64,000 nt of DNA, taken from Camelus ferus. Taxonomy: Eukaryota. Position 1 is the first letter of the stretch. Every line of letters begins with the position of its first letter. The DNA is taken from the NCBI RefSeq assembly GCF_009834535.1, contig NC_045696.1, positions 9,984,001 through 10,048,000 on the forward strand, given 5' to 3'. Shown piece after piece: positions 1-64,000 of the stretch. The translations under genes and the position numbers were made by a program. The notes under the pieces are model-generated. The model made no database searches and was not told the origin of the DNA. It saw only the letters and a list, made by a program, of their open reading frames with translations.

Positions 1-390
1 ATGAACTGTCAGTGAACTGTCAATGTTCGCATTACATTATAAGACCCAAGATATCCTTGCCTTTTCCTAAATCAAACTGAATTAAAAATAAAGCCCATAA
101 AACATTCATCTGGTTGACATGAGACCTCTGAGTTCAGGCCGTCCTAAATGGGAGGGGAAAGGGGGGAAAAAAACTCAGCTGCATATTTTCTTTTTCCAGG
201 CATTTAATATAATTTTTAAATTATCACTCAGACCAGAGAAAGAGTGGAGAGTCTTAAGATTGAGAGCTTTATCACCAAGGGAAAAAAAGCATTTACTAAG
301 CACCTACTTTGTGCCAAGAAGAGTGATGTGTCCAATGGTCTCATGTAATTTAATGGAAGAGAAAAGATACAACCATTAAAAATCATCATA

Positions 391-700
391 ATTTGCCAGA
401 GGCTGGGGGAGGAGAGAATGGGGAGAGATTGCTAACAGATATGAAGTTTCTTTTTTGGTCTGGTGAAAACATTCTTGAATTAGATAGTAGTGATGGGGGG
501 AGGGTAGAGCTCGGTGGTAGAGCACCTGCTTAGCATGCATAAGGTCCTGGGTTCAATCCCCAGAACCTCCATTAAAAAAATGAAGTACTAAATAGTGGTG
601 ATGGCTGCACAACCTTGTGAATGTGCTAGAAACCACTGAAATGTGCATTTTAAAAAGGTAAGCGAATTTTATGGTATGTGAATCATATCTCAATAAAATT
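391..700 (+). mobile_element. Old L1 (L1MB/L1MC-like) 3' end, interrupted by a SINE
   Basis: Typical L1M 3' UTR text (ttgccagaggctggggga...gatggctgcacaaccttgtgaatgtgctagaaaccactgaa...tatctcaataaa). Confidence 0.75.
495..588 (+). mobile_element. Camelid-type tRNA-derived SINE (Vic-1-like)
   Basis: GGGGAGGGTAGAGCTCGGTGGTAGAGC...GGTTCAATCCC (A and B boxes), A-rich tail, 16-nt imperfect target-site duplication (TSD) at 481-496 and 589-604. Confidence 0.85.
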
Positions 701-1269
701 TAAAAATGAAATAATAATAATAATGACTCATCATAGTATTGCAAATAAGAGCGGGGGAAAAAAATGCCTGGAGTAGAGTAGAAGATAGTCTACTTTCAAA
801 TGTGAGTTTTGCTCCTGAGCAAAAACTGTAGTAAATTTCCCTGCATCTCTGTCACTGCCCAAATTCCCTGAAGCCCTCCCCCTGCCATTCCCACTGCAGA
901 AGGCTGGTCTCCCAAAATCCCCAGCTTTCCCCGGCTAAAGGGACACCCCGGTCCACAGACTTCGGTGGAAGTTCACTTAACGGCTTTGCCCCTAAGAATG
1001 TATTTTAAGAGAACGCTGCCTGGCTTACAACGTGATTTGGAAATATGCTGCTGGCTGTGTTTTATGCATTTTGTCAAGTGTTTTAACTTTGTACTGGCTG
1101 CGACCATGAAGGACACAGTTTTCGAAGGTTGAAGTTAAATAATAATTTCACACCCGAATATGTTCAACCAGGCTGCCGGGCAGCAAGCTGCGGGGTGGGC
1201 ACTGCTCTGGAGCCCCAGGGGCAGTCTCACGTTGGTTGCACAGCGGCCACTGGTCAAGTTTGAGGCTGG

Positions 1270-1510
1270 GTAATATAGCAGTTGAGCCTAGGCTCTCTTG
1301 GAGACTAGCCAACCGACTGGCCATGTGATCTCAGGCATGTTAATTCATCTCTCTAAAACCTCAGTTTCCTCATCTGTAAAATGGCGATTCTTTTATCTAT
1401 AGGTACCTATGGGTTTTTCACAGGATTCAATGAGCGAATGAATATTAAGTGCTTAGACAAGCGCCCAACACGGACTAAGCACTTACTAAGTGGTGGTTGC
1501 TGTCACAATT
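1270..1510 (+). mobile_element. MIR SINE
   Basis: Core cctcagtttcctcatctgtaaaatgg. Confidence 0.8.
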
Positions 1511-1809
1511 GTTATGACTTCTCGCACTGTGGCTCTCTGACTGTCCTTAGGAAGGAAGGTGTTTGCCACATCTAATGACCTTCAAGGAAGCTGGCAACCT
1601 GGCTGGGTGTCTTTTGAATGTCATCCCACTTACACATGTCACATTCTAAAATAACTCAGCAAAGGAATGTGGGTCCAAGGACATCCTGGGGGAACTTAGT
1701 TAAGATTCCATAATGGAACCAACAGTCCAGGTTTTCACATGAACCATTTTGATTATCTTTAGACTTCAAGTGATTTAAGTTCAAGCGCCCACTCCTCACA
1801 GGCTCTCAA

Positions 1810-1985
1810 AAGGTGGTACCAGAGAGTCTGTATCAGAAACGCATGGGGCACTTGTTTAAAATAGGAAATTCCCAGCTCCCCTCGCCAAAGTCTACATCAG
1901 TGGGGTCTCCAGGGAGGGAATCCACATTTCCACAAGCTCTGCACAGCCTCTTCAGCCTGCTGGATTTGAGAGAGCCGAACCTCTG
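1810..1985. mobile_element. MER5-like hAT DNA transposon relic
   Basis: atcagaa...ggggcacttgtttaaaatag...attcccag pattern typical of MER5. Confidence 0.55.
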
Positions 1986-3599
1986 CACACCAAGTGCCTA
2001 AAACTGTCCATGCAGCAGCAGGTGCTTAAGACATTTTTCCTTAATAAGTAGAAAACAGATTAAATAATTTTAATGGAAAAATTTTAAAGGCTAGATGGAA
2101 ATCATAATTGAATGAATGAATGAGGCAGTCAGGTCACCTAGTTTCTTTGCTCCTCCTCATCTTGTTGTTCCTAATGGGGAAACCATTAACGGTGAAGGAA
2201 TTTTCCCCCAGTACAAAAGCAATATAAGATTGATGCTTAAAACTTAGAAAACACAGAAAAGCACTATGGGAGAGACAAACAAAAATCAGTACTCACACGT
2301 TACCACCTTGGACATATTTGTGTGGTTCCTTCTGGCTTTTTGTATGATGCATACAAATACATGATTATTTAACAAAAATATCATCATATTATACACTGAA
2401 TACTGTTTTCAACCTGCTTTTTTTTACTTAACAATGCATTACGAATATGTTCTCATCTCAGCGAATTCTTCCTCGCCATAATTTTAAATGGTGGATAATA
2501 TTCCTTCATAGGCATACTACAATTTATTTAACCCCTGTCTGATCATTGAACATTCAAGCTCAATGATTAATTAAAAATAAAGTGTACATGAAGATTGTAA
2601 TTCATATGTGTTCAGTAGACATCTGTAGTTTCTTAAGTCCTACAACTGATTTCAATCAGCAGCCAAGATTGATGGCTACCACCATGAAAGGCTGCTTCTA
2701 AGATGTTCTCTCGGGAAACCTTTGGTGTGGAACACAAACAAGGAGAATTCCCATGCCTCAAGAATGTCAGCAAACCTGTATTACATGAAGTCTGTTGATT
2801 CCAGGGTGCACAGCACCATCACAGATCACAAGAAGAAAGAACACTGGTCCTCGGGTCATCATCAAAAGTGGACCAATTTGATCCAGTGCTGTCGAGATGG
2901 CACTGACTTTACTTCTGATGAACAACCACTTTGATAACCATACAGTGATGCTCTGCCAATTCGAATGACTTGTATTTTTTTATCATTTCTGTCCCTTTCG
3001 TTGTTTCAGTTAGCTGCGAAGATATGAGAAGAGGAGCTTGCTGTCTCTTAGGAGCTCAGATGTAGAAGGAATTCCTACAAATGTAAAGATGTCAAGAAAG
3101 CCCAGAGTTTATAAAATTATGTTGCAATTAAGTTAGATTTTTTTAGCTGAACACCCATACCAATTTCTTCTCCAATATATATTACAAAGGAAAGGTGATT
3201 TTTGAAAGTGAAAAACTGATTCAAAGAGAAATGGCAGCATCTCCTTGAAGGCAGGGTCTGTCTTAGTTGCCTTCATTCCCTGCAGCATCATGATCTCTAA
3301 CATTCAGTGAATATTTGTTAAATGGATTCATGTCCAAAAGAATGAGTGAGTGAATCAGGGGATGATCCTCTATCCCACTTCAAACCATACACTATAAATG
3401 AACTGAACTACTCTGTGTTCCTGCCGATTTGGCCTTAATCTCTGAAGATCACCCCACCAATAACTCCCTCATTGCTTAAAAACAAAATAGACAGTGCTTT
3501 TATCCAGCCTTGCAATTCTACACATAGAATCAAAAACCCACAGAAATATGTCATCAGCCCAGTCTCCCCCCCCACCAAAAATAATGATGATGCAGGAGG

Positions 3600-3945
3600 C
3601 TGCAAACAAGAAAAGAGTCTATTTGGGGGTCATAAGAATTGCAATTCGGGAGACACAGATTTGGGTAACTCAGAAAGAGTCAGGGGTTTATAAAGACAAA
3701 AAGCCATGAGGTGTTTAAAAGTTGCTGGGGGAGAAATGTGATTGGCTCTGACGCAAGTCAGAAATTATTTGTCCTTAAAGAATCACAATCTGTTTTAGGG
3801 TCGGGGTCTGATAAGTAGATAGACTGTCGACCCTCTGGATGACTAGATCAAGTCAAAGGTCAGATTCCATCCAGGCTGAGATGTACATAGGTCACCCTCT
3901 CCAAATGGCCTCCCAGCTTCATTTTCGAGAGCTCTCTTCGCAACA
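3600..3945 (-). mobile_element. Probable ERV solo LTR relic (family uncertain)
   Basis: gagtctatttgggggtcataagaattgcaattcgggagacacaga resembles the antisense U5/R region of ERV1-type LTRs; ends in ...caaca. Confidence 0.4.
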
Positions 3946-5009
3946 CCGACTCCGTTTTGCTCTTCCTTCCCTGGTACTCAGCAAAATGAAAAGCCTCAGT
4001 ATGCTTTATCACTTTTGGGTCACGAGGGCCATCTGCAAGGTCATGCTAATTCATTTGCTACAGAAATGGTGGCTACCTTTACACTCAAGGGTGGAAAAAG
4101 CTTCCTTTACTCTCAAGTCACCTCGTCTATGTGGGTCCCAGGTTCTTGGTTCTGTGAGATGGGCTGAGACCACTGGGCTCGCCCTTGTCCAAATCCATCT
4201 TCCTTGTACTAAACTGCATCATTCCAAACAGAGCTCCAGCCTGATTTACCCAGAACCTCAAAGCAAGCATTCCACCCTGTATGCTCCTTTACTGATAAAA
4301 ATGACACAGTGACTAGTCTGCCACCAGGTTTCATCAACACTTTCTCGGGCGGTGCATCTCACTGTGGAATCCAGGATGACCCCATCTCTCTGCTGGGTAT
4401 TTCAAAATCCCATTGCACCACACACTGTCCTTGTTCTGGGAGCGCCTCCCCTCCTGTCTGTACGCATTCCTTGCCCTGACTTTTACTTTCCCTTTTACAA
4501 CAGCTAAATAACTGTGTGAAAGGAAAAAGTATACTTTTTTATTTTATCCTATAATTTCCTTTTTTCACAAATTCCTGCAAAGCCTCCACTGTTCTCACAT
4601 TTTTACTCGCAGCAAATATCCATACTCCTTTTTTTTAAGTAAACAGTGTTCAGTGCTTTCTTGTTTACCAGTATATCCTGAGAGGTGACTGTTCTAAAAC
4701 CACTAGTCTGTCTTGTCTTGTAAACTCCCAGATGAGAAGACCCAGTTCTGACTCACCAGCTGCGGCCGCTCCCCCTGCAGGCGAGCTCCTTCAAAAAGGG
4801 GCTAGTTTTTGACAATAACCACTTCCCAGCTTTCAGAAGACGCGATGAAGCTCTGTTCCACGTTCCGGGCCATGGCTCAAGAAGGAGATGAACATAAGAA
4901 TTAAAATTCCATAATAAAGAATAATCCAGGTCCCTCCTGCCTCTAGAGAAAGACGATGTTTAGGGAGATGGTCTTGAGGAGGAGATGACAGACAGTTCAA
5001 TTTCATGGG

Positions 5010-5190
5010 GCACTGACTCGGTGCCGGCACTGTGGCCAATGCTTTACAGGCATTAAGTCACACGATCCGTATAGATCCTATCTCCAATCTCCAGGTAAGG
5101 AAACTGAGGCACAGTGGTTAGGGAGGGGACTTGGCCCCGCCACACAGCTGGTGAGTGGCAGGGCTGGGATTCCCACCCTGGGCCGTGGGG
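5010..5190 (-). mobile_element. MIR SINE
   Basis: ggtaaggaaactgaggcacag...gacttggcccc...cacacagctggtgagtggcagggctgggattc. Confidence 0.75.
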
Positions 5191-6917
5191 CTGCCGAGCC
5201 TGGCACCTATGTCTGCAGGCACAGCAGATAATGACCAACCGCAGGACCTCAGGGCTCCGGCAGGACCGGCAATTAGGAGCTGGGAGCCGCAGGGTGTTCC
5301 TCACATCAGAAAGGTCCCCAAACATGTACTGTTCACTGTTGGCACCGCTCTTCCTAATTTACAGCCACATTTTTACCAAGTCAACAAACATTAGAATGTT
5401 CTGCATCTATCATGTGCTCCTTGCTTCTTTCATTACCATCTCCCGGGACAGGGGACCCATTGAATGGTATAGCTTTTCCCTGAACTGCCCAAAACCCAGA
5501 AAGAAAAAGGACTTTGACAAGAAAGACTTCGGTCTGCTCTAACCCAGGGGCCATCTTTTCCAGAGCCTGCGGAGGCAAGTACCAAACCTGCTGAGAGACG
5601 TGGGAGGGCTGAGAGGGAGGCGGGGAAGGTGACCACTAGCAAGCACGTTAGGAGGGGGAGTTCCCGGGGGTCCTAATACTGGCTTGCGCACTGAGGCTGT
5701 GTGACAGGAACGAGAAACTGTACCCCTCTGAGCCCCGAAACACAAGGAACCTGGATTAGAGCATCACTCGGGAATCTGTTTGTCAGGCTTACAATACTCT
5801 GACTCTTACTTGCCTGTGTGGGCTCTGATATAGAGGTTTGAATGGGGAAAGCTCTAGAAGGAAATTGATTCCAAGGCCAGAAGCTGAGTTTACAACGTGA
5901 TGAGATGGCGCCCCCTAGTGTCAGGACGATGCTTCAGAAACCCGGACCAGGCTGAGCGCGAGCAGTGACCTTGAGCGCCGGGTAGGTGAAGCTTCAGGGT
6001 AGGCACAATCGCTGGCGTGGAGAAGGGGAGAGAAGGTGCCAGTGCTCAGGGAGGGGTACCGGTTCCCACAGTACCTGGCCCTCCCTCTGTCGCCTTCAGA
6101 TCCTGGTGGTCTGTGCTGTAGACCCACCTAATGCAGCTTTCTCCAAAGACTCAAAAATATCCCTAAGCCATTTTTTACATGTTTATTCACCCTTTTCCTC
6201 TGAGGCAAATGCATCAGACCCCAAAGATAAACAGTTTAAAATCATATGGTAACAGCAGCTGGGGTCCCATAGTCCAATTTCTTCAACATTTTCTCTTGTT
6301 CAAAGCCAGATCAGTTCCAGCCCAGGGGCCTCTGCTGATTGGTGGGACTGGCCTAAAACCCCCTTTAGCGCCATGGATATGGCGCTATTTTCCAAAGCCA
6401 TTTTCCCATTCTTAAGATTTAAACAAAAAGACAAGCTACATGTGATGTTCTAAACCAGGGCTGCCAGCCTGGGTCCCCAAGGCAGCAAGTGGCTCCGGTC
6501 TCCAACAAAGGATCCACGTACAGTTCTCAAAACAAACTCAGAGGAGAAAAGAACTAAAAGAAAGAGGAATTTGTTGTGGAATTCATGCCAAGATAAATAA
6601 ATACAAGAATAATGCAAACATTTCCCAGGTCCTTTCAGTGTAACAAAATTCATAGGGAAAATCTTAACATCCTTTGCCCTGAAGATACTAACCTTGGTAT
6701 GTATTCTGCAAAGCTAAAGAAAATGTCTAGTTAAAGCTAATATTGAGGAGAAAACTTAGAAGTCCTTTGGTCCAACTTTGGAGCCTGAGCCTTCATGGAA
6801 TTTGTCAACTCGAAGCATCACCCTCAACATTAGAAGCTGGGCGTGAATACATCTGTCATTTTCGGGACACAGAGCAAGTAACAGGACCATGGCATCTCTT
6901 TTTGTTTGCTTTCTTCT

Positions 6918-7211
6918 TTTTTTTTTAACATTTTTTTATTGATTTATAATCATTTTTCAATGTTGTGTCAAATTCCAGTGTAGAGCACAATTTTTCAGTT
7001 ATACATGAACATATATATATTCATTGTCACATTCCTTTCTCTGTGAGCTACCATAAGATCTTGTGTATATTTCCCTGTGCTATGCAATATAATCTTGGTG
7101 ATCTATTCTACAATTTTGAAATCCCATCTATCCCTTCGCACCCTCCACCCCCTTGGCAACCACAAGTTTGTATTCTAGGTCTATGAGTCTATTTCTGTTT
7201 TGTATTTATGC
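6918..7211 (-). mobile_element. Young 5'-truncated L1 3' end (lineage-specific)
   Basis: Poly-T head followed by L1 3' UTR antisense text (ggcaaccacaagtttgtattcta...ctatgagtctatttctgttttgta); TSD tttgtttg(c/t)tttcttct at 6901-6917 and 7212-7228. Confidence 0.8.
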
Positions 7212-8277
7212 TTTGTTTGTTTTCTTCTGATTATGGTAGCGACACATGTTCATTATAGAAAAGTACAGAATGTGGCTTCTAATTTTTCCCTCAGTGTCAT
7301 TAAATATTTTTTATGTCACTAAACACTTTTTGAGCATCTCATGGTAATGGCTGCACAACGTTCCATTTTAAAAACCACTCTCTTATGCTCAGATATTTGT
7401 TTCCAATTTTTTGCTGTTTTAAAGTGAGTGCAGTGAACATTTTACACATTAACCTTCATCCAGATTTCTCAGTTCCAGAAGGGTTCTTTCTGGGTCAAGG
7501 GAAAATCACTTTATTTTTTTAAAGCACGTGCAATTGAGGGTCTCATGACACCACAGTGCTGTTTTTCATGCCAGCATATGGTGCCTTTCTAGAGAAAATA
7601 AAACAGTGAGAAATATTTGTTTTGAACGGAAAGTCAGCATAAAACGGAAGAGCTGAGATTTGATGTCTGGGTTTCGCTACCACTGTAGCTGTAGGCTGTG
7701 GTGTTGGGCAAATCCCTTTGACTCCATCAGCCTCAGCTGTTAAGATAACTATTTTTAAAACAATTTAAGTTTGTGCAGGAGGAAAGCACTATAAATGTAA
7801 AGTGCTAAGTCTTATCATTTCTTCTATCAGACAAAATTCTCTTTTTCTTTCCATATTCTCTATTTGTGCATAGCAGAAGCTAAGACAGCCCCACGTCTAG
7901 GAAATTGTTGTCAGCTGGTCCCTCTTGAGAGTTCACTTTTGAGGCCCTCACCTGTCATTGCTGGGCTTCGCCTATGCTGAGATCTCAGCAGACACCCAGG
8001 AATCCAAGAGCAGGCTAAGGGAGGCTTGACTGCAGAGGCATCAGGCTTCATTCAGGGCTTCTGTGTTTCTCCAATCGCCCAAATCACCAAGATATAAGCA
8101 GCGTCCACTGGCATCAAAATCTCATGCCTAGAAATACATCCTGAGACCCCAAACTGCCATTTCCTAGATAAGCTGCCTATGCAGGATCCAAGAAGTTTCA
8201 GTACCGATAAAGTAGGTGAGTACCAGACTACCTGCATCTTAAGTTATCCTGAGACTCAAAATAAAAATGAAACCAAA

Positions 8278-8403
8278 GGGGGGAGGGTATTGATCAGTGG
8301 TAGAGCGCATGCTTAGCATGCATGAGGTCATGGGTTTGATCCCCAGTACCTCCATTAAAGAAAAAACTAATAGTAAATAAGTAAACTTAATTACCCCCTC
8401 AAA
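8278..8403 (+). mobile_element. Camelid-type tRNA-derived SINE (Vic-1-like)
   Basis: tRNA-like head, tail aaacttaattaccccctc+A(n), TSD aaaaatgaaacca at 8263-8275 and 8404-8416. Confidence 0.85.
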
Positions 8404-8894
8404 AAAAATGAAACCAGATGTGCGCAACCACTTGATAAACTCAAAAACTCAAACAACCACACACTATTATCTCGGCAACATGCGGAAGGTTGCGGTGAGA
8501 TGGGGTAAACACAAAGCAGATAGAGGGAACCTCCCTGCTGCTGTCCAGCCTTACAGCTTACTTATAATTATTTATCAGCGTGATAGAGAGTCTAGAATTT
8601 TCCAAGAGTATCTGGCTCAGAATTTTTGACTTGTATTACATCTAATAACACCTACACACTAGGAGACATGGGTTTGTGATTTGATTTCTCATAGAATATA
8701 AGGTCTATAAAGGCAAGCCCTTTGTCATGTACTCTGCTGTACCTTCAGGGCACCAGAAGGGCATAGAAGAGCTGCCTACACGTAACAGGTGCTCAGTAAA
8801 ATGTGTCACGTAATGAATATACTTTCCATTAGACTTATTTGAAAACAGCCTCGGAAAATAGTTTGCAGGGGGAAGTAAAACAAGGGTTTGCATG

Positions 8895-9230
8895 CACTCC
8901 TAGTGAAAGGGTAAACTGGTTAAAAGTTTTGAAAAGCAGCACGGCCTCATTCATCAACGACTTTTAAAGGGCTCATACCTTCTCACCAAGTGGTACCAGC
9001 TCTGGAAATCTATTTTGAAGTTATCCTAAGTATGAAGAAAAAAAATTTATGTCTAAAGACGCTCAAGAGATGCAGCATTGTTTAAAATGGCACTCACAAA
9101 AAAAGGAGACTATCTGAATTATGTTCAAAAATTATTGATTAATGAAATTACAGAATATCCACTTGATGGATTATTCTGCAGCAGTAAAATGATGTTTGTG
9201 AAAATTCTATAACTTGGATATATCCTAATA
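8895..9230 (+). mobile_element. Ancient L1 (L1ME-like) fragment
   Basis: Degenerate ORF2-end/3' UTR text (gtaaactggt...ataccttctcaccaagtggtaccagctctggaaatctat). Confidence 0.5.
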
Positions 9231-9359
9231 TTGTAAGCATGCATTTACAAACTATACATAATTTAGTATCTTTTTTCCTTGTTTAAAGGAAAAAGGCAAA
9301 ATACTAAATTATGTTCAGATAGTGAGTCCATATCCATAATAAAAACAAACACAAAATAA

Positions 9360-9570
9360 AGAATATTATTGAGTGCCAGTCTGTCAGGCAATTGTTCTAA
9401 ATACTTTACATATAAAAATAGCTTCCTTATTTTCCCTAACAATCTAAAAGGCAGGTGCTACTCTAATACTTATTTTATATATAAGAAAATTGAAGCACAG
9501 AGAAGTTATATAATTGGGTCAAGGAAAACAAAAGGACTGGGATTCAAGTCTGAGCAGTTCAGGCTACTAT
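9360..9570 (-). mobile_element. MIR SINE
   Basis: tattttatatataagaaaattgaagcacagagaagtta...ggattcaagtctgagcagt. Confidence 0.7.
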
Positions 9571-10379
9571 CTGAAAAAATAATGGGACAACACACCAAAT
9601 ATTGACAACAGCTGCCTCTAGGTGGTGACAAGGGCAATTACATTTTTTCTACTTTTCTGCAATTTAACAAGTTTATTACAATGATGAGAAAATTGCACTA
9701 GGAAAGGGTAAATTAATTACTTAATCTGTGTGTCTATAATAGATCTGAGCAGAAAACCACTTTTTAATTGACCACAGGACCCCATTACTGCAACCAGGGA
9801 ACTCCAATCTGTGCTCTGCCAGCCAATTCTGTACAGAAGAGAAAATTAGAGTGAGATCCATTTAGGGGAAAATAGGTTGAAAATAGATTGTTTTTAAGAA
9901 TGCAGACGAACTAGCCAAAGCTAGTGTTGGATTCTCAGTTTCAATGTCACATTTGCTCAAACCCCAGGTCTATTTTGGGTCTGATTCTCGGATAATCCTC
10001 TGTTCTACTCCAAAGCAAGTATTTAAGCACCAGAACCTCACACATTTGCACAAACCAAGAGATCAGTGCTATATTCAGGTGAAGGTGGGATAGAGGTATG
10101 GAGGAGCAGTGACGACCCGGCTACTGGGTACTTAGCGTCCGCTGCTGGCGCTGTAAGTCTCGTATAAATATAAATATATAATTTATACACACACATACAC
10201 AACGCAATTTAGACTACCGCGCTTGGCGTGGTAGAAAGAAGGGGTAAACGAGCTAGTGGTGCTAGTGATGCACGTGAAACGGAACAAATGCCACCGTACT
10301 TAACTAAATGGAAATTTAAAACTAGGGACAATAAATCCATTCCACAATGAGAAGCATCAGTAACAAAAGATTTCATTTC

Positions 10380-10900
10380 CCGGTGCTGTACGAGCCCACT
10401 AGCCCCACCCCCAGTCCTGTGGGTCGAGCCCAGACAACCGATTTCTAAGGACTACAACTCCCAGCCTAAAAGAGATCCTGCGCATGCGTCCCTCACCACC
10501 TAGGCCTACATTTCCCAGCGGACCGAGGGGCTACGCTGACGTACGCGTGCGCTCCCGGTCTCTCTCGTCAACTCGGGTTTGACCTACAGCCGCCCAGGAG
10601 ATGATGGCCACCCCAGCAGTATCCGGGCTCTCCCGGCAGGTGAGAGAACCGCGGTCCTGGAAGCCTGCGGGAGGATTCCTCCTGGGGGTGACCCGTACCA
10701 GACGCTAAGCGCCACGGTTCGAGGTCGCAGCTGGGGAAGCGTGGCCGCCGTTCAAGGTCGTGCGGCCCGGCGAGTCGGGGAGACGCCGGGCAGCTCCGTC
10801 GGCCTCGCTTTCCCTTCGGGTCGCTGGCGGGCAAGTGGGCGTGAGGCTGCGCGCAGGACTGACCTTAGCGTCCTCCGAGCACAGCCCCGGGAAGCAGCTG
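10380..10900 (+). promoter_or_regulatory. ATP5PO: CpG-island promoter spanning ATP5PO exon 1
   Basis: Sharp local rise in GC and CpG content around exon 1. ACTACAACTCCCAGC (10451-10465) and CCTACATTTCCCAGC (10505-10519) resemble the ZNF143/THAP11 ACTACAnnTCCCA motif. TGCGCATGCG (10479-10488) is NRF1-like and TGACGTA (10537-10543) is CRE-like. Confidence 0.85.
10604..10639 (+). CDS. ATP5PO: ATP5PO exon 1 coding part (MATPAVSGLSRQ, mitochondrial presequence); an in-frame upstream ATG lies at 10601
   Basis: Translation matches the OSCP N-terminus; followed by a GTGAG donor at 10640. Confidence 0.95.
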
Positions 10901-11818
10901 GTTTGAGGGACACTGAAGAGGGAATCTGTCGTTGTGATCAAGCCTGTCAGGGGTCACCAATAATGCTAAGGGGTATTTGTAAAGCACATTTCACATTTTT
11001 ACAAAGAAAATGAGACCGAAGTCAAAACGACTTGTCTTTGGCTCCTCAGACAGTAAGGGTTAGGGCTGAGATTCAAACTCACAGAATCACACAGAAGATA
11101 AAGTTGGGGGGAAAAGTCGTGCTGTTTATACTGCATGTCAACGCGATGCTTTACATATCACGACACCTTACAGCTTCCTTAAACTTTCCCTAAGTGTTAC
11201 AGAGTCTTTTAATCCTCACAACCGGTATAGTACACCCCAGAGCTGCAGCTATTTGAAGGTGACCTGGGCCCTTGCAGGTGCTTTTTGAACTATGAGTATC
11301 TTGATAGACAAGATACCATCTTTCAGAACTGGGGCCTGTTCTCACATCATACTTCTGCGGTAACCAAAGAATTAATTTTTATTTTCAGATAGCATTTGGA
11401 TTCTAAGGAGGTACATCTCTTGCAGATCATACCTGGAATCCTCCCACTTTTTATTAAAATCATGCTCGAGGATGATAGTATAAATGCCCAAAATCTTGTT
11501 AAAATTTTTTTAAAAGACATATTTCGTCGAATTTAATGTCTTCTCTCTCATATGGGTGTGCTAGCCTCAGCCTGTTCCTAGTAAACTAGGAAGTTAGTGG
11601 GAAGGCACTTTCCCAAGCAACCTGGAATGATTCTCAATGGGGAGATTTACTTCTAGGTTATAAAAAGCAGCTCACTCTCAGGTAATCTGTGTTGTGATAG
11701 AAAGGAAGATAAAAAGCTAATCATTTAGAAGTCACATTTAACATTTTTTATTATTGGTTTAAATGCAGAAATCTTTCAAGTAATCTCACTTGATCTACTT
11801 TCTCTTTTTGTTTTAAAG

Positions 11819-11869
11819 GTGCGATGCTTCAGTACATCTGTGGTCAGGCCGTTTGCCAAGCTTGTGAGG
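11819..11869 (+). CDS. ATP5PO: ATP5PO exon 2 (VRCFSTSVVRPFAKLVR)
   Basis: AG acceptor after a pyrimidine tract, GTATGT donor, 51 nt, matches OSCP. Confidence 0.97.
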
Positions 11870-12879
11870 GTATGTCAGCTTATTCTTTTGTAGTTGTCAA
11901 GTAGATGAATGTGTCTGACTCAGACAGCAATACACTTAGGGCATGGATTTTGAACAGTTACTACCTAAACCTTCCTGCATGATTTGTGGTTCCCAAAATG
12001 TGATATGTGTTGGGGGCTACGGAACTGAATAATGCTGAAAGCCTGCTGTGTGACAGGCCCATCCATAACCTTTGAAGTATGAGAATTTCTTAAAACCAGA
12101 TAATAGTGATGGAAAGTAGCTGGTCTTCCCATTTTACAAAAGAGGAAACAAACTTTGGGAAAACTTGCCCAAGGTTATTCGGTTTGGTCTTAGAACTGGG
12201 CTGAAACTAAATCTTTCTCATTCAAAGCCTAAGCTTTTCCACTACAATCTTACAGTACCACTAGGTACATGTAGTCATACACTGATGGTAGTGTGGTTAT
12301 AAGGGGCCTACAGTTCATTGTAAAAATTAACTCAAGCATCAGGCACTTAGTAAGTTGCTAAAGGGCTCCATTAAACTGAACATTGATGGGGACGCTCTGT
12401 AAGGGAAATTTATAGTATTACTATCACTGTGAAATGTATCAAAGTATGCTTGTATACATTTCATAAACACCTGTTTTCCTGGCTTTAACATGTTCAGAAC
12501 TGCCTTTGATCAGTATTTAAAGCCTTCCAACTTGGAACTGAATAGTTAACTGAGTTTAAAGGAAGCATAAGCTCATCTCAAAATTCACGTAATTGAATTA
12601 TAGATAGAATGGAAAGGAACTTTAGATACCGTGTTTCCTAAGCCCCTCATTTTAAGATGAAGAATTGGGAGCGTGAAGATTGGGTGACCTGGCCGAGGAA
12701 ACACCCCGAACTTGTATGAGAATTGTCATCTGGGGTAGCTCTTTGAAGATATATTTAAACTGTTTTGTGCTATAAAAGATGTATTTTTTAAATTAAAATC
12801 TTTTATCTTGCTATTGATGGCATAATGTCTAACCTAATTTTTCTTTTCTCTTCCTCTCCTACCCCGCCTTTATTTAAAG

Positions 12880-12990
12880 CCACCTGTTCAGATACATGGT
12901 ATCGAAGGTCGCTATGCCACCGCTCTCTATTCTGCTGCATCTAAACAGAATAAACTGGAGCAAGTGGAAAAGGAATTGCTGAGAGTAGCA
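12880..12990 (+). CDS. ATP5PO: ATP5PO exon 3 ([37 protein letters not shown])
   Basis: AG/GTAAG boundaries, 111 nt, hallmark OSCP motif [11 protein letters not shown]. Confidence 0.97.
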
Positions 12991-15325
12991 GTAAGCAGCT
13001 TTCCTGTTCATTGCTTATTGTTCTCATTGTATATGTTTTCCTGAGATACTTGACTATGCATCCCTAATGGGGTTTATCCTAAGAGAAAAAGAAAAAACTT
13101 TTCGTGATCCTGTTTATAGTAATAATATTGGGTGCTATTATTCCAAACTTATTGTACAATAGGTACAAACAGATGCATATGTGGATGTTAATATTAGGAA
13201 CCCAATTTAAGATGGTAACTTAAGAAATACTGCCATTTCCAAAGAGAATTCAAAAGTCACCTTTAAAAAAATCTATGCTTACATTCCAGATATTTCCACA
13301 ATAGTCTTTACAAAATATTATGATTTTATTTTACTGGGAATTTGTTTTCCTTATGAAGCCCTTCCTTGGTTTCAATTATTACTTTACTCCCAGGATCTGA
13401 GGGGGAAATGAGCAGAGCATGCTGGGCTGGAAAATTAGTCGGGGTGCAGGGGCTTCGTGACAATAGAGAACCAACAAAGAAAGACTGGGAGGCTACAGGG
13501 GAAAGTTTATTTTTACTTTTAGGTTTTTTTTTTCTTAAAACATGAAAGGAATAGATGAATGGAATTAACAAAAGCTGCAGTGTAACTTACACAGGAGACT
13601 CTCCTCTGCAGTTTTCTCTGAATTTTCCAGTTAACAAGGTCCTGCACGTTTGTCCCATGTTTTGCTCCTTCCTCCCCTTTCACTTCCGGGTCACCGCCTC
13701 TAGCAGTCAGTTCTGCATTAAAGAGGGAGGCACAGCTAGTATATACTCTCTCTCGAGAAAGTTGTGGGCTTTTTCATTTTAAGTTTTAAGAATTTCTTGT
13801 CATTTTTAATTTACTTATTTCTAAAGATTTTTTTTAATCTTATAGTGAAGAGGGGCAAAAACCTTCACAGGCTAGTTGTATAGAATAATACTTAGATGTT
13901 TTGATCATTTTTTATTTTGAACTTTTATTGGGACTTTTGTCCTAACAGACATTGGTGTCAGCTCTGCATTCTTTCCTCCGTCCAGTTTATCTCTGCAGAT
14001 AATGCTTCCCATCTTGGTTGGTCCGATCAACTGTTTATGATCCTCACAGAACCAACGGCCTTACTGTTGGAGAGACCTAGGGGAGGGGGTAGCAGTAGCA
14101 GTTTTTTGGAGGTGGTAATTACTGCCCGCTACTTGCCACTTATACCCATTTTAAATCTAAACAGTGGTGTTCATGAAGGAGAGAATGACCTGGGTTGTGG
14201 ACATTAGACCAGGGTTTGATTAAAACCTGGAAGTCAGTTTAGATGTGGAGACATAAAAAAGGAGGCTATTACCTTAAGACTCTTTATAAGTGAAAATTAG
14301 CCATTTTTTGGCGTTGAGAGGAAAGTGTGACGCTACACAGATGTCACTAACTGTCCACTGGATGATGCAGCAGAAACAGATATGAAACATAAAAAACTGG
14401 TCAATTCAAACCAGGATGCTTTTAGTTAGTATTAGCCAGCAATTTTTATGAAAAAATGTTGTTTCTGTGGGGCCACTCACCTTGAAGTTTTAGCATTAGA
14501 TGGCAGTGTAGGCAAGTAGCCTGGATCATAGATGGACGTTGGCCAGGAGCCTGGGAGAGGGTGCTCACAAGGTGACTAGGAGGCTGATTGAGGTGCGTTA
14601 CTGAAAGATACCCAATGAAAACAGCCATTTGTTCACTGGAACCCTGGCCCCACACTCAGGGGAGCCACGTGCCAGAAGCTGCACTTTGTCACTGACCGGA
14701 CATTTATGTTTTAACCTCACGGAAACAAAGTGGTCTCTCTCATAGGACCTGCACTCGCATTTTTTTGTCCATTTTTCCTAGCAGACTGACTGAGGCTGCT
14801 CTGGAAGCACCAAGAGTTCTCTCACAGTGTTGGGTGGTTTCCCCTGAGCTCTGAGAGGCAGGACAGAATCCATGCCTGAGACGGAGAGGCCCCCATGCTG
14901 AGGAAGAGGCAAGGAGGCCTCTGCAGTGAGAGCATCTTAGGTCTGCACTGGAGTGTGGGCATCACTAGCATCCTCTGACCATGGGGTGATTACAGTATTA
15001 CTCGCAGTAGATACATTAAAATATACAGTGAACTGAATCTTCTGACTGCTTAATTTTTTATAATCTCTCTTGAAAAGCAAAAATAAATGTAAGAAACTTC
15101 ATAAAAGTGTTTTTAAATATTTTCGAGAAATAGTTTCCTGTGTAAAATCATCTGTGGTGCATTCTTAAAGGCAGAGAAAATTATTTGATTATAAACTTTT
15201 CTTTATGTGCTTTGAGAGTGCTAATTTCATTCATGAAATGCATGATTCTTAAGAAGGTATGTGTGTGGCAGCTGGGATCATTTATGCTCTCAAGAGTTTA
15301 AGAAATTATTTTTTGGTACTTTTAG

Positions 15326-15455
15326 CAAATCTTGAAGGAACCCAAAATGGCGGCTTCTATTATGAATCCCTATGTAAAGCGTTCCATTAAAGTGAAAAGC
15401 CTGAATGACATGTCAGCAAAAGAGAGGTTTTCTCCCCTCACGTCCAATCTGATCA
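15326..15455 (+). CDS. ATP5PO: ATP5PO exon 4 ([43 protein letters not shown] + 1 nt)
   Basis: TAG acceptor, GTAAGT donor, 130 nt, ends in phase 1. Confidence 0.97.
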
Positions 15456-15494
15456 GTAAGTATTAGAGCTTTTTTACTGAAATCTTTGAAAATT

Positions 15495-15650
15495 CTGCTC
15501 CTGAAACTGTGGTCCGTGGACCAGGAATATTGCATCACCTGCCTTTGATAGTCAAGAATCTCGGGGATTCCCAACCTGCTGAATCAGAATCTGCATTTAA
15601 ACTAGCTCCCCAAGTGGCTTGTTTGCACACTGAAGTTTGAGGAGCACTGT
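15495..15650. mobile_element. MER5-like hAT relic in ATP5PO intron 4
   Basis: tgtggtccgtggaccag...ctgaatcagaatctgcattt...aagtttgaggagcactg. Confidence 0.7.
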
Positions 15651-16195
15651 CTAAAGGATATTAAGATGTAGGAATGTCTGATTGCATAGTCAGTAGTTGC
15701 AACGCATGGAGGAGACCAGTGGGATTCATACCAAGAAGAGAAAAATGGTTTGTAGCCAGTGGCTGTGCCTCTGTCCTTGAAGACATTTGCAGTCTTTGGT
15801 ACCTTTGGATTGCTTTTCAAATCCTATGGTCACTCAGAATCCAAAAAAAGTGTATTGTGAATGTAGACAGTGTGTTAGTTAATTTTGAGAATTTGTAGCC
15901 AACATTGGAATCTGGCATAAAAATGAAAATCAGATTGCAAGCTGTGATCAAGAAATCTGTTCCAGATTTGTGTGACACACACCCCCTTACAAATTTAAAT
16001 GCTTGTCAGCACAGTCTCTTTTTTTTTTTTTAACATTGAATATACTTTTTAAATAACAAGTTGGATCTTCTCCATTCACATTCTTAAAATACATTGAATA
16101 TAGTATTTTAAAGCCACAAATCTAAGTTTGCTTTTGAGGTGAATATAATATTTCATGAATAACCTGACATAAGTGAGATATCTTTACTTTCCCAG

Positions 16196-16309
16196 ACTTG
16201 CTTGCTGAGAATGGTCGCTTGAGCAACACCCCTGGCTGTCATTTCTGCCTTCTCCACCATGATGAGCGTCCACCGCGGAGAAGTACCTTGCATGGTTACC
16301 ACTGCGTCT
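16196..16309 (+). CDS. ATP5PO: ATP5PO exon 5 ([13 protein letters not shown][G/A][24 protein letters not shown]); contains one extra base near 16229-16237 as written
   Basis: CAG acceptor and GTAAGT donor. Length is 114 nt but 113 nt is needed to join phase-1 exon 4 to phase-0 exon 6. OSCP homology switches frame mid-exon. Confidence 0.93.
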
Positions 16310-16719
16310 GTAAGTAATAAGCTGTTGGTGCTGCATTTGCCTTGACATTCCATGTGTCACATTTCGCAGAACCAAAAAAGAAAAAAAAAAAAAGCAGGCT
16401 AAAATCAAGAAATTGGGAAGGTGGCTTGTCATTCGGGGGTTTGCTTCATTTATACCAGTTTCTGTGAACTGCTTTGGAAGGACCAGCATGTGTCTTCTTA
16501 GTGCTTCCTTAACCAGCAATTATTCATAAGGACTGTAGATTGGGTCAAAATGTGTTGGGAAATACTGGTTTGCAGTCTACTACAGGTTTGAGTTATTCTG
16601 TAAATACCATACTAAGTAGTTTACTGAAGTGGGTTTCTCATCTTCTGTGGTCATGAATGGGAAAGGATGAGGTGGCTGGGCCCTTTGATCTTGCTGACTT
16701 GCTGAAGTTGACTGTAATA

Positions 16720-16930
16720 ACAGCCACCATTGACTGGAACCTACCATAGGCTGAGTACTTTATAATTTATTATTTTATTTAACATCAGAGGTCTGTGTGA
16801 AGCAGAAGTGTAATTATCCTTATTTTACCAATGAGGAAACTGCAGCCCATGGAGATGGAGTTGCATGCCTGAGCCCACAAAAGGTGGGACTAGGATCTGA
16901 GCACAGGCCTCTCTCAAAGGTCCACGTTCC
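16720..16930 (-). mobile_element. MIR SINE
   Basis: ccttattttaccaatgaggaaactgcagccc core. Confidence 0.65.
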
Positions 16931-17539
16931 TCGGGTCCTCAGGCACTGCCTCCTCACAGGTCATTTCCTTGCTGTCTTAAATACGTCTTCTCTTCTCACT
17001 GTAGTTCAGCCAGTACGGGAAGACAGCCTTGGGACTTGTCAGTAGAGCACGGTAGATTTACTTGGGGTACACAGCACCTGATCTCACCTGGGTTAATACT
17101 GCTAGTGTTTGAGAGATTTCTGACTTTCCAGAAGAACACAATTTCGAAGAGACCTTTTAGCACATAGTACATATTTGTGCACTTGTAGTTCAGTAGTTGG
17201 TGCCCCCAAAGCACATACCTGGCTGAGAAGCCTCACAGCTCAGATGTTCCCCCGAGCCCCGCATGGCCGCGCTGGTCCTCCCCGACAGTGGAGCTCAGAC
17301 GCGGCTTCCCTAGCCAGACGGTACAGTCACACCATCCCTGTGGCCAAGCACTGATGCCAGCCATTCTTCTGTGGTTACAAGGACATGATTTTTTTTTTAA
17401 GAGTGCTTGCTTTTGTAAAAATTTTTTAAAACCAATTGATCCTAGTGCTTTTGATGTTGAAAATCCTGGGTAAATAAGTTTCCACTGTTTAAAAAAAAAA
17501 AAGTGTACCTTGATTAATGATTAAAGGAACAGACTTGAG

Positions 17540-17770
17540 AAATAGACTGATTCCAAATATTGGCGCTAGTCCTCTCTTGCTCTAAGTGGGACCTTAGGTG
17601 GGTTTCTTAACCACTGTGAGCCTCAGTTCTCCACATGTGTAGTGGGAGTGATAACTCCCGGCCTCCCAGGGTTGTCCAGATTGAAGGAGACCGTGGTGTA
17701 ACACGCCTGGCAGACAGGTGTTTACCACCCGGTACGCATCTAAATGGAAGGTGGCACGTAATTCTGAGTC
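17540..17770 (+). mobile_element. MIR SINE
   Basis: tgggaccttagg...cttaaccactgtgagcctcagttctccacatgtg. Confidence 0.65.
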
Positions 17771-18491
17771 CTCTAACCTCAGAGCCTCAGCACATGATTG
17801 ACTGAACACTGATAGCCTTTCACTGCCGCCATCCCCAGAACATACTGTTAGGTCTTCACAGAGCTGGAAAGGGTTTTTTCTAGCTTTTGGACTCTTAGAG
17901 GTGTGGGTAGTGAGGTAGGATTGGTGACAGGTAACAGGCCGCTCCTTCAGCAATGGTTACCATGTCGTCCCACCAGGAGTAAAAGTTGGGACAAGGGGAG
18001 AGAACAGAGTCTGGGCACTCGTGATCCTTGTATGAACAGGTTGCAGAGCCAGCCAACAGACTCTCAGCCTCAGAGAAGGGGGCAGCATGCCAGAGCTCCT
18101 GGTACCCGTGGGTCACAGATCGTAGAACCAGGTCGGCTGCAGCTTTTCATCCAAGGAAGTAACGGGCTCAGGCCACACCCAAGGGGGCGGCACGGGGGAG
18201 CGGCCTGCATCCCCCGGCATTACAAGCTTCGGGGTTTTCCCCCTGAATCATTGCCGGGTTGCGCTGCTGGTACCATAGAGCAGAGATGGGGAGGGAGTGG
18301 CATTTGTGGGCAGTGTGAGCACCAGTATCGATGGTGACCGCTCAGTGCAGCCGCGGGGGGTCCCCAGGCACGGGAGTTCACAGGGCCTGTCTTGGTGAAG
18401 TAAGCCAGAGGGATGTTTTTTCTCTCCTTCTACTATGGTAAGTTTCTGTTTTGCTTTATCTAAATTTAAAGGGTGTTTTGTCCTTTTCTAG

Positions 18492-18578
18492 CCTTTAGAT
18501 GAAGCCACTCTTACTGAATTAAAAACGGTCCTGAAGACCTTCCTAAGTAAAGGCCAAGTCTTGAAATTGGAAGTTAAG
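18492..18578 (+). CDS. ATP5PO: ATP5PO exon 6 ([29 protein letters not shown])
   Basis: TAG acceptor, GTAGGT donor, 87 nt. Confidence 0.97.
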
Positions 18579-18875
18579 GTAGGTTTTTAATTGTGTACAG
18601 TGTTTCCTCAGGTTCTTTAACACGTAAAATGGCTATAGAAAGTGGAAAATTAGATCTGTGTATATAAAAATTTACCTATAGTAGAACCTACATATTTATT
18701 TTCAATATAAATTATTAGAGTCCATTGACAATTTGACTTCTGTCTTTTTCTAGATGTAATTACCACATCTTACAATTATGTAGCACGTAGACTTTTCAGA
18801 GCACTTTCTCATCTTTCCTTTTGACTAGTGAAATAGCATTGTGTTTTCACATTTTCAACCTATTTTCTCTCCTAG

Positions 18876-18989
18876 ACTGACCCATCAATCATGGGTGGAA
18901 TGATTGTCCGTATTGGAGAGAAATATGTTGATATGTCTGCAAAAACCAAGATTCAGAAGCTGAGCAGAGCAATGCGGGAGATTTCCTAA
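18876..18989 (+). CDS. ATP5PO: ATP5PO exon 7 coding part ([37 protein letters not shown])
   Basis: TAG acceptor, OSCP C-terminal [13 protein letters not shown] motif, TAA at 18987-18989. The frame-corrected CDS is 642 nt (213 aa). Confidence 0.97.
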
Positions 18990-19034
18990 AAGTGTTGATT
19001 TTCTGTCAGTGAAAATTCTTAAGCTTGGAGCAAC

Positions 19035-19040
19035 AATAAA
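19035..19040 (+). terminator. ATP5PO: ATP5PO polyadenylation signal AATAAA
   Basis: Canonical hexamer ~45 nt after the stop, with a T-rich downstream element (tttattttcttgt, ~19067). Confidence 0.85.
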
Positions 19041-22000
19041 ATGCTTCCTGAACAGAATATACTAGGTTTATTTTCTTGTAAAATGGAAATACGGGAGTCT
19101 TATTTTTATATCTTTCAGTGTCTACCCTTAGTTTAAACTTAAAAGACCCTTTGGAATTTAGTTTCTGTAGATTATTCTTAGGAATTTGTGGACGCTCCTA
19201 TCCCTTAGGAAAAATAGTTGACATTTATTCCAGGTACTGTTTTGTGCCCAGCACCGTTAAGTACTTGGTATATCTTGCCTCACGTCCTTTGTCTCTGAGG
19301 CCAGAGCTTGGGGAGGGGCTGGGCCTACAGGTGGAGTTAAGGTAAAGCGAACCGGTGGCTGTCCTGGAGTTTCACCTGTTGGTGTCCATCTCTAGTCAGA
19401 GAAGACGCTGAAGGTGGTTCTCGGAGCCCACGCTGGTCAGACGTAGGCAGCTGGCCCTGCTCTCCTGCCGCTCGCTCCCTGCAGCTTCTGCAGCGCACGG
19501 GCCAGCCCCATCGCTTGCCCTAAGGTCCCACATCAGCCAGGTGACTGGGGCTGCTTGGCGCTCTTAAAACAGCGCTGGTTTATACTCACCTGATTATTCT
19601 AACAGTACTTCTGTCACGTGCATTTGGCTTGACCTCAAAAGTGGTTTGTCCTACAGCCCTGCCCTCCATGTTGTCCTAACTGTGAAGGCAGTAATTTTTC
19701 TCTAAAGGCTTTCAGAGAGATTATGGCCAAAAAGTTGTCTCCATTCTAGAATCTAGAAAATCTAAAAGGAGTTACTCTAAGCATCCACTCTGTCGACCCA
19801 ACTAGGGGCAGAGGTCCAGAGCAGAACCGTCCACCTCACAGGAGAAGGCAGCAGAATAGGTTTCTCAGCCCGCTGGCCATCACAACCCCCACGAACGTCC
19901 TCACAACCAAGGAGCGGCCAGGAAGCTCCGCCCAGAATAGAATCAGGGTTTTCTTCCCCACTGGGAGCAGCTGTTCTGGGGGCAGGTACACTAAATGTTA
20001 GAAGTCACTGCTCTGGCTGGACTTCTGCCCATTGGTCCTGTCAGTTAAGTCCCTTCCAGCCAGGCTGGGGGAGCCAAACACAAAGGAAACAAAGCTTTTT
20101 GCTTCCCTGATGATTACAGTTACCCAGAAGTTGCCTGGAGCAATGCCTAGTACACCGTGGCCACTGCACTTCAGGTTATAAAACATCCCCATAGGACTAG
20201 AACCTTTACAGCCAGTGAGTGTGTTCCTTCCCTTGGATGGTAACCCCTTCCCAGACTGTCGAGTGACCAAGTCAGGTAATAACCACTCTACAAAACTCAT
20301 TCAGCAGGAAGTTCCACAAAAGGGGACATGACGCAGACTGCCCTGCCCTCTGGAGCAGCAGGCGTGGCGGCTAAGAGCATGTCTCGGAGCCACATGGAGG
20401 ATGTCCGTCCATGCAAGCCTCTGCTGCGTCCAACCCATGAAGCGCCCCACCTTCAAGGCTCGGTCTCCTCCCTGTCAGTGGAAGAAGCAGCAGTGCCCAC
20501 TTGCAGAGCTGCTGCGGGCGAGGCTAGGCTGACAGCTTAGAACCGGGCCGCACGGGCGTAGAGGTGTCAGTGAATGGCTCAGTTACTGACCTGATGGCCT
20601 CTGACTTCTCTGGGCCACCTGACCCCACGGATTCACTGGTTAAACAGCATCTGACAGGTCGTAGTCACGCGACCACGTCCATCTAGTATTGCCTGCCAAA
20701 ATCTGTCTTCAAGGGCCCATTCGGAACCCCTGGGCCCTGATCATTAGACTGACTTACCCCAAAGTCCTCCAGGGAAGTCTCTCCCCAGTAAAGTGCCTTT
20801 AATCCTGATGTAACACGCCCTAGTTAGTTGAAGGATGCTCTGCAGCTTTCAAGGCCGTTTCGTGTATATCTTACTTAACCTCCTAACAGCCTTGTGTTTC
20901 GGGGGAGACTGACGTCACCACTTCACAAGTGAGGAAGGACACTGCGGGGCTCTAGAGAGTTGCTCAGGGTCATGTGCTTGGACAGCTGGTGGGTCAGGTC
21001 CCAGAGCCCAGACCATTCACTAAACACCCACCCTCTTGTTCCAGATCGTCACTGGCCACGTCCTGGCACACAGTCCCCCACCACTGGAGCCAACAGGCAA
21101 AGCTAACCGTAGGTGAGTCCCTGTGCCCCTCCCCACTTTGTCCCTGAGGTGCTCCTGATTTACCCCTTAACCCAGGTCAGCTCTTCCCCACATTTCCCCT
21201 CCTGCTGGCCTTAGAGAAAACAGAGTTGTCCAGACAACAGCCCTCTCAGGTGCCCACTCCTTGGTCACCCTCCAAGTGTTCAGACAGCAAACTGACTCCT
21301 TTTCCAGAACTTCCCCTGGGTGGGCAGAGGCAGGATGATGGCAGCTACGAAATCCTGCAGGGCAATGAGTGACCCAGAGCCACTGCCTGCATCCTAGGGC
21401 TCTGGTGCTGGGACCAGTGTGCCCTCCATCACCATGACATTGCCCTCCTGGCTGTCATGTTGCTGAAACTCTGGGCTTCCTCCTGGCAAACCAGCTCCAC
21501 GATCGCCTGATGCGGCAACTGATGGAGACACCACTTCGGGCCTCTCGGTACTTTCCCAGGAGTAGCTTTTAGCTACTTTTAGCTGGCCAGCCAGCTAGAG
21601 ACCACACGTACCAGCCTCCCTTGCGGTACCTGCTCGTGGAACTAAGTTCCTGCAGATGAGAGAAGAGAAGAAACAGTGCCTGTGGCTTCCTGATGGGCCT
21701 CACGAAGAACAGGCAGGCAGTTCCCTTTGCCTCGGCTGGATGCGGCCGAGCGGTGGCAGCTGCAGCAGACACACTCCAAGGTCAAAGCCGAGCGATTTCA
21801 AGGCAGAGCCACCCTGCCAGGCCAGACCGCGGACCTCTGGGCTGTCGACAGGAGAGAGAATAAACCTCTCATTGAAGCCACGGGATGTTGGGGCTCTCAG
21901 TCTCAGCAGCTGAGTCTATAACCTGACCAATATGCCAGGTTCCCCAAAACTCATCTGCCTTCCTCCCGGCCTGCCTCCTGACCACAGTGAGGCCCACGTT

Positions 22001-22864
22001 GCACCAGACAGGGCATCCCACATGACGGCTGATGGACAAAATATCTTTGGGGGTAATACTGCCCTAATCCTTCAGAATCAAACCCAACAAACTTCCTGTA
22101 GACTAAGTATATAGAAATGGGACGAAATGATGAAATGCTTCAAACACTGCCTTACGTGGTCTTCAGAGATTAACCCAGAGCTCTGTGTACAACAGTATTC
22201 TTCACGGCACTTTCTTCACCAAGGTCAAAATTTTAAAACAGCCTCAACATGTGACCACTGAGAATTCTTTTTAAAAATCAGTATAAAAAATAAATAAGTA
22301 GTAAAAATTAAAATGAGGATAAACTGGAATACCCTCAGGCAATGGGATACTATGCAGTTCTTAAAAATCAAGTTGTAGAAAAATAGATGAGATGATAGAT
22401 ACAGATTTGAGTCTAAAAAGCAGCCAAAATAGAAGTGAGATGATTTATATAAATTTTGTGATTGAGCAGTGCCTTGCATCTGGGAAGTGCTGAATGTGTA
22501 TTAGCCATTAATAGCACAAAAGCATCTCAAACGCATATGCGCATGCAGGAATGATGTGCGTCAAAATGTCACCACTTATTTTTGTGTGGAAGAGTATCTC
22601 CATTAAGTGACTTCAATTCCTTTGTATTTTTTTGTGCTTGCTAAATTTTCTGCACCAACAAATATTACTTCTGTAATTAGAAGAAAAGCAGTAAATATTC
22701 TAAAATAAAATATTGCCTTGATTATGCTGGCTGCTGACTGTGGTTAAATAGGCGTTGTTCAACGTGTTTTATACCAGTGATTCCTTCCACCCACCAAGCT
22801 GTGCCAGTCGGACCTTGTCAGTCTTGGAGAAGACTAGGTGTAGTCTGGAGAAAGTAATTTATTT

Positions 22865-25800
22865 CATTTGCTTTTAATGACATTTACTTTATTTTTAAAA
22901 GTTCAAATAACAACCAAGAAAAGGGCATAAGATTTTTTATGTTTATCAAAAATGGGGCCTACTGATTTAAAAAAGGCAAAGATAGGCCACTTTAGGGTCA
23001 GTATTTTTAAGGTGCTAAGACAATTCCACCAGTGTCCCAGTCAATCATCGAATTTAAGGGGTTTGATCATATGCAGACAAATCAGTGATGAAATAAGGAG
23101 GAATCACCTTAAAACCAGAACAGAAGAAAATGCTAAAGGTTATCCATGGAGATTCAGGTAACAGTAAAATTCCATGTTGCTTTGCTAATGGTGCCCAGAG
23201 TTACGTCAAGGTTCTGAACACAGGGAGTTATTTGTGTTGGAAACTTCTTTGCAGAGAGCCTGGGGAATCCTTCTGAATGTCACTGTAAGACAGTGTTGCA
23301 TTTGCGTCTCGCTCACCACCCCTGACATTCCCCGTGCTACACAGCTTCTCCAGTTCTCACAAGTACGCGGTACAGGAAATCCATTTCTACTTGGTGCTAA
23401 TGTTCGTGTCTGAAGAAGGCGTGGGGGAGTTGAAAGGGTTGTTGGCTTGGTTTTTTTACATTTACTTTTGCACAAATTTCTTTTCACTGCTACAGCCCTG
23501 TCTGTGGAGAAGAAAACACAGCAAGAGATGCCATTTGCACCGTTACCAGTCTCCTGTCTGCTCAGAAAGGAGGTGGGGCAGAAAAAAGCCAAAATAATCC
23601 ACTGTAACAGGGTTGGGTTTTTCTCCTTTTATTGACGAACTATGTGAATTGAAACCGTACAGGTCAAAGTGACCGATGAGTTGTTTGGAAGAGATTGTTC
23701 TTTTTAGATTCAAGATACATAGGAATAGCAGTCTGAAACTGATGTTGCTACTGGTTTAAAGAAAAAGAAAAAAAAAACCTCAGTTATCATAATCTTAATC
23801 TGTAAAATTTAACATTTCATACATAATAAGGTGCCAAAGGAACTCTCCAACAGCAAAACTAGCCTCAGCTTCTTTTAAACAATAACTGAAACCTAATGTT
23901 TTGGCCCTGCTTCATCAAACCTTAGACAAATACATAATTCTACAATTTATAATAGTGTCTAGTAATTTTTAGAACTCCATTGACTTTACATATCAGACAA
24001 TATAGTCTCCCTTTGATGGGAAATTAAACAGTACCAGTATTTGGCAACAGAAGTATATTACAGTCAGCAGGACACCCAACGAGTGTGGCTTAGTCCTACC
24101 CCTGGGCGGGGCTGTGAGAGGAGCAACATGCCACCAGCACTGCGACTCATTTGTCACAGGAAACACAAGGGCCTCATTAGGATTGATACATTCTTTTCCA
24201 AACAGGCGAAGGCTAACTGGAGTGGCTGTGAGCTCTGCTGGGCAGGACCCCGTGGTCTCTGGCTTTTCTTGTCCCCAGACAACTAGGCCCAGGGGACAGC
24301 TGACTGGCTGGCTCATTCCCACTCACAGCCCCACTGCCACCGCAGCCACAAGGGCATGGTGCTGAGGAAGAAGGGTCAGGACCCATCCTGAGCGGGTGGC
24401 CCAGACCGCGTGGGCTGCTGGGGGCCTGAGACAGCCTTCCCAGGCCACCTCAAACAAGGAGATCTCTGAACAGCTCCATATTTGGGAATAAAGTCAGTGA
24501 CACCCACACAGACAGTTCCTCAAGGTAATTTGCAGATTGCTTGTCTGACAGTAGATTCCAGGAAGCTTCCAGAAATCACAGCTCCCCACACCCCTGAAGT
24601 CCAGAAAGTCACTTGGACCCCAGCATCTGCCAGTTTCAGGCCTAGTGAAAAGGGACTTTGACTGTTGGTCGCCAGCATTAGGAAGCATACTGCTTGTTGA
24701 AAGAAATGTTGAAAACCTAACGCACACATTCCCCATATGTCCTTTCAAGCCACGACCTTCAACTTTTCACAAACAGTGACCTCTGCGCAATGCCCTGGCT
24801 CCCCTGGGAAGTGGCTATTTTCAGTGACGCCTCGTTCCCAGCCTGTTAGAGGAGGCTGGCCTCGCGGGGCTGCCACCTCCTGAAATGACTTCTGAATGCA
24901 TCTCTCAGAGGTTTAGACCTTGACTTTCATGGGATTTTGCATTCCATCCCTCCCTAGGTGGCCTGCGGGGACATTTCTGGTGGCAAGTATAGAAAGTCTT
25001 GCCCCAGAAGCAGCCTGGACCTCTGAACCTTCCCTGGGGAAGGGAAAAGGTGTCTCTTGCCTCTGGCATCTCCGCCGGGGACACAGGCACCTAGGAGGCT
25101 GCTCTGTGCTGCCTGTTCTGTGAGCCAGAAACAGCTTAACCCAGAAACCCCAAACATCACCCTTCAAGCCGCCCAGCTGTGAAACAGACAAAGACGGTGA
25201 AATGCCCCAGGAAATTGCATGGAAAATGCAAACGCCAATGGGATATGCTGAATCCATCCTGAAAGAGAACTGCAGAGGGTGACCAGGAAGTCAGGGGTGG
25301 CCACCTGCCCACATTCGGACCTCTCTAGAAGGACGGTTGGGTCCGCCCCAGATTCCTGACCAATTTGCCAAAACTCATGGAAACTTCTGGGACACATCAC
25401 ACGGACCTGACGGAAGCAGGCTGTCAATCCTCTCATCCTTCCTGACACAACACCCTCCAGAATATGTTACCTGTTTAATGAAACACCAAGGCCTCATCTG
25501 AGGTCTCGGCGGAAGGATACATCACTTTATCTCACCGCCACCCATTCCATTCAAATCCATCACGCTCCCTGCCCCCGCCCCAAAATGATTTCTTTGAATT
25601 TCTAACATATGCAACTCGGATTTTCTTTTTAATAAAAGAAATTTAGTTGGGTTGAACCCAAGTAATCTGATTAAGTTTTCTACTCCTGGAACAGGTTTTT
25701 AATTTTTTTTTTCTATAGTTTTATGCACTTAAATTAGATTCCTAAAATACTCTCATATACATACAGAAAAAATAATCTCTCGATGGCAAATCACATTTTA

Positions 25801-28800
25801 CAATAACAAGTTAAATATTTATGACTACAGAATCTCTGTTAGTTTATGTAACATTCACCAGCATGGCCTCTGCCATACCATGTGTACATCTAGTCAGGGA
25901 CAGCCCCATAAACATACAGCAGGGATTTCTGGACAAGCCATTTAAAGAGCATAACTTTTTCACTTTAGGTAGTGGAATTCTGCCTTTTTCTTAGCTGGAA
26001 ACTGTATAAAATGCAGAAAACCGGTAGCTGAGAACTGATTATCATACACAGGACATTTTTGTTGCAGATTCTCCACTGTATACACGTATTTACACACATG
26101 TTGACCACTTACAGATGTGAGGATACAAGGTGACGTGACGTAGCTAAGGCAATGCGACATGAATTGTATGACTGCCAACTTCTCTGTCCAGGAAGGGCTA
26201 TGAAGGGGTGGAAAGAAGGGGTCCGTGGGGGTACAGACCTCAGCTAGCTGGGCTTCAGCAGACAAGATCTGAAGTTGGTTTTATAGTTCAAAGACACTTG
26301 GGCTATTGGCAATGTATGTTTTAAATGCATGTGTTGAAATAAATATCATTACCAAAGATCTTGCTAGAATATCTACTTTCTGACAGTGAATATTTAGCAG
26401 GTGACATTTGAAGGATGTTAATCTGTAAAATGTACAACAAAATGTTCATTCATGACAACTAATGCTGACACAATATTAATTAAATGCCTCTAGCAAACCC
26501 TTTCTGAACTTCCAGTAGTTTGGACAATTGCATTACACGTAGAGACGAAGCTATAATTTGCTATTTCTTTCAAAGTGACACAGTCAAAAACCCATGCAAG
26601 ATGAATTTACAATTTCTGTTCAACTTTCTGTCAGTATTTTTACTTAGCAAACTTTAGAATCCCAGACAGAACTGAGAAACGTAGATGGGATTATTGCTCT
26701 GTGGGTACGGAAGTGAAATTGGCTTGCAAAGACCAAGCAGAACCACAAAGGTTTTGGTGCATCAGGTCGAGCGCTAGAAAACACTAGTGAAAGGAAGTAA
26801 CAAGCACACAGCAGGAGCAGCTCCGTGGTCATCAGCCTCCCGGGCCCGTGGTGTCTAGAGCTGGAGGCTACTCACACAGGGGGTCCCCTCCTCTCTCCTC
26901 ACATCACCCTACTCACAGACCATCCTATGGGGAGAGCCCAGCTGGGAAGCCACTGCCTCTCAGAAGCAAGCACCCTCCAGACACCTGTAGACCAAGGGCC
27001 CAGGCCTGGCAGGGAGGCAGCAGGCCGGACGCCCTCCCTCTGAGGAACAGCACCCAGCCCCAGGGGAACAGGCACTGAGCACACACCCCACCCCCAGCTC
27101 CCTGCTTCTTATAATTATTACCGGATGCTCACTTGGAAGGCAGAGGCTGGAAAAACCTCTCTGTCCTATCAGCAGAGGAGAAAAGTCCCTAGGGGATGAC
27201 TAATGACTAAAAGGAAGGGTTTTATGTCAAATCAGTGGGTTAAATGGTAAAGCCTCTTGGCATCTATAGCATGCCCTGGACTGGGAGCCGGGATAGCAGG
27301 CATATCTGCCAGCTAGTGGCTTGGGTCCCCTACCCTCTGATTGGTCCAGACCACCTGTGCTTTTATGAAATAAAAGCAGACATTTTGAAAAGTGTATCAG
27401 CCCCCCTCTCCGTAATCTGCCAGGGAAACTCCACAAAGAAGCGAAAGATGAAGCCCCACCTGCTTCAAAAACCAACTGAAAATACGTGACCAGGGCCGGC
27501 TTCACGGGCAGTGTGACCTGTGCAGTCACACAGGACCCTGTGCTTAGAAGGATCTGCTCTTGGTTGAATTCTCTGCTGTCATCACCTCAAAATTCTTAAT
27601 AATTTTGAACAAGGGGCCTCACCTTTTAATTTTGCACTGAGCCCACCAATTATGTAGTGGGTCCCAAGTGTGACTATGAGAGGGTCAGACCAACGTGTTC
27701 CCCTGTTCAGTCCACATATCCACTCATTGTCCCCGGTGCACAAGCAGGCACGCACACACACACACACACCATGCAATGAGCTGCATCCCAACAGTTCCTC
27801 TACATCTGAAATTCCAGAAGTCCTAGTCTCCAAGTAGAGACTCTGTTATCAAATCCAAGCAGAGGGGACCTGACTTCTAGGGACGGCCCAGCAGTGAGGG
27901 GACACCTCCAACTTACATGTGAGGCCCCCAAACGGCTGAATCTCAGGGGCCTTCACCAAAGCAGATGCAGAGAAGGCAGGAAGGCTAAAGACCCCTTTTA
28001 TAGCCCCAACCCCAGCAGCAGAGAAAAGCAAAGTGTCACCAGGTACCCCAGGAGTGCTGGCTTCGAGCCCCAATCTCGCCACTAACCTCCTTCCCTCTCC
28101 TGCCTTCAGTCTCAGACTCAGCAAGCTCGTCCTGTGATTTAAACAAGAGCGATATCCTGGAGCTGCAGTAGGTGGAGCCAGCGCCCTGGGATCCGCCGGA
28201 GGGACCGGCCAGTTTCCAGGGGGAGATCGCCCCCTAGCGGCCACAGTGGGTAGAACGGCAGCTGCAAAGCCGCCACCCCGCTTTCTCTGCTTCCTGCAAC
28301 GCCCTCTTTGCCCCAGGCCCTCATTCTGTTTAGACAGAGAAACCAGGAGGAAATAAGGGGTTTGAGTATAATAGGAAAAATGCAAAGGAACATAGTTTTA
28401 GAAACACAGACGCACAGAAATGTTATTCTTCTAAATGAAAAAGTACAAAACCAGAGTTCCTAGAAGAAGAAAAATATGCATTCTTTCCACTGCATTAAAA
28501 GTAACCCTGGTTACTGATAATTCTCAGTAAATATCAGAGAAACGCTCAATTTTTTTCAAGGCTGACCATGTAAGCCCACTTCTGAACAGGTTTACTTGGT
28601 GCGCTTTGAATCCTAAAATATTCACACTATTCAGATTTTAACAATATAGGCTGGTATAGAAAGTAGAGCAAAAGCCTATTAAAAACAACTCACAAAACAC
28701 CTTGACTTACAGTAAGGGCGAACCTACCCCTTAAATAGGGCAACCACACATAGCTGAAAAAATGATTATGTGGGTGTTGTCTGGTTCCCCGAGGTCAGAT

Positions 28801-31800
28801 TAAAGAGAGTTCCTTTCAGCGGAGGAACTGATTGGATCTGCGTGTCACTGAAATAATTATGCAGCGGTGGAGATGAATTTTTACAAGCACTGGGTGTTAC
28901 TCAAATGACTCAAAATTAGATCTACAATTAGGCTGTGAAAGCCACAAAAGCAGGTCCCTCCTCACCACCTCCCAGCCCCTGGGATAGTGGTCTGGCCCAG
29001 GATAGGGACTCCCTGAATGAACGATGCACAGTCAACATTACTATGTTACTGAGAGATCACAACCCAGGGATAAGACTTTCCAGCAGGTTGGCATCTGGGT
29101 TTTAATGCTCCCAAGATAGCGTTTTCTGTCTTTTCCTGTGAAATGTTTTCCAAGCTTGTCAGGAGCAGATTCTTGGCTCCTGAAGGTAAGCAGGTTATGT
29201 ACCTTAGGTGAGCCCAATGACCTCCAAACATATCCTGGATCTGACACAATGCAGGGTGAGGAAACGGGAGTTCTAGAACATTCTAGAACATTCCTTTCCT
29301 CTAACTCAAATAAACGGCTGCATTCTCAGTACAGTAAACATCCCAAGTATATTGACACAATACTAAGCAGCCCCTATAAAACACAGCTCAGGGCCCCCAG
29401 GGGAGTCTTGGCAGCTGATCTGAGCTGTTCCCTGCAATTGGGAGAAGTCCCCACAGGCATTTCAGCACTCAGCACCCCTGGGTGCAAAGTGAAGGAGGTA
29501 TCAGTTTACCAAATACCTCTTAGGGTGGCTCAGACCACAGCGTCTGAGGGCCTCATCGTGTCAGTCACCAGTTTCTGGTGCTACTGATTATGCTTCCGCC
29601 TGGTAGGAACTAAAGTCTTAACCTTCAAAGCCAAAGAAGAATCTCCAGCCTCGTCTGTTGTCATCGCCTCACTTTAGGGCATTGAGGAGGCTCTAAACTT
29701 GTAAAGCGAGTGTATCTGGAGAAAGCAGAGCCTCCACTAACCTCACACTGAAATGACTCTAAGTCTGAAATGACCCTGCTGCCTGTAAGTCTGCAGGTGT
29801 TCATTTCAAAGTGCTAGTGTCCACTGTGACGCTCACCTCCAGCCCCAAAAAATAAATGGAGAAGAAAAGGAATTGAAATAAAATGAAAACCTTCTTGCTG
29901 TTCCCAATGGAAATTCTTAAAATCGTTACATACACAAAACGAAAATTCTTCTTGAGAATCAAAAAGACCCAACCAACTAGGAAAAGAACGATGTGGAGTA
30001 GAGATAGAGAAGGCTTTTTGTCTGCTCATACCAAGTACTGGCAAACTCTCAAATAGACCCCAAGATCTCCTTTCAAGTAAAATCAGAAGCCCTTCCTCCA
30101 CTTCCGCTTTGTTATCCAGCCCCACAAGATTCTCGAACACCCCCGCTCTGTATGGTCAGTGGCTGTATGTTTGCACCAGGCAACTCCTGAACAGACAGGA
30201 CTTTGGGGTACCAGGTCACCAAGACAATGCAAGCAGTCAACTTCCCATTTTCTGATGGGATTTTTTTTTCCAGTTTAATTCAGTGCTACTCAACTAGATG
30301 AAATCCGTCACTTTCATTGACTTAGGTCATGCTTAGATTGTTCAAAAAGCAAAGAAGAAAAAAAAGGCCCCCTTTAATATGAATGTTCTTTGGGAACATA
30401 GCTCTCTCCTCTGCCTTCAGAGGTCAGGGCGTGTAATCCAAACAGTCAACCCACGAAGCCTGGCCCCAGTTTCTTGAGCATCCTTGGAGACCCCAGCCTA
30501 GAAGGATCTGTCTCCCTGTGTCAGGCCAGCCCTGGATCTGAATAAGCCACATCTTCAGGCTCTCATGGTCACAACAGACCTGGTTCCAGGAGAGGATGCT
30601 GCCTGCCAGAGAGACCCTGCCCCAGGGGGCTGGGGGTACAGATTGTTCCTTCAGAAGAGCTGGTCTACAAAGGAGCCCCAGCTCAAGGGCTTCTGTCCTC
30701 AGGGCACAGTCTTGTGAAGCAGAAAGGCCCCCTTGTTGGGCTTAGAGGAGGTCAGTGTGGCTCAGAGAAGAAGGAAGCTCACAGGGATGTCTGGAGGGCT
30801 GGACTCAGAACACCAGGATGCAGCAGCCTGGAGAAACCCTGGTTTTGAAAGCAAAGAACTAGGACACAGATTGCTTATTGGCAAGGGACATTTCATCTCT
30901 ATGAAATACTCCCCAGGCAGCCAAAAAGGTAGAAGTGAAGGACTAGAGGTCAAAAAATTTTAGACTCCAGGCATCACCCACATTCCTGTATCTCACACAA
31001 GACTCAGGAGTCACAGCTGGACCCCAGGGCCAGCCTAACTCATCCGTAAGTTCAATTGGGCATGTAACAAATGACCCCAGAGAGGACAAGGACAGTAATC
31101 CATAATCGCCACCCTGGAGGAGCATCTAAGAGATGCTCAGTATAGTCACTTGGTGAAAAAGACGCACATATTGCTTTTTCATGCTACATTACTTCCAATA
31201 ACGGGACTCTGCGAGTAGGTGACTTGGTGGACCTAGAAAGGCTACAGATACTTGGATGTCATTGAGCACATGACATCCAACCAAATGAACGGTGATGCCC
31301 AACATTCACATGCAAACAAAGTCGATGAAAAAAAGAGAGGACCGAAAGACGGGGACTGGGATGGTGACCCAATACGACCCAATTTACACAGGTAATCCTT
31401 CTTTATCTACCATAGTAACATGTCCTTCATAAATACACTGATCAAACTGCACTGGGTATAGAAATAGGAAAGCATGATTTGTGGGTCTATTTGTAGATTT
31501 AATTTTAAACAGTTTCTTAACAACATCCAAAAAATATAAACTTAAAGTATTTTAACCATGTTTTCTGCTGGGAGGTGGGGAACAAATGCATGCTTGGAGT
31601 TGAACTTGGTCTCCAGTGTCTTCAGTTGAGAGTTTCTAACTAAAGGGTATATCTGCTTGTTTCAAAAAATACCTATGTCTGTTGTTCTTGATATAAAATT
31701 CTACACTATCTTTAATAAATAAATAATAAAGTGTTTCTTAAAAGTATGAAATGTAAACTTTGTGGCCCTTTCCGACACACACATTTAAAAAAATCACTTG

Positions 31801-33342
31801 AACAATGACAGGGTCTCATGGGAAAGTATGATGCCACACATTCAGTTCCCAGCACGGTGGGTAGTTCACCCTGCCCCTATGTTGATGCTGTCTTTAGAAA
31901 GTGTCTCTACAACCCTAACTAAATTCTAAGGACCTACAATCAGAGAGAACACTGTCTAACACAGGAAAGCTAGATTCCAGTACCAAGAGAACATGCAAAG
32001 AACATTTCATGAAAAAGACAAACAGGGATTGTGAGAACATTAACATGCGAACAAAATACCACCCACACTTTTCATGACCCTAAGTCAAGTTCTTATCTAC
32101 TTAGCCAGCCTATCTCCTGGCATTGAAGGAGAAAAACTCAAAGAACTCAAACCAAACAGCTTAGCACACGGTCATACACTCCTGACTATGGCAACAAGCA
32201 CGCAGATTTTTCCATTACTGAGAGGCTGGTTGTGTATGGTGGAGTCTGGGAAAGTCTCGGGTCTTCTTCCCTGGAGTTGAGGGGCGTGCGTGCTCCTAGG
32301 GTCTCTCCCCCACCATCTAATAGATTTCCTCCACAGATTGTCACTTTTCCTTCTCACACCTTGGGGATGCTTTCAGGGGGGACATACCAAGGATATCTGC
32401 TGAGATTTCCCACGGCAATCAGGATCCAGCTCATTCAAGCAAGAACAGGCTCAGAGCTGGCCACCGGCAACTACTCTTGTCATAAAACATCACAGGACCT
32501 CCAAGCCAAAAGAGAGCTTTCCAACTGGGCTGGCAACCAGGACCCAACAACGTCGTAAAGTAGCCTTTCAGGTGACCTGCAGTGATCTAATCCAGCAGAG
32601 TGGAACTCTGTAGGTAACAGCCTTCCTCAGCCCTCTTCCAAGCACGCTGGCGCTCACGATCAGATCACCTGATACTGACAGTTTTCATCAGCATCTATCA
32701 ATAAAAGACCTGGAGGAGACTGGAAAAGCTCTACCAACACACCTGCTAGAATCTTCCACGGACCAGCTCTTCCAAGAGCTAGACCTAGATCAGAGATCAG
32801 GAGACCACTTGCCCGAGTGATCAGACCCAGGGCAGCATTTCAAATAAGGTCCCAGCGTGGGGAACAAGATCCTGAAACAATGACAAGACCATCATGTTAT
32901 TTCTAAACACACCAGGGACTGGGCGTCATAGGTCAGGGGGCCTCCTTGGGGGCTGGTGGAGGTAAGAAATAGGAGGGTTACATGAGTTCTCCAAAAATAC
33001 AGACATTGCATTTATAAATCTGTTTTACATTAACCAGACCCAAGCCTCAGGCCCAGGGACGGACCAGACTCCCAACCAAACAGAGCCAGGGGCTATGGGG
33101 TTTCAAAGACCCTAGAAGCCACGATGAGACCTGCAGTGAGGACAAAGGGAAACACAGTTTTGTTTCATAAAATGGGAGATTGTTTGGGGGAAGGATTGTC
33201 AAGAAGGATTCCCAGGAAGCTTTGAGAGGCCTCTCTTTGCTTTCCTGCTGCCCTGTGGCCGAACACCAAACGGTGGTCCTCATTTCTGGACAGCATCCGT
33301 TGCCTCGGGCTGGAGCTCTGCTAGCAGGCCCTGGCCGGCTCC
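22865..33342 (-). other. ITSN1: Probable long (~10 kb) 3' UTR of ITSN1 long isoform
   Basis: Repeat-poor sequence with AU-rich blocks downstream of the stop. Minus-strand AATAAA at 23628-23633 and 22888-22893, and ATTAAA at 22873-22878. Human ITSN1-L is recalled to have a very long 3' UTR. The end point is inferred. Confidence 0.55.
27491..27667 (+). mobile_element. MER45A-like hAT-Tip100 element, apparently full length
   Basis: cagggccggcttcacgggc...gacctgtgcagtcacacagg...aaattcttaataattttgaacaagggg...ttttgcactgagccc...aattatgtag matches the recalled consensus. Confidence 0.75.
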
Positions 33343-33491
33343 CTACGGCTCATCAAACAACTGCAGGTCCAGGCGGACCACAATCTCTCCTGTGGGAACT
33401 TCGTGCAGCAGGAGACACTTTGTGACTGGACCCTTGGAACCCTGGTCCTTCTTGATGTCAGCCACACGGATCTCCGTCCGACCCAAAAAAT
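33343..33491 (-). CDS. ITSN1: ITSN1 terminal exon coding part ((D)[48 protein letters not shown])
   Basis: CAG acceptor, TAG stop at 33345-33343; matches the intersectin-1L C-terminus. Confidence 0.97.
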
Positions 33492-35352
33492 CTGAAAGGA
33501 GAAACACACAGACCCTGTTCAGGGAGGATTCCTTCTCTTCAAGGTGCGTACTTGGCATATTGGGAACGTCCCAGTGAGTTGTTTGTTAGACTTTCCCCTC
33601 TTCCCAAAGGGAGTTAAGTCAGTTTCCGGGAATCCAGAAATTACAGTGACAGCATAATTTTTAAATGGAGTGAAAAGAGAAAGGTACCAGGGTGGGGACA
33701 AAGGAGAGTATAGAAGGAGCTCAAAATGCAGACTTTCCTCACACCTGGGGACCTCCAAAGGGCCATGAGCTTCCTGGGAGGCAATGCAAAACCAGATGTC
33801 GTATCAGCTGCCCAGTTTGCAACATACATGAAATTCAAAGAAGTAGCCCAGAAGAAAGTCAACTATTTCTGGGACAAAAATTGGACAGGTAATTTCTCCC
33901 AAGGATTGTCACAGGAGCAAGTTTCGTGACGTTGCACTCCTATCAGATGTTGCATTTCCTATCAGAAATGTCAAGGATGGTGAGTGCGGGCGGGTCTTTC
34001 TAATGGCTCTCTGCATGTGCCAGGGAGCAGATGTGAGGAGGTGGGACAGGAGGCGACAGCCCAGGGGCTGCAAGCTTCCAGTGATGCTCCCCAAACAATC
34101 TCAACACCACTTTGTATCAGACATTGAGTGTCACTATGAGAACAGATGTGAACATGTTTGAACCTTTTTGTATATGCTATGCCAATCACACGATGAAGTC
34201 CAAATAGGCCTCCAGACCATTAATTCCTTCATTTTTTCATCAACAGTTATTAATTGGAATACACTATGATCCACATCCTCCTGTACAGGAAAAAGCCTTC
34301 TTTCAAGTTTCCCATTTAAAACCTAGGAATTTTTTCTGGTGGAAGATGCCGGTTTATTTCACCCCTTGTGTGTTTCATGGAAATAATCTCCCAAGGAAGA
34401 CCACCACCAGGATTTTCAACATAAACTCTTAAACCCAGTGGAGCTGCTGTTTGTGTCATAATATTTCACTATTACAAAAAATCAACCTCAAGTCTTTATT
34501 TATTAGAATAAAAAATTGCCAATGAAACACAGTGGTTAAGAGCCCAGACTTGAGAGTCAGGTTGTTCTGGCCACACTCTAACATTTAGGCAGCTACATGA
34601 CCATCTTTGGGATATAACAAATAGAAACTAACTCACAATGAGATAATTCATATAAAAGTACTAGAAGAAAAAATTCACACAGTGCAATTTAAGCCTTTTG
34701 CGGATCATGCCTGCATTAGACCCTCACTCCTAGCACTTAATTATACTCTTTTGAATATAATAAAGACCATGATCTTTAAACTTACTCTCTTATTTTTATT
34801 AGGTTGAGAAAGAGAGAGAGAAGTTCCTTGAAATTATTGGCCAGACCCATTTTTTTCCAGGTTCAAAGTAGAAAGTTGGTTGAAGGGATGATGCCTTCAA
34901 CAGAATTCCATCCTTTTGATTCATCAGCAATGTCACCCAAAAGGCAGTGCCTGATTCTGCCACAGTTTTTGCGGGCTAACATTCTTGTTTACTGACTAGT
35001 TTTGTTCATTTTCACTGTGGCTTTTAGCTGAGGACTAAAGAATTGGCCTGAGGCTTTGGGGGACCACCCTCCTTGCAGTTACCTGCTCTGGGGAAGCAGA
35101 GGACCATGGTCTTTGTTTCGGGCAGCTGGACCACTCTGGACCAAACATGCTTTGTCATCTTCTCTGAGATGCCCTGGCATTGGTGAAGGCCTCTTTCTAG
35201 GGGAGGCTGAGTCTCCTCTTGTGCCAACCTCATCTCTCTGGCAGGAAGCCCAAGGGATTCTGGGCACAAAGTTCTCAGGTAGAAAACATTTATCCATGAA
35301 AGCCAAGTGACAGGGAAAGGGGCAGAGTGCCTTGGGACCGCTCTCTACTCAC

Positions 35353-35526
35353 CATCTGGCGAGAACTGGTCCCTCTCAAACACAGTGATGCAGAGCACCT
35401 CCTGTTCCAGGTCTTTGATGAAGAACTGGCAGTTGGAATTCCATTTGGGATTCAGAGTGTCCTGGATCGTCTTGGTGATGTGACACTGGGAGCCCATTGT
35501 CACCTCGCAGTACGGGTTACTCTTTC
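35353..35526 (-). CDS. ITSN1: ITSN1 C2 exon ((G)[57 protein letters not shown])
   Basis: C2 motifs SNPYC and TLNPKWN; CAG/GTGAGT, 174 nt. Confidence 0.97.
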
Positions 35527-35779
35527 CTGGAGGGAACAGAGCCTGCTCGACTCCCGCCGGCTGCCTGGTGCTTCTGCATGTAGGGCAGGGTCACAGCCAC
35601 AGGGCAACTCTTTCCTCTACACTCCTCATTTTGATCCCCCTCCACTGCCCCACTTAATAAGTAGCATAAAATGAAAAATCCAGGCTAAAACTTCCACAAT
35701 CCAGCATTATAACATTAGTGGGCTTCAGAACTAAGCCTTCCCTCTCCCCTCACTTTAGCCGTAAATTGTGTCAAATCCA

Positions 35780-36129
35780 CAGTCATCCCTCAGTATCTGT
35801 AGGGGATTGGTTCCAGGACTCCCACAAATACCAAAATCCGGGGATGCTCAAGTCCCTTATATAAAATGGCGTAGTATTTGCATGTAACCTACACTCATCC
35901 TCCTGTTTACTTCAAATCATCTCTAGATTCCTTACAATACCTAGTACAATGTAACTGTTATATCAATAGTTATAAATACAATGTAACTGTTATGCAAATG
36001 GTTGCTGGTGGGCAGCAAATTCAAGTTTTGCTTCTTGGAAAATTCTGGAATCTTTTTTCTGAACATTTTTCGATCTACAGTTGGTTGAACCTGCATAGGC
36101 AGAACCCCCAGATACAGAGGGACTGACTG
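35780..36129. mobile_element. MER2/MER2B-like Tigger non-autonomous DNA transposon
   Basis: Terminal inverted repeats cagtcatccctcagtatctg ... cagatacagagggactgactg, followed by TA; internal MER2 text. Confidence 0.85.
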
Positions 36130-36343
36130 TATCGTGAATGGGCAGCCACTCAGATCTCTCTGGATCTCTCTGGAAAGCAAAATGGCAGAAAGGAGTACAT
36201 ATTTTTAATTACAGATTTTTAACAAGTGCTAGAAAAACCAAGTCTGGGAGGAAATTTAGGATTATGGAAAGAGACAGGTGGGGGGGATGCAGAAGAGGCT
36301 TCCACCAGCAATATGTGCTAGAGGGGGCTTCTCGGGTCCTTAC

Positions 36344-36427
36344 CATGTGACCGACAGGGTTTCAGCTCAATGCCTTCCACTACGTTCACCATCAACCTTC
36401 CAATGCCTGTGGCCCTCTGGGAACGGA
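36344..36427 (-). CDS. ITSN1: ITSN1 C2-start exon ((V)[27 protein letters not shown])
   Basis: CAG/GTAAGG boundaries, 84 nt. Confidence 0.96.
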
Positions 36428-36754
36428 CTGTGACCGCAAGAAAAACAACACAAAATGCTTCCTTTTAGCATTTGCTGCCTTTCCAATTTGTCTCATGATC
36501 TGTTTTATGTACCTGCCCCCCCCCATTCAAGAACAGTTGTCCCCTCCTATCCTTAAACTCTTGCTCCCTTGCTCCTGGAATCTGCCCTCCACACCTCCCC
36601 CTGAACCCTACTCTCCTCTTCCGCCCACATCCACCCTCAGGCTCTCCTGGACCTCAGGGCCCATCTCCGAGTTCCCGGGATTCTGGGCCCGACCGAGTGG
36701 CTCTCCGCCCCGGCTTTGTGGGAAACCCCGGCCACGCGGCCAGCAATGCGTCAC

Positions 36755-36837
36755 CCAGATACGCCTTCTCCCGCTTCTTCTTCTCCGTCTCTATGTAGAG
36801 CTCAGAAGCCGCTTTGATTTTCTGCACCCAGGCAGTC
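36755..36837 (-). CDS. ITSN1: ITSN1 PH-end exon ([27 protein letters not shown])
   Basis: AAG acceptor, GTGACG donor, 83 nt; carries the conserved Trp of the PH C-terminal helix. Confidence 0.95.
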
Positions 36838-37640
36838 CTTGGAAAGGAACAGACAGGAAGATGCCAAACAGAACTCAGGGAAAAGACTCCAGGTCTGTAC
36901 AAATTCAGTTTCCAGGACTTCTGCTTTGTTCATTAGATTTTCACAGCAAAGCCTGGTTTTACGTCATAAGATGCTAATAATTATTTCTACCATTCATAGC
37001 AAAGACATCAACGACATTGGTATGGATGGAATCAAGACCTGTGTTTGTGTCCCCACGGAAGGAAATCTATCATAATGATAAATGCTGTCCTGGGGGAGAC
37101 GTTGGCACACAGCTCCTCTTCTTCCCTTATTGAAAAGCATCACATACTTGCCTAATCCAATAAGGCCAGAAGGACCTCTCTTACTAAACCACCCAAGGGG
37201 AGAAACCATGTCCCAGATAAGGAACCACTTTCCGTGAAAGAGTAAACACACGCTAGGGAAGCATTTTGGCACGATGGTTTTCTCCTTCATTTTTCCGAGA
37301 ACCATATGCATGATAACTTTAGCCAATTTCTCGCTTGGCACAAATGCTCTTGGAATGTTGTTGATCTTGTGTCAAGTTCACCCTTCAGAAAATCGTCTAT
37401 TTGATTTGGCTCCAGGGCAGAGCCTTAAAGGCACGAATGAAGCAAAAATGCCCCCAGTTCTAGGAGTCAGAATGCCTGTCCAAGTGGGCCCACTGAGGAG
37501 GGGGTCAGGTTCGGATGGTCCTATTAAGTAACCCCCAAGTCGCTTTCCTACTGGTTGCTGCCACCTGGGAAACTTTGGGAAACGTGAGATGCTCATTTAT
37601 CTCAAAGAACGCTGAAAATTTCTTTTTTAAAAATTCTCAA

Positions 37641-37766
37641 GGCGGGAGGGTATAGCTCAAATGACAGAGCGCATGTTAGCATGCGTAAGTCCCTGGGTTC
37701 AATCCCCAGTATCTCCTCCAAATATAAATAAATAAATAAACCTAATTACCTCCCCCTCATAAAAAA
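37641..37766 (+). mobile_element. Camelid-type tRNA-derived SINE (Vic-1-like)
   Basis: gggagggtatagctca...ctgggttcaatccccagt, (TAAA)n, cctaattacctcccc, A-tail; TSD aaaaat(t)ctcaag. Confidence 0.85.
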
Positions 37767-38006
37767 AAAAATCTCAAGCAAAATTCGTTCCAATTCATTT
37801 TACTTTAAAAACTTCACGCCATGGGTTGAACTTTTTGGGAGGCTCTAGAAAAAAGTATTAAGACCTTCCCACCCCCACCTCCAGCCAGAGGGAGCGGTAC
37901 TGCAACCCAGGGAATGTTGGGACCTTCCGATTGATTAAATGTCCCATGTGTGTCCTACACCTGGTGGAATCCGGGCGCCCAGTGCTGGGGAGGGGACAGG
38001 TCTTAC

Positions 38007-38129
38007 CTTTCGTTTATGCTTTCTGCTCGGAGGGTGTAGACTCGGTCGATGTGGGAAATGTGGAAGATGGGTTCAGTCCCCTGAAGGGTCAGTAGGTAAC
38101 TTTACTAGAACTTCATTCAGGAAAATAGG
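38007..38129 (-). CDS. ITSN1: ITSN1 PH exon ([40 protein letters not shown] + 2 nt); an extra base at 38075/38076 creates an in-frame TGA as written
   Basis: CAG/GTAAGA boundaries. Length is 123 nt versus 122 nt needed for phase; reads GGG GAC T GAA CCC ATC. Confidence 0.93.
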
Positions 38130-38205
38130 CTGAAAAATAATGCACAGACATTATAAAACCAGACTAGGGCAGAGGGCGGGGGCTGTGTGTCCTAGTAAAC
38201 TATGA

Positions 38206-38296
38206 GTGTGTGTGTGTGCTTATGTGCACGTGTTTCAGTCAAGTAGACTGAGGGTGAGGGTGTGTGTCTGTGTGTGTGTGTGTCTGTGTGTGTGTG
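38206..38296. repeat. Interrupted (GT)n microsatellite region
   Basis: Several GT runs directly visible. Confidence 0.85.
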
Positions 38297-39155
38297 CCTA
38301 GGGTAGAGGGTTCAGTAAACTATACCCAATTAATGATTTTGTGTTAATATTGACTTTCAGATATTACAAATTACAAACATGGATTTTCCCCCTCCATTTT
38401 ACAGGTATTCTTAAAGTCCCCCAGAATAAGAATGGATGGGTCTGTTTTTCCCGTTGTACGTTCTAATCAGCAGTCTCCATCAAATTTACCTCCAAGCAGT
38501 ACCCTCCAAAGACATTCATACAAATTTGCTAGTGACAATCTATGTAAGTACATTGTTCTTTTTCCCAAAATAAGGCTAACTGCTGCTTCAGAGAAAATTC
38601 TTCTGTAAAAACACCCCCAAAGAGACAAATTTAGAAAAACAATATCCCGTGGCATGAAGACACACAAACACAGCCATGCATGTAGAAGCAGACCAAACAA
38701 GCAGCTAAGGAAAATTCTCCACACACTGATTGTTTAGATTGGCTTTTGCTGAAAAAGGCGAGGTGCTCAGACGTTCCTGAGAAGTTTGGAGGGGGACCCA
38801 GGGATGCTTGGGAGGTGGGTGCTTGAGTTCTAGCTTTAAGCTTTCCCACGCCGGCCTCATCTGTACACTAGTACCATGACCCCCACCAGGGCAGGGCGTG
38901 CCTTCGTCACAACTGGGGAACCCACCGCAGCCACTTGGCAGCCAGCTCATAGATGTTTCGTCCATCACATTGAGTGTCGTTCCTTCTCTGATACTGCTGG
39001 GACCGTGCTGCTACGGTCACCCTAAATCCTCACTCACTCCCTGCACCTCCTCTAGGCCAGAGCCCTCAAGCCCTGCTAAAACTCTGATTCCTTTTGGAAA
39101 TTTTCTCCTCCTCCCCAGAATCAACCCTGAGATCACGATCTAGAATCAAACTTAC

Positions 39156-39368
39156 TGTTTTGTACATTTTATACTGCAGGTTTGATTTGGGGCTGAAGAC
39201 TTTGTCGGTGCCGGAAGAGCCCAGGGGCTTTATGATTTGGGTCAGCAGGAGGAAGTCGTTGAAGAGGAAGCCGTACAGCTCCTTGTTGCTCTTGGCCTTG
39301 TAGAGCTTCCCGCTGTGCAGAAACTTGCGTGGCCCCAAGCAGTTGGTCACTGAATTGAACACAAGTTG
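39156..39368 (-). CDS. ITSN1: ITSN1 PH exon ([71 protein letters not shown])
   Basis: CAG/GTAAGT boundaries, 213 nt. Confidence 0.97.
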
Positions 39369-41659
39369 CTGAGAAAGGAAAGCAAAACCCAAAGAAAACA
39401 TGATGAAGTGAGGTCATTTTTGTTTTTTTTTATTTTGTTTGTCTGCATCTGAAAGCATGAGCTCCAGCAGAATCTGAGACCAGGCCCCAGTGAGTCCGTA
39501 TCTTAGACTCAAATCAAGGACTGCTTTGAAGACTTCAGGCAGTGACTTTTGGAGCCAAGGAGTCAAAGGTGTGGTTCTAGAGATTCCATGTGTCAAGATG
39601 AATCTTAGTTGTAATTCCTAATGCTTTTTCTTGAGGTCTGCTAGTGTCTCAGGGTGATTGGGGCTTTTCTCCATTTTATTTACGGGGGAAACTGGGCAGC
39701 AGGAAGAAAACACTCCCACCTTGATGAGTATGTGCTGTGTGCAGGGCGGTCCACCAGAAGGGACGTGAACCAGCTTCAGTGATGGCCCTGCACAGGCTCA
39801 AACAGTCCTGTGTGGACTCTGGAAGCAGCAGCTGTAGCTGAACAATTCCACAGGACAAATGCTGCTTCCCAAGGCACAGCTGGAGTCCAGGCCCCCACCG
39901 CATGGGTGGACCTCAAAATTCAAGGTGCTGGCTGATCCCTCAGAGCCAAGCAGAGCAGACACTGTGTTTGGTGTACATTAAATCTCACCCAACTCACTGG
40001 TTCCGAAAACATGAAGAGCACAGCTCTCTTCCTGCCACTTCCCAAACCTTGGGGATGGCTTTAAGTCCTTAAGCACAGCTCTGTCATCCCTCCTGGGCTC
40101 TATCATCTCATGCTCTATCATTCTGCTGGACTCTGTTATTTTCTGTGAGCAGGTTTAAATGGGCAGAAGGAGACTGTGGAAGATATGTCCCCACTAAGGC
40201 CCTCCTTTTTGGATAGCAGGGGAAAGACTGAGGGAGGGGAAGGCCACAGCTGTCGCCAGGAAGTGATATGATCCAGGCAGGAGTCAGACCCTCAGGGTCT
40301 CTGTTGGCCCACACTTGGGCCCCAGGGGTATGTGCCACCCAGCAGCCCTCAAGGCTGAAGCTCTCTCCAGAGCTATGAACCCTACAGACCTCACTGAGGA
40401 GAGTCTTAATGAAGAGGAGAACACACATCCTCCAAGAGATGCTGGTGGCCACCTGTCTGCCTCCAATATGAGAGAAAGAATCAGTGGCGCCCCTGTGAAC
40501 AGAGACCTATAGGCATCAAGGAAGAGTGGCCAGTCCACTCCACTCTCAGGTACAAGGAGGGACGAGGGTCCCTAACCTCCCAGTGAGGCTCTGGGGGATC
40601 CCCAAAGACGGAGTGTTACACTCCAACAGGAGCCTCCAAAGGGTACTCTTCACCCCTTGGCCCTCTGAACAGAAGCCTGGAGATCAATCTAGCCCTTTTT
40701 ACTTGCCAAGAGAGAGTTCAAGCCACTGGGGGGCAATGAATCCAGTGATTCACTTGGATGACACAGAGGTGATACGGTTCATACACACTCAAAGATTAGG
40801 GCCTCCAGCTGGCCAGGCTAACACTGAACCCATATGAATTGGCAACAGTATTTGCAGTTCTCTATCTTGAAACAAGAATGCCTAAGACAGCATCTACTTG
40901 AAACTTTATCACTGGTGTGTCTAGATCTGGGCCAGGGAACAAAAATCAACATGCCCCCTTTCCACATGGTGGTGAACCCTAACTGTACAGACAAAACAAA
41001 AGCTGGTGGACAAAAGCCAGGAAAGACCATCACTAACGAAAGAAAACAGTCTATTTCAAACAGTATATATAAGCCACAAAAAAGCAAATGACAAGACTTT
41101 ACTTTATCCTGAATGTTTTAAGATGAAGATCCAGGCCTCACTAAGTCCTGTGACTGCAGCTGTGAGGCTCAGAGAAGGGCCCCTTTAAAAGTGCGTGGTG
41201 GCATTTCAGCCTGCCAGACTCAGGAGCTGTTCAGGTCCACTGTCTTTAGGATCAAGTTACTGCTCCTCAGAATGATACACAGCCCTTCCTTAAATCTGGT
41301 GACTTTAAGCTTCCATTTTAAAGGCTATGTGGGGTGCAGGAGACAGGAGATATACCCAGAGCCCAAGCGAGGGGAGGGACATAACAGGAGATTTCAAAGA
41401 GCTGGACCCTAGAGGAAGAATGACATGTAACTCAGCGCAGAAAGGATTAGCCCAAAAACTTGCTTGCTTTTGAACTTGGTATAAGTGGAGGGGGAAAAAA
41501 TGCCCCTGAGAATTTGAAACCACAATGTAGCTCTCATGTAAGTTTACAGTCATAATTCACACCAGTGTGATCTATATTTAACTTAGGGTGATCCTGGTAG
41601 CAACGCTTGCAGGGGGAATACAACTTCAGACCTCAAAGATCTCACAGATAAAGTTCCAA

Positions 41660-42055
41660 GGACTTTATCACAATCAAAAAATCAAAGTACATACAGAGAA
41701 ACAGCTCACAGTCAAAAATCAAAGTATACGATCAAAAATCAAAGTACATCCAGAGAAACAGATATGTGTGGTGAGAGCCAATAGTAGCAACAGACCAAAG
41801 AGTGAAACCCATAACTTTAGCTATTGGAATGATCAGATCTGAAATAGGCAGGACTATGTTTAACATGTGTTAGGAAATAAATGAGAAGCATGGCCTTTTG
41901 TGCAAGGAAAAAGACAAGAAAGAAACCAGCAGATTAGAGAATATAAATAGAACTGCTAGAAATGGAAAAGAAAATAATTGAAATTTAAAAACTCAGTATA
42001 CGGATAAAATGGATTAGAAGCAGCTGAAGACAGAATCAGCAAACTGGAGGCTGGA
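41660..42055 (+). mobile_element. Old L1 5'/ORF1 fragment
   Basis: aaatagaactgctagaaatggaaaag...gaaatttaaaaactca...attagaagcagctgaagacagaatcagcaaactggagg resembles L1 ORF1 coiled-coil DNA. Confidence 0.6.
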
Positions 42056-42147
42056 GGAGAGAAAGACAATTCATGATTTTTCTCATCCTCCTTCAGACTG
42101 GCTGCCAAGCTGGTGGGAGAGGCCCAGGTCCCACCCTAAGGCACTAC

Positions 42148-42315
42148 CTCAGACAAGCCTTCACACTGCACGTGGGCCTGGATCCACTCCAGCCGGTCCG
42201 AGTTCTCCTTCTCCCGCACCCCTTCGTTCACCTGGGAGCACAGCTCCTCCGCCTTCTCCAGGGCGTGCTTCAAGTGGCTGTGGTCCGGGTGGTTTTCAGG
42301 AGTGTTTTCCAGGAT
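42148..42315 (-). CDS. ITSN1: ITSN1 DH-end exon ([56 protein letters not shown])
   Basis: TAG/GTAGTG boundaries, 168 nt. Confidence 0.96.
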
Positions 42316-42721
42316 CTACATCAGAGAACAGAAGACAGCAGCCTTAGGCAGTGTGGGTGGGCTTGTCCTGGAGGGCCAGACTGAGCAGAAGCAGGGAAAG
42401 ACACAGACCTTTCCTGAACAGCACCCACATGAGCAACTGCAGCTCTGAGCACCCACCTCAGCAATGACATGAAGAAAGATGGCCGCTCCTTGCTGGCAGG
42501 GGAACCTTGGGGAGCAAGGACTGCCACATGATTTATGTTTGGGGTATGAGGAGGGCCATGGCTGCAGCAAGGGCAATAACACATCCTGAGTGGATTTCTC
42601 CATATAGAATGGCTCTTTCCTGGATCCATGCACAGCTGCAGGCATCTGTGCACCTCTGGAACTGCATGCTAATGGGTGCATCTGCTCAAAGATGCATTTT
42701 TCTGGATAAATCATTCCAAGC

Positions 42722-42970
42722 TAATGGTTAAGATAGCCAGTTCTGGAGAAAGACCTCCTGGGTTTAAGTCCCTACTCTGCCACTGACCAGCTGTGATATG
42801 GGTCACTCACATAAACGTTCTGAGCCTCAATTTCCTCAAATGAAAAATGGGGATACTAATAGCACCTTCTTTACAAGGTGCTTTGGAGGACTAAATGGTT
42901 TGATACAAGGGAAGAACTTTGCAAAGTACCTGGCCCTTTGAAGGTGCTCAGTAAGTGACAGCAATTACCA
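42722..42970 (+). mobile_element. MIR SINE
   Basis: ctgggtttaagtccctactctgccact...ctgagcctcaatttcctcaaatgaaaaatgggg. Confidence 0.8.
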
Positions 42971-43439
42971 TCAGATTCTCAAAGGACTTTGAGGACACCA
43001 AAAACAAGCATCATGAGGAAAGACCCTAAGAATAAAGAATGACCCTCAGCCACCTTTGGAGTGGACCAGGAGGGTGTTGAGGGTGTACTTGCCCACATCT
43101 TGTCCTACATACAAATAACTCAAGTGGGCCTTAGCCTGGATAATACCTTATCCTAAAGGTACACTTTGGTTTAAAGGCCTAAGTAAGCACCCAATTTGAG
43201 GAGAACGCCCAATCTGGGTCTGGTGCGTCCACCAATCATCTCCAAGCAACAGCCCCAACTCTGTGTTGATCCTGGCTGAACATTAGAATCCCTCTGAAAA
43301 ACCCTAATGCCTCAACTCTGACCATATCAGGATCCCCAGGGGTGGGACTCAGGTATCAGAATTTTCTAGAGCTCCCCAAGTCTGAGGACCACTGTTCTAG
43401 ACCAGGAGCCCACCCAGCTGAATGGTGTGAATTCATTTA

Positions 43440-45240
43440 TTTTCTTTTGTTTCAAAATGAAAATAGGTTTATTGCTTTTCTCATTATAAGAGTACTACTG
43501 TACAATGTACAAAATTTAGAAAATTCAGAAAGTCATTAAAGAACCTAAAAAGCCACCCACAGTTTCCCCATCTGGAAATAACCTCTGTCTACATATTCAT
43601 TAATGCACTCTGCCTGAATATAAATACATATAGATTTTAAAAAATAAAAATTGGATCATACTGCCGTACTACACTGTACCGTTTTGTACGTTGCTTCCTC
43701 CCCGCTTAGTAGCAGTTATAGCACATCATTTGATGTGCAGTTCATATGGATCTAGATCATCATTTTTAAGGATTCTATACTATGTCATTCTAAGGATAAA
43801 CCACAATGCATTTAAACAGTTCCCTTCCTACAAAACTTCATGTTTCCAACACTTCAATATTCCTCTGATTTAGGATAAATTCCTAGAGATGGAAGTGCCG
43901 AACCAAAGAGAATGTGGAATTTGATGTATACATCACCCTCCCTCCCAAAGGCTGAACCAGTTTAGTTTTCACCAGCAACCTTGTCAACACTGGGGACTCA
44001 CAATCTTTTCAATATATGCCTATCTGGCAAGCCAAAAGCCAAAGGTATTTTCTTGTTTTGTTATGCATTTCTTTTATTATCAGTGAATTTAAATTTTGTG
44101 TACATTTAGAACACAAGCACACTAAATGATAAAGTTAACATTGATATACTGCTTAGTATGAGCCAGACATTTTACACTTATTAATTCAGTTAATTTCCCA
44201 CAACACTATGCAGTAGGTACTATTAGTGTCCTTATTTTACAGATGAGGAAACTGAGGCCCAGAGAGGTTAAGTAATTTGCCCAAGGGCACACAGTAGTGC
44301 TCCTGAGATTCAAACTCAAGCAGCCTGGTTCCTGACAACACATTTTTTACTGCTACTCTACACACCTCTCAAAAATGTCTGGTTATATGTTTTACCTATT
44401 TTTCTATTAAGGTATTTGTCTTTTTCTTTTCAAGTTGTAATAGTGCTTTACATGTATAGATAGATAGATGTATATTTCAGTATCTACTTACATACAATTA
44501 AAATATGTTTACTCAGTTTATACCTGTCATTTGTCTTTTAATGTTGTTTATTCTATTTTTGTTACACAGAATTTTTAAGAAAACTGTTTATGCAAATAAT
44601 ATTAACATATTCTTGATATGCAGAAGTATAGAGAACAATTTTGCTCTCTCCCCTTCACTCTCCTGCCCCAGAGGTAACCGTGCCCAGACCTAAGGGCAAC
44701 CATTTGTTTCCTTTCGATGCTCCACATATATTTAATAGTGACATAGAGTTTCTCCTCAGTTTTGCAAAATGGACCATACTGTAGGATTGCTAGTGAAAAG
44801 TTTTTTTTTTTAATTTAATAGCACTTCCTAGATGTAATTCCAGCTAATAAATAAAAGTCTCTTTCATATACAGATTCACCACTTTAACTACTCTCCTTAA
44901 TGAACACCTAGGTTGTTCCCAGAATAAGTTTTTTTTTCAAGTTGCTACAACTCCAAATTCTTTCAAGTTCTGTCTTTGGGGCCATGCTAAGAATTGCCCC
45001 ACTTCAGTATTATAAAAAAAAAAAATTTAGTCTTAGTACTTTTACAATTTTCCATATCTATCTTATAACTGGCCACCTTCTAAAATTCTCTTCTTAGTTT
45101 TCAGTTCATTCTCTTGGGTTCTCTCTCTAAAAGAGGGTAGCAATCGTGTTTTGGCAAATAATGAAAATATGTTTTTTCCTTTTTAATATTTATGCCTCTC
45201 AAATCTTTCCTGTTTTTGTTTTCCTCCCCACTGGCCAGAT
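43440..45240 (-). mobile_element. Degraded ancient L1 (L1ME-like) region with a MIR nested at ~44140-44360
   Basis: AT-rich antisense L1 text (taggataaattcctagagatggaagtgc...; ttatgcatttcttttattatcagtga); MIR core ttttacagatgaggaaactgaggcccagagaggttaagtaatttgcccaagg. Confidence 0.6.
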
Positions 45241-45329
45241 CTAGAACATCTATTTTAAAAACTTGTTTCCAACTTTAATTTGCAGTTAAATATTGGGGGA
45301 AGTAAAGAAAAGTGTTCAGTTAGTTGAAT

Positions 45330-45960
45330 AGTAATTGTCAAGTTGGAGACAAGGAAACAGTAGGTTGAAAGTATCTTTCAAAACTAATTCTTTAACTCAG
45401 CCAGTGTGGCCACAGTGTATTCTGTGGGGTTGATGTGGGGTTGGACTGGGGAGGCAGCTTACACAGGAGGGAAATGTATTACATATAAGGGCATTCAGCA
45501 AATAAGTAAATATATGGAGGATGATGAGAGCCAGGCTTCTTGCAGAGAAGAGAATTATAAATACAGAAAGAGGGGAAGCTAGAAGAAATTCTGTGGTATT
45601 AGATTAGAGCAGGAAGTATTGGTGTGAACTCATGGGTTTTAATATATATTATAATATACATATATTGATGGCATTATAAATATGTTTGCACACATATATA
45701 TGTAAATATGTGTGTATGAATATATACACATACATGTATTTCCTGACTCTACCAATGAGAGGCCTCAAAGGCAACAACACCCGCGTGGCAGTGAGCACAC
45801 CAGTGTCCAGATCTGGGTTTCTAAATTCTCCATTCAAAAGAAGCGGATCTGAAACCTCTCTCCAACAGCTCTCCTCCCTGTGGTTAAAGAATCATGGGCT
45901 CAGAAGATGTGTAAGTCTGTTCACTCATTTTATAGGTGGGCACATTTTTTTTCTTTTCCT
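45330..45960 (+). mobile_element. L1MC-like 3' region
   Basis: cagcaaataagtaaatatat...gatgagagccaggcttct...gaagtattggtgtgaactcatgg, and gtgagcacaccagtgtccagatctgggtttctaaa. Confidence 0.6.
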
Positions 45961-46111
45961 TTGATGTTGGCTTTCTTGAAGAGACAGGAGAATAGCAATC
46001 TAATATCAACAGAGAGTATCTCACAATGGCTTTCTGAAGGTGGGTGGTGGAAATTATATTCCTTTCTCTCTTTCTTTCTAGGAAACCCAAGGCATAAAGA
46101 CACTACCCCTG

Positions 46112-46253
46112 AGAGGGGAGCATATAGCTCAGTGGTAGAGTGCGTGCTCAGCATGCACAAGGTCTGGGGTTCAATCCGCAGTACCTCCATTATAAATAAA
46201 TTTTTAAAAACCTAATTACTCCCCTCCAAAAAAATAAAATTAAAAAATTTTAG
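46112..46253 (+). mobile_element. Camelid-type tRNA-derived SINE (Vic-1-like)
   Basis: tatagctcagtggtagagtgcgtgctcagcatgcacaaggtctggggttcaatcc; TSD aagacactac(c/a)cctg at 46097-46111 and 46254-46268. Confidence 0.85.
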
Positions 46254-46538
46254 AAGACACTACACCTGTATTAGGAAAAGAACTGAACTCTCATGGTCCA
46301 GCCTATACAGTGGAAGCCGCTTGGTCACACAGCTGAAGGCTGTGTGTCACTAACTCTTTTCATGATAAACCAGCTTTTCTTTCTGAGTTAGCAAGCAGAT
46401 GCCTCCCACAGCCTGTTGGTATATGATTTCTACACAACAGACACCAGGTGTGTTGGTGGGGGAGCCTGCCCATGACCCAGGATCCCTGACCTGCTGAGAA
46501 AGCATTTCTCTGCTTGAAAAGGCAAGACAGGTACTTAC

Positions 46539-46637
46539 ATTTTTAATGATCAGTGGGTATCTTGTTACCCGTTGCATAGGCTTCAGTATAAAACTAGAGA
46601 GTGGCATCCCCTTACAGCGAGGGTCCATGGCCAGTCT
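46539..46637 (-). CDS. ITSN1: ITSN1 DH exon ([33 protein letters not shown])
   Basis: Contains the DH CR3 motif [21 protein letters not shown], 99 nt. Confidence 0.97.
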
Positions 46638-48412
46638 CTGAAAGGACAGTGTGTTTTGTTTTGTTTAGTGTAGTTAAGACATTTGCAAAATCCATTCAGC
46701 AACAACGTTATTTAGGGGCTCCCACCCGTCACATCATCACGTCATTTATCTGGACAACAACTGAGGAGCCTGGAGCTGGAAGGGCTGGACCGCTATCCTG
46801 GGCCAGGAGGAAGCTCGCTCCAGATGGAGGGTGGGAGCTGCCCGCGGATGTGACTCAGCCACAGGATTAACCCCTGCTCCCAGGACACGTGCTTCCTTAC
46901 TTCCAGAAATGAGATTCTAGGTGCACAGAAAATCTTTCCTCTGGATATCTGCCGAAACTTTACAGCAGTCCCAGGAACAAGGAGTCACAAGACTATAGGG
47001 TCAGAATAAAAATTCCCCATGAGTCTCAGAGATGCTGGAAGGGTCGAATGTCACTGTCTGTTTCGGGCAAAGTCTGCATCTGCCGGAGGGAGCCCCAGGC
47101 AGGGCAGGGACAGCAAAGCTGAGACGTGAGGGCCATGTGTTTGTCTCCACCCTGGACTCCCTCTCTCTTTCTTTCCGCCACTTTTGTCATCCTCACTGGA
47201 GGGCAAGAGCCCTTCTACCCCAAGAAGGTGACCCCGGCTACAAGTCACAGGGGTTATATGGTGACAGTCAGGTTTAACTCCTTAGGAACGGGTTTAATGC
47301 CATGACCTGGGCCCCAAGCCCTGGGGCCTGTCCGCGCCTGAACCGGCTCCAGCTATGGACACCATTATTCCAGGAACATTTCGCAGCTGGCAAAAGCAGG
47401 TCAGAGTCCCGCAGGGACGAGGCAGGGAGAGGTAATGAGGGGAGGGGCGAGCAGGGGAGGGGTAACAAGGCCCCTCCCTGGGCTGGGGTCAGCATCTCCC
47501 TGAAGTTCAAGTGCATCCAGGGATGAACTCATCCTGCCTGCACCCAGGGAGGACCCAGCCCTTGGCTGGAATCCCGGGTGGCCTGTGGCACCCAGTAGCC
47601 CAGCTCTCCAGTCTCCAGCCCACCCTAGGCCTACTTCTCAGCCAGATTTCTCCCCTTAGAATGACTTCAGATGCCCCATTCATTGGATGGAAAATCAAGG
47701 CATTTAATATTGAGAAATGGGGAGAAAGAAAAAACACGAGATGCTGCGGCCAAGAAGGGACGGGACTTTCAGCTCACAGTGATGATTCCACAGACATGAC
47801 GGCCAGCAAGGGCCCATCCCGGCCAAGGCCAAGTCCCAGGGCAGCAGGCTCAGCGTCTGGGAACTCCAGCAACATGAGGCCCACCTACCTCAGATGTCCC
47901 TTGGTGGACACATGGCTCTCCAGACCCTCGTTATCCTCCAAGGCAGAGGTCCTGGCATCCCACACTCAACCCCACAGCCTTCCCAGAGTTTGAGCCCATC
48001 AGAAAGAACCAACTTAGAGAAAAACCAAGGGTCCATCAATATTGCTGCTACATTGACTGTTTCCTTTGCAGGTGACGGGCAGAGACCAGCAAAGGAAGTG
48101 AGGATGCTTGGATTAAACACAATAGGAAACCTGAGACCCACCAGCCCTCCTGAGCCTGACAAATGAGGTGGAGGATTTAAACCAGTATCCAGATAACACC
48201 ACTCCACACCTGGACAATGGATCAGAGCTTCCAGGCCACGGCTGGCCCCTCCTCTCCAAGCCCACCCCCTTGGTCTCAGCCACACTCGCCAGTGAGGGCC
48301 AGCCTCCCGTTTTTCAGCGAAGATCTCGGCCCTTGTTGGCCTGCAGCAGGAACGTACTGCAGATGTGCGAGCCAGCCCCTCGCAGGGACTCAGCTCAGCC
48401 TGGGCTCCTTAC

Positions 48413-48596
48413 TTTGACAAACTCCTTGAAGTCCGGGGCCTCGTCTGTCTTCTGCTGGATCAGGGCAGCCCCGTTGAGCTGGCAGCTGCAGAAGCGGATG
48501 TAGGGCTGCATGTGCGGCAGCTGCGCTGTCAGGATGTCCCCGATCATCTTCACCGGCATCCTCTCCCCGGACATCTTCTTGCGCACTCTCAGCGCT
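48413..48596 (-). CDS. ITSN1: ITSN1 DH exon ([61 protein letters not shown])
   Basis: CAG/GTAAG boundaries, 184 nt, phase-compatible with neighbouring exons. Confidence 0.96.
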
Positions 48597-49386
48597 CTGC
48601 GCGGAAACACGAGAAGTGAGCCCCCCCGCCTTCGCGCTCTCCGACAGTGACACGGAGCACTTCCAGGTGGGACAGAAACAGAATGTGTGTGAGGGGCACA
48701 AATCCAGGGCCACTACAGGGTCTATGTGGGCGACAAGGAACAGAACAAGCGATGAGTCTAGCGCTACAGAGAGGTCTCACTGGGACATCTTTCTTTGACC
48801 TGATGGCTGTTTGCTGGCTCTTAGAAAGAAAAACTTAGAAAAACAAAACAAAACAAAAACTCTGCTGAACAAGTCAGCATAAAAAACAATTTTTCTTCTT
48901 TTTTCTGGAAAAATATGGGCTCCTTTTTTAAATAACTCAGACAGGGCTCCTGTGTGGCTGTCTTGCTTTATGGAGTAACCATCCAGGTTGGTAGGACCCC
49001 AGCACTGAATCTGTTTCCAGGGCCAGTGCTGCCCAAGGGAAGCTCCTGTTGCCAGGGGCCATGCAGGCTCATTTTCAGACTAAACAAAATATAATTAAGA
49101 GGGTAAATCAACTGCCACAGGAAAATAATTCCTTTGTGTTCACGAAAGCCAGGTATAAATGATTGTCTGAACCCTCCATGCCGTTCACTGCTTCCTGGCT
49201 GTGGCTAATTTGAAATGGACTGGATTAAGAGGAGTTCTGAAGAGAGAGGTCTATTCATATGATAATAGGTCCATGGATCCAAACAATTTATATCCTGGAA
49301 GCCAAGAAGGGATAGCAATGTACTATGAGGGCAGGATGACAACCTATGAGGCTGTGGGTGTGTTCTGCCTACCCTAGTGATTACAG

Positions 49387-49430
49387 ATGATGGATGGATG
49401 GATGGATGGAAGGAAGGAAGGGATGGAATG
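49387..49430. repeat. (GGAT)n/(GGAA)n microsatellite
   Basis: Directly visible. Confidence 0.85.
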
Positions 49431-51641
49431 ATACAGATTTTAACATAAGGCTGGGAGGATGTCACTGTGAATCCTTTTGGCTGCCTTCATGGTCATGGGT
49501 AGGGTTAAATAATTCTAAGGAAACTCTGCAATCTTAGTATTAGGCTCTAAAAACTTCAGATCACTTTATTTTCTTTCTTCCACATTTGTGGTCAAAGAAA
49601 AAGATCTTTGGAACCGATCAGGCAAGCCAAGGAGAGAAACTTTAGGGACAACACATTATATGGTCTGAACAATTAGCGATTCCACCTATGCCCTTGCAGG
49701 GAGAGGTGTTGTCAGCACTGCATACTTGGGGTGTGCAGAATGGTACCTGGTACCCCCAGGATGGCCAGGTGGCCACTGCCCACTGCAGGGGCCAGTGTAA
49801 AACATCTCCTTTGTAGAAATTTGCTCAAGGGTGTTGCTGCCACCAATTCTGGGGAACGAGAGCTCTGAATAACCATGTTACAAACTTGCTATGGATGGAA
49901 ACAGGAGGAAATTCCATCATTCCATATTTTCTAGTGAGGAGCAACACAATCTCTATGCAAGGATAAAAGTACTTTCACTACCCACTCTCTCCTTTTTTTT
50001 TTTTTTTTTTTAATGATAGGGTGACAAGAAAAAGGGAAAAGAAAAAAGACCACACACAGATCATCACTGTCATGAGGAAGTTAAACCAGTTCCTGGGTTC
50101 TGGAGGTCCACACTGTAGACTTGAGTGGTCCAACCAGGAGGTAGACCTAAAATCAGGCCCCTGCTATGGACCAGGCACCTGTTAGGTTCAGCTTTTGGGA
50201 TGTTTTACTGCACAGGTGAGGCTTTTGAGGACTGGGCTTGAATGGGTTGAAACGGGGTGTCTCTAGGTTCAGGGATAACATGACTATGTTGCTGTCGACA
50301 CAGCCCCACCCTTTGGTGAGCTGATTTGTAACCTAATTAAAGGTCTACAGATTTAGGACCTTGAACTGTGGTAATAATCAATCAGCTAATGAACACATCA
50401 GAGCACTCAAGGTTTGCTGAGTGAATACATGCCCCTAACCCCCTGAAGTCCACAGATCAGGTGACGGTCACAAGAGCCGGTATTTATGAATGTGTCCTGT
50501 GTGTCAAGCACTTTTTTTAAACGTGTATTATTTATTATCCCTATTGACTGTTGGGGAAACCAAGGCACAGGAAATCGAGTGGCCTGGCCAGAGTCACACA
50601 GTGACAGAGGCAGCCTGGGAACCCAGGGGGTCTGACTCCACGCCCTGCCCCGCCCCACCTCCACCACTCTGGCATCCTCCCCATCCTCACTCCGGGCAAG
50701 TTTCTCTCCTTCCAGTTTCCACCGCCCCTCTGCTCTTCCCTCTCTGCTGTCTTTCCTCTTCATTCCTCGGCTCACCATCCTTCCCTCTCACCCTTCCCAC
50801 TCCCAGCCAAAGCCCCTTTCTTTCTTCCTTCTCTCACCCTGACTTTACCCCCCAAGATATTTTTTACTTTTTATTTTTCTTTGTTTTTCTGCTTAAAATA
50901 AAATTGTGTCTATTCTTCTTAAGTTAAAAACAAAGTAAGGCAGATAGTTTATACTTAAGAAAAGGTCTCTTGGTTTTTTTTTTGAGGTTTTTCATTTCTT
51001 TTTTTCTTTTTCTTTTTCTTTTTCAAGCAAGGAGGCAGAAAAAGATCTTAATTTTAAAAAGAAAAGAAAAAACCACTGCCAGCACCTGGGTTTGCGGGGC
51101 CCAGTCTCATTTCTGCATTCCTTCTGTTATCACTTCTAACAGCTGCCCCTAGCTCTTAATTTTAAAAGGTCCTAAATCCTTCTGCCCTACTCTGCTTATT
51201 AAAAGCAAGTTTCTCAGCTCTCTTCTCCCAGGTAAGAGAGTCAACCATCCATTCTAACCCCCAACTAGAGACAGCATTAGTAGGAAGTTCATGTGCCCTT
51301 TTATGTTTCTTTTATTTATTTCTTTTTTATCTGTTTAATAAATCCTGTGTCCCCTGTAAGTACAAGGAGTCACTGGCCCCTGGATCAGGAGTGGCAGGTG
51401 TATGGCTGCCCACTGTGGCCTTCCAGGGAGAGCTGCCTTAAATTCTTTCCCTCCACAAGTGCCTCCCTCTTCCAGCATGCCAGGAGCCCTGTATCTTCCC
51501 GTCGTTGAGGTTAGTCTTTGCACGAAGAAATGGAGCCTATGTAGCAAAATTGTATAATCTACAATATGGGCACTCACCATACAATTCTTTCCGTTTTTCT
51601 GGAAAGAAAAATTTTCTGGTTGAAAATTTTCATAATATGTT

Positions 51642-51663
51642 GAAAAGAAAAAGAAAAAGAAAG

Positions 51664-51717
<54 letters not shown>

Positions 51718-51838
51718 GAAGGAAGGAAGGAAGGAAGGAAGGAAGGAAGGAAGGAAGGGAGGAAGGGAGGAAGGGAGGAAGGAAGGAAGAAAGGAATAAA
51801 GAAAAGAAAGGAATAAAGAAAAGAAAGGAATAAAGAAA
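51642..51838. repeat. Compound purine microsatellite (GAAAAA)n(GAAA)n(GGAA)n plus ~3 copies of a 17-nt unit gaaaggaataaagaaaa
   Basis: Directly visible. Confidence 0.95.
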
Positions 51839-53816
51839 TCTAGTCCCCAGAAGGCCCCAACTACATATTTTATCTGGCAGATGAAAAGATCAGCCAAACT
51901 AACCAATCAGATCGAAGGGGCAGAGCACTAGGACCCTATGATGGGAGAGGGGCGGTGCCCGTGTCCTTTGTGATTGACAGCTGCCCGCTGTACACCTGAT
52001 CTCCTTACAGATCCGAATGACCCTGCACGCTAGACAAGGCAGGTGCCATGACGGCCATTTTACAGGTTCTAAAACAAAGGGCTAGAGAGTTATCTGCCCA
52101 AGGTAACTGCCCAAAACAAGTTAGAAGGCACTGGAGCCCGGATAGAAACTTGAGACGTCTGCCACCTTCTTTCCATTGGGGATAGTGGGGGGAGCAGAAC
52201 AGGGCGGAACCCCTAGCGGGACCCTGGGCATCAGCCACAGAGCAGCCCGGGGCTCCGATCACTTTCTTTGTTACTTTAGACAAGTCACTCAACTTCTCTG
52301 AGCCTTGTTTCCGCAGCTGCAAATGCGCTCTCAATTCCTACTTCCAGGGCCGTGGATTACATCAGAGCTAATGGGAGGAAGGGGCACGCAGGCCTGGCCC
52401 CGACAGAGCTCAAGAAAGGGGCTTCTGCTTCCCGGACAGGAGCAGCAGGGAGGGTTAAGAGTGCGAAGACAACGGAAAGGTACAGGGAGCCAGCAGCGCA
52501 GTTTACCTCCGGCCAGTCCTCACAGCGCGGGGCTGGGCGGGGCGCTCAGGGACATCAGACATCTCCCGCCTCCCCACGCCCCACGTAGACGCCCAAGGAG
52601 AGCAGTTTTTACTTGCAGGGATATTTTGAACAGAAAAGCTTTGCGTTTGTTTTAAAACAAGTTTCTCCAACACTTTAGGTTTAGTACTTGTAGGTTCAGG
52701 CTTAACTAACCCAATAGCCCCCAGGACAAGACAGCCTCTCTCCACGGCAAGAGTGGGGTGATCGCTTCACCCCAGGGTGAATAACAGAAATACCTTCTCT
52801 ACACACCCTCACTGGGGTCATCTTTGAGTACTTGCCTTCTAGAACACACAGAGAGAAGACATTATATTTTTTCTTCTCATCCATTGCTCTGAACCTCTCT
52901 CTCCATCCCTTCCTCCACTCCCAAACACACTCCGGAAAGTGAGGACCTGAAATTGCTTTATAAAAACGCAGGGACCACATTTAGGAAATAGCTGCTTCCC
53001 AGTTACATGGACCCAGAGATGAGGGATGGACGCAAGTTCACTGGGCCTGAGCTTCCCCAGCTCCCAGTATCACCATGGACTTCATCTCTAGCAAGAGATG
53101 TGATACTGAGGGCCTGCTGGACATGGAATTGAAGGGGTTTTATTTTGGGGTTTTTTTTTTGTTTGTTTGTTTGCTCTTTTGTTTTTAAGAACTGGAAAGG
53201 CCTTTGTGAGGATGTAGTCCAATCCCTTCATTTTACAGGTGGGGAAACAGGATGGGCAGTGAATTGGGCCCCAAACCCAGGTCTCTTGACTCCTGGCCCA
53301 TCAGCTGCCTCAGAAAACTTTAAAAGGCATAAAATATCTACTGCTCCAGGCCAGCTTCTCAGGGGAGGATCCTGAGAACTGCCACTGACCGTGGGTGTGA
53401 ACAGCTCCACTGTTTTCAGTCTTCAGGAGTCAAGAAAGTCTCAGTAATCCCCCAGTGGAACCTGAGTCTGAGGGAAGGCGCTGGGGGCTGAGGAGGGGGC
53501 TGTCCCCACCCCGGTTGGAGCTGGCCAGCGATCCAGAGCCAGGATCTGCCTAGCTCTGTTCATTCTAGAACCACAGTAAAAGCATGAACTGGGATGCTGA
53601 GCAATTTATTCTCCTCGGTGAAAAATTTGGGGTGCATTTCCAAGAAAGAAAGCATCAGGGTGAAAAAGAGTGATGGTGCTCGTAAGTGGAAATGAGGGAG
53701 AACGGCAGGAAGGAACACAGGGCGCATGCAGAGAGGGGCACACGGAGGACCACGCAGGAGCTAGTGTGTAAGGGCGGCGGGCAGGCGAGGCGGGGGATTA
53801 GCAAGGAGAGGCTTAC

Positions 53817-53923
53817 TTCAGTAGTTTGATATTACACATAATCAGCTCCTTCCAGTTAACAAAAATCATAGCACCCTCTTTTTCTGTCAGCAGCTCAGAC
53901 TCCATCAGGGGTTTCTGAAAGAT
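53817..53923 (-). CDS. ITSN1: ITSN1 DH exon ([35 protein letters not shown] + 2 nt)
   Basis: TAG acceptor, GTAAGC donor, 107 nt. Confidence 0.95.
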
Positions 53924-55723
53924 CTACAGATGCAGAAAACGAAGCAGTTCAGAAAGCAAACAGTTAGCTTGAAACTCAAACACACGCACACACTGATCTG
54001 TTCAGAGCGATGGGAGGGACCAAGGCATCTGCAGCTTTGCTGGGAGGCCCAGGAGCTGCAGTTTTGAAGCAGGTGGTCCCCCCTCTGCCTGGGGACGTTG
54101 TTGGGGGGGTTCCATCAGGTCCACACTGTTTCACCAGGAGTCCCACTAAATTCTGGAGGACAGACCTCAACTCCACCAGGATTCAGCGGTGGAACTGGAC
54201 AAAAGCACTCAGGCTCTCACCTGCCACAGTGAGGAAAGGGGCACAGTGGAGAAATGGGGGGCTGAGAGAGGTACGAGGTGGGGGTGGCTCCCGCATCCCT
54301 GCCCCCAGCTGCACAGACAAGTCTTGGGAATTCCAGGGGAGCAGCCCAGGCACCTGGGCCTCCAACTAGCAGCCTTGGGGCAACAGACTCCACTGCTCTG
54401 CCCTGAGCCTGGGCTGGGCCTGGGACAGAGCCAGCACGAGCACGCCCAGTTCAGGGGTGGGCGTGGCTCCTCTCCTGGACTCCAGGAAATAAAGGAGCCC
54501 CCCTGATCTCTGGGTGGTGGAACAACTCGCAGTAAATCACAGATCTCAGCTGAGCCCCACATGGTGAGCCCCTGCCTAGAAAGAGGCCGCATCTGCCATT
54601 GGAGGCCAGGCGTTCTTTGGAAGGTTCCTTAGGGATGGGGACAGCCTGTCTTTAAAATAAACTGGCTGGACCGAGGCCGATCCCTGGGAGCCCTCGTCTC
54701 ATGAGTCCGTAGCTGATGTTGATCCTGGCACACACCTGGCCACTGCACAAGGTGCCACATCGAAGGGGGTGACACTCATATCCTAGACACCCGAGACTGT
54801 ATCTTTAGTGACAGTCATGTGTCTTGAGAAAGGGGCACTGTTTTGCACCAATGCTTCCTAAGTGTTAATGGTGGCCTTGGGGGCTGTCAGCCCACCCTGC
54901 CTCCTGTACTCATGCAACACTGGGTCCCCGAGCCATGTCTCTCCCGGTTGTGAAGACAATCAGAGGAGGTGGTTTCACACCTGCTGTGGGTGGGAGGGGT
55001 CCCAAACTTATCACAGTACTTTGTAAACTGTTGGGTGACTCTGACGTCCAGCTCTGCAACCCCCGGTTTCCTAATATGACAGCCTCCCATATGTGTGGAC
55101 CAAATGCTTCCTGAAAAGCAAGGGTTCCCAACTCTGCATCTCCCCATCCTCTGGACCAGGTGCCCAAGGCCCTTCAACAGCTCCCTGGAAGGAGAGACAA
55201 AACGAGGCATCATCTAGGACGGAGGGCACACAGGACCCCAGGAGGAAACATCTTCATTCTCTGCAATAGATTTTTCTGGAGGGAGGGGGTGATACGTAGC
55301 ACGAGGAATAATCAAGATATCAGCCAGGGGGCTGCCATTTTCAGATGCTGCCGCCCCTGAGGACCAGGGAGGTGATGGCACTTCCTCTGCAGCATCAACT
55401 AGTTGGTGGCCGAGCAGCAAGTTCTCTGAGTGGAGCCCGACTCCCACTGCACAGCCCGCATGTCTGTTTCTGTGCACCCCTCATGGGATCATCTGTCCTT
55501 CGTCTGCAGAGATCCCTGGACACAGAGTTGGCCACGGATGAGAATATCACCATCTTCTCTTGGGTAAGACTCTCCTATGTGATTTACCGTCTAGATGGTC
55601 CCATGCATCAGAAAGCTTCTCACACTGGGAATCCAGACACAGGCCTCCTTGACAGCCTCCCCCACCCCACCCTCTGCCAGGGCCCTGTCCCCACTCAACC
55701 TGGGCACCCGCAGTGGCCCTCAC

Positions 55724-55845
55724 CTCTGTGACCAGCTGCAGGTCATTCACGTAGTTCTCCTCCGTGACAATGAGCTCGTGGATGTATCCCTGTCGCTTCC
55801 TCTCAGTTGGGGTCAACATATCCAGGAGATGTAAGTCTGAACACC
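55724..55845 (-). CDS. ITSN1: ITSN1 first long-isoform exon ((W)[40 protein letters not shown]), start of DH domain
   Basis: CAG acceptor, GTGAGG donor, 122 nt; matches the intersectin-1L DH N-terminus. Upstream exons lie beyond the right edge of the window. Confidence 0.95.
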
Positions 55846-55968
55846 CTGCAAAACACAACCATTAGGACAGTTTAGTCCAGGTCTGGGGAAGCCCTGTCCA
55901 GCTTCACAGGGAAGACCCCCAGGGTCCTCACGGCTGCCGGGCCCTGTGGTCTCACTCTAGTCAGACAG

Positions 55969-56417
55969 TGTTGTGGGTTGAATGCTGTCCCTTAAAAAGA
56001 CATGTCCAAGTCCTACCCTAGGTACCTGCGAAGGTGACCTTACTTGGAAATAAAGGTCTTTGCAGATGCAATCAAATTAAGATGAAGTCATAGTCAATTA
56101 GGGTGGGCCCTAGTCCAATATGACTGGTGTCCTTTTATAAGAAGATGACAGAGAAAGACAGAAGGAATGCCGTGTGACGACAGAGGCAGAGATTAGAGTG
56201 ACGCATCTGTGAGCCAAGGAACGCCAGGGATTGCCAGCAGCATCAGGAGCTACAGGCGTGGAGCAAATTCCCCCCGGAAGCCTTCAGAGGAACGTGACCT
56301 TGACAAAACCTGGATTTTGGATGTCTTCCCACTAGAACTATGAGCAAATATATGTCTGCTGTTTTAAGCCACCCGGTTTGTGGTCTTTTGTTACAGCAGC
56401 CCCAGGAAACTAATACA
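55969..56417 (+). mobile_element. MaLR solo LTR (MLT1C-like)
   Basis: TG...CA termini, gtgaccttacttggaaataaaggtctttgcagatg, ttttaagccacccggtttgtgg...gcagccccaggaaactaataca; 5-nt TSD gacag/aacag. Confidence 0.85.
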
Positions 56418-56479
56418 AACAGAACACTCCAGCTTCATCAAAACCACTGAAATAGTGTTAAGAGAGAAGACTTAGTAAC

Positions 56480-56700
56480 AATTGGCCAACATTTCCTGAG
56501 GGTTCACACCATGACAGGTGCAGTACCAGGAGTGGTACACGGACAGCTGTGTTTAATGCTCACATGGATACTACAATTTTCTCCATGTTACAGACGGGAA
56601 ACTGAGGCTTAGAGGGGTTGCCTCACCCAGGGTCTCTCAGCTGGGTGGTAGTGAAGTCGAGATGAAACCCCGACACTTTGACCCCAGAAACTAGGCTCTA
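56480..56700 (-). mobile_element. MIR SINE
   Basis: catgttacagacgggaaactgaggcttagagggg core. Confidence 0.7.
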
Positions 56701-57370
56701 CCCCAGATCACTACTGTGGGTCCGAGCTACAGGAGGCCATACAGTTACCCTGAGGTTGGTTTTTGGAGGATGAAGTGGTTATCCTGATGGGCCGGGGGCC
56801 AGGGCAGATGTGGGGCACATCCGGACAGTGATGGGCAAATTCTCTTGGACCAGGTGCTGCCCTGCACCCAGACGCTAACTCAAAAACCTGCAGGTGGGCA
56901 GGAAACCCCTCCAGGCGCAGACAGCCAGTCACCACTGCAGCCACAGGTACCCAGGGAGTGGGCTCTGCTGACTGAAATGGTGCACGCACAGGAGGTGGTA
57001 CCTGCGCTGGCCTCTGCTCCCTTAGCTGGATATTTGGGATTTGCTTGCCTCAAATGTTTTCAGGTTATAGGCAGAGGCTGCCCCCTGACACAGGCACACT
57101 GGAATGAGGGATGGGGAAGCTTGGCTCTAGGCAGCACCTCTCATGCAGGCCTGGACCCACCTCTTCCAGACAGTGGGCCCTCCATCCCCGTCCATTCTAT
57201 CAGGGGTTCTTTGTTTAATCACCAAAACCAGATGTGTAAAGTAGACTGGGAGGTGTCTTGGATGTAGGTGGGGGTGAGAGCTCTGAGTCCCATTCATTTG
57301 CTTTTCTCATCCCTTCTTCTCCCCACAAGGGGGCGCCATAGAGCACAGAGCAAAACCACCTACTGGAAAC

Positions 57371-57530
57371 CAGTGGTTCTTAGACTGGGGTCTCCAGACT
57401 GGGAGCTTATTAGAAATGCAGATTCTCAGCCCCTGATGAATAGACTGTGTGAAGTCAGGGCCTGGAATGTGGTTTAACAAGCTCTCCAGGTGACTTTTTA
57501 GGGATACTAAAGTTTGAGACGCCTGTTCTG
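57371..57530. mobile_element. MER5A-like hAT relic
   Basis: cagtggttct...ctgggagcttattagaaatgcagattctcagccc...tttaacaagctctccaggtga...ctaaagtttgaga. Confidence 0.75.
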
Positions 57531-60500
57531 AACTCTCAGGGGTTCCTCAGAGTTTCCATCTTCCCCCGAGAGAGTTTCTAGGCTCATGACTGATCTAGTC
57601 TAGACGCTGGAAGCTTCTGCAAATAGAATGATCCCTCTGAGTGAATGATATCACAGGCTTCTTGGTAAATGCTTCACTGCGCCAGAGATTAACTCCAAGC
57701 TGGGGTGCTTTAAGCCTCCAGTTTTGTCCCCTCCCCTGGCTAAATGCCCTTTCTAGAATGCTGTAGCTTCTCTTCCTGGGACAGGACAGTCCCAGGATGG
57801 GCAGATGGATGCTGGGGAAGCATCAAGGATGTGCCATCATTATGTTAACACCCTCCACACCCATCCATCTGAGACCTCACTCAAAGCCACTGCAGTGCAG
57901 CCAAACTGTAATTCCTCAGGGCTATGAATCTTCACGCAGGTCTGCAGACATTTCTGGAAACTGGGTCTTTGGCTCAGTCACCAGCTTGGCCCAGCTGTCC
58001 ATCCTGTCTCAGTGCGTTGATTGTGTTTTATTAAAACAGTTGCGTTGACAGTGAATTCCAAGGAAGGAAGCAAGTCATGATTGCTCACTGGTTGGGCTGA
58101 CCCAGCCTCTGCTGAGCTGCTGCGTGAGCCCGGGTTGACGGGAAGCTGAGTGATGTTCCCAGTTTCTTTGTCTTTCATTGGAAAGCCACCCAGGAAACAC
58201 TCTCGAGTTCGGGCAGAAAAAGCCTGCCCTATTCTTGCCAAAGTTTCCTGTTAGTGAGTCCAAAGGCCCAGGACTAAGGCCATTTCTTGTTAAAGGGTAG
58301 AATATACATTGCATTAGAGATTTGTATGAACTCAGGGAAGTCTCCCCTGGAATTTTCAGGACATTCCTTTCTGCAGGGATATCAGAATATTGGTACAGAG
58401 AAGCAGTTCTAAAACTCACCTCACAAATACTGTGCAGTGACATTTGCAGGGACACAAACATCAGGCTAGTAGTGGACACTGGTTGGATCAGTCTTCCGAA
58501 CATCCCCATAGGTCACAATTTCCCTTGGAGAATCTGGTGGATGCTACAAACTCTTGCCCCAGAAAACATATGTGTACAATGCACACAATATACACACTCA
58601 TTTTGCACACAATTTTATAGGGTTCACAGGCCCTCTTGAAGCTTGTTCATAGACCTCATTCATTCATTCATGTGACAAATATTTACTGATGTCCTACCAC
58701 AAGTCTGGCACTAACTGTGCTGTGCGCTGCAGATTCATGGTGGAAGAAGAGAAGTGCCAGCCCCCTAGAGCATACAGCTAAGAACCCTGGAGTCCTCCGC
58801 TGGGGGCAGTATCGCGTCCCCCTCCCCACCTTCACCGCCACAGGCTGAAGATGGTACTGCGCCCCACCAGGTTGAGGCTTGCACTGCACCCACCCCCGCC
58901 ATATCCACGCTGAGAATGACTTCTTGGCTGTCGTAATGACTGGAGGTGGCTGCTGGAATTTGGTGGGCTGAGCCAGGACTCTAGATGACCTGCAATACAC
59001 AGGACCGAGAGAGGCCCACCTCAAATGCCAATAGCACCCCACTGAGAAACGGGGACATTCCTAGAAGTGGACAACTCTGCAACAAGGATGGTGCACATGA
59101 TCAGAGACACATAAAGTGACTAAGGAACCGGACACAAGGACCTGTGAGGAAAGATGACAGGAGCTGGCTTGTTTGGGACTTTAAAAGTTCATTCTTCTGA
59201 GTCTTCAAGATTTACACACTGTGGTTTTGAAGAAGCTCAGAGCCAGAGCAACTGCAGAAGGTCCAGGATGGATGTGGGCCATTGGTCCAACAATTCCAGG
59301 TGCCAGGGCCAGTTCAGGGTGAACTGGAAGTCTCCTGCTCGTGGGGGTTGGGGATTACGAGGAGGTTTGGGCAGCACCAGCTTTTGTTCAGTCGACCCAG
59401 CAGGCTGAGAAGTTTGGGAGGCAGTGCTGTGTGAGTCTGGGCTACTTGCCCCAATAAATTCCATCCTAAGTTGGCCCCCCTAAAAGCCTGCCTGGAGGCA
59501 GAGGGGTGGTCCAGGTGGCCTCTCCAGCACCCAGGACATAATGAAAAACAAAGATTTTGTGGGGGAGATTCGTCTCAGGATTATATGCCAATGATGTTGG
59601 CTTGGAATCATCTTTTTAGCTACTGAACTGACCCCATAGGATGCCGTTTTAAAAATTCTTGCTGGTGAATGCCAGACCAAGTGAACTATTAAAGACTTGA
59701 AACCAGCGCTTTGAACTCAAAAATATCCTTCCTTTGAAAATGTAATACTTAGAAAAACAAGAGAGTTTTAAAACTCCATTATTCAGAGCAGGGTAAATGG
59801 AAAAGACATTTCAAATAAGAGAGCTTTCTTTAGGGGTGGAGGGACGTGGTCTTTCTCTCCTTTGGGAACCAGAATAAACACAGTTTGTTGGCTTCCTTTC
59901 CCAGTGAAAAATGAGAGGGTAAAACACGGCAAATAAATTTCATGGACATCTCGGTGGGATGGAGGGGTTCTTATAACTAACTATAATCCACTCGCAGCTG
60001 AAATAATATTGCAAATGACTTCAGGCAGTTAAAAATGATCCCCAATTACAACCCACATAAAATTCCTAATCTATGTGCTGTCTCTTACAATTTTGTATAG
60101 TTAGACACATTTACAGAACAGAGAGAGCCACGGTGTCCCTCTGCAAGGATCTGAGTCTGGGCCACTGGAGAAAAGCAGGGGAAAATCTTACCCCAAAAGA
60201 CCAGTCTTGTCTCCTCAGTGGGACACTCTACATATGAACAGCATAATCTAAATAAATTGCTTTATTACAAAAATCATGCGTGAACACATGCTTTCTATAA
60301 ACAGTTCAAAAGATGCAGAATATTTAGAGTAAAAAGCAAGTGTTGCCCCTCTCCATACACCCAATCATTCCACTTCCTTTCCCAACAGGGACCATCATTT
60401 TTAAAACCAAACCAGGCCCCACAGCAAGCTGGCCACAGAGCAAAGCAAATAAACAGGACTCATTCCTGCTATGAAAGGGCCAAAATATACTGTAAGATGG

Positions 60501-62313
60501 TCAATAAATATGCATTAACTTTCCCTGAAGTCCAAGAGACACAGAAATAAGCAAGATAATGTCCTTGTCCTCAGGAAACTCACGGCGGTGGGGGAGACTC
60601 GACATGAAAATTAAATTCACAATAGCAAGCAATAAAGAACAGGCCTGCGGGCTGTGTGTGCCCATGGTGGAGGCTGCAGGAACTCAGAGGAGTTGATGCT
60701 CTCCATCCTGATGGAGGAAGCTTCTACGAGGACCTGGTCCTCCCTGCGCTGGGTTTCTACGTGGCCAGGGAGGATGGGGCCATTAGATTGGGGGTGTGGG
60801 GCCAGCATGCCAGGTGAATGCAGAGATGCTGTGGAAGATAAGGTGGGAAGCCGATTACAGGGGTTGTGATGCTGGAGGGATGGGAAAGGGCAATACAGAA
60901 GCTTGGGTGATGGTTTTCCATCTTTGAGGGAAAGGATCTACCGATGTCTCTGGGGACATTCAGCCCAAATCTTCCGGCTGAGTGGCCCTGGTCAGCAGGA
61001 TACACATTAATGGGGCCTGTGGAGCTCTCATCCACACAGGAGGCTACTCCAAGTTCGGCCTGAATGTGGGAAACCATCCTTGCCGATTTGCAGTCACCTC
61101 GTAAAGGGCACCAGGCACCTTGTCATCAGTCTCCGAGACCTCAGAGTTGCAAATCCCTAAGACTGGATTGTTAGGGGGTGGTTAGAGAAGCCAGGTGGGC
61201 GCGGAGGCCTGTGGTGAGAGGTGGGGGACGTTCCACCTGATGGCACCAAAGACCCCCTGTGCGCTGCCTGGTGAGCCTGGCACCCTCTCCAGCCTGTCCT
61301 GGGACTCACCAGGGACTTCCACTCAGCTGCACTCAGTCATAACCCTGAAGCTGCAAACTGCCAGTGTGGTTTCCAGATATGCTTACATTTCTCCCAAGAA
61401 GGGGAACCCAGCCTACCTGGGCCACTAGGCAGTTTAATGACTGTTGAGATGTGGCAAAAATCAAATTATTCTCAGGAATAAGTCATCTCTTCATTTTGCA
61501 TAAATAAGAATGTTCGTGAAACTAACATTGTAAACCAACTACACTTCAATAAAATTTTTTTTTAAAAAGAATGTTAGTAATTTTTTTAAATCAAAAACAT
61601 ATCAACCCTGGCTTTATAAGCGATGCTGGAATTCCTGGCGCTGTGTCCGATGCCCTATGGTATGCATTTGTTAGCTCCTTCCCGGCCCCGTTTATGTCTC
61701 TATCCTTATTTTTCTTTCTTTCTGAGTTCCTGCTTTCAATGTGCGCTATCCCACAGTATTTTTAGGGTTGTTAGTGGCAACTGTAAATAAATTCTTTGGG
61801 AACACAGGGTATTGGGTGTTAGAAGTCCAAACACATTTTTATTGCAATATGAGGGAGGAGGCAGTAGTTCTGACTAGATGGATCTGGGAATATTTTCCAG
61901 AGGAGGACGAATTTGAGTTGGACTTCATCAGGCAAATGTCAGGGTGGGGAGGAGGGAGGGATCCAAGCAGGGAGCAGTCAGAGAAAAGGGGGGTAAGGAC
62001 AGAGTGGCGGAGCCAGGAGGCAGGTGAGGAAGAGAGAGAAGCAGATGCTGGGGCCCAGGGAGGAAGGCAAGTTGACACTGAATGCTTCTTCGAGCCACAA
62101 AGTTCCAAGCACCATAGTTCATGGACTCGTGGCATCCTCACCAATAATCCTACGTGGTAGCTTCTGCTGTTCATCTCATTGAACCAACAGGGAAACTGAG
62201 GCACAGAGAAGTTAAGTAACATGCCAAAGCCTCAGTTAATGAGGCGCAGAGGGAATCCGACCCCGGAGTTCTCATTCTTGACCACGGTGCCTCTCGCCTG
62301 GCTCGAAGGGAGG

Positions 62314-62712
62314 TGCATCAGTCAGCCGGGCTGCTGTAACAAAGTCCCACAGCCTAGGCGGCTTGGACCACAGAAGCTTATTGTCTCACAGGTCTGGAGG
62401 CTGGAAGTCCAAGATCAATGTGTCAGCAGGTCTGGCTTCTTGTGAAGCCTCTCTGCTTGGCCGGCCGTCTTCGCCCTGGGTCCTCCCACGGCCTTTCCCC
62501 CGCGTGTGCTCATCCCCAGGGATGCTTTGTGCCCACTCCTCCTCTTCTCATTCAGGACACCAGTCAGATCAGATGGGGCCCACCCTGATGGCCTCATCTT
62601 AACAACTTCTTTAAAGGCCCCATCTCCAAATACAGTCATAGTCTGAGGTCTGAGGAATAAGGGTAAGGGCTTCAACACATGAGTTTTGGGGACTTACACT
62701 CAGCCCCTAACA
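62314..62712 (-). mobile_element. MaLR solo LTR (MLT1A/B-like)
   Basis: tctggaggctggaagtccaagatca, aggccccatctccaaatacagtca, TG...CA ends, TSD ggagg/ggtgg. Confidence 0.85.
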
Positions 62713-62859
62713 GGTGGGGAAGCGCAGTCAAGGAGGTTCTGAGCAATGCAGCGAGGCCTCTGGATTGTCATCTTCGGCTGCAGAGGAAGGGAAGGTCTGG
62801 CTGTATTTCAGGAGGATCACCGTGGCAGCCGTGCGGAGGATGGAGGAGGGCCGCGGCCG

Positions 62860-63020
62860 TCGAGTTTGGCTGAACATCAGAATCACCTAAGGAGCTTTTA
62901 AAAAGCCCAGTGTCCTTGCTGTAACCCAGACGAATCGGATCCGACCGGCTGGGGTGCACCCCAGGTGCCTGTAATTTGCAAAGCTTCCAGGTGGTTCTGA
63001 CGCAGAGCCGAGTGAGGGCC
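62860..63020. mobile_element. MER5A-like hAT relic
   Basis: ggctgaacatcagaatcacctaaggagctttt...aagcttccaggtggttctgacgcag. Confidence 0.65.
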
Positions 63021-64000
63021 ATGCCATGAGAGGGAAGCTTGCCTGGAAATCAAGGCACTTGGTGTGAAAAGGGAGCAATTTAGAAACTGGATCTGTCCAG
63101 GCACGTGCAGGATGACAGTGGCCACAGCTGCTGAACCAAATCCAGCCCAAGGCGGGTCACTCAAGCAACTTGTCCAAGGGGTGTGATGGCCTGTAACCAC
63201 AGAATGCCGTCCTCCAAGGCCAGCCACACCCCAGGGCCCAGAGGACCTCCGATGCTCTCTTCCTGGAGGCCCCACTGCCACCACCTGACCCCCAACTCTA
63301 GGGCTGGAGCTTGAGAGGTCACTCTGTCCAGTGACCTCATTTTACAGATGGGACAGTGGAGTCCAGAGACATATGATGACTTCTTTGATTAGGAATAAAA
63401 CCTTTGCTCTCGCTGTCTTGGGAAGTGAAGACACACAAGGAAACCATGAGCTTTTTAAAGGGTGGGCCTGAGCGTGGTCCTCATCCATGGCTCTCCCAGT
63501 CCATTCCTGGATGACCTGGTTGGGAGGACACTCCTGTTCTTGGAGCCGGAGGCTGGCAGGGGCGGGCAGCAGCCAGACTGGGTCAAGGCAGCTGGGTCTC
63601 CTCTGAAAATGACCTTGGCTGACCAGTCCCGGGGCAGCCCCAGCCCATGGGAGACTCTGGTCACCAAACCAGCTCTGGGCGGTCCACAAGGGCGGGTGTA
63701 CTTCTCATCCCAAGGGAATTATCTTCACAGGCGTCTAAGGACAGCCTGCAGTCTCTCCTAACTTGGCAAACTGACCCCGCTGGAACACAAGAGACCACCT
63801 GAGCCCCGGGGCATCTCCTGCTCACCCTCAGCAACCGCAGAGATGTGCTCAGGTCCCTGCTTTCATGGAGCTTCCATTCTAGTGGAGGGGAGACAGAAAA
63901 CCAAATACAAGATAAATACGTGGTATTCAGGGCGGCATACGAATGATGAGTAACAGGGCTTATGGTTGATAAGCTCATTTCCTGTTCTAGGGTCTTCCCA

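Follow-up and report, generated by a model that had tools for sequence, protein, structure and literature searches.

The ATP5PO gene of the window

The window, i.e., the whole 64,000-nucleotide stretch of DNA that was analysed, carries on its + strand a gene of seven exons. Based on sequence homology, this is the nuclear gene ATP5PO, which encodes OSCP, a subunit of the peripheral stalk of the mitochondrial ATP synthase (Table 1). The translations of the exons are homologous to OSCP over the whole length of the protein, and the exons on contig C1, of which the window is positions 9984001–10048000, share 56–89% identity with the bear OSCP (P0134). When the break in exon 5 that is described below is written as X, the read-through product has at most 93.4% identity over 212 residues to other mammalian OSCPs, and the best values (92–93%) were obtained with the proteins from bear, sheep, rhinoceros, and pangolin. 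The best OSCP protein cluster has 142 members, and the species from which the window comes is not among the 15 members listed. All acceptors in the seven exons that were checked are AG and all donors are GT; exon 5 is preceded by ...tttcccag and followed by gtaagt. These observations, together with the AATAAA signal, bear out the statement of the initial annotation that the other exons, the splice sites, and the polyadenylation signal are intact.

Two ATG codons stand in tandem at positions 10601–10606, and the product would have 214 or 213 residues depending on the choice of start. A separate open reading frame on the minus strand of the window encodes a PH_13 pleckstrin-homology domain (E value 4.7e-40). 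An intersectin-like gene could have such an exon close to its 3' end, and this gene would be convergent with ATP5PO, which we take to be the arrangement in human.

Table 1. Features of the window and of the other loci discussed. Positions are those of the window unless a contig (C) is named.
Feature	Position	Strand	Remarks
ATP5PO exon 1, coding part	10601–10639	+	donor GT; opens ATG ATG GCC ACC
ATP5PO exon 2 (VRCFSTSVVRPFAKLVR)	11819–11869	+	AG / GT sites
ATP5PO exon 3 (37 residues)	12880–12990	+	AG / GT sites
ATP5PO exon 4, 130 nt	15326–15455	+	AG / GT sites; ends one base into a codon
ATP5PO exon 5 as assembled, 114 nt	16196–16309	+	113 nt required for an in-frame join of exon 4 to exon 6
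ATP5PO extra base, GG[CT]GTC	16236–16237	+	C and T in tandem; dropping either gives Gly-Val
ATP5PO exon 6 (29 residues)	18492–18578	+	AG / GT sites
TGA of the shifted frame	18500–18502	+	76 nt upstream of the last exon junction
ATP5PO exon 7, coding part (TDPSIMGG...RAMREIS)	18876–18989	+	stop TAA at 18987–18989
AATAAA polyadenylation signal	19035–19040	+	position matched in the processed copy, whose poly(A) tail begins ~20 nt later
PH_13 open reading frame	39069–39413	-	
Processed ATP5PO pseudogene (L002 1130–1867)	C4:3541399–3542136		exons contiguous, intronless, poly(A) tail
OSCP-like fragment (L023)	C7:62942935–62943087		51 residues, 69% identity
Desmoplakin break (L003 ~5495–5500)	C20 ~5045495–5045500		CGA CAC [T] GAG TCT
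LINGO1 break (L018 ~2253–2256)	C27 ~5413753–5413756		ATC CCC ACC [T] GAG GCG
FAT-type cadherin break (L026 ~3451–3454)	C2 ~88783951–88783954		CTG AAC [T] ATC AGT
Four short protocadherin exons (L007, L008, L009, L010)	C3:98.33–98.72 Mb		one +1 shift each
TLR-like single-exon locus (L017)	C37:50706501–50711500		100 N, several shifts
Giant plectin-repeat exon (L004/L005)	C25:859156–874305		five frame changes
First frame switch in this exon	~C25:865062–865350		sole -1 shift

The extra base in exon 5

Exon 5 contains the sequence AAC ACC CCT GGC T GTC ATT TCT GCC. Translated in the frame that enters from exon 4, it yields 13 residues of OSCP and then the unrelated string CHFCLLHH...; one base later (from position 16235) the exon encodes 25 residues of which 24 are identical to residues 123–147 of solved OSCP chains. 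All 11 distinct PDB sequences matched by exon 5 are OSCP. If the exons are spliced as written, translation stops after 151 codons from the ATG at 10601 or after 150 from the ATG at 10604, and the gene as assembled lacks an open frame of the intact length, about 213 codons. The initial annotation had described an exon of 114 rather than 113 nt, in which OSCP homology resumes once a single base is removed, and a product of 150 residues that ends at a TGA in exon 6, 76 nt before the last junction. Direct reading of the exon, the match to the PDB chains, and the end of exon 6 at position 18578 agree with each of these points, the length of 150 holding for the second ATG.

Aligned to the processed gene copy elsewhere in the genome (CCTGGTGTCATC), exon 5 carries C16236 as its extra base. 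Removal of T16237 is equivalent, since both leave a Gly codon (GGT or GGC). The extra base and its neighbour in GG[C][T]GTC thus form a transition pair, and the two codons that they offer are synonymous.

Two ways in which splicing might rescue the frame were considered and rejected from the sequence. Skipping of exon 5 still shifts the frame, and neither the two ends of exon 5 nor the acceptor of exon 6 have an AG or GT one base off. A protein search of the open reading frames from genomic contigs gave no candidates among short frames with exon 5 and intron sequence, and a DNA scan of metagenome contigs for the exon 5 pattern at either length gave 0 matches. Of 24 public runs, 20 contain some or all of a 2-kb stretch that surrounds exon 5; the best six, including both runs flagged as possible sources, contain 0.97 of the sampled words, a share to which no weight is given here.

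Conservation and copies of the gene

The alignment used for the break site comprised 103 mammalian OSCPs of 205–216 amino acids, out of 134 proteins returned; the other 31 were outside this length range and were excluded. All but one of them (102/103) are free of gaps from 8 columns before the break site to 12 columns after it. The break column itself is occupied by G in 81 proteins, A in 20, and S in 2. Identity of the window gene to the mammalian consensus is 112/123 before the break and 85/90 after it, so that conservation is not relaxed beyond the break, and the frame is disrupted by one lesion only. The signs by which a pseudogene is recognized, i.e., several lesions and relaxed conservation, are both lacking.

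The same alignment bears on the proposal that programmed +1 ribosomal frameshifting, or recoding of another kind, reads through the extra base. In its favour stands only that a +1 shift at this point would restore the protein. However, the site (CCU GGC UGU CAU) has neither a stop nor a rare codon, the Gly tRNA on GGC is unable to re-pair on GCU, and the site is not conserved, 102 of the 103 relatives being colinear without a gap. We consider recoding to be improbable in the extreme.

In the assembly (2.087 Gb, 2043 contigs) there is one other copy of exon 5, located on C4 and 94% identical. It belongs to a processed ATP5PO pseudogene which carries an in-frame TAG (GR*ATALY) and a 15-nt deletion (SKLEVK without GQVLK). 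Its codons differ from those of the parent at 9 synonymous and 15 non-synonymous positions, and at 12 of the 15 amino-acid differences the window gene has the state that is commoner among mammals. At the break site the processed copy reads CCT GGT GTC ATC, i.e., without the extra base. A search of the genome with the bear OSCP, in which all 12 candidates were scored, returned only the C1 exons, the processed copy with its one TAG, and a fragment on C7; no intact second copy of OSCP was found in the assembly by this search. The C7 fragment is probably an older, decayed processed copy.

A fixed and recent inactivation of ATP5PO in the lineage, with its function moved to another copy, would find a conceivable substitute in the processed copy on C4. 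This copy is nevertheless poorly suited to the role, given its in-frame TAG, its 15-nt deletion, and 15 amino-acid changes of which most depart from the commoner state, and the sole further match in the genome is the 51-residue fragment at 69% identity. The window gene, for its part, is free of a second lesion, and its conservation does not relax beyond the break. Thus, a fixed loss appears very unlikely.

Frame breaks in constrained exons of the assembly

The frequency of similar lesions in the same assembly was estimated from long exons, which were collected by searching Pfam families against the assembly; a break was scored where neighbouring matches lay in different open frames. The survey covered ~374 kb of open frame (summed by hand) in exons with plectin repeats, the protocadherin N-terminal domain, fn3, LRR_8, and cadherin domains. 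Beyond ATP5PO it contains 7 single-base frame breaks, about 1 per 53 kb, a rough rate because open frames overstate coding length, because three of the five families are represented by their best 150 candidates only, and because some of the breaks in protocadherin exons may be real. At this rate, the chance of a break in a coding sequence of 642 nt would be ~1.2%. The direction was +1 in 7 of 7 cases (P = 0.008 if +1 and -1 are equally frequent). A further survey, of 7tm_1, covered the best 147 of 1641 candidates; it is biased to intact genes and was excluded from the rate.

For the plectin repeats, all 131 candidates were scored. Two giant exons, which are probably those of plectin, are open over 2073 and 1124 amino acids, and the remaining plakin-type exons over 638 to 1819. 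In the last exon of desmoplakin, identified by the solved chains 5dzz, 1lm7, and 1lm5, two overlapping frames of 794 and 308 amino acids take the place of one, the first ending in ...DDVFSSSRH* and the second running from ESVNKISTISS... into plakin repeat domain C. As assembled, desmoplakin loses this domain through the break.

All 78 candidates were likewise scored for the protocadherin N-terminal domain, giving 57 variable exons. Of these, 53 are open over 788–1099 amino acids and four are short (320, 399, 422, and 693 amino acids), each of which passes from one long frame into another by one +1 shift. The first reads GAC CGC [T] GAG AGC where a paralog has GAC CGC GAG AGC. A second has an extra A (ACA[A]GCA), a third has CA[AT]GTG against CA[G]GTG in its paralogs, and the fourth combines a +1 shift of unclear form with ~216 extra nt. 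Some of these four exons may be natural pseudogenes.

Among the best 150 of 728 candidates for fn3, giant exons, probably those of titin, are open over 5722, 2140, 1019, 731, and 622 amino acids, and no frame breaks were found in them. The best 150 of 833 candidates for LRR_8 include ~55 loci with open frames of at least 439 amino acids and one broken gene, LINGO1, the break lying in its single coding exon. Before the break 169 of 169 residues are identical to the solved human chain 2id5, up to ...NLTSIPT, and after it the match resumes at residue 170 (EALSHL...) with one mismatch in 197 aligned residues. Two other loci were left out of the break count: L019, which is a normal multi-exon gene, and a TLR-like single-exon locus on C37, which is ambiguous, being a natural pseudogene or else a product of poor assembly. 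Among the best 150 of 774 candidates for cadherin, the break in a FAT-type exon separates a frame of 600 amino acids from one of 1200 (...QIVLN / ISARDQG...).

A coding repeat with both variants in tandem

Another giant plectin-repeat exon, located on C25 and probably that of epiplakin, illustrates how such insertions arise. It ends in five near-identical repeat units, three of 1570 nt and two of 1569 nt, and the frame moves by +1 with each long unit. The five units differ at only two substitution columns and two indel columns, and each indel column adjoins a substitution column. At the first, the units read GCCA-T-CCTC or GCCA-C-CCTC, and the long copy reads GCCA-TC-CCTC. At the second, the alternatives are GTC-G-TCGAC and GTC-A-TCGAC, and two long copies, as well as an upstream partial copy, read GTC-AG-TCGAC. 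In both indel columns (2/2) the extra base is the alternative variant. Four of the five frame changes in this exon are +1 insertions that fall where the near-identical 1569-nt repeats vary. The first switch of frame in the exon runs in the other direction. Because the extra bases equal the alternative variant, we propose that the assembly tends to write both variants where the reads at one consensus position differ.

Form of the insertions

The extra base of ATP5PO has the same form as four of the seven other breaks: C is followed by T at a third codon position, and both readings are synonymous. The pairs of codons are GGC/GGT (Gly) in ATP5PO, CAC/CAT (His) in desmoplakin, ACC/ACT (Thr) in LINGO1, AAC/AAT (Asn) in the FAT-type cadherin, and CGC/CGT (Arg) in one protocadherin exon. 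The other three breaks, all in protocadherin exons, do not have the tandem C-T form. For comparison, a simulation placed one-base insertions at random in intact open frames of the assembly (200,000 in all); 16.3% of them produced two transition-related bases in tandem where the third position is synonymous, and 4.3% the C-then-T form. The probability of at least four such cases in seven is 0.016 for any transition pair, and 1e-4 for the C-then-T form, a definition that was set after seeing the data.

Origin of the extra base

Read from the assembled sequence alone, the extra base in exon 5 is very probably an error of the assembly consensus and not a mutation, and ATP5PO would be an ordinary and intact gene. 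This reading is favoured because the rate of breaks (~1% for a gene of this size), their form, and their direction all match, and because neither the relatives nor the processed copy in the same genome have the extra base. Against an artefact, the insertion does not lie within a long homopolymer, the classic place of long-read errors, and three of the seven other breaks lack the tandem C-T form.

The most probable course of the error is as follows. The source animal would carry C on one chromosome and T on the other at a CpG, a synonymous difference in the last base of the Gly codon (GGC/GGT). Synonymous C/T differences at third positions are the commonest tolerated kind in constrained genes. 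In a unique gene, two variants in tandem would represent the two alleles of a heterozygous site. If the assembly was built from unphased long reads, as we infer, a haploid consensus of such indel-prone reads could have written both alleles successively (GG-C-T-GTC), adding one base. We predict that positions 16236–16237 hold one C/T synonymous variant, written twice by the consensus. Addition of bases at nucleotides that differ between haplotypes, with the breaking of gene models, is described for unphased PacBio FALCON consensus sequences by Korlach et al. (2017, GigaScience; PMC5632298).

A difference of similar kind is seen in the 5' untranslated region, where the window has GACCTAC-A-GCCGCC and the processed copy GACCTAC-GCCGCC (positions 10587–10589, C[A]G against CG). 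C[A]G is what C[T]G becomes on the reverse strand. The difference may reflect a further tandem-variant artefact; alternatively, gene and processed copy may differ naturally by this one base.

The principal alternative is a real germline insertion of one base, present as a heterozygous null allele. The sequence as written predicts a stop 76 nt ahead of the last junction; mRNA from this allele would be lost to nonsense-mediated decay, and OSCP would be made from the other allele. Human ATP5PO disease is, according to a review (PMC13510771), recessive with viable carriers, biallelic variants leading to severe infantile disease; a null allele is on this account tolerable in one copy. The intact state of the remainder of the gene is also what would be expected of a young allele. 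A homozygous null is implausible because there is no other intact copy of OSCP and because the biallelic variants in humans are severe. Against the heterozygous null stands the ~1.2% chance of an artefact in a coding sequence of 642 nt, derived from about 1 break per 53 kb, and real heterozygous frameshifts in genes of the recessive-lethal class are estimated to be at least 10 times rarer than this. It would moreover share by chance its form, C then T at a synonymous third position, with four of the breaks that affect other vital genes. Finally, most natural one-base insertions duplicate an adjacent base, which this one does not. We regard a real heterozygous insertion as improbable, at a small fraction of the likelihood of a consensus error. 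Should it be real, a large mammal would naturally be heterozygous for a null allele of a core ATP-synthase subunit, and potentially a carrier of a recessive lethal. The initial annotation had argued that the gene is no pseudogene and that the lesion is a consensus error, a heterozygous null allele being the most that it could represent; the single lesion, the lack of an intact second copy, and the recurring +1 insertions in the assembly support that view.

If the extra base is a consensus error, the biological import of the frameshift is very small, since the gene is ordinary. Its meaning for the use of the assembly is larger. The coding total of a mammal is 30–35 Mb, and extrapolation of about 1 break per 53 kb to this length suggests that there are probably several hundred falsely frameshifted genes. 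In comparative studies, such breaks could pass for lost genes, low-quality proteins, or pseudogenes. A simple flag for these errors would be two transition-related bases side by side, in many cases C-T where the third codon position is synonymous.

Comparison with known systems

Within the same genome, the window gene and the processed copy share one mRNA origin and are 94–99% identical exon by exon. They differ in that the window gene keeps six introns and its splice sites and has a single lesion, whereas the processed copy lacks introns, ends in a poly(A) tail, and carries both the TAG and the 15-nt deletion.

Programmed +1 frameshifting is known from antizyme mRNAs, in which the codons at the site favour a shift, a stop or slow codon is present, and the arrangement is conserved among relatives. 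ATP5PO as written resembles these in that a +1 shift is needed for the full protein, but it differs from them in having no stop codon at the site and no conservation in relatives. To our knowledge, no regulatory logic has been described for frameshifting in OSCP.

The human pathogenic alleles of ATP5PO considered in the review (PMC13510771) include homozygous splice variants that are associated with Leigh syndrome or complex V deficiency. The window sequence concerns the same gene, and as written it would abolish functional OSCP from that allele. In contrast to the human alleles as presented there, which are supported by reads and cause disease when homozygous, the lesion reported here is known from the assembly and has a form that matches an assembly artefact.

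The closest parallel is the artefact reported by Korlach et al. (PMC5632298). As in that case, extra bases occur here exactly at variant positions, as seen in the C25 repeat, and all 7 breaks are insertions. The account of the artefact in that paper on which we draw does not give its form at the level of sequence, and the C-then-T pattern at synonymous third positions is a reading of the present analysis. On balance, the frameshift in exon 5 most likely does not exist in the genome of the animal, and would instead reflect two synonymous alleles of an ordinary ATP5PO gene set down one after the other.
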